Positions 1 through 64,000 of a DNA stretch of 64,000 nucleotides are shown here, piece by piece. The stretch lies in IMG/VR virus record IMGVR_UViG_3300029418_000119; one strand, given 5' to 3'. The DNA is from a virus. A program made the translations under genes and the position numbers. The first letter of the stretch is position 1. Each line of letters begins with the position of its first letter. The notes under the pieces are model-generated. The model had not been told where the DNA came from. It saw nothing but the letters and a program-made list of their open reading frames with translations, and searched no databases.

Positions 1-65
1 TGGCGATTTGTGAGATCAACAAGCTTCCCGCCGGGTATAAAAACGGGCACTACGCACCGAAGTCT

Positions 66-515
66 ATGGATGAAGCTACCATTGCAGGCAAGAGTCCGAA
101 TATAACGGCTCCGGCTGTAAAGTCAAATACATACGCATTTCACATGGAAGATTCTGAATGGCTGGCGGAACTTAAAAAGAATTTGGTTATCACAGATAAA
201 ACCATGTGTAATCTGAAAGAGATGTATTCAAAAGTGTACGGTGATTTGACTTCCGCAAGTGATGAGATTGATGATCTAGAACATGCTATTGAGTTTAAGA
301 CCGTGAATGCAGCGCAAGGTTATCAGCTTATGGCAGAGCTTAAAAAGGCTCGCCGGAAGCGTAGAGAAGCTAAGGACGCAAAGCTTTTGCTTGAGATCGT
401 TATGAATACAGAAACCAGAGAATGGGGAGATGGCAAGCTAGAGACTGCTATTGAGCAGCTTGGTACTCGTCAATTTACTCCGAAGGTTCGTAATGATCTA
501 TTTGAAAAGAATTGA
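66..515 (+). CDS. hypothetical phage protein
   Basis: Long ORF in AT-rich phage context; no motif recognised. Confidence 0.35.
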   Translation: MDEATIAGKSPNITAPAVKSNTYAFHMEDSEWLAELKKNLVITDKTMCNLKEMYSKVYGDLTSASDEIDDLEHAIEFKTVNAAQGYQLMAELKKARRKRREAKDAKLLLEIVMNTETREWGDGKLETAIEQLGTRQFTPKVRNDLFEKN

Positions 516-527
516 GGTACATAAAAA

Positions 528-776
528 ATGAAGGTCTATGTTTTACACGAATGCATTGATTCCAGTGACTTTTACGCAGAAGATAATGTGATTATGGTCA
601 CAAAGGATAGAGTCAAAGCAATTGATAAAATGGTATTCCTGTTTAATGAAAGCAAGAATGACCTACAGCCTGTAAGTAATGACGAGACATGGTGCGAAGC
701 TGCGGAAGCATCTGTTGTTTGTAGTGGTGAAAGTTATTATCGTCACCACTGGAAGATTGATGAATTCGAGGTGTAA
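528..776 (+). CDS. hypothetical phage protein
   Basis: ORF with RBS-like AGGTACATAAAAAATG upstream; no motif. Confidence 0.3.
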   Translation: MKVYVLHECIDSSDFYAEDNVIMVTKDRVKAIDKMVFLFNESKNDLQPVSNDETWCEAAEASVVCSGESYYRHHWKIDEFEV

Positions 777-779
777 GGT

Positions 780-1019
780 ATGCCTACTATCAGAGGAAAC
801 GGACACTGTAAGGTTTGTGGTGCGCCGGCTGCTATAAATCATGAGTATTGTGATCATTGCCGCAGGATAGTAAGAATCGAAGCGCGACAGGCTTATGAAA
901 GAAAGAGACGAGAACAGGAACGAAGCAAAAAGCCAATCTTGACATTCAGCGATGTTATTAAACTTGCGGATGCCGAGGGATTGTCTTACGGAAAATACTG
1001 TTTAAAGTATGGGATTTGA
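780..1019 (+). CDS. small zinc-ribbon protein (CxxC ... CxxC)
   Basis: HCKVCG and CDHC cysteine pairs; basic C-terminus. Confidence 0.35.
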   Translation: MPTIRGNGHCKVCGAPAAINHEYCDHCRRIVRIEARQAYERKRREQERSKKPILTFSDVIKLADAEGLSYGKYCLKYGI

Positions 1020-1848
1020 GGTGAATGTGATGAGTGCAGTTGTTGAAAGAAAAGAAGAACAGATATCTAAATTGGTCTATTTTAATCCTAAACCTTCCGT
1101 TCCGGCGAAAAAGCGTGGTGTTACAAAAAGTAAGCAGAAGCGTAAGCGTAATATTTCTCCAATTAGAAGCTTGGATGATGTTCAAATGATTTCGGAATAC
1201 TTCTGGGATAAAAAGCAATATCGCAATTGGTGTCTATTTAATGTCGGCATTGCAACTGGGTTGCGTGCTAGTGACTTACTTAAATTGAAAGTTTCTGATA
1301 TGTCTTACTGTCTTTATAATGGAAAAATTGAGGTGGTTGAGGACGCAGGAACTTGCATCGTCGAAGAAAAGACTTCCAAATATCGTGAAATCATTCTTAC
1401 TCCAGAAGCGAGAGACATCGTTGAAACGTACATTAAGATTGCAAATCTTGGATATGACGATTGGATGTTTCCGTCTCGGCAGGGGAGTTGGAAAAAGTCG
1501 TTGAGGACAAATGGTGGAGATGGGAAAACTGGTATTCCTCATATTGCAGAACCCAAAAAAGCCGGTGATCCTATTGATGTTGATTCTTTTGCTCGTATCC
1601 TTCGTAATGCTGGTAGAGATTTGAATCTTAATTATAAGATTGCGTCTCATTCTTGCCGTAAGACATTTGGTTATCGTGAGATGTGTCTTAATAAGGATGA
1701 TAACCAGGCATTGTCTTGGATTCAGGGTCAGTTGAATCATAGTAGTCAGGATATTACATTACGGTACGTTGGTTTTGATGAGGATAAGGCAAAAGAATAT
1801 TATAAGAAGACTTTTTATGGTGTGAATACACACAGCTTGGAAGACTGA
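1009..1848 (+). CDS. tyrosine site-specific recombinase (small, XerC/D-sized)
   Basis: Catalytic-domain motifs GLRASDLL (Arg I), HSCRKTFGY (H-x-x-R) and LNHSSQDITLRYV (C-terminal Tyr). Confidence 0.6.
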   Translation: MGFEVNVMSAVVERKEEQISKLVYFNPKPSVPAKKRGVTKSKQKRKRNISPIRSLDDVQMISEYFWDKKQYRNWCLFNVGIATGLRASDLLKLKVSDMSYCLYNGKIEVVEDAGTCIVEEKTSKYREIILTPEARDIVETYIKIANLGYDDWMFPSRQGSWKKSLRTNGGDGKTGIPHIAEPKKAGDPIDVDSFARILRNAGRDLNLNYKIASHSCRKTFGYREMCLNKDDNQALSWIQGQLNHSSQDITLRYVGFDEDKAKEYYKKTFYGVNTHSLED

Positions 1849-1853
1849 GGTGT

Positions 1854-2540
1854 ATGATGGCTGATACTTATATTAAAATCTGGGATACTTATGAGAGCTA
1901 CTTTGAACCCCTTAGTGCTGCTGAGGTGGGGCGTCTGGTACTGGCGATGATGAAATATAAATCGTCTGGAACGGAGCCTGAACTCAACGGAAATGAGCGG
2001 TATGTGTGGCCTGCTGTGAAGAGAGATTTGGATAAAGATGCCGAATACATCGAAGGTAAGAGGATTTCTGGTAAAGCTGGTGGCTCATCAAGCAAGCGTA
2101 AGCAAAACGAAGCAAACGCAAGCAAAACAAAGCTAGAAAAAGAAAAAGAGAAAGAAAAAGATAAGATATCGTCTTCGTCTTGTGATGAGATGACAACGAC
2201 AAAACCTATCGAGGATGTTTTCCGAGAGAATATCGGGAAGCTTGGTGCTACTGGTCAAAAGGCTTTAGCAGAATATGTTGAGCGCATGGGTGACGAACTT
2301 GTGCTTGCTGTGATTGGTAAGTGTTCTGATCTCGGCGGTAGCACATGGGCTTATGTGCGAAAAGCTCTGGACGAAGCAGAATCTCTTGGTTGCAAGACTG
2401 CTGATGATTATCGCCGGGCTTGTCCGATAGGGAGTGGTCGCAACACGAGAGTGGATAGACAATCTCCCAGTGGGAATGATTGGCTAAAAAATGCAACGAA
2501 ACGTCGTCCACTAGTAAAAAGAGAGCTGGAAACAGCATAA
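1854..2540 (+). CDS. hypothetical phage protein with KE-rich low-complexity linker
   Basis: 228-aa ORF; KEKEKEKEK tract encoded by a purine-rich run near 2140-2165. Confidence 0.4.
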   Translation: MMADTYIKIWDTYESYFEPLSAAEVGRLVLAMMKYKSSGTEPELNGNERYVWPAVKRDLDKDAEYIEGKRISGKAGGSSSKRKQNEANASKTKLEKEKEKEKDKISSSSCDEMTTTKPIEDVFRENIGKLGATGQKALAEYVERMGDELVLAVIGKCSDLGGSTWAYVRKALDEAESLGCKTADDYRRACPIGSGRNTRVDRQSPSGNDWLKNATKRRPLVKRELETA

Positions 2541-2555
2541 ATGGAGGCTTGAATT

Positions 2556-2957
2556 ATGGGACTGTTACTTGGTTTGGGTTTACTTGGCGCAGCATTTGCG
2601 ATTGATGGAGCAAAGCAAGCACCGTTTGATAAGGCGTATCGCCGTCTGGAAAACGAATGGGGGACTTGTACATCGGAAGAGAGTAAGCGGTGTGATGCTC
2701 TGAAGTATGCCGTGCAGAACGGTTTATGTTTCGAGGATGAAAAGAAGCCTGTGATTGAGTGGCAGAAGCTGAGAGACCTTCAGTGGAAGTATCAGCTGGC
2801 TGGTATTTCTTGGCCGAGAGAATCTGCGATTCGAGATGTATGCCGGTTGGCAGCTCGTGACCGTGGATTTGAGTATAAAGGGTATCTGCGAAATACATTG
2901 ACGTTTGGTTATATCACCGATCCGAAAAATATTTGCAAGCTTGGCATCGTAGATTGA
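2556..2957 (+). CDS. hypothetical protein with hydrophobic N-terminus (secreted or membrane)
   Basis: N-terminal MGLLLGLGLLGAAFA hydrophobic segment. Confidence 0.35.
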   Translation: MGLLLGLGLLGAAFAIDGAKQAPFDKAYRRLENEWGTCTSEESKRCDALKYAVQNGLCFEDEKKPVIEWQKLRDLQWKYQLAGISWPRESAIRDVCRLAARDRGFEYKGYLRNTLTFGYITDPKNICKLGIVD

Positions 2958-2963
2958 GGAGAT

Positions 2964-3275
2964 TTGAAAATGAATAACACTCGTAGAAAAGCTATTAAGC
3001 AGACTATTGATCGTTTTGATTCCATCCGTAAGAAGCTGGACGAGCTCGTGTCTGAGGTCGAAAGTGTAAAATCCGATGTTGAGAATATCCAGTGGGAAGA
3101 AGAAGAGTATCGTGACAACATGCCGGAGAATCTGCAGGGGAGTGAGCGGTATGACAAGGCAGACGAGGCTTGTACAAACCTGTCCGATGCTGTAGATGCT
3201 CTGGATGATATGATTGGTGCTCTGGATTTTGACTTTGGCGATGTGACCACATCTCTGGAGGAAGCGATGGAATGA
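2964..3275 (+). CDS. hypothetical acidic protein
   Basis: ORF with RBS GAGGAG upstream; highly acidic. Confidence 0.35.
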   Translation: MKMNNTRRKAIKQTIDRFDSIRKKLDELVSEVESVKSDVENIQWEEEEYRDNMPENLQGSERYDKADEACTNLSDAVDALDDMIGALDFDFGDVTTSLEEAME

Positions 3276-3560
3276 TTAACACAACAAACCCATTGAGGAG
3301 AAATGCATGGGCTGTGTTCTTGTACAGAGGTAGGCAAGTTTGTTCATACCTACTGCGTAATAGCAATCTTGGGGATAAGGAACGCATGGTAGAACTGCTG
3401 GCACGAAGGTACATGACAGAGCCTGAGAATATTGTTGTAGATATTGAATTTAGAGATTGAGGTGATAGAGAATGACCGCATTTGTAATGTTTGCTTTTAA
3501 TGTAGCGCTGATAATAACAGTGAATAGTAATCCGTTTGCGTTTTAAGTGGAGGTATAAAT

Positions 3561-3788
3561 ATGAAAGAACTGGAAGAAATTTACAATCGATTATATGATG
3601 AATACATTGACGCTAGACGAGAGCATTTTGAGTCTGCTCTCGATATGAAAAAGAATGGTGGCAGAATATATCTACATGGTAAAATGCATGGGTTAGAAAT
3701 TGCTATTAACATCGTCGATGAAGTGCTCGAAAGGGTTAAGGCAGAATATACCAAGGAAGCTTTTGACGTAGACCCATATAAAACCTAA
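3561..3788 (+). CDS. hypothetical protein
   Basis: RBS GGAGG 7 nt upstream of ATG. Confidence 0.3.
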   Translation: MKELEEIYNRLYDEYIDARREHFESALDMKKNGGRIYLHGKMHGLEIAINIVDEVLERVKAEYTKEAFDVDPYKT

Positions 3789-3809
3789 ATTCTTTGGAGG
3801 GAAAACTAA

Positions 3810-4328
3810 ATGATTGTTACTATGTATCGAAGAAAATGGAAATTCTCGGTGATGAGTGCAGAAGATGCAGAAGACTTTATCCGACAGCCACATTTTGAAC
3901 GGATACGGTTTATCTCAATCACTGAAGCTAATGGTCATCATATTGATTTTCATAAGTGTGAGGGCAATATTACTTTTCTCCCGCTGAAGTTTGATGATTG
4001 CACTACTGATTTAGAAGGCACCTGTATCACTGATATTCAGGCTAAGGATATCGTGAATTTTGTTCTGGATAATCACGAAGCAGATAAAACCGATTGGTTC
4101 TGCGTGAATTGTGCTGCTGGTGTATCGAGATCTGCCGCTGTGTGTGCTGCCATCATGAGAATCTTGTGCAATGACGATATGCCGGTATTTACCAACAGTC
4201 ATTTTTGCCCGAATATGACTGTGTATAGAGAAGTGTTGAACGCTTGGATTGATCGCCTATCTGATGAGAATGACAGCACTTCGACCGAGGTATGGAATTC
4301 TGTGAATCAGGATATTGTAGAGGAGTAA
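3810..4328 (+). CDS. CX5R protein phosphatase-like protein (dual-specificity/Tyr phosphatase fold)
   Basis: Signature FCVNCAAGVSRSAAV = C-x5-R(S) P-loop; size fits a minimal DUSP. Confidence 0.5.
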   Translation: MIVTMYRRKWKFSVMSAEDAEDFIRQPHFERIRFISITEANGHHIDFHKCEGNITFLPLKFDDCTTDLEGTCITDIQAKDIVNFVLDNHEADKTDWFCVNCAAGVSRSAAVCAAIMRILCNDDMPVFTNSHFCPNMTVYREVLNAWIDRLSDENDSTSTEVWNSVNQDIVEE

Positions 4329-4331
4329 AAC

Positions 4332-4595
4332 ATGAAATACACAAAGCGTGAAATCATTAGCGCATATCGAATTCTCACGAAGAATATTCAGCAGAATGAC
4401 CTCGGCTGGCGTGGGAAGATGATTTTGAGCGATGTACTTGATGACTATTTCAGCCGTATTGAGGGTGAAATAGTTGTCGTCGATCCGAAGCATGGAAGTT
4501 TTCGCTGTCCCAAATGCAATACGGTAATTACAAGTAGGTATGATCACTATTGCAGAGATTGTGGTCAGAAGTTTGATTGGAGAGAAACAAGATGA
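4332..4595 (+). CDS. zinc-ribbon protein, CxxC...CxxCGxxxDW family
   Basis: CPKCN ... CRDCGQKFDW C-terminal motif shared with three other ORFs in the window. Confidence 0.4.
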   Translation: MKYTKREIISAYRILTKNIQQNDLGWRGKMILSDVLDDYFSRIEGEIVVVDPKHGSFRCPKCNTVITSRYDHYCRDCGQKFDWRETR

Positions 4596-4804
4596 AGATT
4601 GATTTGACTCTCAATGAAGCACGAGTTATACAAGACGCACTTGATGCAACAAGCTTGTGTAGGGCTTACTGCTACATGGGATACAAGAGTAATGATGAGA
4701 ATCTGTGTTTTAGGCTTGACAAAGATGGTAATTGGCGTTGTAAGCTAATGCGTGAAATCGACTCCATCAACGGAAAGCTTGAGGATGCAATGGATGAAAA
4801 GTAA
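4592..4804 (+). CDS. hypothetical protein
   Basis: ATG at 4592 after GGAGAG RBS. Confidence 0.3.
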   Translation: MKIDLTLNEARVIQDALDATSLCRAYCYMGYKSNDENLCFRLDKDGNWRCKLMREIDSINGKLEDAMDEK

Positions 4805-5021
4805 TGACGAGAAAATCAAAGCGTTATGCAAAGGTATTAGACAGTTAACGAATGAGCTTGATGAACAATGGAAAGGGTTAGAACACTTTTCTGGAGATTT
4901 GTATGAAATAAAACTTGCTGAATACATGACAAAATTAGAGACCATCAAAACTCTTGGCGGATTTTATTTTCGTTATGATAACGGAAAGCATACAGTTTCC
5001 ATTATGGGGTTTGATGGCTAA
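4785..5021 (+). CDS. hypothetical protein
   Basis: ORF overlapping the end of the previous one; start uncertain (4785 or 4794). Confidence 0.3.
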   Translation: MQWMKSNDEKIKALCKGIRQLTNELDEQWKGLEHFSGDLYEIKLAEYMTKLETIKTLGGFYFRYDNGKHTVSIMGFDG

Positions 5022-5235
5022 TGATGTAAAGTATGCAAGAATTGATAAAATCCGGGTTCTTGTGGATACTTAACAAAAGGATGTGCAGACCGATGATATA
5101 ACTATTGATGACGTAGGATTATTAGTAAAATTTTGGTAATTTTGATAATTGTGTTGAATAATCTCTTTGTGCGGTGTATGCTTGAGACAACCTCAATACA
5201 AGATGGTCAAGCCAAAAGAATGTGAGGTTAATATA

Positions 5236-5370
5236 ATGTGGATTATGATAATTTTACTTATAGTATTGGATGCCGTGTACGCACTTAGTCTGTTAGGAGC
5301 GCTTTCCGATGCCGATGATCAGAGTGGGCGGCTGGAAATGAAACAGGGAAGGAATGGTCGAAATGGATAA
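5236..5370 (+). CDS. small membrane peptide
   Basis: ATG after GAGG RBS; MWIMIILLIVLDAVYALSLLGAL transmembrane segment. Confidence 0.3.
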   Translation: MWIMIILLIVLDAVYALSLLGALSDADDQSGRLEMKQGRNGRNG

Positions 5371-5593
5371 TTTGAAACCGTGTCCATTTTGCGGTGGAGA
5401 AGTTACTATTGCAGAGGGCGGTTATCGCCAAACACGATGGATGTATGTTACGAGAGGAAACAAAGAAAATAGGTGCAACTGCTATGTTATCATGGAAAGC
5501 AAAACTTACGACTTTGATTCCTCTGAAATGGAAAAAGCAAAAATTAAAGCCGATCTTATCGAAGCATGGAATAAACGGATTTATAAAAGTTAA
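5354..5593 (+). CDS. Lar-family (restriction-alleviation-like) zinc protein
   Basis: N-terminal LKPCPFCGGE motif typical of the Lar family. Confidence 0.45.
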   Translation: MVEMDNLKPCPFCGGEVTIAEGGYRQTRWMYVTRGNKENRCNCYVIMESKTYDFDSSEMEKAKIKADLIEAWNKRIYKS

Positions 5594-5609
5594 GATTTAA
5601 GGAGGCCGT

Positions 5610-5831
5610 ATGTGGATTAAAGTTGCTGATGAACCAATTCCAACTTATGGAATGAATGGAAAATCGTTTATGCTTAACCTTTATTACAAGGACTACTTCG
5701 GGCATACTCTTGAAAGAAGTAGTGATCTTGTGATTGCAATTTGGGATAGTATCTGCGAATGCTTTCGTGAGGTCGGAACAAAGAAAGAAATTAACGATGA
5801 TGATATTTCCGAGTGGTGGAAAGACATCTGA
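5610..5831 (+). CDS. hypothetical protein
   Basis: RBS AAGGAGG upstream. Confidence 0.3.
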   Translation: MWIKVADEPIPTYGMNGKSFMLNLYYKDYFGHTLERSSDLVIAIWDSICECFREVGTKKEINDDDISEWWKDI

Positions 5832-5861
5832 TAAAAACTAAGTTCTAATAGAGGTGATTCT

Positions 5862-6614
5862 ATGACAAGAAATGAATTGCTTGGAGCGTTATGCTTCCCA
5901 GAATATAGTTTTCTTCGGGAGAATGAGCATCTTGGCAAGCATATGATGTTCGTAACGGTCGGTGGCAGTCATGCTTACGGGACAAATGTTGAGGGCTCAG
6001 ATCTTGACATTCGAGGTGTAGCATTGAATTCAAAAGAAGACCTTCTTGGTCTCGGTGAGTTTGAGCATTATGTGGACACTCAGACCGATACAACGATTTA
6101 TAGCTTTAACAAAGCTGTGAAATTGATGTGCAGTGGAAATCCCAATATGCTGGAACAGTTAGGAAATGCCGATGAACTCGTTATTAGCTATAACCCAATG
6201 ACGCAGCTACTTATGGACAACAAAAACCTATTCCTTTCAAAGCGTGTGATTTACTCGTTTGGAGGTTTTGCAGGCAAGCTGATTCAGAAGTCTGATACAT
6301 TAGACAAAGATCCAATCTACCATAATTCAAAGAAAATGCACAAGACGGTAATGAATGCAGTTCGTGTATACCTGATGCTCTTTGACATCTTGGAAAAAGG
6401 TGAAATTAAAACCTATCGAGACAATGATCATAACTTCCTGACGCAGCTTCGCAACGGTGAATATGATTACAAAGAGATTCGTCAGCAACTGATTCCGGCC
6501 TATGAAAGCAGATTGTCAGTTGACAAGAGCGAGACTTACCTGCCGGACAATGTTGATTGGAAGCGGGTCAACGAGCTTGTGATGACCGTAAATGAGGAGT
6601 CTTTAAAGATCTGA
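5862..6614 (+). CDS. nucleotidyltransferase-fold protein (Pol-beta superfamily)
   Basis: VGGSHAYGTNVEGSDLDIRGV = GS...SDxD nucleotidyltransferase motif; about 250 aa, like standalone predicted nucleotidyltransferases. Confidence 0.55.
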   Translation: MTRNELLGALCFPEYSFLRENEHLGKHMMFVTVGGSHAYGTNVEGSDLDIRGVALNSKEDLLGLGEFEHYVDTQTDTTIYSFNKAVKLMCSGNPNMLEQLGNADELVISYNPMTQLLMDNKNLFLSKRVIYSFGGFAGKLIQKSDTLDKDPIYHNSKKMHKTVMNAVRVYLMLFDILEKGEIKTYRDNDHNFLTQLRNGEYDYKEIRQQLIPAYESRLSVDKSETYLPDNVDWKRVNELVMTVNEESLKI

Positions 6615-6638
6615 TAAAACCAATATTTTTGAAAGGAA

Positions 6639-7265
6639 GTGATTCTTATTAACTCTAATTTGTTAATAAATCGTGAGCAAAGTATTGCTATTGTGTGTAT
6701 AATGTGCCTGCTGACGGGGAATCTTGTATCGAAGATCAGTCCGGTAATTCAGAATCATGGTGATTCATACCTTTATAATAATAGCCCTCCGGCAGTGAGT
6801 GTAGTGCAGCAAGAGGAAAAGGAGCCAGAAGTCATTGTAGAAACCGTTACTGAGATGCGGATTGTAAACTTTGGTCAGGGCAAACATAAACTCACTGATG
6901 ACGAACGTGCTCTTGCGGAGCAGATCGTTGCTTGTGAAGCAGGTGCTGACAGTTTGGAAGGCCAGATGGCTGTGGCCCAATGCCTTTATGATTCCGCTGT
7001 ACTTGATAGTCTAACCATCCAGCAGGTCTTTAAGAAGTATGGTTATAGTTCCTTATATAATAGGAAGGTGACGGCAGAGAACGAACTGGCTGTGTCTATG
7101 GTGTTTGATTACGGCGCTAAGATTTCAGACAAACCTATTCAATGGTTTGTAACCCCGGCGGCTGCTCCAGGCAGTTGGCACGAGCGCGGAGCAACCTTTG
7201 CTGGGCAATTTGGCGCACACAGGTTTTATTATGACGCGAAGCTGGTTGTGGATGATGCTGAGTAA
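6639..7265 (+). CDS. cell-wall hydrolase, SleB/CwlJ (Hydrolase_2)-like
   Basis: N-terminal TM segment, then ALAEQIVACEAGADSLEGQMAVAQCLYDS resembling the Hydrolase_2 core. Confidence 0.5.
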   Translation: MILINSNLLINREQSIAIVCIMCLLTGNLVSKISPVIQNHGDSYLYNNSPPAVSVVQQEEKEPEVIVETVTEMRIVNFGQGKHKLTDDERALAEQIVACEAGADSLEGQMAVAQCLYDSAVLDSLTIQQVFKKYGYSSLYNRKVTAENELAVSMVFDYGAKISDKPIQWFVTPAAAPGSWHERGATFAGQFGAHRFYYDAKLVVDDAE

Positions 7266-7319
7266 ATGGCATCATCTAAAATTTTGATAAAGTAGCACAA
7301 CAAAATGGTGTGGTACATA

Positions 7320-7347
7320 TTGACGAAAACAAAAAGATGTGTATAAT
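7320..7347 (+). promoter_or_regulatory. sigma-A-type promoter (TTGACG - 16 nt - TATAAT)
   Basis: ttgacgaaaacaaaaagatgtgtataat upstream of ORF 7390. Confidence 0.5.
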
Positions 7348-7389
7348 ATATCTTGGAAGTTGTTTATGTGATCGGAAGGCGGTATTTCG

Positions 7390-7716
7390 ATGAGTGAGAA
7401 AAAGGTTTTGGGAGTTATACAGGTTGAGAACTTTTTGAAGTACATAAGAAAAAAGCGAGTGTGGGTCTGTTTTATTTGCAATGGTGTGGATGTTCACATG
7501 ATCTGCAAAAAGATGGACGACATTGGCGTAGAGACGCATGGGATTGTCAAAGGCATTGGATTTTTTGGAAACGAAAGTCATATTGAGTTGCGGCAAGAAT
7601 GTCACGAAGTAAGGAGGGTTGAGTTTAGGCCGGGCGATAAAGAGAAAGCGTATGAGATGATATTCGATAACACCAGCGTGTTCGTATCAGAGAATCCAGA
7701 GTTGTACGGGCACTAA
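7390..7716 (+). CDS. hypothetical protein
   Basis: ORF downstream of the promoter at 7320; no motif. Confidence 0.3.
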   Translation: MSEKKVLGVIQVENFLKYIRKKRVWVCFICNGVDVHMICKKMDDIGVETHGIVKGIGFFGNESHIELRQECHEVRRVEFRPGDKEKAYEMIFDNTSVFVSENPELYGH

Positions 7717-7735
7717 AAATATTTTTGAAAACCTA

Positions 7736-7764
7736 TTGACTTCTGTAAAGGTATCCTGTATAAT
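7736..7764 (+). promoter_or_regulatory. consensus promoter TTGACT - 17 nt - TATAAT embedding the repeated 20-bp motif (7751-7770)
   Basis: ttgact tctgtaaaggtatcctg tataat; identical 20-mer gtatcctgtataatatagct recurs at 31956-31975. Confidence 0.7.
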
Positions 7765-7807
7765 ATAGCTATGGAACGGAGCTACACTATTATAGAGGAG
7801 AAAGACT

Positions 7808-8227
7808 ATGGACAACAATATTGACCCAAAGGTCGGAGAGGTTTGGTTGGTTGATCTATCCAATGCGACAGGTCATCAGCAGCGCGGTATTCGACCGTTC
7901 GTTGTGACGAGCAACAATAAGCGCAACTTCTTTAGTCCAACAATTAAAGGGAATCCGTTGTCTTCCAGAATATACAAGCGCTCTCCGGTTCATGTTCTAC
8001 TCTCAAAGGAAGATTGTGATTTCCTAGAGGTTGATAGTATCGTTCTATGTGAAGAGACTGATACACTTAACAAAGGACAGTTCATTAAAAAACTTGGTGT
8101 CTTGTCGGAGCGTCAGATGAATATGATCGCAATGGCAAGATGCAAGGATGAACCGTTTTTGCTTGCAGCATTCCTGAGCGGCGTACAACATACCATGGAA
8201 TTTCAGAATTTTGCCGCATTTGCTTGA
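7808..8227 (+). CDS. mazF: PemK/MazF-family endoribonuclease toxin
   Basis: GEVWLVDLSNATGHQQRGIRPFVVT closely matches the PemK/MazF N-terminal signature (GEIWLVSLDPTAGHEQQGTRPVLIV). Confidence 0.7.
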   Translation: MDNNIDPKVGEVWLVDLSNATGHQQRGIRPFVVTSNNKRNFFSPTIKGNPLSSRIYKRSPVHVLLSKEDCDFLEVDSIVLCEETDTLNKGQFIKKLGVLSERQMNMIAMARCKDEPFLLAAFLSGVQHTMEFQNFAAFA

Positions 8228-8280
8228 TTTTTTATAAGGTTTAATGGTACACTACATATAATAAGAAGGAGTGTGCCACT

Positions 8281-9207
8281 ATGCTTACTGAAGAAAAAAT
8301 CAAAGCTTTTGCCGAAAAGTATTCTGATAGAAGCGGTGAGTTTGTTGCATCGACGATGCGTCACGTCATGGATTACGAGGCCGAGCGTGGGTATGAGTTG
8401 TTTGACTTCACAAAAGATGATTTCGTAAAGATGTTTGCCAAATATAATTGGGTGAATTCGAGTCGTTCGTTTAAAAATGTGAAGTCAATAATCACAGGCT
8501 ACATCAAAAGTGAAAACGAAACAAGCATGTATGATCTGGCTGACTTTTCAGAGAGCGATGTAAGCGCAGATGATATGTACAATGACAGTTATTTTGCGTC
8601 GGTTGACGAATTTGTTGACTTCTTAAATAAGTACGAAGAGCCATATCAGATTCGTATGAACGTAATTGCTGTTTTGTACTGGATTGGTCTTACTTCCGAT
8701 GAGATTTCTAATCTAACAATTAACGATGTGGATTTTGAATCTAATACCGTTCTTGATAAGACTGATGTTGACGCAAGGTTAATGGATATTATCAAGCAAT
8801 GTTACGAGATGAAACAGTATGATGCCCCCAATAAGAGCGGTTATAGAACATTTTATGTCATGAATGGCGATTATATCCTACGCAAAACGAAGGATAAACC
8901 CGGTGTAAACAGTGATCCAAAGACGTCTATAATTTCAATTCATGTCTATTTTTCGAGGTTGAACGATATCCTCGAAAAAAGGCATCATTCAAAAACCTTA
9001 GATCAAAGATATTTAGCCAGAAATTGTGAGTATATCAAGGTTTATAACTACTGTAAAACTCATCCAAAATTTAATCTTGCAGAACTTAGTTTCGGAAATG
9101 GTAAAGGTCCTCTTGCGGACATTATCGGAAGAAAGTGCAGTAAAGTTGCCTATCTTAGTTTCCGGCAAGGATATAAAGGTTGGGTTGAATATTTCCATGA
9201 AAATTAA
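8281..9207 (+). CDS. hypothetical protein (weak integrase-N-terminal-like segment)
   Basis: 308-aa ORF; segment IAVLYWIGLTSDEISNLTINDVDF resembles recombinase folds but no catalytic RHRY residues. Confidence 0.35.
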   Translation: MLTEEKIKAFAEKYSDRSGEFVASTMRHVMDYEAERGYELFDFTKDDFVKMFAKYNWVNSSRSFKNVKSIITGYIKSENETSMYDLADFSESDVSADDMYNDSYFASVDEFVDFLNKYEEPYQIRMNVIAVLYWIGLTSDEISNLTINDVDFESNTVLDKTDVDARLMDIIKQCYEMKQYDAPNKSGYRTFYVMNGDYILRKTKDKPGVNSDPKTSIISIHVYFSRLNDILEKRHHSKTLDQRYLARNCEYIKVYNYCKTHPKFNLAELSFGNGKGPLADIIGRKCSKVAYLSFRQGYKGWVEYFHEN

Positions 9208-9211
9208 AAAC

Positions 9212-9237
9212 AGGGGGCTTCGGCCCCTTCATTTTAA
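9212..9237 (+). terminator. rho-independent terminator (GGGGGC-UUCG-GCCCC hairpin)
   Basis: agggggcttcggcccct stem with UUCG tetraloop followed by tcatttt. Confidence 0.5.
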
Positions 9238-9243
9238 CATGCT

Positions 9244-9263
9244 AACTATATAACACAGGATAC
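9244..9263 (+). promoter_or_regulatory. copy of repeated phage promoter motif (aactatataacacaggatac)
   Basis: Identical 20-mer at 32085-32104; 15 nt upstream of pnkp start. Confidence 0.55.
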
Positions 9264-9278
9264 CTATTAGAAAGGGAG

Positions 9279-11498
9279 ATGCAGATGAGAACACTTTTAC
9301 TGTTCCGTGGAGCACCCGGTTGCGGGAAGTCCACCTATATTAAAGAGCATAATCTTGAGCAGTACGTATTGAGTGTTGATACACTTCGCCTTATGTGCCA
9401 GAGCGCACAGGAAACACCTGATGGGCAGATGGAGATTTCTCAGCAGAATGATGATGTTGTATGGGAGATGCTTTTCAAACTGCTTGAGGTGCGGATGAGC
9501 CATGGCGAGTTTACTGTGATTGATGCAACGAATTCCAAGACGGTCGAAATGAATTGTTATAAGAATCTTGCAAAACAGTATCGTTATCGGATGTATGTTA
9601 TTGATATGACGGACCTTCCGATCGAGGAATGCAAACGAAGAAACGCTCAGAGAGAATGGCTAAAGCGAGTTCCTGAAGCGGCTATTGATAAGATGTACGC
9701 TCGGTTTGCTACTCAAAAAGTTCCTTCTGGCGTGACAGTTCTTCCTTCTACTACGGATGTGATGTCCGATTTGAACTACTGCCCGAATGACTTTAACCAG
9801 TGGAAAAAGATACATATCATCGGTGATATTCATGGCTGCTATACCTGCTTGAGTGAATACCTTGGTGAGATGAAGGACGACGAGCTTTATATCTTCGTTG
9901 GTGATTATCTCGATCGTGGCATCGAAAACGTTGAGGTATTCAAGTTCTTGTGTGATGTTGTAAATAACAACCGCAAGAATGTGATCCTTTTGGAAGGGAA
10001 CCACGAGCATTGGCTGAACAAGTGGGGGCGTGATAAACCGGTTCAAAGTGAAGAGTTTGCAAACTACACTCGTCCGCAGCTCTTTAAAGCCGGTATTGAC
10101 AAGAACACTGCTCGTAAGATCTATTCCAGAGTCGGCCAGTGTGTCTACTTTGAGTATGATGGTAAGCGGTATTTCGTAAGTCACGGTGGTCTGAGCTATC
10201 TTCCTTATTTTCTTCCGTTCGTGTCTGCGGATCAGATGATTAAAGGCGTAGGCCGCTATCCTGATATACTGACCGTGGCTGAGTCTTGGGAAAAGTCGAT
10301 GCCGGATAGCTATATTCAGATCTTCGGCCATCGAAATGTACAGGATGTTCCTATTGATATGGGTCATCGGTGCTACAATCTTGAAGGCAAAATCGAGTTT
10401 GGTGGATATCTTCGTTGTGTGGAGCTTGAACACGGTCAGCCTATCAAATGCGTAGAAACCAAGAATGATGTATTCCGAAAAGAGGAGCCAAAGACTGAAA
10501 CTGCCGTTGAAATGAAAACTGAGTTCGATAACGCAGAACTTGTTAGTAAGATGCGTCAAAGCAAATATGTGTTTGAGAAGCGATTCGGAGATATTTCTTC
10601 TTTCAACTTCTCTCGTGAAGCATTTTATAAGAAGCACTGGGATGAGGTTTCTACCAAAGCAAGAGGGTTGTTCATTAACACAAAGACGAATAAGATTGTA
10701 GCTCGAAGCTATGATAAGTTCTTTGCGGTTGATGAGCGGAATGAAACGAGAATTGGAAACCTACAGAACACTTTGAAGTTCCCGGTGACTGCATATCTAA
10801 AAGAGAACGGATTTCTTGGTATCATTTCGTATGATGCAGAACAGGATGGTCTGTTCATTGCAAGTAAATCCACTCCTGATGGGCCTTTTGCAGATATGTT
10901 CCGAAAGATTCTCATGGATACGACTTCTGATGAAGATCGTAAGAATCTGAAAGAAGTTGCAAAAGAGAATGGCTCCATCATCTTCGAGGTGATTGATCCT
11001 GTGAATGATGCACATATCATCGAATATAAGAAACCGCACATTGTTTTGCTGGATATTATTGCAAATGATATGAATTTCAGTGTAATGGATTATGATGATT
11101 TGAAGCGTGTAGCCGAGAAGTGTCATCTGCAGATTAAGGAGAAGGTTAAAACCTTTGAGAACTGGAGTGAATTCTATCCTTGGTACGAAGAAGTCATGAA
11201 CGAGAACTATCTGCATCATGGTTTTGAACACGTTGAAGGCTTTGTTTTGCGAGACAGCAATAATTTCATGTTTAAGCTGAAGCTTCCGTATTATAAGCAC
11301 TGGAAGTTCTTGCGTGGTGTCATGCAGAGCGTTCAAAAACGTGGCTATTATGAAAATACCGCAAAGTTGTTTACTGCCGAGGATAACCTGTTCTATGGTT
11401 GGATGCGTGAACAACGAGAGAAAGATCAAGAGTCTTTCTGCAAGAAGGGTATTATTCAGCTGCGGAATGAGTTCTACGCAAGTCAGCAGAAGAGCTAA
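9279..11498 (+). CDS. pnkp: polynucleotide kinase-phosphatase-ligase (Pnkp-like RNA repair enzyme)
   Basis: N-terminal P-loop FRGAPGCGKST; central calcineurin-like phosphoesterase motifs GDIHGC / GDYLDRG / GNHE; C-terminal nucleotidyltransferase-ligase-like motifs KARG, HVEGFVLRD, KLKLP. Confidence 0.65.
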   Translation: MQMRTLLLFRGAPGCGKSTYIKEHNLEQYVLSVDTLRLMCQSAQETPDGQMEISQQNDDVVWEMLFKLLEVRMSHGEFTVIDATNSKTVEMNCYKNLAKQYRYRMYVIDMTDLPIEECKRRNAQREWLKRVPEAAIDKMYARFATQKVPSGVTVLPSTTDVMSDLNYCPNDFNQWKKIHIIGDIHGCYTCLSEYLGEMKDDELYIFVGDYLDRGIENVEVFKFLCDVVNNNRKNVILLEGNHEHWLNKWGRDKPVQSEEFANYTRPQLFKAGIDKNTARKIYSRVGQCVYFEYDGKRYFVSHGGLSYLPYFLPFVSADQMIKGVGRYPDILTVAESWEKSMPDSYIQIFGHRNVQDVPIDMGHRCYNLEGKIEFGGYLRCVELEHGQPIKCVETKNDVFRKEEPKTETAVEMKTEFDNAELVSKMRQSKYVFEKRFGDISSFNFSREAFYKKHWDEVSTKARGLFINTKTNKIVARSYDKFFAVDERNETRIGNLQNTLKFPVTAYLKENGFLGIISYDAEQDGLFIASKSTPDGPFADMFRKILMDTTSDEDRKNLKEVAKENGSIIFEVIDPVNDAHIIEYKKPHIVLLDIIANDMNFSVMDYDDLKRVAEKCHLQIKEKVKTFENWSEFYPWYEEVMNENYLHHGFEHVEGFVLRDSNNFMFKLKLPYYKHWKFLRGVMQSVQKRGYYENTAKLFTAEDNLFYGWMREQREKDQESFCKKGIIQLRNEFYASQQKS

Positions 11499-11507
11499 AT
11501 TAAAAAA

Positions 11508-11537
11508 TAGACATTTTATCGTGATTTTCGTTAGAAT
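11508..11537 (+). promoter_or_regulatory. candidate promoter for the tRNA array (TAGACA - 18 nt - TAGAAT)
   Basis: tagacattttatcgtgattttcgttagaat; overlapping direct repeats TATCGTGAT. Confidence 0.4.
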
Positions 11538-11615
11538 AATTAACGAAATATCGTGATATTTCTTCCTCCGAAAATGCCCTGCGCGGGGCTGACAGCCGGG
11601 AAAGACCGGCAATAT

Positions 11616-11700
11616 GGGGATATGGTGAAATTGGCAGCCACGCTTGATTCAAACTCAAGTGTCGAAAGACGTATCGGTTCAAATCCGATTATCCCTACCA
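11616..11700 (+). tRNA. tRNA-Leu (anticodon CAA), CCA encoded
   Basis: Acceptor GGGGATA/TATCCCT, anticodon loop TTCAAAC, long variable arm, T-loop TTCAAAT. Confidence 0.75.
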
Positions 11701-11900
11701 TGAAGATCAGTTGTTCTAGCTCGTTCGGGGATTGGCCGTACATTGGCGACCGGAAAGACGTCATACCGGTAAAGGACGTCAAGCCAGACAAGAAGAGAAA
11801 TAAGGTGTAAGCCGACTAGCTATCGGATAAATACTCTTCGGTTCGCCAGAAAACTAGAATGTAAAACGAATGGTTGGCTGTTTCTGATCTTCTTTTATAT

Positions 11901-11983
11901 GCGCCCGTGGTGGAATCGCAGACACAGGAGACTTAAGATCTTCTGCCAGAGATGGCGTGCGGGTTCAAGTCCCGCCGGGCGCA
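11901..11983 (+). tRNA. tRNA-Leu (anticodon TAA)
   Basis: Acceptor GCGCCCG/CGGGCGC, anticodon loop CTTAAGA, long variable arm, T-loop TTCAAGT. Confidence 0.75.
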
Positions 11984-11990
11984 TTTATAT

Positions 11991-12066
11991 CTGGGCGTAG
12001 CGAAGTTGGCATCGCACCTGTTTTGGGAACAGGGGACCGCAAGTTCAAATCTTGTCGCTCAGACCA
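11991..12066 (+). tRNA. tRNA-Pro (anticodon TGG), CCA encoded
   Basis: Acceptor CTGGGCG/CGCTCAG (one GU), anticodon loop TTTGGGA, T-loop TTCAAAT. Confidence 0.75.
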
Positions 12067-12070
12067 ATTC

Positions 12071-12130
12071 CTATTATTCCCAGCTCCTTAGCAGTAAGGC
12101 AGTAGGATGCTTCTCCAGTAAGCTGGGTAT
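12071..12130 (+). repeat. about 57-nt hairpin element, copy 1 (CTATTATTCCCAGCTC ... CAGTAG ... GTAAGCTGGGT)
   Basis: Shares conserved ends and a central CAGTAG with a copy at 12337-12392; stem CCCAGCT/AGCTGGG. Confidence 0.4.
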
Positions 12131-12134
12131 ATGA

Positions 12135-12205
12135 TGCGCCATCGCCAAGCGGTAAGGCAGAGGACTTTGACTCCTCCATCACAGGTTCGACCCCTGTTGG
12201 CGCAA
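12135..12205 (+). tRNA. tRNA-Gln (anticodon TTG)
   Basis: Acceptor TGCGCCA/TGGCGCA, anticodon loop CTTTGAC, T-loop TTCGACC. Confidence 0.7.
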
Positions 12206-12210
12206 TTTAT

Positions 12211-12292
<82 letters not shown>

Positions 12293-12336
12293 CGGTCATG
12301 AATCGTTGTTGTTCATGGTTGAACTCCTTTGACCAC

Positions 12337-12392
12337 TATTATTCCCAGCTCGCCAGTGATGGTGCAGTAGTGCTTTGTAAGCTGGGTTTTCA
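12337..12392 (+). repeat. about 57-nt hairpin element, copy 2
   Basis: CTATTATTCCCAGCTC...CAGTAG...GTAAGCTGGGT; see copy 1. Confidence 0.4.
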
Positions 12393-12393
12393 T

Positions 12394-12468
12394 GCAGCGG
12401 TCGTACAACGGCTAGTACATCAGCCTTCCAAGCTGAGGATGAGGTTTCGACTACCTTTCGCTGCTCCA
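12394..12468 (+). tRNA. tRNA-Gly (anticodon TCC), CCA encoded
   Basis: Acceptor GCAGCGG/TCGCTGC, discriminator U, anticodon loop CTTCCAA, T-loop TTCGACT. Confidence 0.65.
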
Positions 12469-12649
12469 ATCTTGTATGGGTAGGATCTTTAGCGGTCAGA
12501 TCCGGCCGCGCCTGTGCAAGATACCACCCAGAAAGGGGCTAACGAAATTATCCATGTACGTTATTCTCGGCTCGCTCGAAAGAGTGCAGCGTGCCTTTGC
12601 AAGCCGAGCATCCCAGCCTAGTGATGCCAGTTGCTAGGTTGGTTCTTAT

Positions 12650-12725
12650 GCGACTGTAGTTCAATTGGCAGAGCGTCAGATTTCCAATCTGAATGTTGCG
12701 GGATCGTCCCCCGTCAGTCGCTCCA
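12650..12725 (+). tRNA. tRNA-Gly (anticodon TCC), second copy, CCA encoded
   Basis: Acceptor GCGACTG/CAGTCGC, discriminator U, anticodon loop TTTCCAA, T-loop ATCGTCC. Confidence 0.6.
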
Positions 12726-12952
12726 CACGCAGCCCCTTACGCTGCACCGGTTACTCAGAGCCGAAAGGAACCTATATGTTACGACATGGTTGCCAAGAGT
12801 GATCATATTGGAACGCGACGTAGCTTGGATAGTGAGAATTAAATTCTGAGGTATACGGCTGGATAGCTTAATGGTAAAAGCGCTCGGAAACACCGAGAGA
12901 TGAGGTTCGATTCCTCCGCTGGCATCGCGCCGACGAAAGTCGGCGTTTGCAT

Positions 12953-13029
12953 GGGATAGTAGCTCAGTTGGTCAGAGCTGGCGGCTCATAACCGCTTGGT
13001 CGGGAGTTCGAATCTCTCCTGTCCCACCA
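12953..13029 (+). tRNA. tRNA-Met or Ile2 (anticodon CAT), CCA encoded
   Basis: Acceptor GGGATAG/CTGTCCC, G1-C72 (elongator type), anticodon loop CTCATAA, T-loop TTCGAAT. Confidence 0.75.
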
Positions 13030-13134
13030 GCCCGATAGGGCGTACATAAAACCTGCTAGAACTTTTGTTTTATAGGCGACGAAATAACATGACGTTGATA
13101 CGTCTATTATTTTTTCGCTCATTTTCTGAGTTTT

Positions 13135-13154
13135 AGCTATATAATACAGGATAC
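13135..13154 (+). promoter_or_regulatory. copy of repeated phage promoter motif (agctatataatacaggatac)
   Basis: Followed by RBS AAAAGGAGG and ATG 13166 of the methyltransferase gene. Confidence 0.55.
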
Positions 13155-13165
13155 GAAAAGGAGGA

Positions 13166-14642
13166 ATGAAAACTGAAGCATTACGGAGATATTACACAAC
13201 TTCATGGGTGGCAGATTGAACCGGTTTCCTGTATCACAGGAGGCAGTCCATGCCAAGATTTGAGTCAGGCCGGTAAACGTGAAGGTTTGGCTGGTGAACG
13301 CTCTGGATTGTTCCTTGAAATGATTCGTGTGATTACAGAAATGAGGGAGGCCACTAATGGAGAATATCCAAAATTCGCAATCTGGGAAAATGTCAGAGGA
13401 GCTTTCAGCTCAAGCAAAGGTGAAGACTTCAGATGTGTGTTGGAAAGATTTGCACGCATTGTCGAGCCAGACGTTTCAATTCCTCGACCTTCAGGGAAGA
13501 ACGGAAAGTGGGCAAAATCTGGAGCGATTTCCGGTAATGGATGGTCTATTGCATGGAGATTGTTCGACGCTAAATACTGGGGAGTCGCCCAGCGTCGCCA
13601 GAGAATCGCGCTTGTCATGGATTTTGGAGGACAACGTGCCTCAGAAATTCTATTTGAGCGCACGAGCATGTCAGGGGATTCTTGTGAGAGCATCCCGGCG
13701 TGGAAAACCTTTGCCCGAACTCCTGAAGCAAGCGTTGCTGGATATGATCGAATGGTGGAATCCAGGAACTCTGTCACAGGTGGTGCAGAAAGTGAAGGAA
13801 CAAGAAGGTCTGGAAGAGAAGGAATTGGACGAGTATTGGAGTCAGACCATCGAGAGACTTCGACTCGATGCACAGAACCTGCAGCCTACACTCTAAAAAT
13901 CCGTTCTGGATGTGAAGGTGGCGGTAAAGGCGCTCTGGTTCAAACTGAATTGAGCGCAACGATTTCTACGTTACAAGACCAGACGCTGATTTGCTTGGCA
14001 GAAAATCCCTCTTTACATAATTTAAAACAAAAGATTTCGCCGGTGGTGTTTGAGAGCCACAGTCAAGACGCTCGATACACTCAGCTGAGTGATACAAGTC
14101 CGACTTGTACTGCTCAGTGGGGAACTGGTGGCAATAATATGCCACTGGTCATTGAGAAGAAAGCCTTTGCGATGCAACGCATTGGTGAATACAAGGAAAG
14201 TGAACAGGCTAGTACGATGAAATCTCGTGATTACAAGGACGCTACTGACCTGATTACAGAAAAAGAAACGAAGAATCTACGATGGATTGTTCGCCGTTTG
14301 ACTCCTTTGGAGGATGAACGGCTTCAGGGGTTCCCTGATGGATGGACAGATATCGGTGACTGGATTGATGAGAACGAAAAGAAGCATAAAACTTCTGACG
14401 CAGTTCGTTATAAGGCACTCGGCAATTCAATCGCATTACCGCAATGGTATTGGATTTTTCAGAAGATGAAACCGTATATCGGTGAGAATCCTACTCTTGG
14501 TAGCCTCTTCGATGGGATCGGCGGCTTTCCGTTAGTATTTCAAAGCACATATGGTGAAGGTACTGCCATTTGGGGGTCAGAAATTGATAGCTTTTGCGTT
14601 GCAGTAACTAAGAAGCATTTTCCAGAAAAGCAAAGAGGATAA
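13166..14642 (+). pseudogene. C5-cytosine DNA methyltransferase, circularly permuted motif order and frame-disrupted at homopolymers
   Basis: In-frame motifs in the order III (KHYGDITQL), IV (GGSPCQDLS), VI (ENVRGAF), VIII (QRRQRIALV), TRD, IX (RRLTPLEDERLQGFPDGW), X (YKALGNSIALP), then an internal Met followed by I (LFDGIGGF) and II (SEID), then a stop. ATG 13166 is out of frame by one base at an A4 run (13169-13172). A second +1 shift at a T4 run (13622-13625) brings a protein-like frame-1 segment (YLSARACQGILVRASRRGKPLP) into the gene, ending at a stop at 13894-13896. Confidence 0.6.
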
Positions 14643-14644
14643 AA

Positions 14645-14920
14645 ATGGGAGCTTTTATTGCAAGACAGCCTAACGGTTTGCTGTGTCGGTTTTCTTCGGT
14701 GGTCGATTGTGTCACCGATTACAACATGACCGAAGAAGAATATATCGAGATGTGTGCTGAAAAGGCACGAAAAGAAGCACGAGATGTTCTTGACCATTAT
14801 ATTAAGCCGTTTGAAATGGTTGACAGGTGTTTCTTCCCGAACAACATGACAATCGAAGAACACAAGCGGATTATGAAGGAAATGGAAAAGCCCGTTGACA
14901 AAGCAACTCATATTCCGTAA
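14645..14920 (+). CDS. hypothetical protein
   Basis: ORF immediately downstream of the methyltransferase stop. Confidence 0.35.
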   Translation: MGAFIARQPNGLLCRFSSVVDCVTDYNMTEEEYIEMCAEKARKEARDVLDHYIKPFEMVDRCFFPNNMTIEEHKRIMKEMEKPVDKATHIP

Positions 14921-14964
14921 TAAGAAAATCTCATAAAAGGCTAATTCAAATAAGAGGTGACACG

Positions 14965-15195
14965 ATGAACAGCAAAAGTCCTATCAATGCAACCATAGAC
15001 CCTGGTTCTTTGAGCCTTCCGGCAAGTCCTATCTTCCAGAAGGAAAAGAGTACATATCTTTGTCCGTTCTGTGTAACGAAGCTGGAGAAGCTTGAACCGA
15101 AATGTCCAGAGTGTCAACATAAAATTGATTGGGGTGTGTGGATGGATAAGAATGCAAAGCACAATTATGCATTTGCTGAAAGTGGTGTGTTATGA
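14965..15195 (+). CDS. zinc-ribbon protein, CxxC...CxxCxxxxDW family
   Basis: CPFCVTKLEKLEPKCPECQHKIDW. Confidence 0.4.
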   Translation: MNSKSPINATIDPGSLSLPASPIFQKEKSTYLCPFCVTKLEKLEPKCPECQHKIDWGVWMDKNAKHNYAFAESGVL

Positions 15196-15566
15196 AAGAT
15201 TGGATGCACGCAAAGAAAAAAGAGATTGAGAACATGACTTTTGACCAAGCGAAGGAAATTGTAGAGAAACAAATTCGTCTTGGTAAAGAAGGAGGCCAGT
15301 GGTGCCCTCGTGAGCATTTAACAAAGGCTCTCGAAATTATTCTTTCAAAAGCTGAACTTTATGAGTTTAGAACAGATTACAAAGAGCCTCTTCTCGATGA
15401 CGTTTATAAACGTTATGAGTGCCCGGTTTGTTATTACACACTATCAAATCTTGATAACTTCTGTCCACGTTGCGGACAATTACTTGATTGGCGATTTGTA
15501 AGGCATTATGAGAGAACGATTCGTCCCACGCTTGAAAGACTGCAGAATGGGGAGGTGCAGGGTTGA
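15192..15566 (+). CDS. zinc-ribbon protein, CxxC...CxxCGxxxDW family
   Basis: CPVCYY ... CPRCGQLLDW. Confidence 0.4.
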   Translation: MKDWMHAKKKEIENMTFDQAKEIVEKQIRLGKEGGQWCPREHLTKALEIILSKAELYEFRTDYKEPLLDDVYKRYECPVCYYTLSNLDNFCPRCGQLLDWRFVRHYERTIRPTLERLQNGEVQG

Positions 15567-15841
15567 ATATAGATTTCTTCCAACGGCGCAAGACACAGCT
15601 TGAAGATACGCTTCTTTTGAAAAATCAGGCCATCGATATGCTTGATTATCTAAAGATGCATTGTATCAACAGCGATCAGTATTGTGCCATTCGAGATTAC
15701 ATTGAAGAAGCTGCTAAGATTCTGGAGAGTGACCTCGAATACGCAAACAACAAGCTGCAGTCCGCATTCAGACCTAAGTATGGTCGGAACAACAGATTGA
15801 CTCGTGCTCAATCTAAGATGTTCCGTGATAGAGAATATTAA
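15563..15841 (+). CDS. hypothetical protein
   Basis: ORF translationally coupled to the preceding gene. Confidence 0.3.
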   Translation: MNIDFFQRRKTQLEDTLLLKNQAIDMLDYLKMHCINSDQYCAIRDYIEEAAKILESDLEYANNKLQSAFRPKYGRNNRLTRAQSKMFRDREY

Positions 15842-15858
15842 AAATGGGGTGATGCCGT

Positions 15859-16071
15859 ATGAACACATGTAAGAAAATATGTAACTGGTGTGGTCGTGAA
15901 ATCAAGCCGATAGGTAGCGAGCAGGGAATCAGTTTTGAGCATCAATACTCTTATGGTAGCCAACTTGACGGTTCGCTTTTGAGTTTTGATTTGTGTCCTG
16001 AGTGTTCAGAACGGCTCCCAGTAGTGCTCGGCGCAATGTTTGTACATAATCCCTTAAAGGACGATTTCTAA
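15859..16071 (+). CDS. small zinc-ribbon protein
   Basis: CNWCGRE ... CPECSERL. Confidence 0.3.
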   Translation: MNTCKKICNWCGREIKPIGSEQGISFEHQYSYGSQLDGSLLSFDLCPECSERLPVVLGAMFVHNPLKDDF

Positions 16072-16216
16072 CGGCGAGTGCCGTATGAAATATAAGCCAT
16101 CAATAAGCCAGACGGAGGATAATACATAAAATGAATAGTGCATGAATTGATTTAAGACGATAACAGGAAACATAAGTGATTATCAATGAGACAAAATTAC
16201 ATAAAGGAGACTTGAT

Positions 16217-17320
16217 ATGGCAGATAGAATTTTTAATCTTCCTCAGACCCGTGGTTCTTTTGAGATGGCTGGTAAGGTCACCGGCACTCAGCGTAGTAAC
16301 TTCTATAACGAGAAGGAGACTAAGAGTGGTGCTATGCGCCGTGTCCTGAGTTTTGGCGTTCAGACTTCCAATGAAAACACTTTCTATGTTGATCTGGCTG
16401 GTATGCCTCGTGATAAGGTTTACTTCTTCCGCCGTGCCGATAAGGACAAGGGCATCGAAAAGGATAAGAAGGAAGTCGCTTGGAAGGATCGTTTGACTTA
16501 TGTTGCACCGGAAGGCTACGACATGATTGGCGTTAAGGTCGGTGTTACCAAGAAGACGAATGAGTCTGGTAAGGTCGTCAATGATAACAAGACTCTGACT
16601 GACTTTGATGCAGCCAAGGAGATTTCCGATAACCTGCATGACGGTGATAACGTGTATGTCCGTGGTAACATCGAGTACAGCACTTACAACGGCAAGCACC
16701 AGATTCGCTTTGTTCCTACTCAGGTTTCTCTGAGCTCTAAGGAAATCGACTTTGATACGGAGGGCTTTGAAGAGCTGGCTCTGTTCACTCAGACTATTGT
16801 GTACACTGGTTGCCGTAAGAGCGATGAGGACGATGAAGTAGTTGTCGATGCCAAGATTGTGAACTACAACACCATCGAGGACGCAGAATTCTTCATTGAT
16901 TATAAGGCAAACGCTCAGAATAAGGTTCTGGCTGATTCTATTCGTAAGCGTTTGAAGCCCTATACCAGCTTCGAGTGTTTTGGTCCTATCGTCAATCAGC
17001 AGAAGGTTGAGGAAGTTGAGACTGAGAATATCTGGGGTGGTCCTAATAAGATGAAGCGTCAGAGCACTCCGGCAGTTCGTAAGTTGTATATCGAGGGTGT
17101 TAATCCTGATTCTTTTGATCCGAATCCCGGCGACAAGGATGCGGAGCCAACTTATACTGAGGATAATATCTCTGAGGCGCGGGCAAAGATTGCTGCCAAC
17201 GCTCAGGCTAAGAAGGACTTCGACGGCAAGGCTGCTGAGAACGACACTTCTTGGTGGGGTGGTTCTAACAAGTCTACTGCAACTCCTGTAAACGAGGAAG
17301 AAGATGACTGGGGACTGTAA
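16217..17320 (+). CDS. putative ssDNA-binding protein (OB-fold-like, acidic C-terminal tail)
   Basis: Position next to the Sak4-like ATPase; C-terminal EEEDDWGL acidic tail typical of SSBs. Confidence 0.4.
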   Translation: MADRIFNLPQTRGSFEMAGKVTGTQRSNFYNEKETKSGAMRRVLSFGVQTSNENTFYVDLAGMPRDKVYFFRRADKDKGIEKDKKEVAWKDRLTYVAPEGYDMIGVKVGVTKKTNESGKVVNDNKTLTDFDAAKEISDNLHDGDNVYVRGNIEYSTYNGKHQIRFVPTQVSLSSKEIDFDTEGFEELALFTQTIVYTGCRKSDEDDEVVVDAKIVNYNTIEDAEFFIDYKANAQNKVLADSIRKRLKPYTSFECFGPIVNQQKVEEVETENIWGGPNKMKRQSTPAVRKLYIEGVNPDSFDPNPGDKDAEPTYTEDNISEARAKIAANAQAKKDFDGKAAENDTSWWGGSNKSTATPVNEEEDDWGL

Positions 17321-17331
17321 TTTTTAGCCTT

Positions 17332-17351
17332 AGCTAAGTAACACAGGATAC
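17332..17351 (+). promoter_or_regulatory. copy of repeated phage promoter motif (agctaagtaacacaggatac)
   Basis: Degenerate copy about 90 nt upstream of ORF 17441. Confidence 0.4.
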
Positions 17352-17440
17352 TTATAAAAGAAAAGATTTATCGTATTTACGCCAAAATAAATATCGTAGG
17401 TGCGATAAATAATTTTGATAAAACGGAGGAATTTACATAT

Positions 17441-18589
17441 ATGGCTATGATTCGTAAGGCATCTGCTGTTCGTAAGAAGCTTCATATGCTGATTTATGGT
17501 GAACAGGGAACTGGTAAGTCTCGTACTGCTATGCAGCTGTGCTATCTGAAGAATGCAGACGGTAAGCCGTTCCGTGTTCTGTATTTGGATACCGAGAATG
17601 GTTCTATTGATAATTACACCGAGGAGCTGGAAGCCAATGGTGTGAATCCTGATAATCTGCTGATTGTTTACACCCAGTCTCTGGCAGAAGTTCAGGATTA
17701 TATCAAGATGGTTACCAACGATGAGGACATTGAAGATGAGAATGGGGATGTTTATCTGGATGCAGATGGCAAGCCGTTCCGTGCAGACGCTCTGGTTGTT
17801 GACTCCGCTTCCATCCTCAAGATGACTGCTACCCAGGGCCTCACCGCCTTCTCGCAGAAGCGTGCCAAGGTTAAGGCTGCATCTCAGGGTCTGACCGGTG
17901 ATGAAAAGGCAGTTAAGATTGAGGGTGCTGGCATGGAGCTCAAGGATTTCAATACCCTGAACTTCAAGGGTCAGTCTCTGATTTTGGATCTGAATGCATC
18001 TGGTGTGAACTACATCGTTGTTTGCCGAGAGAAGGACGAGAAGCATACTAAGGTTGTGAATGGTTCTATCGTAAGTGAGCCTACTGGTCGTAAGATTCCT
18101 GATGGGTTTGCTGGTCAGGAGTACAACGTTGATACTGAGTTCCGCCTGTATTTTCAGGATGGTCAGCAGCTCGCTTTCTTCGATAAGGATCGTACCGGTA
18201 TGCATAAGGGCGGTGAGGTCGTTGAGGATCTGACCCTGCTTGAGTATCAGGATATTATCTCTAGTAGCGCAAAGAATCGGGAGAACGTCATCAAAAACGG
18301 CTTAAACGATGCTGTTAAGACTGAGGTTAAGCTGAGTATGCGTGACCTTGGTATCGAAAACGATGAGCCGGGTGATGTTCCGGCAGATAAGAGTTCTGAT
18401 AGTAAAGAGCCTTCTATGGATGACATCAAGGCAAAGCTGAATGACCTGATTGCTTCCGCTTCTCCTATGAAGAAGAGTGCCGCACAGAAGGCTGTTAAGG
18501 CGGCTGGCCTGTCTACCGCATTCCGTTCTATGACTGATATTGAGGAACTGAAGAAGGTTGCCGCAGTCATGGAGAAGGAACTGGCTTAA
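17441..18589 (+). CDS. RecA-fold ATPase, Sak4/AAA_24-like recombination protein
   Basis: Walker A GEQGTGKS, YLDTENGS signature, Walker B LVVDSASI. Confidence 0.6.
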   Translation: MAMIRKASAVRKKLHMLIYGEQGTGKSRTAMQLCYLKNADGKPFRVLYLDTENGSIDNYTEELEANGVNPDNLLIVYTQSLAEVQDYIKMVTNDEDIEDENGDVYLDADGKPFRADALVVDSASILKMTATQGLTAFSQKRAKVKAASQGLTGDEKAVKIEGAGMELKDFNTLNFKGQSLILDLNASGVNYIVVCREKDEKHTKVVNGSIVSEPTGRKIPDGFAGQEYNVDTEFRLYFQDGQQLAFFDKDRTGMHKGGEVVEDLTLLEYQDIISSSAKNRENVIKNGLNDAVKTEVKLSMRDLGIENDEPGDVPADKSSDSKEPSMDDIKAKLNDLIASASPMKKSAAQKAVKAAGLSTAFRSMTDIEELKKVAAVMEKELA

Positions 18590-19281
18590 TGGAATTAACC
18601 CGTAAATGCAAGATTTGCGGGAAGAACATTTTCATCGAGCGAGACCGTAGCACGTTTTTCTACGACAAGACTGGTTTTTATCATAAGGATTGTTTTGTAG
18701 AAAAAAAGAAAAATCAAAAACGCCCTTGGACAGATGACCTGCTAAGGGCATTTTTTGACAAAGTGAATGACACTACGGATAAAAAGGTCGATGATCTTCT
18801 TTCCAAAAAGAGAGAGCAAGACCACAATCGTGAGCTTGCACATATCAAACAGGAAGAGAAAAAGATTCTTTTCGACCATATTCGAGATATATACGCCCCG
18901 GCGGTTGTTCCGGGTAGCTTCTACTCGAAACTTACGCAGTTAATTTCCGGTAATTATTACAAATATAGAGGTTCTATTCCTCCGCTAGAACTCTACGATA
19001 TGTGGGTTCTAGCGAAACCCCGATTGGATAAAGTAATTGCCGAGAAAGAAGCAAAGGGTTGTGATATGAGTCAGCGATGGAATTACGACTTGGCTGTTTT
19101 GTTGGCTCAATATCCCAGTTATCTTGAACGAAAAGAAAGACTAGCTTCGATTCGCAGCGAAAGCGAAGGAAAAACGAAGGATAATCTGACTGAAACGGTA
19201 CTGAAACGGATGAAAACAGCACCGAAACAGAGTAAAAACGAGAATGAAATTGATATAAATGCAATTCTCGATGAAATATAA
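18589..19281 (+). CDS. hypothetical protein with N-terminal zinc finger
   Basis: CKICGKN ... HKDCF; start overlaps the preceding stop (TAATGG). Confidence 0.35.
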   Translation: MELTRKCKICGKNIFIERDRSTFFYDKTGFYHKDCFVEKKKNQKRPWTDDLLRAFFDKVNDTTDKKVDDLLSKKREQDHNRELAHIKQEEKKILFDHIRDIYAPAVVPGSFYSKLTQLISGNYYKYRGSIPPLELYDMWVLAKPRLDKVIAEKEAKGCDMSQRWNYDLAVLLAQYPSYLERKERLASIRSESEGKTKDNLTETVLKRMKTAPKQSKNENEIDINAILDEI

Positions 19282-19295
19282 AAAGAGGTTGGTAA

Positions 19296-19712
19296 ATGGA
19301 TAATACAGTTCATGACGCTCAAAGATTGAAGGAGCTTCAAGCACTTCCTCTTGAGCGAAAGATTCAGATCACTCAAAATCGCATCCAAGAATGGTATATG
19401 CACTACGACGGTGGCGTGTATGTCAGTTTTTCTGGTGGTAAGGATTCTACTGTACTTGCTCATCTGACGAAACAGCTGTTTCCAGATGTTCCGCTTGTGT
19501 TCAGTAACACGGGGTTGGAATACTCGTCTATCCAGAAGTTTGCACGAGATGCGGATGCGGTTTTTGTTTATCCCAAGATGGGATTTAGTGATGTTGTCTC
19601 TACATATGGTTATCCTCTTATCTCTAAAGAAGTGGCAGAAGCGATTTATTACGCTAGACGAATCAGAAATAGCGGCGCAGCCACCATGAGAGAGAGAGAG
19701 AGAGAGAGTTAA
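19296..19712 (+). CDS. PAPS-reductase-like PP-loop protein, N-terminal part (ends inside the (GA)10 repeat)
   Basis: PP-loop VSFSGGKDS; ORF terminates right after the GA repeat. Confidence 0.65.
   Translation: MDNTVHDAQRLKELQALPLERKIQITQNRIQEWYMHYDGGVYVSFSGGKDSTVLAHLTKQLFPDVPLVFSNTGLEYSSIQKFARDADAVFVYPKMGFSDVVSTYGYPLISKEVAEAIYYARRIRNSGAATMRERERES
19688..19708 (+). repeat. (GA)10 dinucleotide repeat
   Basis: gagagagagagagagagagag seen directly in the sequence. Confidence 0.95.
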
Positions 19713-19753
19713 GAACAACTCTCAGGAAAAGACAGGAACTTCTGGGTTTAAGG

Positions 19754-20518
19754 ATGAACAGTCCGGGAGGTGTCTTTAGCAACCCGTGGCTTTATGATAA
19801 AACAGGAGTATTTCAGGGAAATAGACGAACGATTCTACTTGGAAATGAACCGGGAGCTGAAATGCAAGCTGGAACGAAATCGATGTTCAACAAAGAGAAA
19901 TGGCTTCCAGCGACACAAGAACTTCCATTCGCAATTTCTCATTACTGTTGCTCAGTAATGAAGAAAAGTCCAATGAAGAAGTACGCAAGGGCAACTAAGC
20001 GGAAACCAATTATTGGAACTTTGACAGATGAAAGCCGTGTTCGCAAACAGGCGTGGATTCGACATGGGTGTAATGCCTTTGATAGCAAGTCGCCGTCTAG
20101 TCAGCCTATGAGTTTTTGGACTGAGCAAGATGTACTCGCTTTCATCAAACAGTCAGGAATTCAAATCGCTGATGTTTATGGCGATATCGTTCCCACGAGT
20201 GATAAGCCAGAAGCTCCACTGTGTTGTACTGGATGTGATCGCACCGGATGCACATTCTGCGGATTTGGAGCTCACAACAAAAATGATAACAGATTCTTGA
20301 CGCTTGCCGAACTTGATCCTAAGAAGTACGAGTACAGTATGAATGGTGGTCAGTGGGTGGATAACCCTGCGTATGATGCGATAGCACCTGAATACGACGG
20401 TGTATGGAAGAATTGGAACCCGAAGAAAATTTGGGTGCCCAGTAAGGAAGGTCTTGGCCTGAGAAAAGTTTTTGATATGTTCAATGAACTGTATCCAAAC
20501 AACAAAATTCAGTATTAA
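19754..20518 (+). CDS. PAPS-reductase-like protein, C-terminal part (its frame is open back through the GA repeat to 19673)
   Basis: GTLTDESRVRKQ and SFWTEQDVLAFIKQ resemble the C-terminal half of the PAPS reductase family; CCxxxKKxP and a CTGCDRTGCTFCGF cysteine cluster. Confidence 0.6.
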   Translation: MNSPGGVFSNPWLYDKTGVFQGNRRTILLGNEPGAEMQAGTKSMFNKEKWLPATQELPFAISHYCCSVMKKSPMKKYARATKRKPIIGTLTDESRVRKQAWIRHGCNAFDSKSPSSQPMSFWTEQDVLAFIKQSGIQIADVYGDIVPTSDKPEAPLCCTGCDRTGCTFCGFGAHNKNDNRFLTLAELDPKKYEYSMNGGQWVDNPAYDAIAPEYDGVWKNWNPKKIWVPSKEGLGLRKVFDMFNELYPNNKIQY

Positions 20519-20540
20519 AAGTATAAAGGGAGGTGGATGA

Positions 20541-22064
20541 GTGGAACTCATTTCAAATATCCCGAACGAAATTCTATTTGTTGGCGCAATTTACAAGCAT
20601 CCTGACTATTTGGTCGAGTATGGGCATTATGTCAAGAGCAAGTACGATTTTGCCGATGAAGCAACAAAATTTTTTTACGATGCAGCGTTGATTATTTATG
20701 AAACTCGGACTCAAGAATTTAATAAAACGTCTGTTTTAACGTTTATGGCTGAAGACGAGTCCAGATTGTCCCAATATAAGCGGCTGAAGGGCTGGTCAAC
20801 CATTGAATACTACATGAATCTTGCGAATGACGATGATATCAAGGGATATTTCAATATCCTGAAGAAATATTCGCTACTTCGTGAGTATCAGAGAAACGGA
20901 TTCAACATTGAAGGAATCTTGAAGCACCGGCAGTTTGAAATGTTTGGTGCTCAGGACATTTATAAACTGATTCGTGGCAAGGCCGACAAGATCAATACGG
21001 TTATCATTACAAACGATGATGCTGAGATTTTGAATAACGGTCTGCTGCCGATGGTTAATGAACGTTTGAGTGTTCCTGATATGGGCTTGCCGTTCCAGTA
21101 TCCTATCATGAACGATTTGTTCCGAGGATTGAAGCTGGGCACCGTGATGTTCAATGGTATGCCATCTAATGCTGGTAAGACTAGATACATGATGGCGATT
21201 GTTGCATACGTCACATTGGTTCAAAAGCAAAAAGCACTCCTGCTGCTGAACGAGATGGATCTTGAGTCAGTCCGATATTGCTTACTGGTCACCGCCATCA
21301 ATAATCCTGAGTTTCAAGAGTTGCATGGTCATCGTTTCCATAAGGACGAGCGAGAAATTACCCTTGGAATGTACCGGGATGCAAACGGAAATTTCATCTT
21401 CCGAAAGCAAAATGAAGATGGAGAATACATAGAAAGCATTGATGAGTTTACCGCTCGTGTCTACGAAGAAAGCGAAGAATACCGCAATGTGCTTGATGTT
21501 TGCCAGTGGATTGAGAACGAATCACAAGGCTTGATTATCGCAAAAGATGTTTCTGCCGATTATAGTGATAAGTCCCTGCGATTTGAAATTCAGAAGGCAG
21601 CTCTCACGCAGGGAGTTAAGTATGTGTTCTATGATACTTTAAAGAACGATATTGCATCTATTGGTGAATGGGCAGCGTTTAAAGTCACAGCCACAGAGCT
21701 TGAAGAGACTGCGAAAAACCTGAAGATCTTTATCTATGGTAGTATTCAGTTGGCCGAAAACGCTCATGAGTATCTTCCTGATGAGCTGAATTCAAACAAC
21801 ATTGCTGAGTCAAAAATGATTAAGCATGTTGCTTGGACGATGGTTCTGTTCAAGGAGATTCCAAAAGATAAGTTCGCGAAGTATCAATACATCTCTCATG
21901 ACCCTGAGTGGGGCGGTGACTGTGCCCATCGGCTAAATCCAGATAAGCGGTATTACGTTGGAAACATCGATAAGAACCGCTTTGGTGAGAAAAAGAAAAT
22001 CATGTTTGAAGTGAATTTGAATCAGAATATTTGGAGAGAGGTCGGTGTCTGCACCAGAAAGTAA
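20541..22064 (+). CDS. DnaB-like replicative DNA helicase
   Basis: Walker A-like NGMPSNAGKTRYMMAI (compare DnaB GARPSMGKT); primase gene follows; GTG start after AGGGAGGTGG RBS. Confidence 0.55.
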   Translation: MELISNIPNEILFVGAIYKHPDYLVEYGHYVKSKYDFADEATKFFYDAALIIYETRTQEFNKTSVLTFMAEDESRLSQYKRLKGWSTIEYYMNLANDDDIKGYFNILKKYSLLREYQRNGFNIEGILKHRQFEMFGAQDIYKLIRGKADKINTVIITNDDAEILNNGLLPMVNERLSVPDMGLPFQYPIMNDLFRGLKLGTVMFNGMPSNAGKTRYMMAIVAYVTLVQKQKALLLLNEMDLESVRYCLLVTAINNPEFQELHGHRFHKDEREITLGMYRDANGNFIFRKQNEDGEYIESIDEFTARVYEESEEYRNVLDVCQWIENESQGLIIAKDVSADYSDKSLRFEIQKAALTQGVKYVFYDTLKNDIASIGEWAAFKVTATELEETAKNLKIFIYGSIQLAENAHEYLPDELNSNNIAESKMIKHVAWTMVLFKEIPKDKFAKYQYISHDPEWGGDCAHRLNPDKRYYVGNIDKNRFGEKKKIMFEVNLNQNIWREVGVCTRK

Positions 22065-22073
22065 GGAACTACA

Positions 22074-23096
22074 ATGGTAAATATCGCAGATCTGAAAAAT
22101 TACATTCTTGAAGAACAGCAGATTGAACCGATTCTGGAGGAACTTGGTTGTCATCATATCAGTCACAAGACTGGTTATTACCAGTGTGCAAATCCAGATG
22201 GTGACAATAGAACGGCACTCTGTATCTACGAGAATGAAAATCTTACTGCGGTAGATTACACACGAGATATTGCCAATGGAAAGACCAGTTATGATTTGAT
22301 TTCTGTCGTCCAGTTCTTTCTGGAACTGTCTTTCCCAAAAGCTATTAAGCAAATCTGCGAATGGGTTGGACTTGACTACTATCACAACTTCGAGGAAGAC
22401 CTTCCTAAAAGTATGTTGATTCTAAAAGAACTCATCGCCATGCAAAGTGAAGGTGAAGAACACGAGGATGACCGTCCGATAGTCCCAATCTCCGAAGCCA
22501 TCCTCGGTTATTACAAACCTTATGTGAACCAGATTTTTGCTGACGATGGGATATCTTATGAGACGCAGCAGGAGTTTGAGATTGGCTTTGATGAACTGAC
22601 AAATAGAATCACGATTCCAATCAGAGATGAAATTGGTACTCTGGTTGGTGTAAAGGGAAGATATTTTGGCAAGCCGCCTGAAGGTGAATTAAAGTATCTA
22701 TATCTTGAGCCGTGTGCCAGAAACCGTATTCTGTATGGCCTGTATAAGACAGAGCCGTACATTAAGAATGAAGGTCTGGTATATGTTGGTGAAGCTGAAA
22801 AGTCTGTCATGCAGATGTGGAACATGGATGTCTACAACTGTGTGGCGACTGGCGGTAAGAAGGTTTCACAGAATCAAATTGAAATTTTAACACGTCTTTG
22901 CGTTGATATTTGTTTTGTATTTGATAAAGACGTTCAGCTTAGTGAGCTTATGGTTCTCGCTAATCGATTTGTCGATGGCGTAAGTGTGTATGCTGTAGTA
23001 GATGATAAAGGGATTCTGGATGAAAAGGAAGCCCCGACTGATAATCCTGAAAAATTTAAGGCATTGATTGAAAACTGTGTTAGGAGAATTAAATGA
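22074..23096 (+). CDS. DNA primase (zinc-binding plus TOPRIM)
   Basis: CHHISHKTGYYQCANP zinc motif; VYVGEAEKSVMQMW TOPRIM-like glutamate motif. Confidence 0.55.
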   Translation: MVNIADLKNYILEEQQIEPILEELGCHHISHKTGYYQCANPDGDNRTALCIYENENLTAVDYTRDIANGKTSYDLISVVQFFLELSFPKAIKQICEWVGLDYYHNFEEDLPKSMLILKELIAMQSEGEEHEDDRPIVPISEAILGYYKPYVNQIFADDGISYETQQEFEIGFDELTNRITIPIRDEIGTLVGVKGRYFGKPPEGELKYLYLEPCARNRILYGLYKTEPYIKNEGLVYVGEAEKSVMQMWNMDVYNCVATGGKKVSQNQIEILTRLCVDICFVFDKDVQLSELMVLANRFVDGVSVYAVVDDKGILDEKEAPTDNPEKFKALIENCVRRIK

Positions 23097-24835
23097 ATGT
23101 AAAACTCTGGAAGGGGAGTAGGAACGACCTATCAGACCCGATTGGAACGATTATGGAGAACAGAGGGGTTGAGGATTATAAGACCTACATGAACCTAGAT
23201 GATTCTTGTCTGAATTCTCCGTGGGAACTGGACAACATGGAAGATGCTGTCCGGCTGTTGAACAAACATATCTGGAATAAGTCTATTATCTCTATCCTTG
23301 TAGACTGTGATGTGGATGGATTCACAAGTGCTTCAATGATGTTTCAGTATTTGAAGACGATTGGTTATTTTGGAAAAATCAATGTTCTGCATCATAGTGG
23401 CAAAGAACACGGACTCTCTAAAGAAATTGAAGTTCCACCTGAAACTACCTTGCTGATTATTCCTGATGCTGGCAGCAATGATGTTGAGCAGTGTAAGGAA
23501 CTTCGTGATAATGGCATCGATATTCTGATTCTTGACCATCACATCTGCGACAGAGAGAATCCTTACGCAGTAATCGTCAATAACCAGAATGGTACATATC
23601 CTAATAAGGAATTGTCTGGCGCTGGCGTGGTGTATAAGTTCCTTCAGGCTGTTGATGAATATAATTGGACTGATGTTGCAGACAGGTATCTTGATCTAGT
23701 GGCCGTCGGAAATATCGGTGACGTCATGGATATGCACTCACACGAGACAAAGCGCCTTTGCACGAAAGGTCTTGCGAGAATTGTGAATCCAATGATTTGC
23801 GCTCTGGTTGAAGCGAATAGCTTCAATATTAAGGGTGACCCGACTATCAATGATGTTCAGTTCTACATCGTTCCGATGATGAATGCACTGATTCGTGTTG
23901 GTTCATCCGAGCAGAAGAAGCGGATGTTCCGTGCAATGGTCGGTGAGGAACAGACATTCCAGTACACTCCGACTCGTGGCAAGAATGCCGGTGTCACGAT
24001 TGACGAGACTCTGGCACAGCATGTAGCTCGTGAGTGTTCGTCTTGCAAGTATCAGCAAAACAAGACCAAAGACAAGGCTGTCGCAGAGCTTCAAAACTGG
24101 ATTTCTAAGTATGGAGCGGACAGAAGTAAAGTTTTGTTTTGTAATTCCACTGGCATTCTGGACAGTAATTTGACTGGCGTTGTAGCAATCAAGTTGGCTG
24201 AAATGTATGGTAAACCTTGCGTACTACTTCGAGAGATGGCCTGCCCTGAAGAGCCAGACGAGAATCAAGAGTATTTTGGTGGTTCAATGAGAAATCCTGA
24301 CGGTTCTCCGATTGAAAGTTTAAAAGAGTTTTTGATGAGCACCGGAGATTTTGAGTCGGTTCTTGGTCACGATAATGCCGCTGGCGTAAAAATCAAGAAA
24401 AAAAACGTACCAAAGGCGATTGCGGATTGCAATGAACTGCTTAAAGATGTCACGATGAGTAAGGCGATCGTGGTCGATTTTGATTTTGACTATAGTAAGT
24501 TGACTGTTGCATTGCCGAAGACCATGTATGAAATGCATAAAATCTGGGCACAGGGAATCTCCGAACCGTATTTCTACATTAAAAACATTCCGCTGATTCA
24601 TAGTGGATGTGCTCCGATGGGCAAGAATGGTAATATGTGGAAATATTCTGATGAAGAAAAAGGCATTGATTTTGTGTGCTTTGCTGATAATGGCCGGATG
24701 ATTGGCTGGATCAACAATGACTTTTATGGTGATCAGGAAGAAAAATACATCAATGCTGTATGCCGGTTATCTTTAAATCAGTACGGGAACAAAGTAACTC
24801 CGCAGGCGCAGATTGTTGATTTTGAGGTGATTTGA
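23093..24835 (+). CDS. DHH-family phosphoesterase, RecJ-like ssDNA exonuclease
   Basis: DHH motifs VDCDVDGFTSA, IPDAGS, LILDHH. Confidence 0.6.
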   Translation: MNVKLWKGSRNDLSDPIGTIMENRGVEDYKTYMNLDDSCLNSPWELDNMEDAVRLLNKHIWNKSIISILVDCDVDGFTSASMMFQYLKTIGYFGKINVLHHSGKEHGLSKEIEVPPETTLLIIPDAGSNDVEQCKELRDNGIDILILDHHICDRENPYAVIVNNQNGTYPNKELSGAGVVYKFLQAVDEYNWTDVADRYLDLVAVGNIGDVMDMHSHETKRLCTKGLARIVNPMICALVEANSFNIKGDPTINDVQFYIVPMMNALIRVGSSEQKKRMFRAMVGEEQTFQYTPTRGKNAGVTIDETLAQHVARECSSCKYQQNKTKDKAVAELQNWISKYGADRSKVLFCNSTGILDSNLTGVVAIKLAEMYGKPCVLLREMACPEEPDENQEYFGGSMRNPDGSPIESLKEFLMSTGDFESVLGHDNAAGVKIKKKNVPKAIADCNELLKDVTMSKAIVVDFDFDYSKLTVALPKTMYEMHKIWAQGISEPYFYIKNIPLIHSGCAPMGKNGNMWKYSDEEKGIDFVCFADNGRMIGWINNDFYGDQEEKYINAVCRLSLNQYGNKVTPQAQIVDFEVI

Positions 24836-24836
24836 T

Positions 24837-25184
24837 ATGGGAAATTGGAAACGTGCTATCGCCATCGACTTTGATGGCACTCTCTGTGAAAATAATTACC
24901 CTGATATCGGTGAGCCAAATTGGAATGTCATTTATCAAGCAATTCAGGAACAGAAACACGGTGCTGGTCTGATTCTCTGGACTTGCCGTGAAGGAAAGCT
25001 TTTGTATGATGCAATGGAGGCTTGCTTTGATTGGGGCATTCAGTTTGATGCAATCAATGAGAGTCTTCCTGAGTGGAAAGAGCATTTTGGCACTGCTCCT
25101 AGAAAGGTTGTAGCTGATGAATATTGGGATGATAAGGCTAAGGTTGTAAAAAATGGAGAGTTGATTGACAATGCTGATGCCTGA
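24837..25184 (+). CDS. HAD-like hydrolase (small)
   Basis: AIDFDGTL motif I of the HAD superfamily. Confidence 0.4.
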   Translation: MGNWKRAIAIDFDGTLCENNYPDIGEPNWNVIYQAIQEQKHGAGLILWTCREGKLLYDAMEACFDWGIQFDAINESLPEWKEHFGTAPRKVVADEYWDDKAKVVKNGELIDNADA

Positions 25185-25356
25185 ACAGTTTGAAGCAGAC
25201 GTTAAAGAATTTATCGCAGAATGCCAAAGCCATCCAGTGATAGATTTATCAAAAGATGATCCATGCGAAGGATGTCGCTTTGAGGACTTTTGCGATAGGT
25301 TTTATCCGGGCGATGGTAGCACATGGCATTGGCGAGTTTATGAGAGGGGTGAATGA
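25165..25356 (+). CDS. hypothetical protein
   Basis: Short ORF overlapping neighbours. Confidence 0.3.
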   Translation: MTMLMPEQFEADVKEFIAECQSHPVIDLSKDDPCEGCRFEDFCDRFYPGDGSTWHWRVYERGE

Positions 25357-26118
25357 ATGGTTTACATTACAGGCGATATTCATGGCGATTTTAATCGTCT
25401 CTTAGAGTTAAATAAATTTTGCATTAAACACAATCTTGGAAAGAATGATTGGATTATCTGTCTTGGTGATGTTGGTCTAAACTATTATGGTAAGGATAAC
25501 ATCAACGAATGGAGAGTTAAGACCATTGCTGCGGACATCCCTGCGAATTTATTCTGTATTCATGGAAATCACGAACGCCGCCCGTCTCGTAAGGATGGTT
25601 ATAGGACAAAGGAAATCAGTGGAGATATTTGTGGTAAGGTGTGGCATGATTCACATTATCCCAATCAGTATTTTGCTATTGATGGCGAAGTTTACCAGAT
25701 TCTTGCTGATAGGGAAATTCTGAACTGTCTTGTTTGCGGCGGAGCATATTCTGTAGATAAATATTATCGGTTGGAACGTGGATGGAACTGGTGGCCGGAC
25801 GAACAGCCTAATGAGAAGACTAAGAAAAAGATCTGGAATATTACACATGACCCTCAAATCGATGATATTGATGTTATGCTCACGCATACCTGTCCATTTC
25901 GGTTCATTCCAACTGAATTGTTTATCGGTGGTATTGATCAAAGCACAGTAGACCAGTCAACTGAAATATTCTTTGATAATATATACGAATGTTATCCTAA
26001 CGATTGTAAACCATTCTGGTACTTCGGCCATTTCCATGGCAACAAGTACACCGATGACTATGTGATGCTTTTCGACGATATTATTAAGTTTGGAGATAAG
26101 GTGAATACGAATGAGTGA
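25357..26118 (+). CDS. calcineurin-like metallophosphoesterase
   Basis: GDIHGD, GDVG, GNHE motifs. Confidence 0.65.
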   Translation: MVYITGDIHGDFNRLLELNKFCIKHNLGKNDWIICLGDVGLNYYGKDNINEWRVKTIAADIPANLFCIHGNHERRPSRKDGYRTKEISGDICGKVWHDSHYPNQYFAIDGEVYQILADREILNCLVCGGAYSVDKYYRLERGWNWWPDEQPNEKTKKKIWNITHDPQIDDIDVMLTHTCPFRFIPTELFIGGIDQSTVDQSTEIFFDNIYECYPNDCKPFWYFGHFHGNKYTDDYVMLFDDIIKFGDKVNTNE

Positions 26119-26353
26119 ATATCATGTGAGCTGTGGTATGTTTGGTATTTACGCAGGAACTGTTAAAAAGAATGGAACCGAATGGAAGGATAAAACTCGT
26201 GTCACGGATGAAGCTATCGAGGCAGTTCGTGATTGGCTTCTTTCTGAAGCTCAGTTCAACAATAGAACTTTTGGTGGATACACATGGACAACAAAGGACG
26301 GTAAGACTGTAACTTTGAGAGTGTCTATCGAAGATAAGGAGCAGACAGAATGA
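26111..26353 (+). CDS. hypothetical protein
   Basis: Short ORF with overlapping start. Confidence 0.3.
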   Translation: MSEYHVSCGMFGIYAGTVKKNGTEWKDKTRVTDEAIEAVRDWLLSEAQFNNRTFGGYTWTTKDGKTVTLRVSIEDKEQTE

Positions 26354-26384
26354 ATTTAAATAGTATGAAAGGTGGTGTTGCCTG

Positions 26385-29300
26385 ATGAGTAGCAGTTTAC
26401 ATACGCACTCATACTTTTAGCTTGCTCGATGGGTTCTCTTCTCCTGAAGAAAATCTAAAAAGAGCATCGGAACTTGGCTTGAAAGCTATTGCCATTACGG
26501 AACATGGTGAGGTGACAAGCTGGCCGTATTACTCAGAACTAAAAGACAAGTATCCTGACGTAAAGCTTCTTTATGGTATCGAGGCATATGAGTGCGAGGA
26601 TAGGGAAGTAAAGGACAAGAACAGTAAATACTGGCATCTGATCATCATCGCAAAGAATGAGGCTGGTCGTCAGACGGTTAATCGCTTATCTACACTCGGT
26701 CATCTTCATGGCTTTTATAGCCGTCCTCGTATCACAAAAGAGGATATCGCTAAGGAAGATACGAATAATTTGATTATCCTGTCTGCTTGTTTGGCGAGTA
26801 GACTGTCCAAAACGGATGATTATGACACTTGTGTCAAGCTAGTTCAAGAGTATAAGAGTTTATTCCCTCACTATTATCTTGAGGTTCAGGCTCATGCAAA
26901 TAGTGAACAAGCAAAATACAATCAGAAAATCATGCGGTTGGCAAACGACACTCATACAAAAGTAGTCGTCACAAACGATGTTCATGCTGCCACAAAAGAA
27001 GCTCTGTATTATCAAGACTACTTTCTGAGAATTGCTCATGATACAGAAACTGCCGCAGAAATCTACGAAGGATGCTACTTTATGTCTCGCAGGGAGCAAC
27101 ATGAAGTCCTTGACGGTCAGATTGGATATGATGCGGCAGAATGGTGTATCAACAATACCGATGAGATTGCTGACCTATGTGATTATGTGGATATGCCTTG
27201 GCACGAACCTGAACTTCCCAAAATCGAGATTCCTCCACAGTATTCCAACTCAGCAGCTTACTTAAAAGACCTTGTGAAAGAGGGATGGAAGAAACGCGGC
27301 ATTGACAAGTTTGATGTAGAAAAGCAGAAGATCTATCGTAAGCGTGTTGATGACGAGCTGTTTGTCATTGAGAAGAAAGACTTCTGTGATTATTTTTTGA
27401 TTCTGGTTGATTACATCAACTGGTGTAAGAAAAATGATGTCATTGTTGGCCCTGGTCGTGGTTCTGCCGCTGGTTCACTTGTATGTTACCTGATTGGCAT
27501 TACGCAACTTGATTCCATCAAATACGAGCTTGATTTCGGACGATTCCTTACCATTGAACGAAAAGACCTTCCCGACGTTGATGTAGATGTCAGTGATCGT
27601 GCCAAGGTTGTCGAGTATCTGACACGGAAGTACGGTGAAGATCGAGTAGTTCAGGTTATGAATATCGTGTACACCACTCCGGTCACTTCGATTCAGAATG
27701 TTGGCAAGGTGCTCGGTTTCCCGTATGCTGAGATTAGAAAAATCAGCGAGAAATTCGTTCAAAAGACATGGAAGGATTGTCTTGAAGCAAATCCAGAAGT
27801 GGCTGAGAATCCGAGATACAAAGAACTGCTTGATATTGCAGAGCACATCAATGGTCGCCCACGAGGGTATGGTATCCATGCTGGCGGTGTTATTGTCTGC
27901 CGACATCCTTATTATGAGTATATCGGTATCCGACACGGTGCCGATGGAGAGCACGTTATCTCTGTTGATAAGGTGATGGACGAGAAAATTGGACTTGTTA
28001 AGTTTGATATTCTTGGCGTTGCATCGCTTGTGGCTATTGATGAGGCAAAGCGTGAGGACAATATTCCAGACTGGGAAATTGACATTAACAATCCTGAGTT
28101 TGAAAATGACAAGGCATCCTATGATTTGATTTGTTCTGGCCGGACAGACAATCTATTCCAGATTGAGTCGTCTGGTATGAAGGATCTGGTTGCACAGCTT
28201 CAGCCGAGGTCGATTGAGGAGCTGTCAGCATTGATTGCTCTTTATCGTCCTGACGCAATGCCGTCTATTCCTACATACGTTGATTGCAAGTATCATCCAG
28301 AACACATTCATTATTTCCATCCTGATATGGAACCAATTTTCCGCAGCACCTATGGCGTGAACATCTATCAGGAACAGAGTATGAAGCTCACAAAGGTCTT
28401 TGGTGGCCGAAGCGATGCTGGTGCTGATAGAATGCGTAAGTGCTTAGCAAAGAAGAAACCTGAGAAGGTCAAGGAAGAGGTAGAACTTCTTCACGATGAA
28501 ATTCTTGCAAATGGATACGATAAAGCAACCGCCGAGTATATTTGTAACGAGTTGTCAACGAAGGGCGGCTACGGCTTCAACGCTAGTCATTCTCAAGCAT
28601 ACGCCGTCATCTGTCTTCAGACCGCATACTTGAAAGCCCATCATCCGCTTGCGTTCTTTAAGGCTATGCTGAACCTGAATAAAGCAAAGGTCGGTAAGGT
28701 CAATAAGATTATGGTGGACGCACGCAGCTTTGATATTCAGATTCTTCCTCCGAGTATCAATCGTTCCGGCATGGATTTTACTGTGTCAAATGGTAAAATC
28801 CTATTTGGCTTGTCTGCTATCGGTGGTATTGGCAATACACTTGCTGAGACTATCATTGCAGAACGAGATAGGAATGGAAAATTTAAGGGACTTGATGATT
28901 TCACGAGTCGTGTTCGTGCAACGAAAGCGCAGATCATTGCGTTGGTCAAATCCGGTGCGATTCCTACAAAAAACAAACGAATATTCTTGGAAAAGTACAT
29001 TGCCAGCGGTTTGGAACAATCTGAGTTTAAACCAGTCAGTACACTTCCTACCAAGGCAGTTTTGCTGAGTAAGTGGGATATTGATACAGAGCATTATAAG
29101 GTTGGTAAGAAGGTTGATAAAGAAACCGTCCTACGAATCTATAATGAAAAGCGCCGTGTCGTACATGAAACTGAAAAACTCAAGAAAAAGGAAGCGTACA
29201 TGGCCGAGCAGTCAGAGAAGTATTTGAAGGACGAGCAATTCTGGGAGTTCCAGACGTTGCAGACGTTTATTATCGATAAGAATCCGTTTGAAAAGGCATA

Positions 29301-29601
29301 CGAATACATTAAGGATTTCTCTGAGCTTGAAACTGGTGACTCCTGTGTACTGGTTGGTATTATCGCAAAGATTCAAAAGAAGAAAACAAAGACTGGTATG
29401 CAGTTTGCGTTTGTGAATCTGTATTCTGGCGATGGTATCATTGAGTTGACAGTATGGCCGAGAATCTTGTCAGATTATCAGGATTTGATTGTAAAGGGAA
29501 GTCAGGTAGCTGTGCTTGGAAAGAAGGAAGATGAATCACACGTTATTGCAAACGACTTCAAACCTTACAAGCAGTGGCTACATGATAGAGAGATAGCGTA
29601 A
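26385..29601 (+). CDS. dnaE: DNA polymerase III alpha subunit (PHP plus polymerase core), requires a +1 frame change at UUU-UAG (26415-26420)
   Basis: RBS AAAGGTGGTG then ATG 26385 gives MSSSLHTHSYF-stop. The +1 frame continues SLLDGFSSPEENLKRASELGLKAIAITEHGEV, which together match the PolIII alpha N-terminal PHP consensus (HLHVHSEYSLLDG). Later GPGRGSAAGSLVCYLIGIT signature. ORF-tool start 26422 is a TTG. Confidence 0.85.
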
Positions 29602-29613
29602 GAGGGTTATAAA

Positions 29614-31944
29614 GTGGCAGATAAGAAATTTAATGAAAATATGATTCGTTGCTACATCAGGATAAAACGAGTCTTTTATCCGAAAGATGGGAGGGAGGTG
29701 GAGCCCGGCGGCTTCGCCACTTTCTCTGCCGAGGTGGTAAAAGTCAAGCAGGGAAATCCTATCATGAGTCGATATAGTGACCTCCGACTGAAGGGCAATG
29801 TCCCTAGTCTTGATATGAATAAAACTTATTCGTTCTGTGGTGAGTATGTTCATCATGAAAAGTTTGGTGATCAGTACAAAATCATCTACATGAATGAGTT
29901 TCAAGAGATCACTGACCCGGAAGAACAAAAAAGCTTTCTCCGTTTTATTTTGACCGATCATCAGTTTGAGATGCTTTATGAAGCATTCGATAATCCGTAT
30001 GAAGTTATCAAGAATGGTGACATCAAGGCTCTTTGTACTATTAGCGGTATTACGGAAGGTCGAGCACAAAAGATCATTGACTCTTTTGAACGCAACATTG
30101 ATAACAGTGAAGCGTACACAAAACTGATTGAGTACGGTCTGACTCCCAGTGCTATTGAAAAGCTTGTTCGTCAGTATCACGGTGCAGACATTCTGGTAAA
30201 AAAGATTGAGGAGAATCCTTACGTCCTGATTGATGATGTGTATGGTATCGGCTGGAAAAAAGCTGACGCTATTGCTTTGAATATGGGCTTAAAGCACAAT
30301 TCGCAATTTAGAATCGAAGCTTACGTCATGCATTTTCTTGCCGCTCGTGCCGAAGAAGGTAACTCTATTATCCCGGCAAACCAGACAATCAATAGCTGTA
30401 TTAAGGAACTTGATTTGAACGAGGGTGATCAAGAAGTCATCAAAAGGGCACTTTTCCATTTACATGATGTCCGTGAAACGCTTTGGTGGAGTGATGACCG
30501 TCAGGAATTTGCTTTAACTAGAGTGTGGAATCTTGAAGATAAAATCGCAAAGGAAATCAAGCGACTGGCTGATGCACCTGTTGAGCCGATTGGTCGAAAC
30601 ATGGATGCTGCAATCAATGAAGCCGGGAATGCGCTTGGCATCGAGTATACTGAGGAGCAAAGAGATGCTATTAAAAAGGTATGCTCTAGCAACGTCTGTA
30701 TCTTAACAGGCTACGGCGGAACTGGTAAAAGTACCGTTGTCGCTGGTGTTTTAAAGGTTCTTCGTGGCAAGTCTTTCGCTCAGACTGCACTTTCTGGTCG
30801 TGCCGCAGCTCGTATGCAGGAGATTACTGGTCAGGATGGAAAGACCATTCACCGTCTTCTTGGCTACGACATCGAGAATGGTGGTTTCATCCATAACAAG
30901 GACAATCCTCTTGAAGAAGACATTATTATTCTGGATGAGACCTCTATGGTTGGAGCTCAGTTATTCTATGACTTGATTCAGGCAATCGAGACCGGCAAGC
31001 GATTCATCATGATTGGTGATGACGGCCAGCTTGAGAGTATTGGTATGTGTAACATCTTCAAGGATATGCTTGCATCTAAGGTTGTTCCTGTGGCTCGTTT
31101 GACTAAGATCCATCGTCAGGCAGCTAAGTCTGCAATTATCACGGAAAGCATTAAGGTTCGTAACGCTACGCAGTTGGTGCCTTATGGCTGGGCTGGTAGT
31201 GAGATTCGTGGTGAACTTCGTGATTTGGAGCTTGATATCTATAAAGACGCAAGTGAGTCATTCAACCACATCATCAATCAGTACCGTACCTTATATAATA
31301 AGGTAGGGAATGATAGTGCGAAGATTCAGATTGTACTTCCACAGAAGCTACGTGGCAGTATCTGCACATACGAAGTTAATAATGCTATTCAGGAAATTGT
31401 GAATCCGAGTCGTGGTCAAGCAGAAGCAAAGGTTACAATCTATGGTGATGGCAAGGATAGGGTGTATACTCTGCGTGAGGGCGATCAGGTTATTATCAAC
31501 AAGAATAACTATGAGCTTCACACATACAATCTCAAGACAAAGAAAAAGGAAGAGAAGTGTCCGGTGTTCAATGGAAACCGTGGCATTATCCGAAAGATTG
31601 AGAGTAGTTTTATTCTGGTTGATTTTGACCAGTGGGGCACGATCTTTATTCCACATTATTTTGGTGGGAATAACATCTGGGCAACGCTTGAACTTGCCTA
31701 TGCTCTGAGTTGTCATAAACTGCAGGGCAGTGAGGCTCCGTATGTGATTGTTGGCATGGACAACTCTGCGTACCTGATGTTGACGAGAGAATGGCTCTAT
31801 ACGGCCATCACTCGTGCCAAGAAGTATTGTGTGATTTGCGCCGAAACTCACGCTCTTGATCGGGCTGTAAAGACTTCGAGAGTGCCATATAAGCGGACGT
31901 TCTTGAAGGAATTTTTACGGAAAGAATTTTCAGAAAAGCATTGA
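29614..31944 (+). CDS. RecD-like SF1B DNA helicase
   Basis: Walker A GYGGTGKST, Walker B IILDETSMV, motif YALSCHKLQGSEAPYVIV; GTG start after AGAGGG RBS. Confidence 0.8.
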   Translation: MADKKFNENMIRCYIRIKRVFYPKDGREVEPGGFATFSAEVVKVKQGNPIMSRYSDLRLKGNVPSLDMNKTYSFCGEYVHHEKFGDQYKIIYMNEFQEITDPEEQKSFLRFILTDHQFEMLYEAFDNPYEVIKNGDIKALCTISGITEGRAQKIIDSFERNIDNSEAYTKLIEYGLTPSAIEKLVRQYHGADILVKKIEENPYVLIDDVYGIGWKKADAIALNMGLKHNSQFRIEAYVMHFLAARAEEGNSIIPANQTINSCIKELDLNEGDQEVIKRALFHLHDVRETLWWSDDRQEFALTRVWNLEDKIAKEIKRLADAPVEPIGRNMDAAINEAGNALGIEYTEEQRDAIKKVCSSNVCILTGYGGTGKSTVVAGVLKVLRGKSFAQTALSGRAAARMQEITGQDGKTIHRLLGYDIENGGFIHNKDNPLEEDIIILDETSMVGAQLFYDLIQAIETGKRFIMIGDDGQLESIGMCNIFKDMLASKVVPVARLTKIHRQAAKSAIITESIKVRNATQLVPYGWAGSEIRGELRDLELDIYKDASESFNHIINQYRTLYNKVGNDSAKIQIVLPQKLRGSICTYEVNNAIQEIVNPSRGQAEAKVTIYGDGKDRVYTLREGDQVIINKNNYELHTYNLKTKKKEEKCPVFNGNRGIIRKIESSFILVDFDQWGTIFIPHYFGGNNIWATLELAYALSCHKLQGSEAPYVIVGMDNSAYLMLTREWLYTAITRAKKYCVICAETHALDRAVKTSRVPYKRTFLKEFLRKEFSEKH

Positions 31945-31969
31945 CAATTATGTGCGTATCCTGTATAAT
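31941..31969 (+). promoter_or_regulatory. consensus promoter TTGACA - 17 nt - TATAAT embedding the repeated motif (31956-31975)
   Basis: ttgaca attatgtgcgtatcctg tataat; 20-mer identical to 7751-7770. Confidence 0.65.
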
Positions 31970-32015
31970 ATAGCTATAAAAAGTCTCCATCCCGGAGGCT
32001 TAAAATTCTCTCTTT

Positions 32016-32035
32016 AGCTATATAATGCAGGATAC
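32016..32035 (+). promoter_or_regulatory. copy of repeated phage promoter motif (agctatataatgcaggatac)
   Basis: Second of three motif copies in the 170-bp region upstream of the ligase gene. Confidence 0.5.
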
Positions 32036-32084
32036 GGGAAAGAAATGGCTTGCTCGTAACGACAAGCCTTTCTTTATTAGCTAC

Positions 32085-32104
32085 AACTATATAACACAGG
32101 ATAC
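32085..32104 (+). promoter_or_regulatory. copy of repeated phage promoter motif (aactatataacacaggatac)
   Basis: Identical to the 9244-9263 copy; 13 nt upstream of RBS AAGGAGG and ATG 32118. Confidence 0.55.
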
Positions 32105-32117
32105 GCAAGGAGGTTTT

Positions 32118-33431
32118 ATGACAGATAAAGAGCTTATAGGTAAGCTTGATGCGATGGTTAAAGCATTGCAGAAAGCAAAGAAAAAGACGGACAAGACCCG
32201 CATTTTGCTGGATGCACGTAAGGATTTTGGAGATGAAGCTGATGAGTTGATGGCATTCTTTCGATTCCTGCTTGATCCGGCAATTATTACTGGTCTGTCT
32301 GATGCAAAAATCAATAAGAAGGTAACTGCAATGCCTGATATCGACATTCAGTATCTCAGCTGCGGATACCTTTATATTATGGGTGCTGGTCACAACACCG
32401 GCTCCGACGCATCCATCGCAACAATCCAGAATTATTTACATAAAAATCCTGAATATGAAGAGTTTCTGAAACGACTGTTTACTAAGAACCTGCCAATTGG
32501 AGTCGAGGCGGCTACCATTAATAAGGTATATGGCGAAGAGATAATTCCTGTCTGGGAGGTTCAGCAGGGATACCCGATTGATAAATATAAATTCAGAAAA
32601 GGTGAATTGATTTTTGCCTCGCGCAAACTCAATGGATCGAGAGGTACATATTTTAAGGGCGATATAATCTCTCGCCAGGCACAGAAGTTCGAGGGACTTG
32701 ACTATATCATCAAGGACATTGAAAAAATCATTGGCACTGATTACGCAGTTGATGGCGAGCTGATTCGACGGAATATCGACGGATTAACTGATGGGCAAAA
32801 CTTCCGCGAGACAATCTCTATCTTGAATAGCGATGGCAACGACAAGAGCCTGATTAAATTTGTCATCTTTGATATTGTGCCGATTGATGAATTTGAGAGG
32901 GATGCTTGCACAGAGAATTACTCAGTAAGAAAGAAACGGCTGCTCGATCTGAAAAACAAGATCCAGAAGAACGGCACACAGAATATCGAAGTGGTCCAGA
33001 TGGTCTACGAAGGTACTGATGTGAATGATGTATATGATTGGCTCGATTATGCGGTTAAACACGATTGGGAAGGGTTGGTTGTGAACCGGCAGGTTCCATA
33101 TCGCCGCACTCGTCACAATGGTTGCTTGAAGGTAAAACGATTCTATACGGTCGATCTGCGAATCACTGCGATTGAAGAAGGTCAGAACCGTCTGGCTGGT
33201 ACGATGGGCGCTCTTGTTGTTGACTACAAGGGCAACGAGCTTCGAGTAGGCTCTGGATTTGATGACGCTACGAGAGCTGCTGTGTGGGAAAATCCTGATA
33301 ATTACATCGGTAAGATTGTGGAAGTAAAGTTCAAGGAAAAGAGCTGTGACAAAAAGACTGGTCTTGAGTCTCTGCAATTCCCGACATTTGTGCGATTCCG
33401 AGATGATAAGAACGAAGTAAGCTACGGCTAA
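32118..33431 (+). CDS. ATP-dependent DNA ligase
   Basis: Motif I KLNGSRG (KxDG-type); size and motifs consistent; start chosen at ATG after AAGGAGG. Confidence 0.8.
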   Translation: MTDKELIGKLDAMVKALQKAKKKTDKTRILLDARKDFGDEADELMAFFRFLLDPAIITGLSDAKINKKVTAMPDIDIQYLSCGYLYIMGAGHNTGSDASIATIQNYLHKNPEYEEFLKRLFTKNLPIGVEAATINKVYGEEIIPVWEVQQGYPIDKYKFRKGELIFASRKLNGSRGTYFKGDIISRQAQKFEGLDYIIKDIEKIIGTDYAVDGELIRRNIDGLTDGQNFRETISILNSDGNDKSLIKFVIFDIVPIDEFERDACTENYSVRKKRLLDLKNKIQKNGTQNIEVVQMVYEGTDVNDVYDWLDYAVKHDWEGLVVNRQVPYRRTRHNGCLKVKRFYTVDLRITAIEEGQNRLAGTMGALVVDYKGNELRVGSGFDDATRAAVWENPDNYIGKIVEVKFKEKSCDKKTGLESLQFPTFVRFRDDKNEVSYG

Positions 33432-33441
33432 GGAGAAAGCT

Positions 33442-33714
33442 ATGAATCTTTCTAAGAAGTCCATTAAACACATTCTTCGGATTCTTGATAACAAATGCGT
33501 CGAGGTTCCTCCAAAGACATCCGCTTATAACAGCGGTGGACGTAGAATTTTGACTCGTGATTTTGAGCCAAAGGTGTCACATGGCATGAATGGCTGGCAA
33601 CGAATCGTCTATGTACCATCCGAAGGATATTTCTACGGAATTTATAACGGAAAATCGGAAGAAGATTGGGATATTCCAGATATCTTGTCTCCTGCACAGC
33701 TTGCTGATTTGTGA
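33442..33714 (+). CDS. hypothetical protein
   Basis: ORF with RBS AAGGAGAAAG. Confidence 0.3.
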   Translation: MNLSKKSIKHILRILDNKCVEVPPKTSAYNSGGRRILTRDFEPKVSHGMNGWQRIVYVPSEGYFYGIYNGKSEEDWDIPDILSPAQLADL

Positions 33715-33944
33715 GGTGTAAAATGCTACTTTTAACGCAAGACAAAAGAATTGTGAATCTCGATTGTATGGCGATTATTGATACTGCTAGTCTTCAGGTT
33801 TTTGCAAGGCAGGATGCGCATGGACGTGGAATTACTCTTGGTGAGTACGATTCAGAAGAAAGGTGTAAATACATTCTTGGTGATATTTTCGCCAGTTATT
33901 GCTGTGATGGCAGTGAGAATGTTTATGTAATGCCGGATAAATGA
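33711..33944 (+). CDS. hypothetical protein
   Basis: Overlapping stop/start with neighbours. Confidence 0.3.
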   Translation: MRCKMLLLTQDKRIVNLDCMAIIDTASLQVFARQDAHGRGITLGEYDSEERCKYILGDIFASYCCDGSENVYVMPDK

Positions 33945-34183
33945 TGAATGATTTCCGAAAATTAGCCATCCCAAAGAAAGAACGACTTGAAGTTCAACTT
34001 ACGGATGGCACAGATGAACACAATATATTGTACATAATTACATCTCTAGCCACTATTAAAGGTGCTGAGATTTTTAAAAATTTTCGTTTGTATTCTGTAG
34101 GCTCCGCCGGGGAGCTCAACTTATTAGAGAAGCGAGACGGCGATCCCTACTTTGATAAGCTGAAAGGAACAGAATATGAGTAA
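33941..34183 (+). CDS. hypothetical protein
   Basis: Coupled ORF. Confidence 0.3.
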   Translation: MMNDFRKLAIPKKERLEVQLTDGTDEHNILYIITSLATIKGAEIFKNFRLYSVGSAGELNLLEKRDGDPYFDKLKGTEYE

Positions 34184-34523
34184 TTCAATGAACCGAGAAG
34201 ACCGGCGCAGAGAGCAGCGTAAGGCACGAATCCTTGCCCGGCGAATCAAGAAAGCTGGTGGTCCCGACTTTCTGGCTGGAATGCCCGCAGAGGAATGGGA
34301 ACCAAAGATTGGTGATGAGGTCACTATTAAGGTAAAGAGAATTCAGGGTAAGAAAGATTTCTTTAAGATGAGTCCTCAGTATCAGGACTTTATCAATAGC
34401 CTTGAGGACGGAAAACCTTACAAAATCACCAGTACAGGTATGAAGGGTCAGGTTTACGGCATTGACGCACATCCTTATTTCCAGATTTGGAAGGGTGATA
34501 TGGAACCCTACAAGGAGTCCTAA
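34176..34523 (+). CDS. hypothetical basic protein
   Basis: Arg/Lys-rich N-terminus. Confidence 0.3.
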   Translation: MSNSMNREDRRREQRKARILARRIKKAGGPDFLAGMPAEEWEPKIGDEVTIKVKRIQGKKDFFKMSPQYQDFINSLEDGKPYKITSTGMKGQVYGIDAHPYFQIWKGDMEPYKES

Positions 34524-34783
34524 TGAAGCAGATGTACTTCAGGACGAACTATCATGCTTGTTATTGTGTGGAGTGCATGAATCAATTCATTTTAATGCGA
34601 AAAGGGTATTTTTATGATGTGATATGGGAAACGGATACTTATTATCTTGTATGTACAGATAAAGGTGACCCATTCCAACAACCATTTAATATCGTAAAAA
34701 TTCTCAAAGAAGATCTCGAAGATGATGTATATGTCGTGACCGGTAAGAGTGAAGAATTTAAGGAAGGAGGTGGGGTGATATGA
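34523..34783 (+). CDS. hypothetical protein
   Basis: Coupled ORF. Confidence 0.3.
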   Translation: MKQMYFRTNYHACYCVECMNQFILMRKGYFYDVIWETDTYYLVCTDKGDPFQQPFNIVKILKEDLEDDVYVVTGKSEEFKEGGGVI

Positions 34784-34983
34784 TTGGTATTGACCATCGT
34801 GAGCAGGGGCGTAAAGAACGAGCCCTTGCAGAATATTACAGAACCTTGGCTCGATATCCTACCGAGTGTGGAGAGCCGATTACATATCAGCTGTCAGAAG
34901 AGCAACTTAGACATGTTCTCTGCGGAGATGTTACTGTTGATGAACTGATTGAAAGAGGTGAGGTAAGTGAAAGATACGATTAA
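34780..34983 (+). CDS. hypothetical protein
   Basis: Coupled ORF. Confidence 0.3.
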   Translation: MIGIDHREQGRKERALAEYYRTLARYPTECGEPITYQLSEEQLRHVLCGDVTVDELIERGEVSERYD

Positions 34984-35142
34984 AATGTGGATCGCTTTCA
35001 TTAAGATTTTTAAGGATTATCTTATTGCGGTCGGAATCATGATTGCGTTGTGGATGTTGTCTTGCCTTATCAAGTATGGGATTTCAGTATCCAATTTTCC
35101 AGATTGGTTTAAGTTTGCACTTCTAAAGTAAAGGAGGATTAA

Positions 35143-35367
35143 ATGGTAACCGATATTCTTAATAGAGAGATTCATGTTGGCGATACAGTGCTTAGAGCTA
35201 GAACTCGAAATGGTCGCGGAGTTCTTTGGAGTATTCGTAAAGTTGTCGCCATTATGAACGTAATGATTAAAGTTCAAGACGGAAAGTACACAACGAATGT
35301 TGCACCTAAAAATTGCATCGTAATTGGTGAGAACGACATTCCTGAAAACTGGCAGGACGAATATTAA
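35143..35367 (+). CDS. hypothetical protein
   Basis: RBS AAAGGAGG upstream. Confidence 0.3.
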   Translation: MVTDILNREIHVGDTVLRARTRNGRGVLWSIRKVVAIMNVMIKVQDGKYTTNVAPKNCIVIGENDIPENWQDEY

Positions 35368-35377
35368 GGAGAGTTGA

Positions 35378-36169
35378 ATGGTAGTTAAACTGATTACACA
35401 TACTCCTGATCCTGAAAAGGTAGTAGCTGCAGCCGCAAAACTGTGTTACTCCAATTCGAGTATTCAGGATCTGATGGATGGACTGACCGATGAGAAGGTC
35501 GATGAGTTTCTGAATCGGCTTTCTAGCCTTGGTCACGCTAGCCCTACGGAGCATGTGACTTTTACTTTTGGAATTGAAGGTGTGAGCCGGTCTTTGCTTG
35601 CCCAGATTACTAGGCATCGCATTGCATCGTTCAGTGTGCAGAGTCAGCGCTATGTGCGAATGAATAATGCTGAAATCATCATTCCTGATGTTATTGACGA
35701 TGATAGCGAAGCAAGAGAGGTATTTGAACAGGCAATTCAGACTGCTGAATATTCCTATAAGCACCTGTGCCAGATTCTTGAGGACAAGATTACTGAGGAA
35801 CTGATGGTTGCTGATTCTCGTTTGACTGAGAAAAAGGCACGTGCAAAGGCATCTAAGATTGCAAATGAGAATGCACGTTCTGTTCTTCCAAATGCTTGTT
35901 CTACAAAGATGATTGTTACAATGAACGCTCGTTCGTTGAATAATTTCTTTAATCTGCGTTGCTGTGAACGTGCACAGTCTGAAATCAGGGAACTTGCAAC
36001 TGAGATGCTAAAGCTTGTCTATCCGATTGCTCCTCATCTGTTTAAGTGTGCTGGCCCCAACTGCTGTGGTAACGGTTGTACTGAAGGTATGATGTCTTGT
36101 GGTAAGCTCCACGAGATTCGTGATAAATACGACAAACTGAAACAGGAGGCATTAAATGCAAACACTTGA
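35378..36169 (+). CDS. thyX: flavin-dependent thymidylate synthase ThyX
   Basis: ThyX motif QITRHRIASFSVQSQRY (RHRxxxxxS). Confidence 0.85.
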   Translation: MVVKLITHTPDPEKVVAAAAKLCYSNSSIQDLMDGLTDEKVDEFLNRLSSLGHASPTEHVTFTFGIEGVSRSLLAQITRHRIASFSVQSQRYVRMNNAEIIIPDVIDDDSEAREVFEQAIQTAEYSYKHLCQILEDKITEELMVADSRLTEKKARAKASKIANENARSVLPNACSTKMIVTMNARSLNNFFNLRCCERAQSEIRELATEMLKLVYPIAPHLFKCAGPNCCGNGCTEGMMSCGKLHEIRDKYDKLKQEALNANT

Positions 36170-36686
36170 CGAAATTAAGAAGAACGTCGAGCACCCGTCT
36201 TATTACGGCGGTGCAGACAATCCCTACGAGGCCATCAAAGTACTGCGAGAGTGGCAACTGGACAAGGATGCTTATCTTTGGAATGTTGGTAAGTATCTGA
36301 GTCGGGCAGGGCACAAAGATGGTAATTCTCAGCTTCAAGATTTAACGAAGGCACGTTGGTATTTGGACTATAAAATCCGGCTTTTAGAGGAACAGCAGAA
36401 GATTGCCGAAAGTGTCGTAGATACGCTCAAGAAGATTCCTGATGAGGCAAATGATAAGCTGGCTACGATGCCGAAAAAAGACAGCCAAGGAAATTTTTAC
36501 GATCCTAGACTTAATTGTTGGGTAAACGATTGTGTTTATCGTCCAAACGCATACGAGCAGAACATCGAAACTGCCGTGGTTCCGAGTGTTCATAATGATG
36601 CTATGTCTCCGAATAACAAAGGAGTTAATAAGGTTGACCATTCGATGCTGAACTCTAAAGTCCATGTCGATGAAGTCAAGTTTTAA
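36156..36686 (+). CDS. DUF3310-like phage protein
   Basis: HPSYYGG...PYEAIKVL...GKYLSRAGHK...LTKARWYL pattern typical of this phage family. Confidence 0.4.
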   Translation: MQTLDEIKKNVEHPSYYGGADNPYEAIKVLREWQLDKDAYLWNVGKYLSRAGHKDGNSQLQDLTKARWYLDYKIRLLEEQQKIAESVVDTLKKIPDEANDKLATMPKKDSQGNFYDPRLNCWVNDCVYRPNAYEQNIETAVVPSVHNDAMSPNNKGVNKVDHSMLNSKVHVDEVKF

Positions 36687-36699
36687 GAGGTTTACATAA

Positions 36700-37257
36700 A
36701 TGAGATACAACTGGAAGTTACCTATTATCGTTATTTGTGTCGTGTTAATTTCCATTCTTGGCATGACCTTTATTGTGCAGGGACCTAAGAACACGGCCAT
36801 CTCTTATGAAGAGCAGATTCAGGAAGCTAAGTCTGGCATTGGGAATCAGGAGAAGCGCAGAGCTGATCTGATTCCAAATCTGGTTGAAACCGTCAAGGCT
36901 TATGACCAACATGAGTATCAGACTTTGATGGATGTTGTGAATGCTCGTGGCACTTCCGGCCAGACCGCTCAAGAGATTACGACTCAGATTGCAGCTATTG
37001 CGGAAGCATATCCTGAACTGAAGTCTAGCGACAACTACAAGGAGCTTATGAATGAGCTATCCGTCACTGAAAATTTGATTGCAAACTATCGTGGCGATTA
37101 CAATCGTGTCGTGAAGGAATATAAGCAGAGCGTTCGTAAGTTTCCGAACTCATTTCTGCTTGGTCTGACTGGATATGAGGTTCAGAATTATGAGTATCTG
37201 TCCTATGAGGGGAATGAGGCGGCACCGGCAGTCGGTAACCTTTTTGGAAATCGGTAA
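36700..37257 (+). CDS. LemA-family membrane protein
   Basis: N-terminal TM segment and EEQIQEAKSGIGNQEKRRADLIPNLVETVKAYDQHE LemA core. Confidence 0.65.
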   Translation: MRYNWKLPIIVICVVLISILGMTFIVQGPKNTAISYEEQIQEAKSGIGNQEKRRADLIPNLVETVKAYDQHEYQTLMDVVNARGTSGQTAQEITTQIAAIAEAYPELKSSDNYKELMNELSVTENLIANYRGDYNRVVKEYKQSVRKFPNSFLLGLTGYEVQNYEYLSYEGNEAAPAVGNLFGNR

Positions 37258-37981
37258 TGCCGAAATTACTTATCGTGAATTGATCGTCAGTGTTGGTATT
37301 GTGTTCATTATGCTGATACTTGGTAGCGTTATCGCTGGAAATATCACCAGAGATTCACTTGAGCAGAAAAAAGAATATAATACAGCAATTTCGATTGAGT
37401 CCGAAAATATGTTCGATTATGGAATGAGAACCAACGTAGGTAATGCGTTTTGCCAAGGCGCACTAGAAGCAGTAGATACCGTAAGCGATCCACGTATCGA
37501 CGGCCAGTGGATGTACATCTATTGCGAAGAAAAGCACTATACGATGCATACACGAACTGTCACTACTACGGATGGTAAAGGCCATACAAGAACAAGAGTC
37601 GAAACGTACTGGACTTGGGACTATTACAGCTCAGAAGAGCACAGTTCCAAAAATGTAACGTTTCTGGGAAAAGAATTTAAGTATGGTGACATCAAAATGC
37701 CATCCAGCAAGTACCTGACCACTGTACAAGTCAGTTCTCATGTAAAGTTCGAGTTTTATGTCAAAGATGTTCGTTATGGTGGTACATTATACGCGAATTT
37801 GAGCGATAAAAGTATACATGATGCACAATTCATTAAGGATAAAAACATCGAAGAAGCACGAGATTATATGATTTCTGCAGCTGGTACACGAGTGATTTGG
37901 TTTTGGGTATTCTGGGTCGTATTGATGGTAGTTGCGGTTGGAGCTTTCTATGTGGCAGAAAATCGTTGGTTGGAAGATTAA
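37214..37981 (+). CDS. membrane protein (LemA-partner-like)
   Basis: ATG 37214 after GAGGGG RBS; TM helices near both ends; overlaps the lemA 3-prime end. Confidence 0.4.
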   Translation: MRRHRQSVTFLEIGNAEITYRELIVSVGIVFIMLILGSVIAGNITRDSLEQKKEYNTAISIESENMFDYGMRTNVGNAFCQGALEAVDTVSDPRIDGQWMYIYCEEKHYTMHTRTVTTTDGKGHTRTRVETYWTWDYYSSEEHSSKNVTFLGKEFKYGDIKMPSSKYLTTVQVSSHVKFEFYVKDVRYGGTLYANLSDKSIHDAQFIKDKNIEEARDYMISAAGTRVIWFWVFWVVLMVVAVGAFYVAENRWLED

Positions 37982-37992
37982 GGAGTGATTGC

Positions 37993-40188
37993 ATGGAATA
38001 TGTGATTAAACGCGATGGAACGAAAGTTCCTTTTGATAAAAGTAAGATTGTAAATGCGATTGAGAAGGCAATGACGAATACGACTGGAGGAGTTGATTCT
38101 CGCGTATCTAACGCTATTGCAGACTACATCGCGGACATCCATGATACGATGTCTGTAGAGCAGATTCAGGATGTGGTTATTGACCAGTTGAAAAATAGCC
38201 CTCTTTCGGATGTGGCTGACGCTTATAGTCACTGGCGTATTCTTCGGCAGGAGATTCGTGAGAAACAGCGAGCATATGGCGAAATTCTTTCCATCTGTGA
38301 TGTAGACAATGAGAAGGTCAAGCAGGAAAACAGCAACAAAAATCCTGTTGTGAATAGCGTGCAGCGTGACTATATGGCTGGCGAGGTCTCCAAAGATCTG
38401 AGCTTCAATCTGCTTCTCCCGAAAGATATTGTGGACGCTCACTATGATGGCCGAATTCATTTTCACGATTCCGACTATTTTGCCCAGCACATGTTTAACT
38501 GCTCGCTAGTCAATCTGGAAGACATGCTTCAAAACGGCACTGTGATTTCTGGCACTGGAATCGACAAACCACATAGTTTCTCTACAGCGTGCAATATTGC
38601 AACCCAGATTATTGCACAGGTTGCTTCCAACCAATATGGTGGTCAGAGTATTACTCTGTCTCATTTGGCTCCTTTCGTGGACGTCTCTCGAAAGAAGATT
38701 ACGGGTGAAGTCCATGAGGAGTTTTACGACATGATTCAAAACAATGAGATTGACAAGATGCCAAATCAGGAGACTATCAATCGAATTGTAGAGAAGCGTT
38801 TACATAAAGAAATCGTTGCAGGCGTTCAGACTATTCAGTATCAGGTTATTACTTTGATGACCACTAACGGGCAAGCTCCTTTTATTACTATTTTTATGTA
38901 TCTGGATGAAGTTCCTGAAGGCCAGACCCGTGATGACCTTGCAATTATCATTGAAGAAGTCCTTCGTCAGCGTATTAAAGGCGTGAAGAATGAGACTGGT
39001 GCATGGATTACTCCGGCTTTCCCAAAGCTGATTTATGTGCTGGAAGAAGATAACATTCGAGATAATTCTAAGTATTACTATCTGACTGAACTGGCAGCTA
39101 AATGTACGGCCAAGAGATTTGTACCTGACTACATTTCTGAGAAGAAGATGTTGGAGTACAAAGGTGCTTGCTACCCCTGTATGGGATGTCGCAGCTTCTT
39201 GACTCCTGATCGAACCACCGAGAATGTTTCTGGTGCCATGAATTGGGAGAAGGGCCACAAGTACTATGGTCGCTTTAATGCCGGTGTTGTCACCATCAAT
39301 CTGGTAGATGTTGCTTGTAGCTCTAAGAAGGATGTTTCTGAGTTTTGGGAAATTTTTGATGAGCGTCTTGAACTGTGCCATCGAGCACTTCAGATTCGGT
39401 ATAAGCGATTGATGGGTACGCCTTCTGATGTGAGTCCAATTCATTTTCAGCATGGTGCAATCGCACGTTTGAAGAAGGGCGAGAAGATTGATAAATTGCT
39501 GTTTGACGGATATGCAACCATCAGTTTAGGTTACGCAGGTCTGTATGAATGCGTAAAGTACATGACCGGTAAGAGCCATACTGATGATGAAGCAAAACCT
39601 TTTGCTCTTGAGATTATGCAACACATGAACGACAAGTGCAGTGAGTGGAAGGCAGCAGAAAATATTGATTACAGTCTCTACGGCACCCCGCTGGAATCCA
39701 CCACCTACAAGTTCGCCAAGTGCCTGCAGAAGCGGTTCGGCATCATTCCAGATGTAACCGACCATGATTACATCACCAATAGCTATCATGTCGTGGTTCG
39801 TGAGCATATTGATGCATTCAAGAAGCTGAAGTTTGAGTCTGAGTTTCAGCAGCTGTCTCCCGGAGGAGCGATTTCTTATATTGAATGCCCGAACATGACC
39901 AACAACATCCCCGCTGTGATGAGTGTCATCAAATACATCTACGACACTATTATCTACGCAGAGCTGAACATCAAGTCTGATTATTGTCAGGTTTGTGGCT
40001 ATGACGGCGAGATTAAGATTGTTGAAGATAACGGCAAGCTCATTTGGGAATGCCCGAACTGTGGTAATCGTGACCAGAATAAACTGAATGTTGCACGACG
40101 TACCTGCGGTTTTATTGGGACTCAGTTCTGGAACCAGGGACGCACGCAGGAGATCAAGGATCGTGTGGTTCATTTGAGCGATAACTAA
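37993..40188 (+). CDS. nrdD: anaerobic ribonucleoside-triphosphate reductase NrdD
   Basis: N-terminal ATP-cone (MEYVIKRDGTKVPFDKSKIVNAIEKA), C-terminal zinc site CPNCG and glycyl-radical motif RRTCGFIG. Confidence 0.9.
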   Translation: MEYVIKRDGTKVPFDKSKIVNAIEKAMTNTTGGVDSRVSNAIADYIADIHDTMSVEQIQDVVIDQLKNSPLSDVADAYSHWRILRQEIREKQRAYGEILSICDVDNEKVKQENSNKNPVVNSVQRDYMAGEVSKDLSFNLLLPKDIVDAHYDGRIHFHDSDYFAQHMFNCSLVNLEDMLQNGTVISGTGIDKPHSFSTACNIATQIIAQVASNQYGGQSITLSHLAPFVDVSRKKITGEVHEEFYDMIQNNEIDKMPNQETINRIVEKRLHKEIVAGVQTIQYQVITLMTTNGQAPFITIFMYLDEVPEGQTRDDLAIIIEEVLRQRIKGVKNETGAWITPAFPKLIYVLEEDNIRDNSKYYYLTELAAKCTAKRFVPDYISEKKMLEYKGACYPCMGCRSFLTPDRTTENVSGAMNWEKGHKYYGRFNAGVVTINLVDVACSSKKDVSEFWEIFDERLELCHRALQIRYKRLMGTPSDVSPIHFQHGAIARLKKGEKIDKLLFDGYATISLGYAGLYECVKYMTGKSHTDDEAKPFALEIMQHMNDKCSEWKAAENIDYSLYGTPLESTTYKFAKCLQKRFGIIPDVTDHDYITNSYHVVVREHIDAFKKLKFESEFQQLSPGGAISYIECPNMTNNIPAVMSVIKYIYDTIIYAELNIKSDYCQVCGYDGEIKIVEDNGKLIWECPNCGNRDQNKLNVARRTCGFIGTQFWNQGRTQEIKDRVVHLSDN

Positions 40189-40202
40189 ACAAAGGATAAA
40201 AT

Positions 40203-40535
40203 ATGGATACTACACAACAGATTTTAGAGCGAGATTGGGATAATGGTTTTGTTAAAAAGATGCAGAATCGTATTTTGGTATCTCATTATAAATATGGTTG
40301 GATGAATCAGACATATCCAGATTTGGCTCAAGCTGTAAAGGAAATTTATCCAAGAGTCAAAAAGTATTTAGAGACAGGAAATACAGAATGGCTCATTGAT
40401 GTTGCTAATTTTGCAATGATTGAATATTTGCATCCTAGTGTTGTTGGAGCGCATTTCAAAGGAACGGATAGTGAAGAGTCTCCGGGACTGACAAGTGGAA
40501 TCAGCTACAAAGAACTCGAAGAGAGTATGAAGTAA
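40203..40535 (+). CDS. hypothetical protein
   Basis: RBS AAAGGATAAAATATG. Confidence 0.3.
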   Translation: MDTTQQILERDWDNGFVKKMQNRILVSHYKYGWMNQTYPDLAQAVKEIYPRVKKYLETGNTEWLIDVANFAMIEYLHPSVVGAHFKGTDSEESPGLTSGISYKELEESMK

Positions 40536-40659
40536 AATTTGAATACAAGTGGTGGGTTGGTGGGATTACATATGAAAGAAATCATTGTTTTCTTTGTGAT
40601 TGTATGGGTTATCGCCTATTACGTTTTGAAAGATAACTACAAAGATTAAGGAGATACTT

Positions 40660-41511
40660 ATGAAGAAATTTATGGCAATTTTTGTTGCATTCCTCGTTGC
40701 AGTTGGTGCAGTGCTTTGTACTGAGCGGGTACATACTGGTTATGTTGGTGTTGTTTACTCCGCAAAGGGAGTTGAGCAGCAGACCATTTCTCAGGGCTGG
40801 CACTTTATGAGTCCTCTGAAGCATGTATCTGAGTTCCCGATTACTCAGCAGCGAGTGGTATTCTCTAATGCTCCGTCCGACTATGGCGCAAAGGAACACG
40901 CAGATTGGCATATCGATGCCCCTGCTAATGGCGGTACAATTGCAATCAACCTGACTGTCAATTATAACTTCCTGCCGGAACATGTTGTTGAACTGTACAC
41001 CAAGTTTGGTGGTATGGACGGCGAGAGCCTGATGGAGAGTAAAATCCAGAACGACATTATTGCTTATGTTAAGGAAGTCACTCCTCAGTTCAGTGTCATG
41101 CAGATTTACTCTGATGATCGTGCAGGTGTTAATACTGCAATCACCGATTATCTGAATGAGAAGCTGACCGCAGAATATGGTATCAATGTTTCTTCTGCAC
41201 TGATTGTTGACGCACAGCCTGACGATACATTGATGCAGAAGATTCGCGCAAAGGAGCAGGCGAAGCAGGACGCAGAGATTGCAGAGCTGAATAAGCAGAC
41301 CGCCCTAGCTCAGGCAGAGACTGATAAGGTTAAGGCACAGACGGAAGCTGATGTTAAGATGATTGAAGCACAGGCTGAGGCTGATGCGAATAAGGTGCTT
41401 TCCGAGTCTATCACTCCTGAGTTGATTCAGATGAAGGAAGCAGAAGCTCGTCTGAAGCATGGTTGGATCACCGTTCAGGGCGCAGATACAGTCGTTACCA
41501 AGGGTGAGTAA
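40660..41511 (+). CDS. SPFH/band-7 (stomatin/prohibitin-like) membrane protein
   Basis: N-terminal TM then GYVGVVYSAKGVEQQTISQGWHFMSP SPFH core; C-terminal coiled coil. Confidence 0.65.
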   Translation: MKKFMAIFVAFLVAVGAVLCTERVHTGYVGVVYSAKGVEQQTISQGWHFMSPLKHVSEFPITQQRVVFSNAPSDYGAKEHADWHIDAPANGGTIAINLTVNYNFLPEHVVELYTKFGGMDGESLMESKIQNDIIAYVKEVTPQFSVMQIYSDDRAGVNTAITDYLNEKLTAEYGINVSSALIVDAQPDDTLMQKIRAKEQAKQDAEIAELNKQTALAQAETDKVKAQTEADVKMIEAQAEADANKVLSESITPELIQMKEAEARLKHGWITVQGADTVVTKGE

Positions 41512-41521
41512 ATAACATCTA

Positions 41522-41827
41522 TTGGATTACATTCGTGTTCAAAAAGGAGGCTTAATTATGATTATTACAGGTATGGTACATTACGAGAGCGTTTGTAAGA
41601 ACGCACTGGTTAAGTGGTATAACGATCATATGTCCAATAAAATTACGCTGGAGAACGTCTTTGTGGTTTGGAGTTGCAAGACGCTCCAGAACTACAAGGC
41701 GCTGCTTTCTACCACCGTCAGCGGTGACGGTATCTATGCTGAGTACACCTACAACGGTGATAAACAGGAACTGTATGAGGATGTGTACAAGAAACTGACC
41801 AACCAGTGCATTAAAAAGGAACTATAA
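41522..41827 (+). CDS. hypothetical protein
   Basis: RBS AAAGGAGG upstream. Confidence 0.3.
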   Translation: MDYIRVQKGGLIMIITGMVHYESVCKNALVKWYNDHMSNKITLENVFVVWSCKTLQNYKALLSTTVSGDGIYAEYTYNGDKQELYEDVYKKLTNQCIKKEL

Positions 41828-41848
41828 AATGAAAATTTTTGAAAGAAG

Positions 41849-42076
41849 GTGATTAACATAAACGCATGGAAGAAATTCTTTAAGGCACTTGGTTCTTTTC
41901 TTGGAATCATTCTGATTTTTGTGGCTACATATTTTATCTCGTGGATTACCACGATCGGTATTATCTGGCTGATTTTTAAGCTGCTGAATATTATGTTTAC
42001 CATCAAAGTAGCAACCGGTATCTGGCTGATACTGATTTTGCTTGAATGTTTTATCAAAGGTAGCCGAGGTAAATAA
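41849..42076 (+). CDS. small multi-TM membrane protein
   Basis: GTG start after AGAAGGTG; two or three hydrophobic helices. Confidence 0.3.
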   Translation: MININAWKKFFKALGSFLGIILIFVATYFISWITTIGIIWLIFKLLNIMFTIKVATGIWLILILLECFIKGSRGK

Positions 42077-42093
42077 ATAAACTAGTAGGGTGG

Positions 42094-42294
42094 GTGTGGT
42101 GGCATGAAAGGAGCTATATGGATTATTGGTCTGTTGAAGTAATGTATTACGATGATGGGAATCAGGCATTCAATACATATATGGTAAAGGCGCAGGATCA
42201 GAATGACGCTATGAATAAGGCACATCATCGCTTTGAGAAGGCGCATCCTAACATGAACTGCATGATTCACAACGCAGAAAAGGCAGGTGGCTGA
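42094..42294 (+). CDS. hypothetical protein
   Basis: Short ORF. Confidence 0.25.
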   Translation: MWWHERSYMDYWSVEVMYYDDGNQAFNTYMVKAQDQNDAMNKAHHRFEKAHPNMNCMIHNAEKAGG

Positions 42295-42508
42295 GGTGGA
42301 AGACGATAGCGTTATCTATGAAAACATCAATTCCAAAGACGATGATGAAAAATTTGTTCTAGCGCCTTGGGGTTGCCTTAATTGTGCATTCAAGGATTTC
42401 GGTTTAAAACTTCCTAAAATCTCCAGAAAGATGGCAGAAGCTTTAATGGATGATTTCTTTGAAATTATGGAAATGTCCGGCATTATAGAGAGGGAAAATG
42501 AACCTTGA
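42287..42508 (+). CDS. hypothetical protein
   Basis: Short ORF. Confidence 0.25.
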   Translation: MAEVEDDSVIYENINSKDDDEKFVLAPWGCLNCAFKDFGLKLPKISRKMAEALMDDFFEIMEMSGIIERENEP

Positions 42509-42578
42509 TAAAAGTGCCGTTTTATCGTAAAATTCTATCAAATTTATAACGTAGATACGTTAAATAACAGGAGACAAA

Positions 42579-43013
42579 ATGAAGAAGCGGACAGAAAAGC
42601 TGCTTGAAGCTGAAGGATACGAGATCCGAAATGCACAAATCAAGAATGTTAGCCTTAACATGGCCGATCATGGAGTTTTGACTTCTGATTTGACGTTGGA
42701 TGGTCATGGATGGGGCGTTTGCTATGGAGGATATGTTCTTGGTAAAGGATATGTAGGAGCAAAAACTTTCAAAGGATATGCTTCTGGTATGGAAGCCATC
42801 ATGCGAATCATGGACACTGTTGGCTGCGATAAGTACGAGAACATGAAAGACAAGTATATCCGTGTGGCAACTAAAGGCTGGGGTAGTACAGTAAAAATTA
42901 TCGGCAATATTCTTGAGGATAAGTGGTTTGATTATGAATCTTTCTTTGATGATATGAAAAACGACACTGCCGATGATAAGGGTACTGAGGTAATATGGAG
43001 AAGAAATACGTAA
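42579..43013 (+). CDS. hypothetical protein
   Basis: RBS AGGAGACAAAATG. Confidence 0.35.
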   Translation: MKKRTEKLLEAEGYEIRNAQIKNVSLNMADHGVLTSDLTLDGHGWGVCYGGYVLGKGYVGAKTFKGYASGMEAIMRIMDTVGCDKYENMKDKYIRVATKGWGSTVKIIGNILEDKWFDYESFFDDMKNDTADDKGTEVIWRRNT

Positions 43014-43249
43014 AAATCTTTAAATGCCGTGGATGCAATCGCGATATCATTAAAAATGATGTTGATTTATCTATTGCTGAGAAATGGACTCTTTCAGGAA
43101 TGTTTCAAGATGGGTGTAAACCCGTTGAAGTGTCTGGCGGGTCTAGGCTTTCTGGACAGAACAAATTCCTGCTTCATCGGTGTGATCCAGAGAAGCTTTG
43201 TATTTGTGATTTCATTGGATGGAAAGAAATCGAGGCTAAAAATGATTAA
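42995..43249 (+). CDS. small zinc-ribbon protein
   Basis: CRGCNR ... HRCDPEKLCIC. Confidence 0.3.
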   Translation: MEKKYVKIFKCRGCNRDIIKNDVDLSIAEKWTLSGMFQDGCKPVEVSGGSRLSGQNKFLLHRCDPEKLCICDFIGWKEIEAKND

Positions 43250-43580
43250 CAATCCTTTTGCAGAAAAAGGTATTATTGCCTGCCAGTGCTGTGGCAGCGG
43301 TGAATATCTCTTTAATGAAGATGGTAACCGTAATGGTTACTGTGGTAACTGCGGAGCTAGAATCGACTGGCCGGAAGTAGAGTTAGATGACTGGAATATC
43401 CCAGCGGTGAATCTCCCAAAACTTTGTAGCACCGTTATGGCAAAATACGGCGAGAGAGAAGTTAAAGTGTGGTACTCAAAATATGGCAATTGGATGCCTG
43501 ACGGCGTGATGACGTACTTGAAGTCACCTGATTATTGGCGTTATTTAACGGAGAACGAGCATGAAGAAAGTAACACTTGA
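43242..43580 (+). CDS. zinc-ribbon protein, CxxC...CxxCGxxxDW family
   Basis: CQCCGSG ... CGNCGARIDW; ATG 43242 chosen over the longer overlapping ORF start at 43029. Confidence 0.4.
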   Translation: MINNPFAEKGIIACQCCGSGEYLFNEDGNRNGYCGNCGARIDWPEVELDDWNIPAVNLPKLCSTVMAKYGEREVKVWYSKYGNWMPDGVMTYLKSPDYWRYLTENEHEESNT

Positions 43581-43938
43581 ACTTCTGGTTGATGAAAACG
43601 GAGACGAGGACATCAACCCCATTAAAGGCGACATCTGCGATAGACTCGAGCGTTGTTATCATAATATAAAGTTGGTTTCATACGAAGAAGAAAGCATCGA
43701 TGCACGATGGTTTTGCGCGAAAGACGTAACTCCTCCAGTCCCAGAGCACGGAATGTGTTCAGAGGATGTCATCATAAAATACAAGGACGGAACAGAAAGC
43801 GTTGCGTGCATCACATTTAATGGTGAGTGGTATGATACTGATTATTATGAGGTTGCTGATACGGTAGTATATTGGCGCTACATGACGGAGAGAGAAACAA
43901 AGCTTGACAAAAAGCTAAGAAATTCCAAATTTCAGTAA
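43561..43938 (+). CDS. hypothetical protein
   Basis: ATG overlaps the previous gene. Confidence 0.3.
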   Translation: MKKVTLELLVDENGDEDINPIKGDICDRLERCYHNIKLVSYEEESIDARWFCAKDVTPPVPEHGMCSEDVIIKYKDGTESVACITFNGEWYDTDYYEVADTVVYWRYMTERETKLDKKLRNSKFQ

Positions 43939-43944
43939 AATTAT

Positions 43945-44322
43945 TTGACGCATTATCGCAATAAATTTATAACAAATTTTGATAGAATTCCGCTTTTAAC
44001 AGAAAGGAAATATATGTTTAAGAATTTCAAAAATACTGTCGTATGCATACTTCTAGCAGCTATTATACTGACTGGATGCAGTACAAGTGTGAAAGACTCA
44101 GTGGGGAATGCAGCTGTAGAGAATGACTGGTTCTATCGTATCAGTGATACACCTATGGTATACAACAAGGATACACACATTATGTATTACTTATTTTATA
44201 AAGGTGCAGTCAATCGAGGCTACGGCTATATGTCTCCTTATTATAATGAGTACGGTCAGATGTGCTACTATGTTGATGGTCAGATTATTCCTGTCGAGGA
44301 GGTGTTAATCGATGTTGACTGA
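43945..44322 (+). CDS. putative lipoprotein
   Basis: Signal peptide with lipobox ILTGC. Confidence 0.35.
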   Translation: MTHYRNKFITNFDRIPLLTERKYMFKNFKNTVVCILLAAIILTGCSTSVKDSVGNAAVENDWFYRISDTPMVYNKDTHIMYYLFYKGAVNRGYGYMSPYYNEYGQMCYYVDGQIIPVEEVLIDVD

Positions 44323-44512
44323 GATTACTTGGCTTACAACCAAAGCTTATATTATTTTGCTTTTAACCGCAACTGTAATTCGCTCCGAGCAGATTCTGTA
44401 TGATACCTCTACATATATTTTTGGAGGCGATAAGAAGAATGGAATGTATGGCTGCGTCGCGCTAAATGTTTTTATTATCGTTTGTGCAAGTATGTGGACG
44501 GTGGTGTTTTAA

Positions 44513-44791
44513 ATGAACTACATAAAACTGGTTAATGCTGATAGATTAAAAGATTGTCTTTTGCTGGAAGGAAATCTTGGACATATCAAAACTCTAAAAG
44601 ATGTTGAACGAGTTATTGATTTTCAAGTAGATCGCCAGCCAACAACTGTATTTGAGTTCGTAGATAATTGTGAGAGCTCGGCATGGGTGTGTGATTGTTG
44701 TGGTGGCGAAATTAAAGGGCAAGAGTCGCCAGAAAGCCTTGGCTATAATTGTTGCCCGTTCTGCGGTCTTTTAATCGAGGTTGGAAAATGA
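44513..44791 (+). CDS. small zinc-ribbon protein
   Basis: CDCCGG ... CCPFCG. Confidence 0.3.
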   Translation: MNYIKLVNADRLKDCLLLEGNLGHIKTLKDVERVIDFQVDRQPTTVFEFVDNCESSAWVCDCCGGEIKGQESPESLGYNCCPFCGLLIEVGK

Positions 44792-45342
44792 ACTACGCTA
44801 AAATCGTTCCATGTGATATAGCAAATGGTGAAGGGGTGCGTGTCACACTTTTCGTGCAGGGTTGTGATCACCATTGTCCAGGTTGTCAAAATCCTACCAC
44901 ATGGGACCCGAATGGTGGTCAGCCATTCACTGATGAAACGCTTGATAAAATTGTAGATTTACTTCGACCTGATTATATTCAGGGGCTTACGCTTACTGGT
45001 GGAGATCCACTGTATCCAGAGAACAGGGAGATGATTTGCAAAATTCTAATAAGAGTCAGACACGAGTTTGAAGGAAGCAAAGACATTTGGATGTGGACTG
45101 GATATACATGGGAAGAATTGATTCAACAGGCGGCAGAAGAATTGGAATATCAAACTATTCCGACAACGGTAACAATTATTCGAAACATAAACGTGCTAGT
45201 CGATGGCCCATATATTGAATCTAAACGAGATATCTCTTTGCCGTACATGGGGAGTTCCAATCAACGTGTAATCGGCTGTAATAAGAGTTTTGCTTTGCGA
45301 AGACCAGTCCTTTGGTGGACTCCAGAAGAGAAAGGAAAATAA
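44788..45342 (+). CDS. nrdG: anaerobic ribonucleotide reductase activating protein NrdG (radical SAM)
   Basis: MNYAKIVPCDIANGEGVR ... CDHHCPGC radical-SAM cysteine motif. Confidence 0.8.
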   Translation: MNYAKIVPCDIANGEGVRVTLFVQGCDHHCPGCQNPTTWDPNGGQPFTDETLDKIVDLLRPDYIQGLTLTGGDPLYPENREMICKILIRVRHEFEGSKDIWMWTGYTWEELIQQAAEELEYQTIPTTVTIIRNINVLVDGPYIESKRDISLPYMGSSNQRVIGCNKSFALRRPVLWWTPEEKGK

Positions 45343-45343
45343 C

Positions 45344-45877
45344 ATGGATTTAGGAAACACAACTATTAATCTTGGCTATGGCATGAGTCAGATGCCGTAT
45401 CGCCCCAACATTAAAATCAACAAATTGCACGATGACGCTCATCTGCCGACTTATGGTTCTGCAAATGCTGCTTGTGCAGACCTGTATGCCTATATTGGTT
45501 TTGATGATGCAACGATGGTAAACAAGAATGGCGATCGTTGTATTATGATTCAGCCGCATGAGACCGTTAAGGTACATACTGGTTTGCGAATGGCTCCGCC
45601 GGAAGGTTGGTACATTCAGGGCTTCGCCCGCAGCGGTCTTTCCACAAAGCAGGGACTTGCACCTGTAAACGCTGTGCCAATCATCGACCAGGATTATCGT
45701 GGAGAGATCATTATTCCTCTCCACAACTATTCCAACATCCCGCAGATGATTACTCATGGCGACCGCATTGCTCAGATGGCAGTTGTTCCGTTTTGGCAGG
45801 CTGATTTTGAAGAAGTTTCCAAATTGGACGAAACTGAGCGTGGAGCCGGTGGGTTTGGTTCTACTGGAAAACAGTAA
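45344..45877 (+). CDS. dut: dUTP diphosphatase
   Basis: dUTPase motifs GSANAACADLYA, RSGLSTKQGL, IDQDYRGE, GDRIAQ. Confidence 0.8.
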   Translation: MDLGNTTINLGYGMSQMPYRPNIKINKLHDDAHLPTYGSANAACADLYAYIGFDDATMVNKNGDRCIMIQPHETVKVHTGLRMAPPEGWYIQGFARSGLSTKQGLAPVNAVPIIDQDYRGEIIIPLHNYSNIPQMITHGDRIAQMAVVPFWQADFEEVSKLDETERGAGGFGSTGKQ

Positions 45878-45882
45878 TCGAG

Positions 45883-46350
45883 GTGTTTATGGGAAAGACA
45901 ATCGATACGTCCGAGCTTCTGTATCGGATGGGCAAGTACGCAGAAATCGATGCTGAGCAGGATAAGCATGATGCGTTTATGCATTTCATGCTTCTTTTGA
46001 CACGCACAATTGAAAAGATGCCGAATGCTGCATTGACTCATAAAAATCCGATTGATGATGAGATTATGGAAAATCAGTACGAGCTGACGAACGCAATCTC
46101 ACTGGTAACTGGCCGCACTCGAAACGACGGCTGGTATCTAACTTGGATTGGCATGACAATGAAAATCGTGCATCTGAAGATCGGAGAATCAGCTGGTTTC
46201 CGATACATCAAAGATAATGATGGACATGATTATCCGGGCGCAATGCACACATCTTGTGTTGTTGATTATTACATCTCAAGTGACAAGAAAAATGTTATTG
46301 TCCAGACTGAGAATACAGTTTATAAGTTTGAAAAGATCGAGGAGAATTAA
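45883..46350 (+). CDS. hypothetical protein
   Basis: ORF. Confidence 0.3.
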   Translation: MFMGKTIDTSELLYRMGKYAEIDAEQDKHDAFMHFMLLLTRTIEKMPNAALTHKNPIDDEIMENQYELTNAISLVTGRTRNDGWYLTWIGMTMKIVHLKIGESAGFRYIKDNDGHDYPGAMHTSCVVDYYISSDKKNVIVQTENTVYKFEKIEEN

Positions 46351-46353
46351 ATT

Positions 46354-46659
46354 ATGGCTAAATATTTTTACGTTTACAATATCGCTGGTGTCGAAGATTC
46401 TGTTGTGAAGATGTTTAACACTGATACTGGTGCAATGGGCGAGAAGAGTGTCAAGAAGGATCGCATGGATGGTTTTATTGATGGTATCAAGACGAGCGGC
46501 TTTGTTTTGAACAAGGAGCTGGCAGAGGCTGACGTTGCAGAGGCCGAAGCAAAGCGTGTCCTTGCAGAGAAGATGACTTCTTATCAGGCAGCTCGCGATG
46601 ACTATCACAACAAGAGTGAGACTTTGAAGAAGGTCAAAGCTAAGTACGGCATTAAGTAA
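46354..46659 (+). CDS. hypothetical protein
   Basis: ORF. Confidence 0.3.
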   Translation: MAKYFYVYNIAGVEDSVVKMFNTDTGAMGEKSVKKDRMDGFIDGIKTSGFVLNKELAEADVAEAEAKRVLAEKMTSYQAARDDYHNKSETLKKVKAKYGIK

Positions 46660-46671
46660 GGAGAATACATA

Positions 46672-46887
46672 ATGTACGATAGATACACTGGGCGCAAAGG
46701 CGTTGCTTTGGAAAATCTCATGGACGAAGATTGGAAAACTGCACTTGCCTTACACAAGGAAGATATCCCAAAAGGTGCTGAGGTGTATATTCAAAAGATG
46801 ATTCAAAATCTTTATGGATGTTATCTTGTAGTTAAGTATAATAATTCTGTTTATTATGTTAAACCAGAAGGTATTAAGCTGATTTGA
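46672..46887 (+). CDS. hypothetical protein
   Basis: ORF. Confidence 0.3.
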   Translation: MYDRYTGRKGVALENLMDEDWKTALALHKEDIPKGAEVYIQKMIQNLYGCYLVVKYNNSVYYVKPEGIKLI

Positions 46888-46894
46888 GGTATGT

Positions 46895-47218
46895 ATGAAG
46901 TATTACACTGTCGAATCTCATTACGAGAAAGAAGCTCCATTTGGAATTGCATGGCAAGTAAAGCTGTTTGACGGGCATACGCTTTTGGAAGAGTACAACC
47001 ACATCTTCTATAACGAGATTGCTGGCTACTGCAAATGCCTTGAGGATATGGGGTTTATCGAGAATGTCGAAGTGAAACTGGACATCGAAAGCGAATTGAA
47101 GAAGCTACAGGATTTCCAAAAGAGTATCGATGAAATCACGGCGAAGGCCGCGATGCTGGAAAATCCTGCAAAAAGTGTAGAAACACCTTCAATTAGAACG
47201 AAATATTCATTCTGGTAA
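46895..47218 (+). CDS. hypothetical protein
   Basis: ORF. Confidence 0.3.
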   Translation: MKYYTVESHYEKEAPFGIAWQVKLFDGHTLLEEYNHIFYNEIAGYCKCLEDMGFIENVEVKLDIESELKKLQDFQKSIDEITAKAAMLENPAKSVETPSIRTKYSFW

Positions 47219-47234
47219 AAGGTAAATTTTACGG

Positions 47235-47474
47235 GTGGGTGGGAGGAATAAATACATGAAAGCACATATTCGAGAAGAAAAGAAAACAGAACCATTAAAA
47301 CTTGGTAAAGGAACGTTGTTCCAAAATAAAGACGGCGAGATATACAAAGTCTGCGACACAGCAGAATATGATGAAACGTATACTGACGATGAGATTATCA
47401 AAGTCGCTTTGTCCGAAGAAAATATGATTATTGGATCGAATTTTTTTAATACATCGTTTGTGTTTGCGGATTGA
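47235..47474 (+). CDS. hypothetical protein
   Basis: ORF. Confidence 0.3.
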   Translation: MGGRNKYMKAHIREEKKTEPLKLGKGTLFQNKDGEIYKVCDTAEYDETYTDDEIIKVALSEENMIIGSNFFNTSFVFAD

Positions 47475-47483
47475 GGCGTAGAT

Positions 47484-47714
47484 ATGCATAAGACTGATAG
47501 TTTAAAAAATCCGGTAATCGTATTTCCATGTAAGAATTGCGGTTGTACAACTAAGATTCGAGTGGCTTCTTTTGAAAATCCTGATTTGGACATTCCTGAG
47601 AATAATGTGATTGCGTGCTATAGATGTAGAGCGGAAGTTGCTGGGGCTGAGTTTATTTCTTGGAAAGAAGCAACTAAAACTATTTTTACCGTGGAGGTGC
47701 CAGATGGCGATTAA
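47484..47714 (+). CDS. small zinc-ribbon protein
   Basis: CKNCGC ... CYRCR. Confidence 0.3.
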   Translation: MHKTDSLKNPVIVFPCKNCGCTTKIRVASFENPDLDIPENNVIACYRCRAEVAGAEFISWKEATKTIFTVEVPDGD

Positions 47715-47937
47715 GATTATTGAACACAAACATGAGCGAAAGAAAACAAGATATGCCGTTAAATTCCTTTGTAAATGTGGATGCGTATTTTGGGCTGATG
47801 AAGAAGATACGAAAATTCCAAAAGAATTTGATTGGACTGAATACTCACCGGTTAAACAGGCGATTTGCCCAGAATGCAACACAGAAGTTTCATCTTGTTT
47901 ATCTACAGTTCCAAGAGAAAAGATTTTTGTGGATTGA
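47704..47937 (+). CDS. small zinc-ribbon protein, tandem paralog 1 (MAIKIIEH...)
   Basis: MAIKIIEHKHERKKTRYAVKFLCKCGCVFWAD ... CPECN; RBS GGAGGTG. Confidence 0.4.
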   Translation: MAIKIIEHKHERKKTRYAVKFLCKCGCVFWADEEDTKIPKEFDWTEYSPVKQAICPECNTEVSSCLSTVPREKIFVD

Positions 47938-47945
47938 GGTGCCAA

Positions 47946-48245
47946 ATGGCTATACGAATTGAAGTCCATGGTAAAGAAAGAGAAAAAACAAAATACTCAG
48001 TAGAGTTTAGATGTTCTAGCTGCGGTTGCGAGTTTTGGGTTGATGCAGATTCTCTTGGAGAGTTCAAGCCAGCCAATTATTGTGATTTGAAATACAACTG
48101 TCCTGAATGTGATTCTAGTTCTTATCCGGTTGATATTATGGAGAACAGCCGTATCTTTAATAAACACAAGTGGAAACCTATATTTTGGCAGATTATCGAA
48201 TCTCCGTTTCATCGGTATTGCAGAATTTGCGATAAAGAAAAATAA
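47946..48245 (+). CDS. small zinc-ribbon protein, tandem paralog 2 (MAIRIEVH...)
   Basis: MAIRIEVHGKEREKTKYSVEFRCSSCGCEFWVD ... CPECD; clear paralogy to the preceding gene. Confidence 0.4.
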   Translation: MAIRIEVHGKEREKTKYSVEFRCSSCGCEFWVDADSLGEFKPANYCDLKYNCPECDSSSYPVDIMENSRIFNKHKWKPIFWQIIESPFHRYCRICDKEK

Positions 48246-48302
48246 TATGCCAAAGCAAGTTTATTTTCAAGAATGTATGTTTTAGAAAGAGGTGAGAAAA
48301 AA

Positions 48303-48683
48303 ATGGCTATTTGCAGTAAATGTCTACATAAAGAAGTATGCGCTTATAGAAAGCAAACAAGAGATAGTTGCGCCGAATCTTGCGAAGACTTTCTCGGTTG
48401 GGTTAAGGTCATGGATGAGCGTCCGATTCTTTTAAAAGACAACGTTGTAATAAGCGATTGTGGTCTGTCATTTATTGGATATTACGATTACAATAAGAGA
48501 GATCGAGAACACTTTTGCGATGCAAACACACTTGAAAAAATTTATGAATGTCCATCTTACTGGCTGAAAGGACTTGAATTGCATGAGCAAGAACGAATCG
48601 CAAACAAAGAATATAAACAACGATTGGCTCGCAAAGAAGCGGAGAGCGTACTTCAAACTGTTTCTGATGCAGACGAGAGTTGA
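48303..48683 (+). CDS. hypothetical cysteine-rich protein
   Basis: ATG after AGAGGTGAGAAAAAA. Confidence 0.3.
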   Translation: MAICSKCLHKEVCAYRKQTRDSCAESCEDFLGWVKVMDERPILLKDNVVISDCGLSFIGYYDYNKRDREHFCDANTLEKIYECPSYWLKGLELHEQERIANKEYKQRLARKEAESVLQTVSDADES

Positions 48684-48735
48684 CTTTTGACGCAATTTGC
48701 AGAGCGTGTGAGAAAATCAAAGGATGGTGTATGAG

Positions 48736-49032
48736 ATGAAAGTTATAGAACTTATCAAAAAACTGAATGAAATAGGCTATGATGAAAATACCGAATTGAC
48801 CTTTGGGGTTGTTAATAGAGAAAACGGCAACTGGTATGAGGCTCCGTTCGATGAAATCAACTATGGAATTGATTTGACTGGAGAGCCATACCACAATGAT
48901 GTAATCAATATTGACGTTGATGTAGATTCTGTAGAAGAATATCAGAAAGAAAAAACAGATTCTGCTGTTGAAAGTTTTGTTGATGAGATTCAGGAAGTTT
49001 TAAATAAATATCAGCGTAAGCTTATTTTTTAA
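48736..49032 (+). CDS. hypothetical acidic protein
   Basis: ORF; start 48724 or 48736. Confidence 0.3.
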   Translation: MKVIELIKKLNEIGYDENTELTFGVVNRENGNWYEAPFDEINYGIDLTGEPYHNDVINIDVDVDSVEEYQKEKTDSAVESFVDEIQEVLNKYQRKLIF

Positions 49033-49057
49033 GAACTAGACTTTTATGAGGTGACTT

Positions 49058-49282
49058 ATGGGTGACTTTGCATTTTGTAGTACATTCACAGAAGACTATA
49101 AACTATTTTTAGAGAAAATTAAGAATGGCACTCTTACGGAAGAAGAACTAATAGAGTTTGATAAAAAATATGGCTGCAAATTAGAATACACTTATTATGC
49201 AGATCAAACGCCTGAATATCTCAGACATCTTTTTAAACAAAAGAAAAGTATCTATAACAATCCAATCATTAAAAGTCGGTAA
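49058..49282 (+). CDS. hypothetical protein
   Basis: ORF. Confidence 0.3.
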   Translation: MGDFAFCSTFTEDYKLFLEKIKNGTLTEEELIEFDKKYGCKLEYTYYADQTPEYLRHLFKQKKSIYNNPIIKSR

Positions 49283-49287
49283 CGTAA

Positions 49288-49752
49288 ATGGTAAATAAAG
49301 ATTTTTCAATCGAAAAGAATCACTGGGAAATACAAAATCCAGAATGGGAAAACTATTCTCATTTCATCTGCACTAAAGACCATTATTGGACTGGTGTACA
49401 CGGTATCAGCAACTATTTTCTTCAATATAAGAATTTTGGCAGAAGTAAACCAGTCGAACGATTTTCTGTAGAATGGCCGAACTTCGTAAAGCACATGTGG
49501 TTTATCCATTGGCGTGGCCCATGGGATTATATTTTTGCTTCATATAAATTATCCGAAATCAAACGATTTTTAGAACTTGATATTGACGCTATTAAAAAGA
49601 ACCATTGGCCGGATGGCCGCTGCACTTGCTACAGTATTTATGACTACGTGACGAAGAAATGGTACTATTTTAAAATCGAAAATTTGGGAACATTTTATGG
49701 ATGCACGTGGCCGTTGGGTGATGATACGGGGGATGTGATTAGTTGTGACTAA
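49288..49752 (+). CDS. hypothetical Trp-rich protein
   Basis: ORF. Confidence 0.3.
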   Translation: MVNKDFSIEKNHWEIQNPEWENYSHFICTKDHYWTGVHGISNYFLQYKNFGRSKPVERFSVEWPNFVKHMWFIHWRGPWDYIFASYKLSEIKRFLELDIDAIKKNHWPDGRCTCYSIYDYVTKKWYYFKIENLGTFYGCTWPLGDDTGDVISCD

Positions 49753-50233
49753 ACAAATAGGCTATTATAAATCCGACTGGTACATTATGGGCATTGATGG
49801 AAAATATAACAATGCCTGTATCTCGCATACAGAATCGCAGCTTCGATATACAGTTCCAAGGTCGCCAGAATGGACCATCAATGGATTGGGTTTTGCTTAT
49901 CTTAGAGAACATGGATTTAAAGATTATCCTGAATTCTATGGTATTGTATTCTATGATATGGAGTGGTGGCGACGAAAACGCTATCCGGGTGACTTTTATG
50001 TAGAAATACCGATTTGCGATTTGTGCGGAGATGCCTTTCATTTAAAATGGCGTTGTAAGGAATTTCGTGTACATCAATGGTCTTGCTTGCGTAAAGAAAC
50101 AAAGTGGGTGAAAGGCAGAAGTAACTACACTATTTATGAGCTTGCCGATAAGTTGCCACACGAAGAATTTATAGAATATCTTAAAGACAACGGTATCTAT
50201 ATTGTAAACGAAGGTGGTATTGAACTTGGATGA
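49745..50233 (+). CDS. hypothetical Trp/Cys-rich protein
   Basis: ORF. Confidence 0.3.
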   Translation: MTKQIGYYKSDWYIMGIDGKYNNACISHTESQLRYTVPRSPEWTINGLGFAYLREHGFKDYPEFYGIVFYDMEWWRRKRYPGDFYVEIPICDLCGDAFHLKWRCKEFRVHQWSCLRKETKWVKGRSNYTIYELADKLPHEEFIEYLKDNGIYIVNEGGIELG

Positions 50234-50633
50234 TAATAACGAAAAACTCACTCTTGGAGAAAAGATCTTGTTTTTGACAGTCGGTGTGCTCATTACTCTT
50301 ATTGTTGGATATTTTGTATGGGCGATTGGCGACGGTATCTATCGTCATTATAATCCGATTAAGTGGACTGCCACTATTGAAGAACTGGAACCGGGTATCT
50401 ACGGATATACATCTACTATGGTATCTAATGTCCCAGCAGAAAATTACGAGATGCTTACGGTTCTTTGTAATGGCACATACATGAATATCAAAGGCCATGT
50501 ACAGATTGTGTACGATAGTAATACTCCGTATATCGAATATAAATCGACCAGTATTGTCAATGCAGACTCTGTAATAATTCATGCTCAAAAAGGACAGATT
50601 AAAAATAATGGAGTTAGTACAGTAACGAGGTGA
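50214..50633 (+). CDS. membrane-anchored hypothetical protein
   Basis: N-terminal TM helix. Confidence 0.3.
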   Translation: MVLNLDDNNEKLTLGEKILFLTVGVLITLIVGYFVWAIGDGIYRHYNPIKWTATIEELEPGIYGYTSTMVSNVPAENYEMLTVLCNGTYMNIKGHVQIVYDSNTPYIEYKSTSIVNADSVIIHAQKGQIKNNGVSTVTR

Positions 50634-50873
50634 TTCTTATGGAAGAATTAGGGTTTTATGAAGGGAAATATCAATGAAAGATTTTGACTTTTATAGAGCT
50701 AAATATATTCGTGATGGGAAATGGCGAATTGAGTTTTTTGATAAAGACAAAAAGTATGTTGGCTCTATTTATAAAGTAGGGTCGGACGGCGTCCGTGGGT
50801 ATTGCCAGTGTTTAAATGATCTTGGCTACAAAGCAATTTTATAAAACTTGGATTCTTATAAAGGAGGTTCACA

Positions 50874-51701
50874 ATGATTATTGACTGCAAATCTATTGCA
50901 CAAGACATCAAAAATAAAATCAAGAATATTATTGCAGAAGCCGACTACGCTCCTGTTTTATATATTTATCAAGTAGGGGACAACCCTGCGTCTAATGCTT
51001 ATATCCGTGGCAAGCTGCGTGACTGTGAAGAGGTTGGAATCGAAGCAAACCTTATCAAACTGCCAGAAAATATCACTGAAGACGAATTGAACAACAAGAT
51101 ACTAGAAGATTATAATTGGGAAGATGTGGACGGTATCATCGTCCAGCTTCCACTGCCAAAACATATCAACCCCCAAAATATCTGCATTCCAGACGCGGTT
51201 GATGTTGATGGTTTTAATTCTACATCTCCATTTCAGCCGTGCACTCCGCTGGGCGTTATGAAGATTTTTGACTCCATCGGTTACGATCTGGATGGCAAGA
51301 ATGCGCTTGTGTGTGGTCAATCTGATATCGTAGGTCGTCCGTTGGTCGATATGCTGATTAAACGACACTGTAATGTGATCTCTGTGAATAGCACTGGTTC
51401 CGCTATGAAAGCAACTGCTCTTGAATTTGAAATGGTCGATGTGATTATTTCTGCTGTGGGTAAGCGCAACTTTATCATACCGTTTGATATTGATCGGGTT
51501 AAAGTGTGTATCGATGTTGGTATCAACTATGACGAAAACGGCAAGCAGCACGGTGACTGTGCTGACGCTGTTTATGATATGAAAGATATCAAAGTGACTC
51601 CTCGAATCGGTGGGGTTGGACTAATGACACGCGCCATGCTACTTTATAATGTATGTGTAGCGAAATATGGTGAGTATAAGATGGAGAAGGTGATTGAATG
51701 A
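50874..51701 (+). CDS. folD: bifunctional methylene-THF dehydrogenase/methenyl-THF cyclohydrolase FolD
   Basis: DGIIVQLPLPKHI signature and downstream VDVDGF; RBS AAAGGAGG. Confidence 0.85.
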   Translation: MIIDCKSIAQDIKNKIKNIIAEADYAPVLYIYQVGDNPASNAYIRGKLRDCEEVGIEANLIKLPENITEDELNNKILEDYNWEDVDGIIVQLPLPKHINPQNICIPDAVDVDGFNSTSPFQPCTPLGVMKIFDSIGYDLDGKNALVCGQSDIVGRPLVDMLIKRHCNVISVNSTGSAMKATALEFEMVDVIISAVGKRNFIIPFDIDRVKVCIDVGINYDENGKQHGDCADAVYDMKDIKVTPRIGGVGLMTRAMLLYNVCVAKYGEYKMEKVIE

Positions 51702-51892
51702 AAGAAGTCCCAATCTGGGAAAAAACGACGCTTACTGTGGAAGAAGCCGCTGCGTACTCTAATATCGGCACACATAAATTAAGAGAAATTACAGACAAGG
51801 ACGACAAGCAGCTTGTGCTGTGGGTTGGATCAAAACGCTTGATTAAACGCAAAGCACTTGAAAAATACATAGACCAGTCTTATTCGATTTGA
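51698..51892 (+). CDS. xis: excisionase-like HTH DNA-binding protein
   Basis: LTVEEAAAYSNIGTHKLREI helix-turn-helix immediately upstream of the integrase. Confidence 0.5.
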   Translation: MKEVPIWEKTTLTVEEAAAYSNIGTHKLREITDKDDKQLVLWVGSKRLIKRKALEKYIDQSYSI

Positions 51893-51965
51893 AATCAGAG
51901 CTTTGGTGTGGTATACTTATAGTGTCACATCAAGGCTCTTTATAGTAAATGTAAGGAGTCTATTT

Positions 51966-53123
51966 ATGGAAAGACGTAAAGATAGTAAAGGCAGAGTTTT
52001 AAAAAATGGAGAAAGCCAAAGAAAGGATGGCATGTATCAATATCGATGGACTGATAAAACTGGAAAACGTCACACAATTTATGCGAAAGATTTAAAAGTT
52101 CTTCGAGAAAAAGAAAATAATGCTAGTAAAATAATTTCTCAAGGGATAGATTTTGAAGGCGGTAAAATAACAACATATCAGTTTCTTATAAGATATTATG
52201 AATTTAAGAAAACATCAATAAAGAAATCGAGTTTGAAGACATATTATACAACGACAAACAAGTTGAAGGATACGTCTATCGGTAATACAAAAATCATTGA
52301 CGTAAAAATTTCAGACGCAAAACAACTGATTATTGATTTGAGCCAGAATGGGTTGAAATACAGTACAATAAAAACTATAAAAACACTGATAAAAGCTGCA
52401 TTTAAAATGGCTCAAGAAGATGATTTAATTTTAAAGAATCCGTTTGATTTTCAGCTGAATGAAGTTATAAAAAACGACACTAAAAAAAGAGTCGCATTAA
52501 CTGAACAACAGTATTCTGATTTGCTTGAATTCGTTTTATGTGATCGAGTCTTTCATAAGTATTATGATGACATCGTATTTTTGTATGAAACTGGAATTCG
52601 CGTAAGTGAATTTTGTGGATTAACACTTTCGGACATTGATTTTGTGAAACATGAAGTTGTAATTGATAAACAACTCATCAAAACCTCAAAAGGAGAACTC
52701 TACATCACAGATCCAAAATCAAAAGCTGGGTTTCGGACGATTCCATTGAGCGCTGAAGCATATCACGCGATTAAAGCCATTATCAATCGTCGGCCACAAA
52801 CAAACGAGATGATGGTCGATGGTTATTGTGGTTTCATCTCAATTCATTCAAATGGAACCCCGAAGACCTCTTGGAACATTGAATATGAGCTAAGAGAAAT
52901 TGCAAAGGCGTATAACAGCCTTTACCCAGAGTGCCAATTACCAAATCTCACACCTCACGTTCTTCGACACACTTTTTGTACCAGAAAAGTTAGCAGCGGC
53001 ATGAACATCAAGGCAGTTCAATATCTAATGGGGCATAGCTCAGTACAAATTACGCTCGATGTATACACATCAATCGACGCTGATATGATAAAAACTGAGT
53101 TTGCAAAAGTGGCACAGATGTGA
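51966..53123 (+). CDS. int: tyrosine integrase (phage integrase family)
   Basis: C-terminal HVLRHTFCTRKV ... LMGHSSVQITLDVYT; ATG after AAGGAG; lies at the right end of the AT-rich block. Confidence 0.85.
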   Translation: MERRKDSKGRVLKNGESQRKDGMYQYRWTDKTGKRHTIYAKDLKVLREKENNASKIISQGIDFEGGKITTYQFLIRYYEFKKTSIKKSSLKTYYTTTNKLKDTSIGNTKIIDVKISDAKQLIIDLSQNGLKYSTIKTIKTLIKAAFKMAQEDDLILKNPFDFQLNEVIKNDTKKRVALTEQQYSDLLEFVLCDRVFHKYYDDIVFLYETGIRVSEFCGLTLSDIDFVKHEVVIDKQLIKTSKGELYITDPKSKAGFRTIPLSAEAYHAIKAIINRRPQTNEMMVDGYCGFISIHSNGTPKTSWNIEYELREIAKAYNSLYPECQLPNLTPHVLRHTFCTRKVSSGMNIKAVQYLMGHSSVQITLDVYTSIDADMIKTEFAKVAQM

Positions 53124-53300
53124 GAGTTACTACACCAATCACTACACCAATTTTGGTGAAAATACGCCAAGATATGCGAAGATATGCCATACCATGCGGC
53201 ACATAATAGATTATTGAATACAAATAATTCACGAATTAACGTAATAAAATGCCGATATGTTAAAAAACTGAAAACTTTCTCATAAAAATTGCAAAACCCC

Positions 53301-53329
53301 TTGATTTTTCAGAGCAAGATGAGTACAAT
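53301..53329 (+). promoter_or_regulatory. groESL promoter (TTGATT - 17 nt - TACAAT)
   Basis: ttgatttttcagagcaagatgagtacaat directly upstream of CIRCE. Confidence 0.6.
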
Positions 53330-53333
53330 ACAA

Positions 53334-53360
53334 TTAGCGCTCAGAGAAAAGGAGTGCTAA
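53334..53360 (+). promoter_or_regulatory. CIRCE operator (HrcA binding site)
   Basis: TTAGCGCTC-N9-GAGTGCTAA inverted repeat, consensus TTAGCACTC-N9-GAGTGCTAA. Confidence 0.85.
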
Positions 53361-53441
53361 ACCGCTGCGGAGCACACACGAAGCCCCCGCAGGACGCAAC
53401 AAAGTTTCAAATAAATTCAATATAATTGGAGGGCAAGAATT

Positions 53442-53729
53442 ATGAAGATCATTCCTCTTGCAGACCGTGTTGTCATTAAGACTGTTGAAGTTGAGGAGAC
53501 CACCAAGGGCGGCCTGATCCTGACCGGCAGCGCAAAAGAGAAGCCGCAGGTGGCACAGGTCATCGCAGTCGGCCCCGGCGGTGTCGTGGACGGCAAGGAA
53601 GTCAAGATGACCGTCAAGGTCGGCGATAAGGTCCTCACCAGCAAGTACTCCGGCACCGAAGTCAAGGTGGACGGCGAAGAGTGCACCATTGTGCGCCAGA
53701 GCGACATTTTGGCTGTTGTGGAAGACTGA
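53442..53729 (+). CDS. groES: co-chaperonin GroES
   Basis: MKIIPLADRVVIK...GGLILTGSAKEKPQ canonical GroES; GC-rich host DNA. Confidence 0.95.
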   Translation: MKIIPLADRVVIKTVEVEETTKGGLILTGSAKEKPQVAQVIAVGPGGVVDGKEVKMTVKVGDKVLTSKYSGTEVKVDGEECTIVRQSDILAVVED

Positions 53730-53754
53730 AACTGAATTTTCCCTTTTCAATTGA

Positions 53755-55416
<1,662 letters not shown>

Positions 55417-55527
55417 TAACTGCCAAAAAACCGCATGAATCCTTGATTTTTGGAGCGCGCAAAAGCGGATTTACGCCAAACTTACGCCACTTACGCCAAA
55501 AATCAAAGCGCACTATAGGGTAACAAA

Positions 55528-55565
55528 ATCGGCACTCGCTGAAAAGCGGGTGCCGATTTTTTGCG
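55528..55565 (+). terminator. rho-independent terminator of groEL
   Basis: atcggcactcgc-tgaaaa-gcgggtgccgat followed by tttttt. Confidence 0.75.
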
Positions 55566-55585
55566 TCTAGGGGATTTGAAGACTC

Positions 55586-55933
55586 ATGAAACCCCCACTG
55601 ATGGATTCTGCGAGCGGCAGACTGTCAGCGGCTTTATTGTTGACGAAAAACAAAGGTAGGGATACAATAAAAAAAGAATGTAAAACCGGAAGGGAGCGTG
55701 CCGCCGTGGAAAACCAGAGAGACTTCTGCACAGAATGCCGCAGAGAAACAAACTACACCCTGAAGAAAATCAAAATCAACCAGACCATCCGGGAAAAGGA
55801 ATATACTTTTGAGATTACGGCTGCTTTCTGCAACGAATGCGGCGGCGAAATGGGGATTCCCGGTCTGATGGACTATAACATAAAGGAAATCGACGAGCAG
55901 TACCGCAAAGCCAGTGACAACATTGGCGGATAA
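55586..55933 (+). CDS. YgiT-type (MqsA-like) zinc-finger protein
   Basis: CTECRRE ... CNECGGE separated by a beta-rich segment (TLKKIKINQTIREKEYTFEI), as in YgiT-type zinc fingers; no HTH domain. Confidence 0.35.
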   Translation: MKPPLMDSASGRLSAALLLTKNKGRDTIKKECKTGRERAAVENQRDFCTECRRETNYTLKKIKINQTIREKEYTFEITAAFCNECGGEMGIPGLMDYNIKEIDEQYRKASDNIGG

Positions 55934-55964
55934 GAATAGAAATAATCAAAAAGAGGCTGATAAT

Positions 55965-56732
55965 ATGTCAGAAGAAATTATTCGGTATGAAGAAGTTTCA
56001 CCAACGGCCAAACTTTGGCGTTATATGGATTTAGCTAAGTTCATTTCTTTGATTGGAAAGAAAAAGTTGTATTTTGCATCACTAGAATCATTTGAGGATA
56101 TATTTGAAGGAGCGAAAGGAACAGTAAATCGTAAGGGAATATGGGATGGGTTTTATTCGGATTTTTTCAAAAAAGCAATACAAACGGTCCCCGGAATGAA
56201 TCGAGAAGATTTGACAGATGAATATATAGAGAAGAATTCTATGAGGCTATTGTCTGAATGGGGTGCGATGGGCGAACTGGAAAGAAAAAATGTGTTTGTG
56301 AGTTGTTGGCATTGCAATCAGTATGAATCTGATGCTATGTGGAAATTATACTCTGCAAATGTGAAAAACGCACTTGCAATTCAGACAACAGGGCGACAAT
56401 TATTTGAAGCACTTGGAAAAGACCCATCAGTAGAAATAGGAAAAGTACGGTACATTGACTATACAAAGCAGTTTGCTCCCATAAATGGCGCATATTGGTA
56501 TAAACGAAAATCGTTTGAGTATGAACAAGAAGTAAGGGCAGTTACGCATGTGAGAAAAGCTGCTTGTTGTGGGGTTGAAAAAGATGTCGATATTGAGAAA
56601 TTGATTGCAGGAGTCTATATTTCGCCGTATGCACCTAAATGGTTTGAAGATGTAGTGCGTGATATTACAGAAAAGTATGGGTTGAATAAACCAATCTTTT
56701 ATTCGGAAATGAAAGCAAAACCATTTTACTGA
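55965..56732 (+). CDS. DUF2971-family protein
   Basis: LWRYMDLAKFISLI..KKLYFAS...FEDIFEG and later VFVSCWHCNQYESDAMWKLY match the DUF2971 pattern; AT-rich insert in GC-rich surroundings. Confidence 0.5.
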   Translation: MSEEIIRYEEVSPTAKLWRYMDLAKFISLIGKKKLYFASLESFEDIFEGAKGTVNRKGIWDGFYSDFFKKAIQTVPGMNREDLTDEYIEKNSMRLLSEWGAMGELERKNVFVSCWHCNQYESDAMWKLYSANVKNALAIQTTGRQLFEALGKDPSVEIGKVRYIDYTKQFAPINGAYWYKRKSFEYEQEVRAVTHVRKAACCGVEKDVDIEKLIAGVYISPYAPKWFEDVVRDITEKYGLNKPIFYSEMKAKPFY

Positions 56733-56750
56733 TATGCTATTATAAACAAA

Positions 56751-56793
56751 CAGCCGCCCAGCATGACCATAGCGGTCAACTGCTGGGCGGCTG
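56751..56793. terminator. bidirectional terminator hairpin (cagccgcccagca ... tgctgggcggctg)
   Basis: 13-bp stem between convergent DUF2971 (+) and hicB (-); T-rich on the minus-strand side. Confidence 0.55.
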
Positions 56794-56808
56794 TTGTTGT
56801 ACTTATAC

Positions 56809-57186
56809 TTATGCTAGATGGAGTTTCTCTTTCAGCGCATCCTGAAGGACGCCGGAAAAGTTGATGTGTGCCGATTCGGCGGCATCGTTGAGCCAGCCGG
56901 GAATGGAAAGGGTTTTCTTTACGGGTCTGTACCGCTTTTCGTACTCTTCCATATCGAAAGGCACCATCACCACAAAATCTTCCGGATCAACATGGAGTGC
57001 AGAAGGGACAGAAGGCTCCGGGCAGACTTTGCAATCTTCCAGCATAAGGCCGATGGCATCCTGTGCCATGCGGACAGCTTCGTCCATGGTATCGCCTTGG
57101 GTGAAGCAGCCCTCAATATCGGGAATCTCAACAGAGTACCCGGTTTCTTCCGGGTGAAAAATTGCGGGATAGAAAATAGCATTCAT
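56809..57186 (-). CDS. hicB: HicB-family antitoxin
   Basis: MNAIFYPAIFHPEETGYSVEIPDIEGCFTQGDTMDEAVRMAQDAI typical HicB N-terminal domain. Confidence 0.7.
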   Translation of the reverse strand: MNAIFYPAIFHPEETGYSVEIPDIEGCFTQGDTMDEAVRMAQDAIGLMLEDCKVCPEPSVPSALHVDPEDFVVMVPFDMEEYEKRYRPVKKTLSIPGWLNDAAESAHINFSGVLQDALKEKLHLA

Positions 57187-57326
57187 AATGTGACCTCACC
57201 TTTTATAATTCAACAAACAATCAATGTACCTTCACATAACAGGCCTACATTATTGGTTGGAAATTGTAGAATAGTCTATGCAGTGCTTCGCAGTTTCAGA
57301 ATATGGAGTCTACAATCATCATATTC

Positions 57327-57518
57327 TTACTTTTTGAGTCCGGCTAATTTGAGAATATTTTTCTCGGTACCGGGTTTCAGATCCTTTGCGTGAAATGGAA
57401 CGACAGTGGTTTTGTTGGTAGTTGGGTTATGGTACTTGTAGTGTGACCCATTTGCACTGACTAAAACAAAGCCGTTCTGCTCCAGCAAGCGAATCATTTG
57501 CTTGGGAGTCATCGGCAT
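57327..57518 (-). CDS. hicA: HicA-family mRNA interferase toxin
   Basis: MPMTPKQMIRLLEQNGFVLVSANGSHYKYHNP...VVPFHAKDLKPGTEKNILKLAGL. Confidence 0.8.
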   Translation of the reverse strand: MPMTPKQMIRLLEQNGFVLVSANGSHYKYHNPTTNKTTVVPFHAKDLKPGTEKNILKLAGLKK

Positions 57519-57555
57519 GGCGGGTGCCCCTCCTTTCTTTCATGATTACAGTTTT

Positions 57556-57584
57556 ATTGTATACGTATTTTACGTATTTGTCAA
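57556..57584 (-). promoter_or_regulatory. hicAB promoter (TTGACA - 17 nt - TACAAT on minus strand) with TACGTA palindromes in the spacer
   Basis: Minus strand reads cttgacaaatacgtaaaatacgtatacaat; RBS AAAGGAGG then ATG of hicA. Confidence 0.65.
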
Positions 57585-57594
57585 GAGGGCAAAT

Positions 57595-57640
57595 AAGCCG
57601 CCCAGCGACCTTACGGTCTCGCTGGGCGGCTTATTTTTTG
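57595..57640. terminator. bidirectional terminator hairpin (aagccgcccagcgacc ... ggtctcgctgggcggctt) plus T-run
   Basis: Stem shares GCCGCCCAGC / GCTGGGCGGC with the hairpin at 56751-56793; terminates the XRE gene. Confidence 0.6.
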
Positions 57641-57957
57641 CGTTTCCACAACAGATATTCTTCGTAGCGGTGCATCTCGTTTTGTTCTTCTTCGGTCAGG
57701 CGCTGGCGCTGTTTGCGAGCCTCGTCTGAGGGGTCGATGTCGGTCAGACCCAGCAGGTAGTCGGCAGAGGTGCCATAGTACCTGCAAATGGCAATCAACA
57801 TCTCGTGGTTTGGGGAACTCTTTTCATGCTCCCAACTGCGGATGGTAGAGGTTGCAACGTTAAGGGCTTTGGCGAGTTCTTCCTGCGTTTGGTTATTCCA
57901 ATCTCGCAGGTCGGCTAATCGTGCTCCAATCATCTTTTTCCCGCCTTTCTTTGCCAT
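57631..57957 (-). CDS. XRE-family helix-turn-helix transcriptional regulator
   Basis: QTQEELAKALNVATSTIRSWEHEKSSPNHEMLIAICRYYGTSADYLLGL. Confidence 0.7.
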   Translation of the reverse strand: MAKKGGKKMIGARLADLRDWNNQTQEELAKALNVATSTIRSWEHEKSSPNHEMLIAICRYYGTSADYLLGLTDIDPSDEARKQRQRLTEEEQNEMHRYEEYLLWKRKK

Positions 57958-58110
57958 AAGTATAGGTGTTTCATATCACTTTTGGTAAAAAACGCCGAGA
58001 ATCTTGTTAATTTGCCTCGAAAGTGATAAGATACTTGTTAGTATAGGCCGAAAGTGCTAAGAATATTATCACTTCCGCCGCAACGCTAAGGCAAAGCGAG
58101 GGAATCCCCG

Positions 58111-60147
58111 TTGGAACAACTGATCGACTTTCACGCACCGGAAGTGCAGGCGGTGCTGGATACGCTACTAAAAGATAAATCCACCGGTAAAAACATCATC
58201 TGGGCCACCGACCCGCCGGAGGAACTGCAAACGGTGATGTACGAACCTGTCACGGATAGATCCCAGATCACCACCCAGCAGCTCGGGCTGACCCACTACG
58301 AGGTGGTGCTGCCCCGGATGATGAAGCAGACCGACACCCAGCAGCAGCGCACCCGCAAAAAAGGCGAGGTGTTCAGCCCCGCATGGGTCTGCAACAAGAT
58401 GAACAACGCACTGGACGCCGACTGGTTCCGTGGGCTGGGGGCAGGAGAGACCGCCGGGCAGTTTACGGTGGAGCTGCCCCAAGGCTGGCAGACGGTGGAA
58501 ACGCCGGTGCAGTTCCCGGTTTGCGGGGGCAGGACCCCGGCATGGGTGCGGTATGTGCAGAGCCGCCGCTTGGAGGTGACCTGCGGCGAAGCCCCCTTTC
58601 TGGCGTCCCGGTACGATGCCGCCACAGGCGAGATGATCCCGGTAGCCCGGCGCATTGGCATTCTGGACCGCAAGCTGCGTGTGGTAAGCGAGAACGCCGC
58701 CACAGAGGACGAATGGCGCAAATATGCCACCCATGCGGTGCAGTCTACCTACGGCTACGAGTATCAGGGCGATAATCTTTTGCTGGCACGGGTCAACCTT
58801 CTGCTGACCTATGCAGAGCACTTGCAAGCCCGCTGGCAGCGCAAACCCACAAAAGAAGAGTTACAGCCTATCGCCAACATCATCAGCTGGAACATGTGGC
58901 AAATGGACGGCTTGCACCGGTCCGTGCCCGGCGGCAAGCCTCAGCCGGAGGCAGAACAGCTTAATCTCTTTTCCATGTTCGGGGCGGCAGAGCCGCAGCC
59001 GCCCACGGTATCCTGTAAAGTGAAAAACTGGCGCAAGGGCAGCCATGGAACGACCCAGAACTTTGAAACTATTCAGGAAGGGAGTACCAGCATGAAGTTT
59101 GATTATGTCATCGGAAACCCGCCGTATCAGGAAATGTATAACGGAAATTCTTCAGGAGCAAATTCGGTATATGATAAATTTCTTGATGCATCACATGAAG
59201 TGGCAGATAAAGTCGAAATGATTCATCCCGCACGGTTCTTGTTTAATGCGGGATCTACGCCTAAAGCTTGGAATGAGAAGATGTTAAATAATCCGCATTT
59301 TAAGATTTTGTCGTATGAATCTAATAGTGACGTGATTTTTCCTAATTTGTCAGCCCCTATTGAAGGAGGCGTTGCAATTTCATACTGGGATAAAAAGAAG
59401 GATTTTGGAGTAATTGGAACGTTTACACCGTTTGTGGAATTGAACTCTATTTTAGAAAAAGTCCGTGATAATGGGAAATTCTCTTCTTTTGCTGATATTG
59501 TAGTTACAAGCTTTGCATACCACTTCACACAGAAAATGCATGATGATTATCCTGATGCGGCTTCGTTGATGAGTAAGGGACACGCATACGATTTGAAGTC
59601 TAATGTGTTTGATAGACTTTCAATGATTTTTTATGATGAAAAACCAAATGATGGTCATGAATACATTCGAATTTTTGGGCGAGATGGAAGCAATCGAACG
59701 CTTAAATATATCAGAAAAGAATATGTCAATAAAGTATCAAATCTTGACAAGTACAAACTTTTAATTTCTAAAGCAGATGGCGCATCAGGGCATATCGGAA
59801 AACCAATCCCGGCAAGAATTATTGGCAAGGCAGAAATTGTTGAACCATGGGTTGGTTCAACAGAAACATTTCTGGGAATTGGAAGGTTTGAAACACGCAA
59901 TGAAGCAGAAAACTGCTTGAAATACATAAAAACTAAATTTGCAAGAACAATGCTTGGTGTTTTGAAGGTGACGCAAGATATCACGCCAACAAAATGGAAA
60001 TATGTTCCCCTTCAAGACTTTACTGCCCATTCCGACATTGATTGGAGCAAGTCGGTGGCGGAGATTGACCAGCAACTTTACCGCAAGTATGACCTGACCG
60101 CAGACGAGATCGAATTTATCGAGACCCATGTAAAGGAGATGGCATAA
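58111..60147 (+). CDS. gamma-class N6-adenine DNA methyltransferase with C-terminal target-recognition region (Eco57I-like)
   Basis: Motif X-like GEVFSPAWVCNKM, motif I-like LEVTCGEAPFL, LLARVNLLL, motif IV VIGNPPYQE, then about 340 aa of AT-rich putative TRD; TTG start after GAGGGA. Confidence 0.65.
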   Translation: MEQLIDFHAPEVQAVLDTLLKDKSTGKNIIWATDPPEELQTVMYEPVTDRSQITTQQLGLTHYEVVLPRMMKQTDTQQQRTRKKGEVFSPAWVCNKMNNALDADWFRGLGAGETAGQFTVELPQGWQTVETPVQFPVCGGRTPAWVRYVQSRRLEVTCGEAPFLASRYDAATGEMIPVARRIGILDRKLRVVSENAATEDEWRKYATHAVQSTYGYEYQGDNLLLARVNLLLTYAEHLQARWQRKPTKEELQPIANIISWNMWQMDGLHRSVPGGKPQPEAEQLNLFSMFGAAEPQPPTVSCKVKNWRKGSHGTTQNFETIQEGSTSMKFDYVIGNPPYQEMYNGNSSGANSVYDKFLDASHEVADKVEMIHPARFLFNAGSTPKAWNEKMLNNPHFKILSYESNSDVIFPNLSAPIEGGVAISYWDKKKDFGVIGTFTPFVELNSILEKVRDNGKFSSFADIVVTSFAYHFTQKMHDDYPDAASLMSKGHAYDLKSNVFDRLSMIFYDEKPNDGHEYIRIFGRDGSNRTLKYIRKEYVNKVSNLDKYKLLISKADGASGHIGKPIPARIIGKAEIVEPWVGSTETFLGIGRFETRNEAENCLKYIKTKFARTMLGVLKVTQDITPTKWKYVPLQDFTAHSDIDWSKSVAEIDQQLYRKYDLTADEIEFIETHVKEMA

Positions 60148-63100
60148 TGGCTGGCATAACCCTGCGCACTGCCCGGCAGGTGGTGCCCATGATCTACGCC
60201 TATACCACCCCGGAAATTGCTCGGCACAACGGCTGGACGAAGATCGGCTACACCGAGCAGTCGGTGGACAAACGCCTGAAACAGCAGACCCACACCGCAG
60301 ATGTGCTGTTCCACGAGGAGTGGCGGGGCAATGCCGTCTACGACGACGGCAGCGGCGAGGTGTTCACCGACCACGATTTCCACGCCTACCTCCGCAAGCT
60401 GAACGTGGAGAACGACCGCAAAAACGAGTGGTTCCATCTGGATGGGCAGCAGTCCCGGCGGTATTTTCAGGATTTCCGCATGAACCGGGGCCGGGTGCAG
60501 CTGGATGCCGCCATCTCCTACACCCTGCGGGAGGAGCAGGCAAGGGCTGTCCGCGACACCAAGACCTATTACCGGAGCCACCCCGGCGGGGAATACCTCT
60601 GGAACGCCAAGCCCCGCTTTGGCAAGACCCTCTCCGTCTACGACTTCTGCAAGCAGGTCGATGCACAGACGGTGCTTATCGTCACAAACCGCCCCGCCAT
60701 CGCCAATAGCTGGTACAGCGACTATGTGCGCTTTCTGGGCAGGGAGTCCGGCTATCTGTTTGTCAGCCATGTGGATGCCCTTGCCGGGCAGCCCCATGTG
60801 CTTGACGAGCAGGGCTATCTGGATGCCGCCGCACAGGGCGAGGAACTGTATAAGCGCATTGAGTTCGTCAGCCTGCAGGACATGAAAGGCTCCAAGTATT
60901 TCGGCGGCGAGTACGACAAGCTGCGCCACCTGACCGAGCTGAACTGGGATGTGCTGGTCATCGACGAAGCCCACGAGGGCGTGGACACCTACAAGACCGA
61001 CCTTGCCTTTGACCGCATCTGCCGCCGCTTCACGCTGCACCTGTCCGGCACGCCCTTCAAGGCACTGGCGAACGATAAGTTTGCCGGGGATGCCATCTTC
61101 AACTGGACCTACGCCGACGAGCAGGCTGCCAAGCGGAACTGGCAGGGCGCACCGGGGCAGCAGAACCCCTACGCAAACCTCCCCATGCTCAACCTCTACA
61201 CCTACCAGATGTCCGAGATCATCCGGGACGAAATCCGGCAGGGCGTGGAGATCGACGGCGAAACGCAGGAATTTGCCTTTGACCTGAACGAGTTCTTCAA
61301 GGTGAAGCCCAGCGGTAGCTTTGAGCACGAAGCCGAGGTGGACCGCTTTCTGGATGCCATGACTACCCAGAATAAATTTCCGTTTTCCACCCCGGAGCTG
61401 CGTGCCGAACTGAAGCACACCTTCTGGCTGCTGAACCGGGTGGACAGCGCCAGAGCGCTGGCGAAAAAACTGCAGGCGCACCCGGTGTTCCGGGACTATG
61501 AGGTGATCCTTGCCGCCGGAGACGGCAAACTGGACGACACGGACGAGAACCAGAAGAGCTTTGACCGGGTAAAAGCCGCCATCGCTCACCACGAAAAGAC
61601 CATCACCCTGTCGGTGGGGCAGCTGACTACCGGTGTGACTATCCCGGAGTGGTCGGCGGTGCTGATGCTCTCCAACCTGAAAAGCCCGGCGCTGTATATG
61701 CAGGCAGCGTTCCGTGCCCAGAACCCCTGCCTTTTCTACGAAAACGGCACCTTCCGCCGCAAAGAGAACGCCTATGTGTTCGATTTTGACCCTGCCCGCA
61801 CTCTGCTGATCTACGAGCAGTTCGCCAACGACCTTTCACAGGACACCGCCAGCGGCAAGGGCGACACCGAGGAGCGCAAGGCGCACATCCAGAATCTGCT
61901 CAACTTCTTCCCGGTCATCGGCGAGGACGAGGAAGGGGAGATGATCCCGCTGGATGCAGAAAAAGTCCTCAGCATCCCCCGGAAGATCAAGTCCAAAGAA
62001 GTGGTGCGGATGGGTTTCCAGAGCAATTTTTTGTTCCAGAACATTTCCAACGTGTTCAGTGCCCCGCAGGAGGTGCTGGACATTCTGCAAAACTTCCAGC
62101 CCATCAGCGAGGCGAAGGCAAAGCCCATCCAGATCACCCCGGAGACCGGCGCAGACCTCTCCCTGAACGACAAGGGCGAGGTGGATTTGGACGAGGGCTA
62201 CGTCATCGGCAAGGCAGCGGATGTGTTCGGGGCGAAGATCTACGAAAGCACCCCCGCACTGGACACCGCCCTGCAAGACCTGACCGATGCCCCGGCTCCT
62301 TCCAAAGAAGAGCATCTGGAACCCCTGAAAAAGAGCATCACCAAGGAGATCATCACCCCCATGGTGGAGCAGGCAAAGCAGGAGTATGGCCGGGACCTGA
62401 AGCTGTCCGACCAGAAGCGGTTTGAGAGCACCGCCAAGGCAAAAATGGACGTAGCGGTGAACAAGGTGGTGGACAACTACCGCATCGACCAGAGCCAGCT
62501 GGAGACCCAGCGCACCCAGCAGCTGCAAAGCTGCACCACCGCCCAGCAGCGCCAGCAGGTGAACCGGGAATTTGACGCAAAGCAGCAGCAGAGCACCGCC
62601 GCCCTGATGGAGACGCTGCAATCCACCATCCAGCAGACGGCGCAGGAAATGCAGCAGACCATCGTGCGCACTGTGGAGACCAACCAGAAGGAGCAGGAGA
62701 AAAAGGGATACGAGGACACCGTCCGTGACCATCTGCGGGGCTTCTCCCGCACCATCCCGTCCTTCCTCATGGCCTACGGCGACGAGACCGTGACACTGGC
62801 AAACTTTGACCAGATCATCCCGGAGAAGGTCTTTCAGGAGGTCACCAGCATCACGCTAGAGCAGTTCCGCTTTTTGCGGGACGGCGGGCCGTACATCAAC
62901 CAAGCCACCGGACAGGAGGAGCACTTTGCAGGCCACCTGTTCGACCCGGTAGTGTTTGACGATTCGGTGAAGGAGTTCTTGAACCTGAAGGTCAAGCTGG
63001 CGGATTACTTTGACGAGAGCCGCACCGAGGATATCTTCGATTACATCCCGCCCCAGAAAACCAACCAGATCTTCACCCCCAAGTGGGTGGTGAAAAAGAT

Positions 63101-63455
63101 GGTAGACCTGCTGGAGCAGGAAAACCCCGGCTGCTTCGATGACCCCGGCAAGACCTTCCTGGACCCCTACATGAAGTCCGGCCTGTACATTACGGAAATC
63201 GTCAAGCGCCTTTACCGCAGCGAGAAGATGCGGCAAGCCTTCCCGGACGATAACGCCCGGCTGGAACATATCTTTGCCAAGCAGGTCTATGGGCTTGCCC
63301 CCACCGAGATCATCTACCGCATTGCCATCAGCTACATTCTGGGTTTTGCAAAGGGTCACGGCATCACCGCCCACCATATCCGTCAGGCGGATACGCTGGA
63401 ATTTGCCAAGGCGGGCACCATGGAAAGGGAACTGGATAAGATTTTCAGAGACTGA
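60147..63455 (+). CDS. GIY-YIG/T5orf172-like domain plus SF2 DEAH helicase (ResIII-like) plus coiled coil plus partial N6-methyltransferase N-terminal half
   Basis: N-terminal MIYAYTT...GWTKIGYTEQSVDKRLKQQ; Walker A NAKPRFGKT, DEAH VLVIDEAHEG, motif III LSGTPF, motif VI QAAFRAQN; Q-rich coiled coil; C-terminal QIFTPKWVVKKM...FLDPYMKSGLY...QVYGLAPTEI resembling methyltransferase motifs X-I-II. Start overlaps the mod stop (ATAATGG). Confidence 0.65.
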   Translation: MAGITLRTARQVVPMIYAYTTPEIARHNGWTKIGYTEQSVDKRLKQQTHTADVLFHEEWRGNAVYDDGSGEVFTDHDFHAYLRKLNVENDRKNEWFHLDGQQSRRYFQDFRMNRGRVQLDAAISYTLREEQARAVRDTKTYYRSHPGGEYLWNAKPRFGKTLSVYDFCKQVDAQTVLIVTNRPAIANSWYSDYVRFLGRESGYLFVSHVDALAGQPHVLDEQGYLDAAAQGEELYKRIEFVSLQDMKGSKYFGGEYDKLRHLTELNWDVLVIDEAHEGVDTYKTDLAFDRICRRFTLHLSGTPFKALANDKFAGDAIFNWTYADEQAAKRNWQGAPGQQNPYANLPMLNLYTYQMSEIIRDEIRQGVEIDGETQEFAFDLNEFFKVKPSGSFEHEAEVDRFLDAMTTQNKFPFSTPELRAELKHTFWLLNRVDSARALAKKLQAHPVFRDYEVILAAGDGKLDDTDENQKSFDRVKAAIAHHEKTITLSVGQLTTGVTIPEWSAVLMLSNLKSPALYMQAAFRAQNPCLFYENGTFRRKENAYVFDFDPARTLLIYEQFANDLSQDTASGKGDTEERKAHIQNLLNFFPVIGEDEEGEMIPLDAEKVLSIPRKIKSKEVVRMGFQSNFLFQNISNVFSAPQEVLDILQNFQPISEAKAKPIQITPETGADLSLNDKGEVDLDEGYVIGKAADVFGAKIYESTPALDTALQDLTDAPAPSKEEHLEPLKKSITKEIITPMVEQAKQEYGRDLKLSDQKRFESTAKAKMDVAVNKVVDNYRIDQSQLETQRTQQLQSCTTAQQRQQVNREFDAKQQQSTAALMETLQSTIQQTAQEMQQTIVRTVETNQKEQEKKGYEDTVRDHLRGFSRTIPSFLMAYGDETVTLANFDQIIPEKVFQEVTSITLEQFRFLRDGGPYINQATGQEEHFAGHLFDPVVFDDSVKEFLNLKVKLADYFDESRTEDIFDYIPPQKTNQIFTPKWVVKKMVDLLEQENPGCFDDPGKTFLDPYMKSGLYITEIVKRLYRSEKMRQAFPDDNARLEHIFAKQVYGLAPTEIIYRIAISYILGFAKGHGITAHHIRQADTLEFAKAGTMERELDKIFRD

Positions 63456-63480
63456 CAAATAGAATACAGCATAAAAAACC

Positions 63481-63521
63481 AAAGGCGGCTGTCTGCATGG
63501 GTGCAGATGGCCGCCTTTTTG
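63481..63521 (+). terminator. rho-independent terminator
   Basis: aaaggcggc...gccgccttttt with internal ctgcatgggtgcag hairpin. Confidence 0.75.
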
Positions 63522-63749
63522 TGCTATACGATTACGAAAACGGACGAATTTGTCAGTTCTCGTTACATCGGAGCCGGACGAGCTGTCCATTCCAGGACAG
63601 CTTGCCCGGAGCAAGAGTGCAGAGAGGTGCGGGTCGCCTGCGGCGACCTCAAAAGGCCACTGGTCTTTTGAAGCACCGACCGAGCCGACAGGCGAGACCA
63701 ACTCTTTGCAAGGGGCAAGGATGAAACCCTTGCCCAGCGATATGATGCT

Positions 63750-63989
63750 GTGCGTCATATCCTACTGGGTATATATTATCTGGCGCAAAATGGCGGCAGA
63801 TCCAGCAGCTCCGCTGCTGCGTTTTTCCACGCCAAGCTGTTGAAACGGAGATTAGAAAAATCATTTATAGTCAGATTATTTACATATAAACTTGATATAG
63901 AAAATCCGATTATCCGCATAAATACAGCATTTAAGGGCTGTTCATCACTTGAAAAAATAAGTGTTTTACCACGAATTTACCATAATTGA
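63750..63989 (+). CDS. hypothetical protein
   Basis: ORF after the terminator; no motif. Confidence 0.2.
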   Translation: MRHILLGIYYLAQNGGRSSSSAAAFFHAKLLKRRLEKSFIVRLFTYKLDIENPIIRINTAFKGCSSLEKISVLPRIYHN

Positions 63990-64000
63990 ATATGAGTCTT

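Follow-up and report, generated by a model that had tools for sequence, protein, structure and literature searches.

The two-gene locus

The stretch of DNA analyzed here (the window, 64,000 nucleotides of the viral record IMGVR_UViG_3300029418_000119) carries a Faecalibacterium prausnitzii locus that is organized as a two-gene operon (Table 1). A sequence-only reading, made from the letters without database searches, had placed two open reading frames at 58111-63455, the second of them overlapping the stop codon of the first, and both have been found there on the + strand. The last base of the gene 1 stop codon TAA (60145-60147) is the first base of the gene 2 ATG, so that the two genes are coupled by a one-base overlap (TAATG), and an AAGGAG Shine-Dalgarno sequence lies 8 nt upstream of this ATG. 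The TTG start of gene 1 is aligned with the starts of its homologues, some of which have an ATG at that place. The operon ends at an intrinsic terminator: the 61-nt segment folded (63470-63530) has a minimum free energy of -29.9 kcal/mol (z = -5.3), and none of 200 shuffled sequences folds as well. Both open reading frames are of full length with every catalytic motif intact, and for gene 2 over 8000 homologues with a length near 1100 aa have been found (3095 cluster representatives), and thus it is not an open reading frame due to chance. All of the domains that had been named in the two genes are present, as judged from Pfam, motif conservation and AlphaFold.

Table 1. Features of the operon and its upstream neighbour (positions in the window)
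Feature	Position	Strand	Description or basis
XRE-family HTH protein	57631..57957	-	divergently transcribed; Pfam HTH_3, HTH_31, HTH_19
Gene 1	58111..60147	+	678 aa, TTG start
Module B, AdoMet-binding N-half of gamma-class N6-adenine methylase	58111..59091	+	gene 1 aa 1-327; GC ~0.59
Candidate internal translation start of module C	59076..59094	+	Shine-Dalgarno and ATG, read from sequence
Module C, catalytic half (motifs IV-VIII), C-terminal TRD and conserved tail	59092..60147	+	gene 1 aa 328-678; GC ~0.38
Exchangeable specificity cassette within C	59131..60130	+	DNA comparison with F. prausnitzii ATCC 27768 (L009)
Gene 2	60147..63455	+	1102 aa, ATG start
T5orf172/GIY-YIG-superfamily nuclease domain (predicted)	60171..60485	+	gene 2 aa 9-113; Pfam, conservation, AlphaFold
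SF2 helicase-like ATPase/translocase	60519..61841	+	gene 2 aa 125-565; GKT, DEAH, SGTP, QAAFRAQN
Long helical coiled-coil-like connector	62253..62747	+	gene 2 aa 703-867; position as the Type ISP coupler
Module A, second AdoMet-binding N-half	63024..63455	+	gene 2 aa 960-1102, C-terminus; stops after beta-strand 3
Intrinsic terminator	63483..63521	+	15-bp GC-rich hairpin, then UUUUU; end of the operon

Gene 1: an AdoMet-binding half fused to a catalytic half

In gene 1, two modules are joined in frame, an AdoMet-binding half (B) and a catalytic half with the target recognition domain, TRD (C). Module B contains motifs X (EVFSPAW), I (LEVTCGEAPFL), II (YGYEYQGDN) and III (WNMWQMDGL), the first three of which are invariant or nearly so among 18 gene 1 homologues. 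A PADLOC model of 327 positions (PDLC03390, 'MTase_II') matches gene 1 at aa 13-310 (E 7e-84), and the match of a stand-alone B homologue (L091, 248 aa) to Pfam N6_Mtase is limited to positions 23-120 of the profile. Module C begins with MKFDYVIGNPPYQ and includes the NPPY motif (N336-Y339, at 59116-59127). Pfam Eco57I matches aa 307-406 through its profile positions 52-167 (E 4e-15), and the stand-alone PADLOC model PDLC03375 (348 positions) matches aa 327-677. C is 57% identical to a stand-alone protein of 344 aa in a related locus (L001) and is colinear with the C-terminus of the fused single-chain relatives described below; in the GC profile, the B/C junction is marked by a sharp fall from 0.59 to 0.38. 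The earlier assignment of methyltransferase motifs X, I and NPPY and of a long C-terminal TRD to gene 1 is borne out.

A Shine-Dalgarno sequence, GGAAGGGAG at 59076-59084, and an ATG at 59092-59094, which encodes Met328, are kept inside the fused open reading frame. The same combination precedes MKFDxxIGNPPY in nearly all loci having separate B and C and in every B-C fused locus having an aligned junction, at protein identities of 42-60%. From this arrangement we infer that translation of free C may start at Met328. Since a Met is also frequent at the C start of single-chain forms, the Met alone is no proof of internal initiation.

Between F. prausnitzii strains, a part of C of about 1 kb has been replaced. 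Compared with ATCC 27768, the DNA of the window has an identity of 96.5% as far as 59130 and of 96.6% from 60131 onwards, and nothing aligns between these positions. The borders of the swap are clean, with NPPYQ on one side and the gene end on the other. At the protein level, C is only 29% identical between the two strains, B 96% and gene 2 99%; such conservation of gene 2 together with replacement of the C cassette is a sign of ongoing selection on specificity.

Gene 2: nuclease, motor, connector and a second AdoMet-binding half

Gene 2 encodes, in order, a T5orf172 nuclease domain, an SF2 motor, a coiled coil and a second AdoMet-binding half (A). Pfam T5orf172 and MUG113 match aa 16-105 with scores above their cut-offs. 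The elements of the GIY-YIG superfamily are IYAY (Y17, Y19), KIGY (I33, G34), R43 and E94, all invariant or at least 90% conserved: in an alignment of 41 gene 2 homologues no exception occurs at Y17 or G34, and at least 90% of the sequences agree at Y19, R43 and E94. The predicted topology of the domain is beta-beta-beta-alpha-beta-alpha-beta-alpha (pLDDT 80-90). With these strands, the Arg and the Glu, the N-terminus of gene 2 belongs by sequence to the T5orf172 branch of the GIY-YIG superfamily and is a predicted nuclease, as the sequence-only reading had it; T5orf172 proteins of phage ICP1 are proven nucleases (PMC8263062). In the motor, to which Pfam ResIII matches at aa 125-304, K160 (GKT), D273 and E274 (DEAH) and Q519 and R523 (motif VI) are invariant in the same 41 homologues and H276 is at least 90% conserved, in agreement with the SF2 translocase recognized before from GKT, DEAH, SGTP and QAAFRAQN. 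Foldseek matches of the motor are LlaBIII, ZorD, Snf2-type remodellers, SauUSI and the HsdR of EcoR124I. The coiled coil, also seen earlier, is predicted as long helices over 717-867; DSSP assigns helices 703-714, 717-750, 753-795 and 799-867 in the model. It is poorly conserved, with a column identity of 0.32, the second-lowest of nine segments scored and the lowest of domain size.

Module A, at the C-terminus, contains IFTPKWVVKKM, FLDPYMKSGLY, QVYGLAPTE and D1082. AlphaFold predicts for 979-1100 a three-stranded half Rossmann fold with helix-strand repeats (pLDDT ~88), in line with the earlier notion that this end resembles the N-terminal half of a gamma-class methyltransferase. Its conservation (0.65) equals that of the ATPase core and includes the motif I and motif III positions. 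However, half A does not have the acidic residue of motif II that normally binds the AdoMet ribose (QVYG-x-AP versus YG-x-E), and therefore a pair of A and C could be a poor AdoMet binder. In hhalign, the A and B profiles are linked through motif X only. The structure prediction of the whole 1102-aa protein, which had been suggested as a check, gave a model with a pLDDT of 84.5 and a pTM of 0.76, the best PDB match of which is LlaBIII (1082 columns, E 8.5e-13).

As gene 1 is a fusion of B and C and gene 2 carries A, the system has two AdoMet-binding halves for one catalytic/TRD half.

Arrangement of the modules in relatives

Separate genes for B and C are the commoner state, being found in 47 of 71 related loci. 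B has been found in every locus with sufficient upstream sequence (about 70 loci), and B, C and the motor protein co-occur in every locus with enough flank. Four covalent arrangements exist: B|C|motor-A, B-C|motor-A, B|motor-A-C and motor-A-B-C, vertical bars separating polypeptides. About 35 longer relatives (1290-1563 aa) consist of gene 2 followed by C in one chain, with a gap that ranges from a few residues (2-10 in the clearest examples) to some tens. In one of them, P0154, gene 2 aligns on residues 16-1101 and C on 1104-1446, and in another, P0134, the full Pfam Eco57I profile (positions 1-171) runs across the A-to-C junction. The A-C segment of P0154 was modelled as a compact seven-stranded methylase with a TRD (pLDDT 89.7, pTM 0.80), matching full-length CamA, M.BseCI, LlaBIII/LlaGI, BrxX, DrdV and BpuSI, and is in silico a complete gamma-class methylase fold. 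In this system the split falls within the fold of the methylase, after motif III and before motif IV, and not between motor and methylase. B is also encoded where A and C are in one chain, as in L089, pRS5 (L090) and an E. durans plasmid (L091). Unrelated genes (YhcG, HEPN, YaaC, DUF4258 and DUF559) have been inserted between B and C in relatives. Damaged alleles are frequent in F. prausnitzii, with gene 1 shortened to 553 aa or a 111-aa deletion in gene 2 in many contigs.

Distribution and neighbours

Relatives of gene 2 occur in at least 579 GTDB species, ranging over Bacillota, Actinomycetota, spirochaetes, Alphaproteobacteria and methanogenic archaea, as well as on plasmids of Enterococcus and lactic acid bacteria, and one cluster of near-identical proteins has 21,636 member sequences. 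The family is very common, being new only in that it is undescribed and unnamed; no description was found in the defence-system models or the literature searched. Related loci have defence genes as their neighbours, among them SIR2-HerA, McrBC and KAP NTPase. Around the operon of the window, an island with HicAB, an XRE regulator, a DUF2971 protein and a YgiT zinc finger had been read from the sequence. HicA, HicB and the XRE protein stand; the other two labels are weaker than stated, as the 'DUF2971' protein (55914-56732) has no Pfam match at E<=0.01 and the zinc-ribbon matches of the 'YgiT zinc finger' (55586-55933) are all sub-threshold. HicAB, the XRE protein and the other neighbours are not conserved partners of the operon. 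Among 91 loci, XRE homologues 150-180 bp upstream of B were found in those of Faecalibacterium only, where the protein may act as a local regulator, being no conserved part of the system.

Relation to known systems

The locus is an undescribed relative of the ATP-driven Type ISP restriction-modification (R-M) enzymes, with a function that we infer from this relationship. The order of nuclease, SF2 translocase with intact motifs, helical connector, gamma-class N6-adenine methylase and C-terminal TRD is that of LlaGI and LlaBIII, and the motif order X, I-III, IV-VIII, TRD is rebuilt by A+C or B+C, across two proteins in the window. The likeness is at the level of predicted folds only: when PDB sequences were searched with phmmer and with profiles, neither gene 2 nor the gene 1 profile had a match at E<=1, and gene 1 itself has chance matches only (E~0.9). 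Several differences are evident. Type ISP enzymes are single polypeptides with an N-terminal Mrr nuclease of the PD-(D/E)xK type, whereas the window has two polypeptides, although single-chain relatives exist, and a T5orf172/GIY-YIG nuclease domain; Pfam reported no Mrr or PD-(D/E)xK family at the N-terminus of gene 2. In addition, a break separates motifs III and IV of the methylase, half B is invariably encoded as an extra AdoMet-binding piece, and the coiled-coil-like helix of the connector is much longer. The proposal of a restriction-like module with Type ISP domain order, with a T5orf172/GIY-YIG nuclease in place of Mrr and with the enzyme split over two translationally coupled genes, is supported by the LlaBIII match and the single-chain relatives, as well as by the searches of named systems that follow.

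Neither gene was assigned by PADLOC or NCBIfam to Type I, Type III, BREX, DISARM or any other named system, in keeping with the earlier impression of an undescribed combination; the search outcome that had been set as a refutation of the sequence-only reading did not arise. On the window, PADLOC gave only MTase_II, IIG, a weak PDC-S57 match on the T5orf172 domain and noise, with no match to BREX or DISARM signature proteins or to the Gao_RL models, and on the homologue P0076 it gave no match. The IIG match (PDLC03626) covers only the C module and an 88-residue stretch of the motor; Type IIG/IIL enzymes (Eco57I, MmeI, BpuSI) are nuclease-methylase-TRD proteins without an ATPase motor, unlike the system of the window with its SF2 motor, and no MmeI Pfam domain was matched. 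Type III systems (EcoP15I Mod/Res) also have two coupled genes, with methylase and recognition first and an SF2 ATPase-nuclease second, which depends on the first for target recognition. However, Mod is a beta-class methylase with an internal TRD and the nuclease of Res is a C-terminal PD-(D/E)xK domain, whereas gene 1 has the gamma-class motif order with a C-terminal TRD and the nuclease domain of gene 2 is an N-terminal T5orf172; no Type III model of Pfam, PADLOC or NCBIfam matches either gene. With Type I systems the operon shares the logic that one exchangeable specificity module (compare HsdS) would serve both modification and restriction, specificity changing by cassette replacement, as well as the frequent insertion of unrelated genes in the operon. 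The shared module C differs in that it also holds the catalytic half of the methylase, and PADLOC and NCBIfam showed no homology to HsdS, HsdM or HsdR beyond generic SF2 and methylase folds.

A methylase fold assembled from two separately encoded polypeptides is known from M.AquI and M.EcoHK31I, which are C5-cytosine methylases with one partner per half; here, in contrast, the methylase is of the N6-adenine class and its N-half comes in two alternative versions, one of which is part of a motor-nuclease. The dnmA(yeeA)-yeeB-yeeC cluster of Bacillus subtilis and Vibrio crassostreae, which is found in defence islands, likewise combines an m6A methylase, encoded first and acting on an asymmetric site, with an SF2 helicase and T5orf172 (PMC9973331). 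DnmA is of the MmeI family, whereas Pfam found no MmeI domain in gene 1; that cluster encodes the helicase and T5orf172 as two proteins, which in gene 2 are fused, with T5orf172 N-terminal; and the cluster as described has no split methylase or second AdoMet half. MANTIS/Gao_RL (bioRxiv 10.64898/2026.09.23.753747) likewise relies on methylation for defence, combining an m6A methylase for an asymmetric site with an effector that is both helicase and nuclease, but it consists of four genes (MtsA-D) with an AAA+ loader, as against two genes in the window.

A model and its alternatives

We favour, by a modest margin over doubt, the interpretation that the locus is an ATP-dependent Type ISP-like R-M system, the methylase/recognition unit of which is built from modules A, B and C. 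An outline is as follows: gene 2 would combine a T5orf172 nuclease, an SF2 translocase on double-stranded DNA and a long helical connector, and A and B would be alternative AdoMet-binding halves, A tethered to the motor and B fused to C here and free in most genomes. B-C, the 678-aa product of gene 1, would be the protective m6A methylase. Free C, made from the internal Shine-Dalgarno and ATG at Met328 or donated by exchange, would dock onto half A and serve the nuclease-motor as a recognition module for the same sequence as that of the methylase. At unmethylated sites the motor would start to move along the DNA at the expense of ATP, and cleavage would follow at a distance from the site, as it does in LlaGI and LlaBIII; enzymes of that type methylate one strand and cut between head-to-head sites by collision during translocation. 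A swap of the C cassette would change both specificities together. Competition of A and B for one C, along with the gene order B-C-motor, could set the balance between modification and restriction. This last element, in which B-C methylates, A-C arms the motor-nuclease and the A:B:C ratio decides between the two, is speculative, and we give it about one chance in four of being correct. A point against the model as a whole is that B is encoded as a free half even beside enzymes in which A and C are covalently joined.

How else can the modules be read? B-C might be the sole methylase and recognition subunit with gene 2 as a Res-like partner, in which case A would be a pseudo-domain without cofactor binding, only a docking surface or a remnant of a single-chain ancestor, and there would be neither A-C pairing nor an internal start. 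Such a Type III-like organization, which we regard as improbable yet the most serious of the alternatives, fits the canonical motifs I and II of B and the missing motif II acid of A, the coupled methylase-then-motor order reminiscent of mod-res, and the single-chain A-B-C proteins, in which it is B that adjoins C. It does not readily explain why A and C form one chain in many relatives that encode B separately, why the A-C segment is confidently modelled as a canonical complete fold, why A, with its motif I and III positions, is conserved as much as the ATPase core, or why the Shine-Dalgarno and ATG of C are kept in fused genes.

Loss of restriction is a further issue. Gene 1 could be an orphan m6A methylase with an epigenetic role, as has been proposed for B. 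subtilis DnmA, beside an inert gene 2; B. subtilis dnmA-yeeB-yeeC gives no phage protection (PMC9973331), and damaged alleles are frequent in Faecalibacterium metagenomes. Nevertheless, we think such decay or domestication quite unlikely for the window, as its open reading frames are of full length with all catalytic motifs intact, gene 2 still shares 99% identity with its ATCC 27768 counterpart after replacement of the C cassette, which is a sign of ongoing selection on specificity, and forms of about 1100 aa are strongly conserved across phyla. It is even harder to believe that gene 2 serves repair, recombination or the maintenance of mobile elements as a helicase-nuclease and stands beside a methylase by chance. 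The NCBI label of the large protein is only 'DEAD/DEAH box helicase family protein' and no PADLOC system model covers it, which would suit such a role, but B and C accompany it in all loci with enough flank, nature has fused it to the methylase/TRD in some relatives, and the overall fold matches LlaBIII. In addition, related loci lie on plasmids and in defence islands, and their patchy spread across phyla and archaea, typical of defence genes, counts against a function outside restriction.

Significance

The family is among the commoner uncharacterized restriction-like systems of gut and rumen microbes. Defence finders now detect the methylase pieces only and would miscall the system as an orphan or a Type II/IIG methylase. 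As F. prausnitzii is hard to transform, knowledge of the motif and the mechanism would be of practical value for genetic tools. The family also makes it possible to ask, in a natural setting, if T5orf172 can take the place of Mrr as the nuclease of a translocating restriction enzyme. It presents a natural split of the class I methylase fold at the beta3/beta4 boundary and, possibly, a competition-based switch between methylation and restriction. If true, competition between A and B would be a previously unknown control of self versus non-self in an R-M system, and the modules would show that, in nature, half-domains can be put together in different combinations to give a functional enzyme fold.

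THE TWO-GENE OPERON

The sequence-only reading of this locus had described two open reading frames meeting at an overlap, and both are present in the ORF listing at its coordinates, the TAA stop of gene 1 (whose end is AAGGAGATGGCATAATGGCT) and the ATG of gene 2 having one base in common. The TTG start of gene 1 coincides with the position at which its homologues begin, some of which have ATG there (MERLIDL, MIQLIDF). An AAGGAG Shine-Dalgarno sequence lies 8 nt upstream of the gene 2 start, and thirty bases past the gene 2 stop is a terminator, a 15-bp GC-rich hairpin followed by UUUUU (MFE of −29.9 kcal/mol for a 61-nt segment, z = −5.3). Thus, the overlap with its Shine-Dalgarno sequence and the terminator delimit a closed, translationally coupled operon. 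The neighboring XRE gene was considered as a conserved controller protein and rejected, as it is confined to Faecalibacterium loci.

Features of the operon and of the gene 2 product
Feature	Position	Strand	Description	Source
Gene 1	58111..60147	+	678 aa, TTG start	ORF listing
Gene 2	60147..63455	+	1102 aa, ATG start	ORF listing
N-terminal domain	gene 2 aa 9-113		beta-beta-beta-alpha-beta-alpha-beta-alpha	AlphaFold2 model
Motor and coiled coil	helices aa 717-867		two RecA-like lobes, then very long helices	AlphaFold2 model of gene 2
Half A	gene 2 aa 979-1100		helix (motif X, IFTPKWVVKKM) and three strand-helix units	AlphaFold2 model

GENE 2: NUCLEASE, MOTOR AND HALF OF A METHYLASE

The T5orf172/GIY-YIG-like domain and SF2 motor previously suggested for gene 2 are borne out by Pfam matches (T5orf172/MUG113 at aa 16–105, ResIII at aa 125–304) and by conserved residues. 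In a 41-sequence alignment reaching down to 36% identity, Y17, Y19, I33, G34, R43 and E94 of the nuclease domain and G159-K160-T161, D273-E274-x-H276, G301-T302, Q519 and R523 of the ATPase are invariant or at least 90% conserved. Members of the T5orf172 family with proven nuclease activity include ICP1 Odn (PMC8263062).

An AlphaFold2 model built from the same alignment is confident (pLDDT 84.5, pTM 0.76). At its C-terminus, where a half-methyltransferase had been proposed, the model does contain one, a second AdoMet-binding half here called half A: besides motif X, its strand-helix units carry FLDPYMKSGLY (motif I-like), QVYGLAPTE and the near-invariant D1082 (motif III-like). As modeled, half A makes up the opening half of a class I methylase fold and ends before strand 4. 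A truncation by rearrangement was rejected as its origin, since thousands of homologues share both the end point and the length of about 1100 aa. Nor is half A decaying, to judge from column identity: at 0.65 it is conserved like the RecA lobes (0.63–0.68), the values for the nuclease and coiled coil being 0.54 and 0.32. The best Foldseek match of the model in the PDB is the Type ISP enzyme LlaBIII (4XQK; 1082 columns, E 8.5e-13), and further matches are ZorD, Snf2-type remodellers, SauUSI and EcoR124I HsdR.

GENE 1: TWO MODULES JOINED IN FRAME

Pfam places Eco57I at aa 307–406 of gene 1, and two stand-alone PADLOC 'MTase_II' models match it one after the other, PDLC03390 (327 positions) at aa 13–310 and PDLC03375 (348 positions) at aa 327–677. 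The first part, module B, carries the AdoMet-binding motifs X (EVFSPAW), I (LEVTCGEAPFL), II (YGYEYQGDN) and III (WNMWQMDGL), all invariant or nearly so among 18 homologues. The second, module C, begins at Met328 with MKFDYVIGNPPYQ, that is, beta-strand 4 and the catalytic NPPY, followed by motifs V–VIII, a variable target recognition domain (TRD) and a highly conserved tail. The junction coincides with a drop in GC content, at 59050–59100, from about 0.59 to about 0.38, with a new rise at about 60100, and a strong Shine-Dalgarno sequence, GGAAGGGAG (59076–59084), stands 7 nt ahead of the Met328 ATG.

In the related locus L001, a stand-alone 344-aa protein starting with MKFDFAIGNPPYQ is 57% identical to C. 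Of 71 informative related loci, 47 have B and C as separate ORFs and 24 have them fused. Both classes retain the Shine-Dalgarno sequence and ATG before C; in the fused genes the Shine-Dalgarno sequence lies within the reading frame and codes for Lys, Glu, Gly or Arg. In several genomes YhcG/DUF1016, HEPN, YaaC, DUF4258 or DUF559 genes are found between B and C. The separate ORFs and unrelated inserts indicate that B and C are independent genes, making separate polypeptides at least in those genomes; gene 1 of the window can accordingly be read as two modules, B and C, joined in frame.

The inserts (L024, L025, L047, L074, L080 and L001) are small toxin-antitoxin-like or nuclease genes, that for DUF4258 having an HTH partner; Type I R-M operons likewise carry internal hitchhiker genes. 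L001 had been considered as a two-module system without B, which was rejected when tblastn located B upstream, with the inserted YhcG gene between B and C. Another feature of C is its last ~45 residues (gene 1 aa ~630–678, about 60000–60144), with the pattern VPLQDFT..SDIDWS...ID.QLY.KY.L...EI.FIE..VKEM, which are highly conserved despite TRD replacement and might be the site at which A, B or the motor protein docks.

NATURAL FUSIONS

An exhaustive search of representatives gave 3095 relatives, many of about 1100 aa and one set of 1290–1563 aa. About 35 of the longer proteins align with gene 2 over its full length and continue straight into C, the gap being 2–10 residues in the cleanest cases: in P0154 gene 2 covers residues 16–1101 and C 1104–1446, and in P0169 gene 2 covers 12–1080 and C 1083–1423. 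In P0134 a complete Pfam Eco57I profile (positions 1–171) runs across the A–C junction; of this profile, positions 52–167 fall in gene 1 of the window. The A–C segment of P0154 is modeled as one compact domain with seven strands in methylase order plus a TRD (pLDDT 89.7, pTM 0.80), and the PDB entries that it matches best are full-length methylase-TRD proteins of the gamma class: CamA, M.BseCI, LlaBIII/LlaGI, BrxX/PglX, DrdV and BpuSI. The motif I variant D-[LP]-Y-x-K-S-G is common to fused and split forms and is therefore the family's normal motif, not decay in the window. In a profile-profile comparison of half A with half B, motif X alone aligned, so that the assignment of A as a methylase half rests on the Pfam matches across the A–C junction and on the model.

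Fused or not, gene 2 is flanked by B and C in all of the loci, about 70, that extend far enough upstream. Where A and C form one chain, B is encoded separately: a 245-aa B gene overlaps the start of P0154 (L089), a 306-aa B gene on Pediococcus plasmid pRS5 aligns over its full length with window B at 31% identity, and on an Enterococcus durans plasmid B is a 248-aa 'N-6 DNA methylase' matching only positions 23–120 of the 311-position Pfam N6_Mtase. In P0158, P0161 and P0168 motor-A-B-C is a single chain. All four covalent arrangements (B, C and motor-A separate; B-C with motor-A; B with motor-A-C; motor-A-B-C) thus occur among the relatives, and as C is joined to A in some and to B in others, Rosetta-stone reasoning implies that it works with both. 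A further permutation, motor-A, then C, then B on one strand, is seen in a Riflebacteria MAG (L077, 2154–8487).

C AS AN EXCHANGEABLE CASSETTE

The window is Faecalibacterium prausnitzii DNA, and its gene 2 is 99% identical to the counterpart in F. prausnitzii ATCC 27768 (L009). At the DNA level the window is 96.5% identical to that strain up to 59130 and 96.6% from 60131, and the 1000 bp between them gave no alignment to it; at the protein level B is 96% and C 29% identical. In another Faecalibacterium lineage (L006) the values are 96% for B, 93–98% for gene 2 and 65% for C. The cassette borders lie directly past NPPYQ and 17 nt ahead of the gene 2 start, and the low-GC cassette is accordingly foreign DNA recombined into a constant frame. 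Such a replacement of C is what specificity switching is expected to leave behind. No silent C cassettes were found elsewhere in the 64-kb window, which makes an in-locus shufflon (phase variation) unlikely here.

Metagenome copies of gene 1 are often truncated within C (P0272–P0328 at 553 aa, others at 350–530 aa). The 553-aa proteins (at least 29 sequences) were considered as hypervariable alleles, a reading rejected because all are near-identical and represent a single truncated allele. Internal deletions in L010 and L016 have left B joined either to the end of C or to gene 2. In L006–L008 the gene 2 homologue is 991 aa long through an in-frame 111-aa deletion (aa ~580–690; window 61883–62208), a widespread Faecalibacterium allele; the deletion takes out family-invariant residues (P589–N632), and a 7-bp overlap of the two alignment blocks points to microhomology at its junction. 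This allele is probably defective, though common in metagenomes, and inactivation of the system appears frequent in Faecalibacterium metagenome copies.

DISTRIBUTION AND SURROUNDINGS

Relatives of gene 2 occur in at least 579 GTDB species. The matches listed include Lachnospiraceae, Oscillospiraceae, Collinsella, Bifidobacterium, Olsenella, Treponema, alphaproteobacterial MAGs, Gastranaerophilales, Methanocorpusculum and Methanomethylophilaceae, with 58–66% identity across phyla among them. Further relatives lie on 85 plasmids, most of them from Enterococcus or lactic acid bacteria, and on a few phage contigs from the gut. Defense genes near related loci encode SIR2-HerA, McrBC and KAP NTPase; two loci that are otherwise unrelated have a SIR2_2 and HerA/DUF87 pair of the SIR2-HerA type directly 3′ of their gene 2 homologue (L001, 11573–14381; L005, 9534–12547).

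In the window, positions 1–53123 have a GC content of about 0.42, compared with about 0.59 in the groES/groEL region, and end in a Tn916-type excisionase (Xis, 51698–51892) and tyrosine integrase (Int, 51903–53123), adjoined by a FolD (methylene-THF dehydrogenase/cyclohydrolase) gene (50874–51701); this stretch appears to be an integrated element that entered immediately ahead of groES. The interval from groEL to the XRE gene (55855–57589) is a variable slot: it contains a zinc-ribbon protein, a 272-aa protein without a Pfam match and HicAB, and its equivalent in L006 (1723–3453) contains a KAP-family NTPase. Downstream, similarity to related Faecalibacterium loci stops at about 63845–63850 and GC falls to about 0.35, so that 63846–64000 may be another insertion boundary.

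RELATION TO KNOWN SYSTEMS

PADLOC recognized the methylase pieces alone among the window proteins, its helicase-containing 'IIG' model matching gene 2 weakly (51 bits); it gave no match for P0076, a 66%-identical homologue, and NCBIfam gave nothing above cut-off for either gene. These searches assign the pair to no known system, the Pfam domains being T5orf172/MUG113, ResIII and Eco57I as anticipated. NCBI names the homologues 'DEAD/DEAH box helicase family protein', 'Eco57I ... domain-containing protein' or 'hypothetical protein'. PDB sequence and profile searches with both genes found nothing significant, gene 1 giving only chance-level matches to DNA polymerase lambda (E~0.9). The earlier impression that no described system has this combination agrees with the literature searched, which excluded REBASE and many subscription journals and held no description of the family.

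The dnmA-yeeB-yeeC system gave no defense in B. subtilis, and deleting its homologues made Vibrio sensitive to some phages (PMC9973331). It has three activities in common with the window system, but MmeI-family domains are absent from gene 1, and in the window one protein carries both helicase and T5orf172. MANTIS/Gao_RL is an analogue only. Type ISP enzymes share the working logic proposed below but differ in nuclease family, in forming one chain rather than two and in having no detectable sequence homology to the window system.

PROPOSED MECHANISM

Three parts are encoded at the locus: a T5orf172 nuclease domain of conserved sequence, an intact SF2 motor and the complete motif set of a gamma-class N6-adenine methylase whose TRD can be swapped. 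Their order is that of Type ISP enzymes, and the surrounding DNA is mobile or defense-rich. Domain order, the LlaBIII fold match and the A–C fusions support its interpretation as a putative Type ISP-like R-M system. The anatomy goes beyond that first description: the methylase is tripartite, with two alternative cofactor halves. The leading rival treats half A as a docking pseudo-domain and B-C as the sole methylase, with a Type III-like logic; it leads because the acidic residue in motif II of B is missing from half A.

In the mechanism regarded as most likely, B-C (here the 678-aa protein) would methylate one strand of an asymmetric site, and the motor-nuclease would gain the specificity of B-C by pairing half A with a C module, which would come from exchange or from translation at the internal Met328 start. 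ATP-driven translocation, with cleavage at a distance, would then be set off by unmethylated sites, by analogy with LlaGI/LlaBIII. A and B would compete for C, and this competition would adjust the balance between modification and restriction. The system is best regarded as a putative Type ISP-like R-M system rather than a categorically new one.

Follow-up and report, generated by a model that had tools for sequence, protein, structure and literature searches.

A low-GC segment of a Faecalibacterium DNA methyltransferase gene is probably an exchangeable catalytic and target-recognition cassette

Organization of the mod-res locus

The stretch of DNA analysed here (the window) is the 64,000-nt IMG/VR record IMGVR_UViG_3300029418_000119. 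It carries a two-gene mod-res system (Table 1). The system belongs to a defence island that lies downstream of groES/groEL, in a Faecalibacterium chromosome with a GC content of about 60%. The stop codon of mod and the ATG of res share one base (TAATG). The divergent XRE/HTH regulator is conserved and adjoins mod in every context; its ortholog in loci L001-L008 matches Pfam HTH_3/HTH_19/HTH_31.

Table 1. Features of the mod-res locus, in positions of the window.
Feature	Position	Strand	Description
XRE/HTH regulator	57631..57957	-	Divergent from mod; possible controller protein
mod-regulator intergenic region	57968..58083	.	Repeated AAAGTGATAA/TTATCACTT inverted repeats (I1, I14); candidate operator
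mod	58111..60147	+	678-aa predicted gamma-class N6-adenine DNA methyltransferase, ModN-ModC fusion
ModN, AdoMet-binding half	58111..59091	+	Motif X EVFSPAWVCNKM, motif I LEVTCGEAPFL, motifs II-III; 60% GC
Internal Shine-Dalgarno-like AGGAAGGGAG and ATG	59076..59094	+	Mod residue M328, first ModC codon
5' anchor	59092..59133	+	Encodes MKFDYVIGNPPYQE (motif IV); shared across cassettes; candidate recombination site
Exchangeable cassette, catalytic sub-block	59134..59400	+	Motifs V-VIII, Mod aa 342-430
Exchangeable cassette, target-recognition domain (TRD), allele A	59401..59994	+	Mod aa 431-628
3' anchor	59995..60147	+	Conserved C-terminal tail and stop; KWKYVPLQDFT...EFIETHVKEMA
res	60147..63455	+	1102 aa; T5orf172/GIY-YIG-like nuclease, SF2 helicase and C-terminal AdoMet-binding half
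RC, AdoMet-binding half of Res	62967..63452	+	Res aa 941-1102; QIFTPKWVVKKM, FLDPYMKSGLYI, QVYGLAP...
Hairpin followed by T-run	63481..63518	+	Inverted repeat I10; likely operon terminator

Mod was matched by Pfam Eco57I (PF07669) over aa 307-406 with 56.7 bits (cut-off 25.3), and its ModN half by the PADLOC model MTase_II (PDLC03390) over aa 13-310. The protein contains a single NPPY (motif IV, aa 336-339); motifs X and I lie upstream of it and the TRD is C-terminal, which is the gamma-type order. There is no NCBIfam model for Mod or Res, and PDB sequence searches with both proteins returned no meaningful match, so that structural matches came from fold comparison only. The AlphaFold model of Mod (pLDDT 88.5, pTM 0.86) resembled PglX/BrxX, LlaBIII/LlaGI, BpuSI, DrdV, MmeI and M.BseCI, and its TRD is placed C-terminal to the Rossmann core as in MmeI, LlaGI, PglX and CamA. 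The predicted fold is thus that of a complete gamma-class methyltransferase with a C-terminal TRD. The C-terminal tail motif is conserved family-wide.

Res is matched by Pfam ResIII (aa 125-304), MUG113 and T5orf172 and has the helicase motifs GKT, DEAH and SGTP; its N-terminal T5orf172/MUG113 region is the sole nuclease-like domain. A scan of Res for [NDS]PP[YFW] gave no occurrence, and hence no NPPY. RC ends at the point where fused relatives run on into MKFD..NPPY. In loci of the window's type (T1), RC is 55-73% identical, vs. 30-46% for the middle region of Res.

A step in base composition within mod

The earlier note on this DNA had described an abrupt GC mosaic inside the methyltransferase ORF, and our analysis bears this out: the change is a step and not a gradient, GC passing along mod from 60% to 36.5% and back to 59%, and third-codon-position GC (GC3) from 76% to 30% to 82%. 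In 200-nt windows, GC was 54-68% at 58200-59099, 32.5-43.5% at 59000-60099 and 52-63% from 60000 onward. GC at the three codon positions (GC1/2/3) was 62/44/76 for ModN (computed over 58111-59055), 60/35/82 for res and 63/41/77 for the neighbouring groEL, vs. 44/36/30 for the cassette at 59134-59994; the shift is therefore one of codon usage and not of amino-acid composition. With a GC content of 0.365, the cassette lies 19 standard deviations below 861-nt windows drawn from adjacent high-GC genes (0.600 +/- 0.012).

The low-GC stretch extends slightly beyond the exchanged part on both sides. Its shoulders, which are conserved among alleles, have intermediate composition (GC3 of 54% at 59056-59133 and 60% at 59995-60147, vs. 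30% in the interior), and this fits older anchors with interiors that arrived later.

Low GC is shared by all alleles of the cassette (37-42%, vs. 58-62% upstream). Since all ten are equally GC-poor, low GC characterizes the pool of cassettes and does not date the arrival of this one in its genome; it lends no support to the word "recent", which the earlier note had attached to the replacement. Throughout the family, the GC of ModC also lies somewhat below that of its neighbours: among 70 diverse metagenome loci, 83% have a lower value in ModC than in the 1 kb upstream of it (mean gap 5.8 points). Such a tendency could therefore contribute besides recent transfer. The same within-operon mosaic is present in an unrelated host (L020; GC3 of 27% in ModC and 56% in Res). 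At the same time, two loci from hosts of 60-63% GC (L032 and L036) have fully high-GC ModC modules (GC3 84%), which indicates that low GC is not required for function.

Alternative cassettes between conserved anchors

The allele series, named A-J, comes from Faecalibacterium contigs that have either the 5' anchor or both ModN and Res in common. At least 10 alleles of 59134-59994 occur in loci with 93-100% identical flanks, in line with the earlier note, which had seen a swapped specificity cassette here and had suggested a search of related loci for alternative TRD alleles. Compared with the other alleles, the window shows 93-100% DNA identity in the flanks (also the range for ModN) and 47-80% in the block, whose edges, near 59130 and 59995, are sharp. 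In protein sequence, alleles A-H and J average 43% identity in the TRD (range 31-60%) and share 94-100% in the C-terminal tail; the catalytic sub-block averages 64% amino-acid identity among alleles. As in modA, discrete alleles of one internal segment thus lie between conserved flanks at an orthologous locus.

A conserved anchor brackets the exchanged tract on either side: the MKFDYVIGNPPYQ codons at its 5' end and the C-terminal tail at its 3' end. An identical 41-mer in the 5' anchor was found on 9 contigs, from 8 Faecalibacterium species genomes, with differing cassettes, and divergence begins at about 59134. The limits proposed earlier, 59,060 to 60,020, hold for the low-GC stretch and not for the exchanged one: NPPY, the remaining catalytic region and the TRD do lie inside the block, as had been noted, but the RBS, the ATG and the NPPY codons belong to the conserved, unswapped 5' anchor. 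Exchange can also follow other boundaries. A sub-block mosaicism is seen in alleles C, D and F, which are 84-87% identical in the DNA of the catalytic part vs. 47-53% in that of the TRD, and in allele I the C-terminal tail is replaced as well, i.e. the 3' crossover is a different one. Relatives with the same low-GC block and boundaries had been named in advance as a sign of an ancient, unswapped block. Such relatives do exist, but the sequences between the boundaries differ, which argues for swapping and not against it.

Independent samples and assemblers yielded the exact 678-aa Mod on no fewer than 24 contigs, some longer than 200 kb, and the complete chromosome of an F. prausnitzii isolate (NZ_CP186691) has this architecture too; the block is therefore not an assembly artefact. 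Among other isolates, F. prausnitzii strain 2 has allele F and F. tardum CLA-AA-H175 has allele H. An identical allele A cassette occurs in different islands, either with a KAP NTPase or with a PDC-S31-like gene and HicAB.

The closest relative of each allele belongs to a different system that is distantly related, and in many cases it is a free-standing gene from an organism of low GC. It is a free-standing gene for allele D (L035, 68%) and, in loci with a GC content near 40%, for alleles C (65%) and G (64%); for allele E it is a 1447-aa single-chain enzyme (65%), and allele I is closest to a distant subfamily (50-54%). The partner domains of these relatives are only 36-50% identical or arranged differently. 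Judged from best-hit data, which are preliminary, the Faecalibacterium alleles are polyphyletic and come from different outside sources, and this pattern points to repeated horizontal replacement between conserved anchors. No near-identical donor of allele A was present among 80 metagenome loci and 150 cluster representatives; the best outside match to its variable part had 51-55% protein identity. A phage origin of the cassette was considered and rejected, the two IMG/VR matches being the same Faecalibacterium chromosomal locus (allele C) on contigs called viral.

ModC as an evolutionary module

ModC is a genuine evolutionary module, and its first codon is the one marked by the internal RBS and ATG. 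Seven nucleotides past the GGGAG of AGGAAGGGAG (59076-59085), the ATG at 59092-59094 opens MKFDYVIGNPPYQE in the mod frame; the energy of the anti-Shine-Dalgarno duplex is -7.9 kcal/mol. Across the family, ModC is found as a gene of its own, in fusion with ModN like that of the window, or attached behind the helicase-nuclease, and a Shine-Dalgarno sequence and start codon are kept at its first residue even inside fused genes: the codon equivalent to ATG 59092 is ATG, GTG or TTG in 61 of 62 fused homologous loci. Conservation of the methionine itself was discarded as proof of a start. Of 79 fused cluster representatives, 50 have M at the position of M328 and 23 have F, I, V or L; the position is hydrophobic anyway, which weakens the argument. 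Structure of the mRNA around the internal start is weak, though not significantly so (z = +1.0). No sigma-70-like site lies just upstream of 59092, and any short product would therefore arise by internal initiation on the mod mRNA.

The earlier note had suggested that the block could be translated as a stand-alone beta-class-like module. The RBS and ATG are indeed the start of a module that is free-standing elsewhere, but a free ModC would not be a complete beta-class enzyme, as it would be without motifs X and I-III and dependent on an AdoMet-binding partner. Every member of the family has a single NPPY/TRD half but two AdoMet-binding ones, namely ModN and an RC that is part of the helicase-nuclease or close to it. 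A natural RC-ModC fusion (P0259) folds, in its predicted structure, as a complete CamA-like methyltransferase; over its full length, its best fold match was with the CamA and M.BseCI kind of enzyme, with an E value of 5e-16 and a TM score of about 0.5. Together with the conserved start and Shine-Dalgarno sequence, the ratio of two AdoMet-binding halves to one catalytic and recognition half suggests that ModC may be a shared subunit. Full-length Mod would then be the methyltransferase, and a free 351-aa ModC, made from ATG 59092, would complete the orphan RC half on Res and supply target recognition to the nuclease-helicase. ModC would act like an HsdS that also bears the catalytic loop, and a single cassette swap would retarget modification and restriction together. 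We regard this as a tentative proposal, with the balance somewhat against it.

Comparison with known systems

The operon resembles Type III modA, modB and modH systems of Haemophilus, Neisseria and Helicobacter in its two genes, its conserved res with an SF2 (ResIII) helicase, and a mod with conserved ends around a hypervariable recognition region. Type III mod genes have many discrete recognition-region alleles, acquired en bloc from unrelated species and further shuffled, and those of modA are lower in GC than their flanks (PMC3311624; PMC1557822). Yet Type III Mod is beta-class with a central TRD, whereas Mod here is gamma-class (Eco57I-like) with a C-terminal TRD; the unit exchanged here is the C-terminal catalytic region plus the TRD; the phase-variable repeat tract of Type III mod alleles is absent; and Type III Res has a C-terminal PD-(D/E)xK nuclease in place of an N-terminal T5orf172/GIY-YIG-like one.

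The Type ISP enzymes LlaGI and LlaBIII likewise combine nuclease, SF2 helicase, gamma-class adenine methyltransferase and C-terminal TRD, and fold matches to Type ISP structures 4xqk and 5ffj were obtained. These enzymes are single polypeptides with an Mrr nuclease and without the extra AdoMet-binding part (ModN), whereas the system here has two genes and a T5orf172-like nuclease. Relatives of the system do exist as single chains of 1260-1560 aa in Type ISP order (P0132, L024/L028/L034). PglX/BrxX, MmeI, BpuSI and DrdV are the best structural matches of Mod. In BREX PglX/BrxX and Type IIL/IIG enzymes, also gamma-class, the C-terminal TRD alone sets specificity and can be re-engineered or swapped. 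Sequence identity to these matches is only 8-12%, however, Mod has no N-terminal nuclease, and no BREX partner (brxA/B/C, pglZ, brxL) was found in the window or in 8 related neighbourhoods. The PADLOC model REase_MTase_IIG (PDLC03626, 1359 positions) gave partial matches, Mod at 1000-1359 and Res at 537-629.

One exchangeable recognition module serves methylation and restriction in Type I HsdS and in the B subunit of Type IIB BcgI, the role proposed for ModC; HsdS and BcgI-B lack catalytic motifs, whereas ModC carries IV-VIII and would both complete the active site and read DNA. CamA of Clostridioides difficile and M.BseCI join an N-terminal gamma-class methyltransferase to a C-terminal DNA-recognition domain, like P0259, but are orphan or Type II single chains with neither a split nor a helicase-nuclease partner. 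A nuclease-less MmeI-like methyltransferase also adjoins an SF2 helicase and a T5orf172/GIY-YIG protein in the DnmA(YeeA)-YeeB-YeeC cluster of Bacillus subtilis and Vibrio, which is found in a defence island of low GC (PMC9973331). The likeness is one of gene content; there the helicase and T5orf172 proteins are separate, the methyltransferase is unsplit, and no cassette alleles or split halves are described. Neither restriction nor anti-phage activity was seen for the B. subtilis cluster (PMC9973331), so systems of this kind are not necessarily active.

Discussion

Could the low GC reflect functional constraint, such as tuning of translation rate, avoidance of the system's own target sites or the amino-acid needs of a TRD, and not foreign origin? 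The family-wide GC deficit of ModC would fit, but the drop is greatest at third codon positions (76 to 30), high-GC ModC exists, and allele polyphyly demonstrates transfer independently; we consider such constraint unlikely as the explanation. A single ancient low-GC acquisition, followed by diversifying selection in place on the recognition domain with no repeated transfer, would account for the boundaries and low GC common to all alleles, and diversifying selection is frequent in defence specificity genes. It is nevertheless a very unlikely account: DNA differs by 20-53% in the cassettes vs. 0-7% in the flanks, each allele is nearer to a foreign system than to its sister alleles, allele I is from a different subfamily, and the cassette, at a GC3 of 30%, is unameliorated although its shoulders are partly ameliorated.

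Programmed within-cell variation is a further alternative, whether by a shufflon or an invertible cassette, by a diversity-generating retroelement or through phase variation at repeats. In its favour, inversions are known at related Type I and PglX loci, and some neighbourhoods of the system contain tyrosine and serine recombinases. These recombinases, however, are part of neighbouring, strain-variable mobile elements. Searches with blastn and tblastn found no second copy, whole or partial, of the cassette, the anchors, ModN or Res in the 64-kb window, a repeat search gave no meaningful inverted or direct repeats flanking the cassette, and mod has neither homopolymers of at least 7 nor simple repeats. 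The absence of silent copies from the window and of inverted or simple repeats from the cassette and its flanks indicates population-level exchange, and programmed switching seems extremely improbable. That reads of two organisms were joined, by assembly chimerism or strain mixing, might be suspected from the way metagenome assemblies break at the cassette and from MAG HGM13277, which has two short contigs with alleles A and D; given the unbroken reading frame, the many independent contigs with the exact protein and the complete isolate chromosome, the chance of this is negligible.

Repeated cassette exchange is therefore the reading we hold with good confidence: the low-GC block is probably an exchangeable catalytic and recognition module of a two-gene, ATP-dependent restriction-modification-like system. 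Mod would be a gamma-class N6-adenine methyltransferase and Res a T5orf172 nuclease fused to an SF2 helicase. The interior at 59134-59994 would have been replaced repeatedly by recombination, presumably homologous, with diverged homologous modules, mostly from low-GC systems, with crossovers in the MKFDYVIGNPPYQ codons and the C-terminal tail and sometimes also at the catalytic/TRD junction. Divergence of the TRDs suggests that the alleles recognize different target sequences, so that with each replacement both the methylated sequence and, by way of Res, the restricted one would presumably change; restriction of DNA by this system is itself our inference.

Specificity-cassette exchange is a known route to new targets, seen here in an uncharacterised, unusually modular family. 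No description of this four-module family was found in the literature searched, the coverage of which is incomplete and does not prove absence. The family uses the natural breakpoint between AdoMet-binding and catalytic parts of amino-methyltransferases as a gene boundary and recombination anchor. If ModC is indeed a shared subunit, the system would solve the problem of changing target without killing the host by a route unlike those of Type I and Type ISP, and would be a further case of functional internal translation initiation in restriction-modification. Faecalibacterium ranks among the most abundant bacteria of the human gut and attracts therapeutic interest; its genetic manipulation is difficult. 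At least ten interchangeable cassettes would give its strains differing methylation and restriction barriers, and this would bear on their susceptibility to phages, on gene flow, on the engraftment of strains and on protocols for transformation.

Composition step within the methyltransferase gene

Analysis of GC content in 200-nt windows gave 54-68% over 58200-59099, 32.5-43.5% over 59000-60099 and 52-63% beyond, and the low-GC block lies 19 sd below like-sized windows of the high-GC genes next to it. The third codon positions have a GC content (GC3) of 76% in the 5′ part of mod, 30% in 59134-59994, 82% in res and 77% in the adjacent groEL. The step is one of codon usage, and amino-acid composition is not its cause. 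The shoulders of the exchanged tract (59056-59133 and 59995-60147) show intermediate GC3 values of 54% and 60% vs. 30% in its interior. The windowed GC, GC3 and sd distance bear out the GC mosaic that the earlier note described inside this ORF, and its observation of an internal RBS-like AGGAAGGGAG (59076-59085) followed by an in-frame ATG at 59092, which opens MKFDYVIGNPPYQE, is likewise correct in position.

Features of the window and modules of the Mod and Res proteins
Feature	Position	Remarks
tRNA cluster (n=8)	11616-13029	
DNA methyltransferase, phage-type	13260-14642	
Tyrosine integrase	51903-53123	just 5′ of groES
MqsA-like zinc-ribbon protein	55586-55933	
PDC-S31-like candidate defence protein	55914-56732	
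HicB	56809-57186	minus strand
HicA	about 57327-57518	minus strand
mod ORF	58111-60147	678 aa, TTG start
ModN (5′ half of mod)	aa 1-327	motif X (EVFSPAWVCNKM), motif I (LEVTCGEAPFL), motifs II-III; by motif reading
ModC (3′ half of mod)	aa 328-678	NPPY, catalytic strands to about aa 430, TRD about 431-628, conserved helical tail; by motif reading
res ORF	60147-63455	1102 aa, one-base overlap with mod (TAATG)
RC (AdoMet-binding half)	62967-63452	Res C-terminus; ends exactly where fused relatives go on with MKFD..NPPY

Mod has a Pfam Eco57I match and a confident AlphaFold model (pLDDT 88.5, pTM 0.86), whose fold resembles BREX PglX/BrxX, Type ISP LlaBIII/LlaGI, BpuSI, DrdV, MmeI and M.BseCI, all gamma-class adenine methyltransferases with a C-terminal TRD. 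PADLOC matches each Mod half with a separate "Type II methyltransferase" profile, and that for ModC (348 positions) matches end to end from M328. Res combines an N-terminal T5orf172/MUG113 domain and a ResIII helicase in which the motifs GKT, DEAH and SGTP are present; a search for NPPY in Res found none.

Alternative alleles of the cassette

Close homologues of Mod are either 97% identical at the protein level, and carry the same allele, or about 80% identical with differences confined to residues 342-628. Compared as DNA, loci carrying other alleles agree with the window at 93-100% of positions in ModN and Res, vs. only 47-80% over 59113-60003, and the edges are sharp. Searches with the 5′ anchor (59092-59133) and the protein yielded ten alleles, A-J, of which the window carries A. 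Their protein sequences agree on average at 96-97% over the anchors, at 64% over the catalytic sub-block and at 43% (31-60%) over the TRD, and the GC content of every allele is 37-42% vs. 58-62% upstream. The block is an exchangeable cassette, and recognition-cassette exchange is an already known kind of phenomenon; given these alternative alleles between near-identical flanks, the swapped catalytic/TRD cassette proposed earlier was essentially right.

In the catalytic sub-block the DNA of alleles C, D and F is 84-87% identical, vs. 47-53% in the TRD, indicating that crossovers occur at the junction of the two as well. Allele I (L009:2272-3231), from a distant subfamily, has 20-26% identity to other alleles in both sub-blocks. 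It also replaces the conserved C-terminal tail, its 3′ crossover falling where mod meets res; should the tail contact Res, its usual form is thus not strictly needed. Identical allele A was found in two different island contexts, which shows ongoing reassortment within the species.

Two loci from two species (L017 and L009) are only 73-78% identical to the others at the ModN 3′ end (58892-59055 equivalent) and 98-99% identical over the first 340 nt of res (60148-60490 equivalent); the mosaic thus reaches beyond the cassette. In the MAG HGM13277, two 2-kb contigs (L010 and L011) share the 5′ anchor and carry different cassettes (alleles A and D). The assembly breaks at the cassette, as would be expected if the sample contained a mixture of strains that differ in their allele.

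Origin of the alleles

For each allele, the variable part has its closest counterpart in a module of some other, distantly related system, a different one each time, and its sister alleles are less similar to it. The nearest relatives, by protein identity, are free-standing genes for alleles D (L035, in a locus of 30-38% GC; 68%), C (L044; 65%) and G (L022; 64%), a 1447-aa single-chain enzyme for E (65%), lineages whose ModN is only 67% or 71% identical for F (75%) and H (76%), respectively, and for I a subfamily (50-54%) that otherwise shares 26-31% identity with allele A. This indicates repeated import rather than divergence in place. A programmed switch was rejected as well: we found no second copy of any cassette or anchor part within the 64 kb, no inverted or direct repeats flanking the cassette and no simple-repeat tract.

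Of the "recent horizontal replacement" put forward in the earlier note, the replacement stands, as each allele is nearest a different system. Its recency is not supported: no near-identical donor of allele A was found among the metagenome loci and cluster representatives, and low GC on its own characterises the allele pool in general. Even as DNA the 5′ anchor is the family's most conserved stretch, as seen in runs like AAYCCGCCGTATCA, and the 3′ anchor (59995-60147) is a tail found family-wide; both are plausible crossover sites. The intermediate-GC3 shoulders around a 30% interior fit an old resident frame in which newer interiors keep arriving.

Genomic setting

A 41-mer from the 5′ edge of the block occurs exactly in 9 contigs of 8 Faecalibacterium species genomes, F. 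tardum and one complete F. prausnitzii chromosome among them. The window is host-like in its high-GC parts, namely groES/groEL, ModN and Res. Positions 1-53300 have 42% GC (host about 60%) and carry genes for phage replication and nucleotide metabolism, eight tRNAs and, at the end beside groES, a tyrosine integrase; this region is probably a large prophage. Other phage-type genes there encode RNA ligase/PNK, a DnaB-like helicase, RecJ, DNA polymerase, exonuclease V, DNA ligase and NrdD. No close match to the element was found in a phage collection, and in related strains an acyltransferase gene takes its place upstream of groES.

In related strains mod-res occupies the same site downstream of groEL, within a variable defence island, together with a KAP NTPase or else a PDC-S31-like gene and HicAB. 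An XRE regulator lies beside it in every case, often with GmrSD and integrases. In the window, a low-GC insert (55586-57518) separates groEL from the regulator and represents a second swappable slot, as other strains have a KAP-family NTPase there. In the gap between the regulator and mod (57968-58083), AAAGTGATAA / TTATCACTT form the basis of two imperfect inverted repeats that overlap and look like candidate operator sites for a controller protein. Past the res terminator GC falls again, to about 35% (63840-64000), and the downstream neighbours vary between strains (GmrSD, integrases, VapE-like genes).

Modular architecture of the family

A ModC query against 1.84 billion cluster representatives revealed free-standing proteins of 340-350 aa, fusions of 620-720 aa, which the window mod resembles, and single chains of 1260-1560 aa; the free-standing proteins begin exactly at the Met. 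At L020:110-4239, from an unrelated, lower-GC organism, AT-rich non-coding DNA is followed by a free-standing ModC as first gene and then a Res orthologue, and the operon has a composition step like that of the window (GC3 27% in ModC vs. 56% in Res). Among 80 metagenome loci, every adequately flanked system has four modules (ModN, RC, ModC and the Res core), RC being marked by QIFTP..M, FLDPxxKSGxF and YG... They are arranged as ModN-ModC with Res-RC (the window type, sometimes with ModN and ModC as separate genes), ModN with Res-RC-ModC, or ModN, RC-ModC and Res. Apart from the helicase, no part of Res is better conserved than RC (identity 55-73% vs. 30-46% in the middle region), and a natural RC-ModC fusion has a confident fold (pLDDT 89) matching full-length CamA and M.BseCI. 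The survey and this fusion together indicate a family with two AdoMet-binding halves and a single catalytic/TRD half.

The population pattern, a conserved frame with discrete imported recognition-domain alleles, is that of Type III mod genes, whose variable part is of lower GC and whose recognition-domain alleles come from other species (PMC3311624; PMC1557822). The window system is not a Type III member, differing in methyltransferase class and nuclease type. Mod shares its protein chemistry with Type ISP, IIG and IIL enzymes and PglX, but the system is not Type ISP, which is single-chain, nor BREX, whose partner genes are missing beside mod-res. Its gene content recalls DnmA-YeeB-YeeC (PMC9973331), but it belongs neither with that cluster nor to the IIG and IIL types.

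A possible internal start of ModC

At 62 upstream-fused loci the first ModC codon is ATG in 56, GTG in 3, TTG in 2 and another in 1. An anti-SD duplex of ≤ -5 kcal/mol precedes 76% of fused and 79% of free-standing ModC, vs. 15-19% of control in-frame positions. The SD of fused ModC is stronger than in synonymous recodings of the same peptide (-6.7 vs. -5.05 kcal/mol, Wilcoxon p = 2e-6; p = 6e-5 with identical peptides collapsed), a peptide that is purine-rich anyway; control positions showed no such excess. Of 79 fused cluster representatives, 50 have M as the first residue and 23 have F, I, V or L; the position thus favours hydrophobic residues regardless of a start role. The SD is missing in about a quarter of loci, no promoter was found just upstream, and the local mRNA is weakly structured, not significantly so.

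Internal initiation produces a regulatory short form of McrB (PMC12707154); we found no report in the literature of its use at a methyltransferase half. From these sequence features, the internal start might yield a separate ModC for use by the orphan half on Res, which we consider possible but less likely than not because of the purine-rich peptide, the hydrophobic position and the loci lacking an SD. What is exchanged is a complete gene-like module, catalytic motifs included, in an unusually modular, uncharacterised family; the novelty, if true, would lie in its proposed role as a shared subunit.
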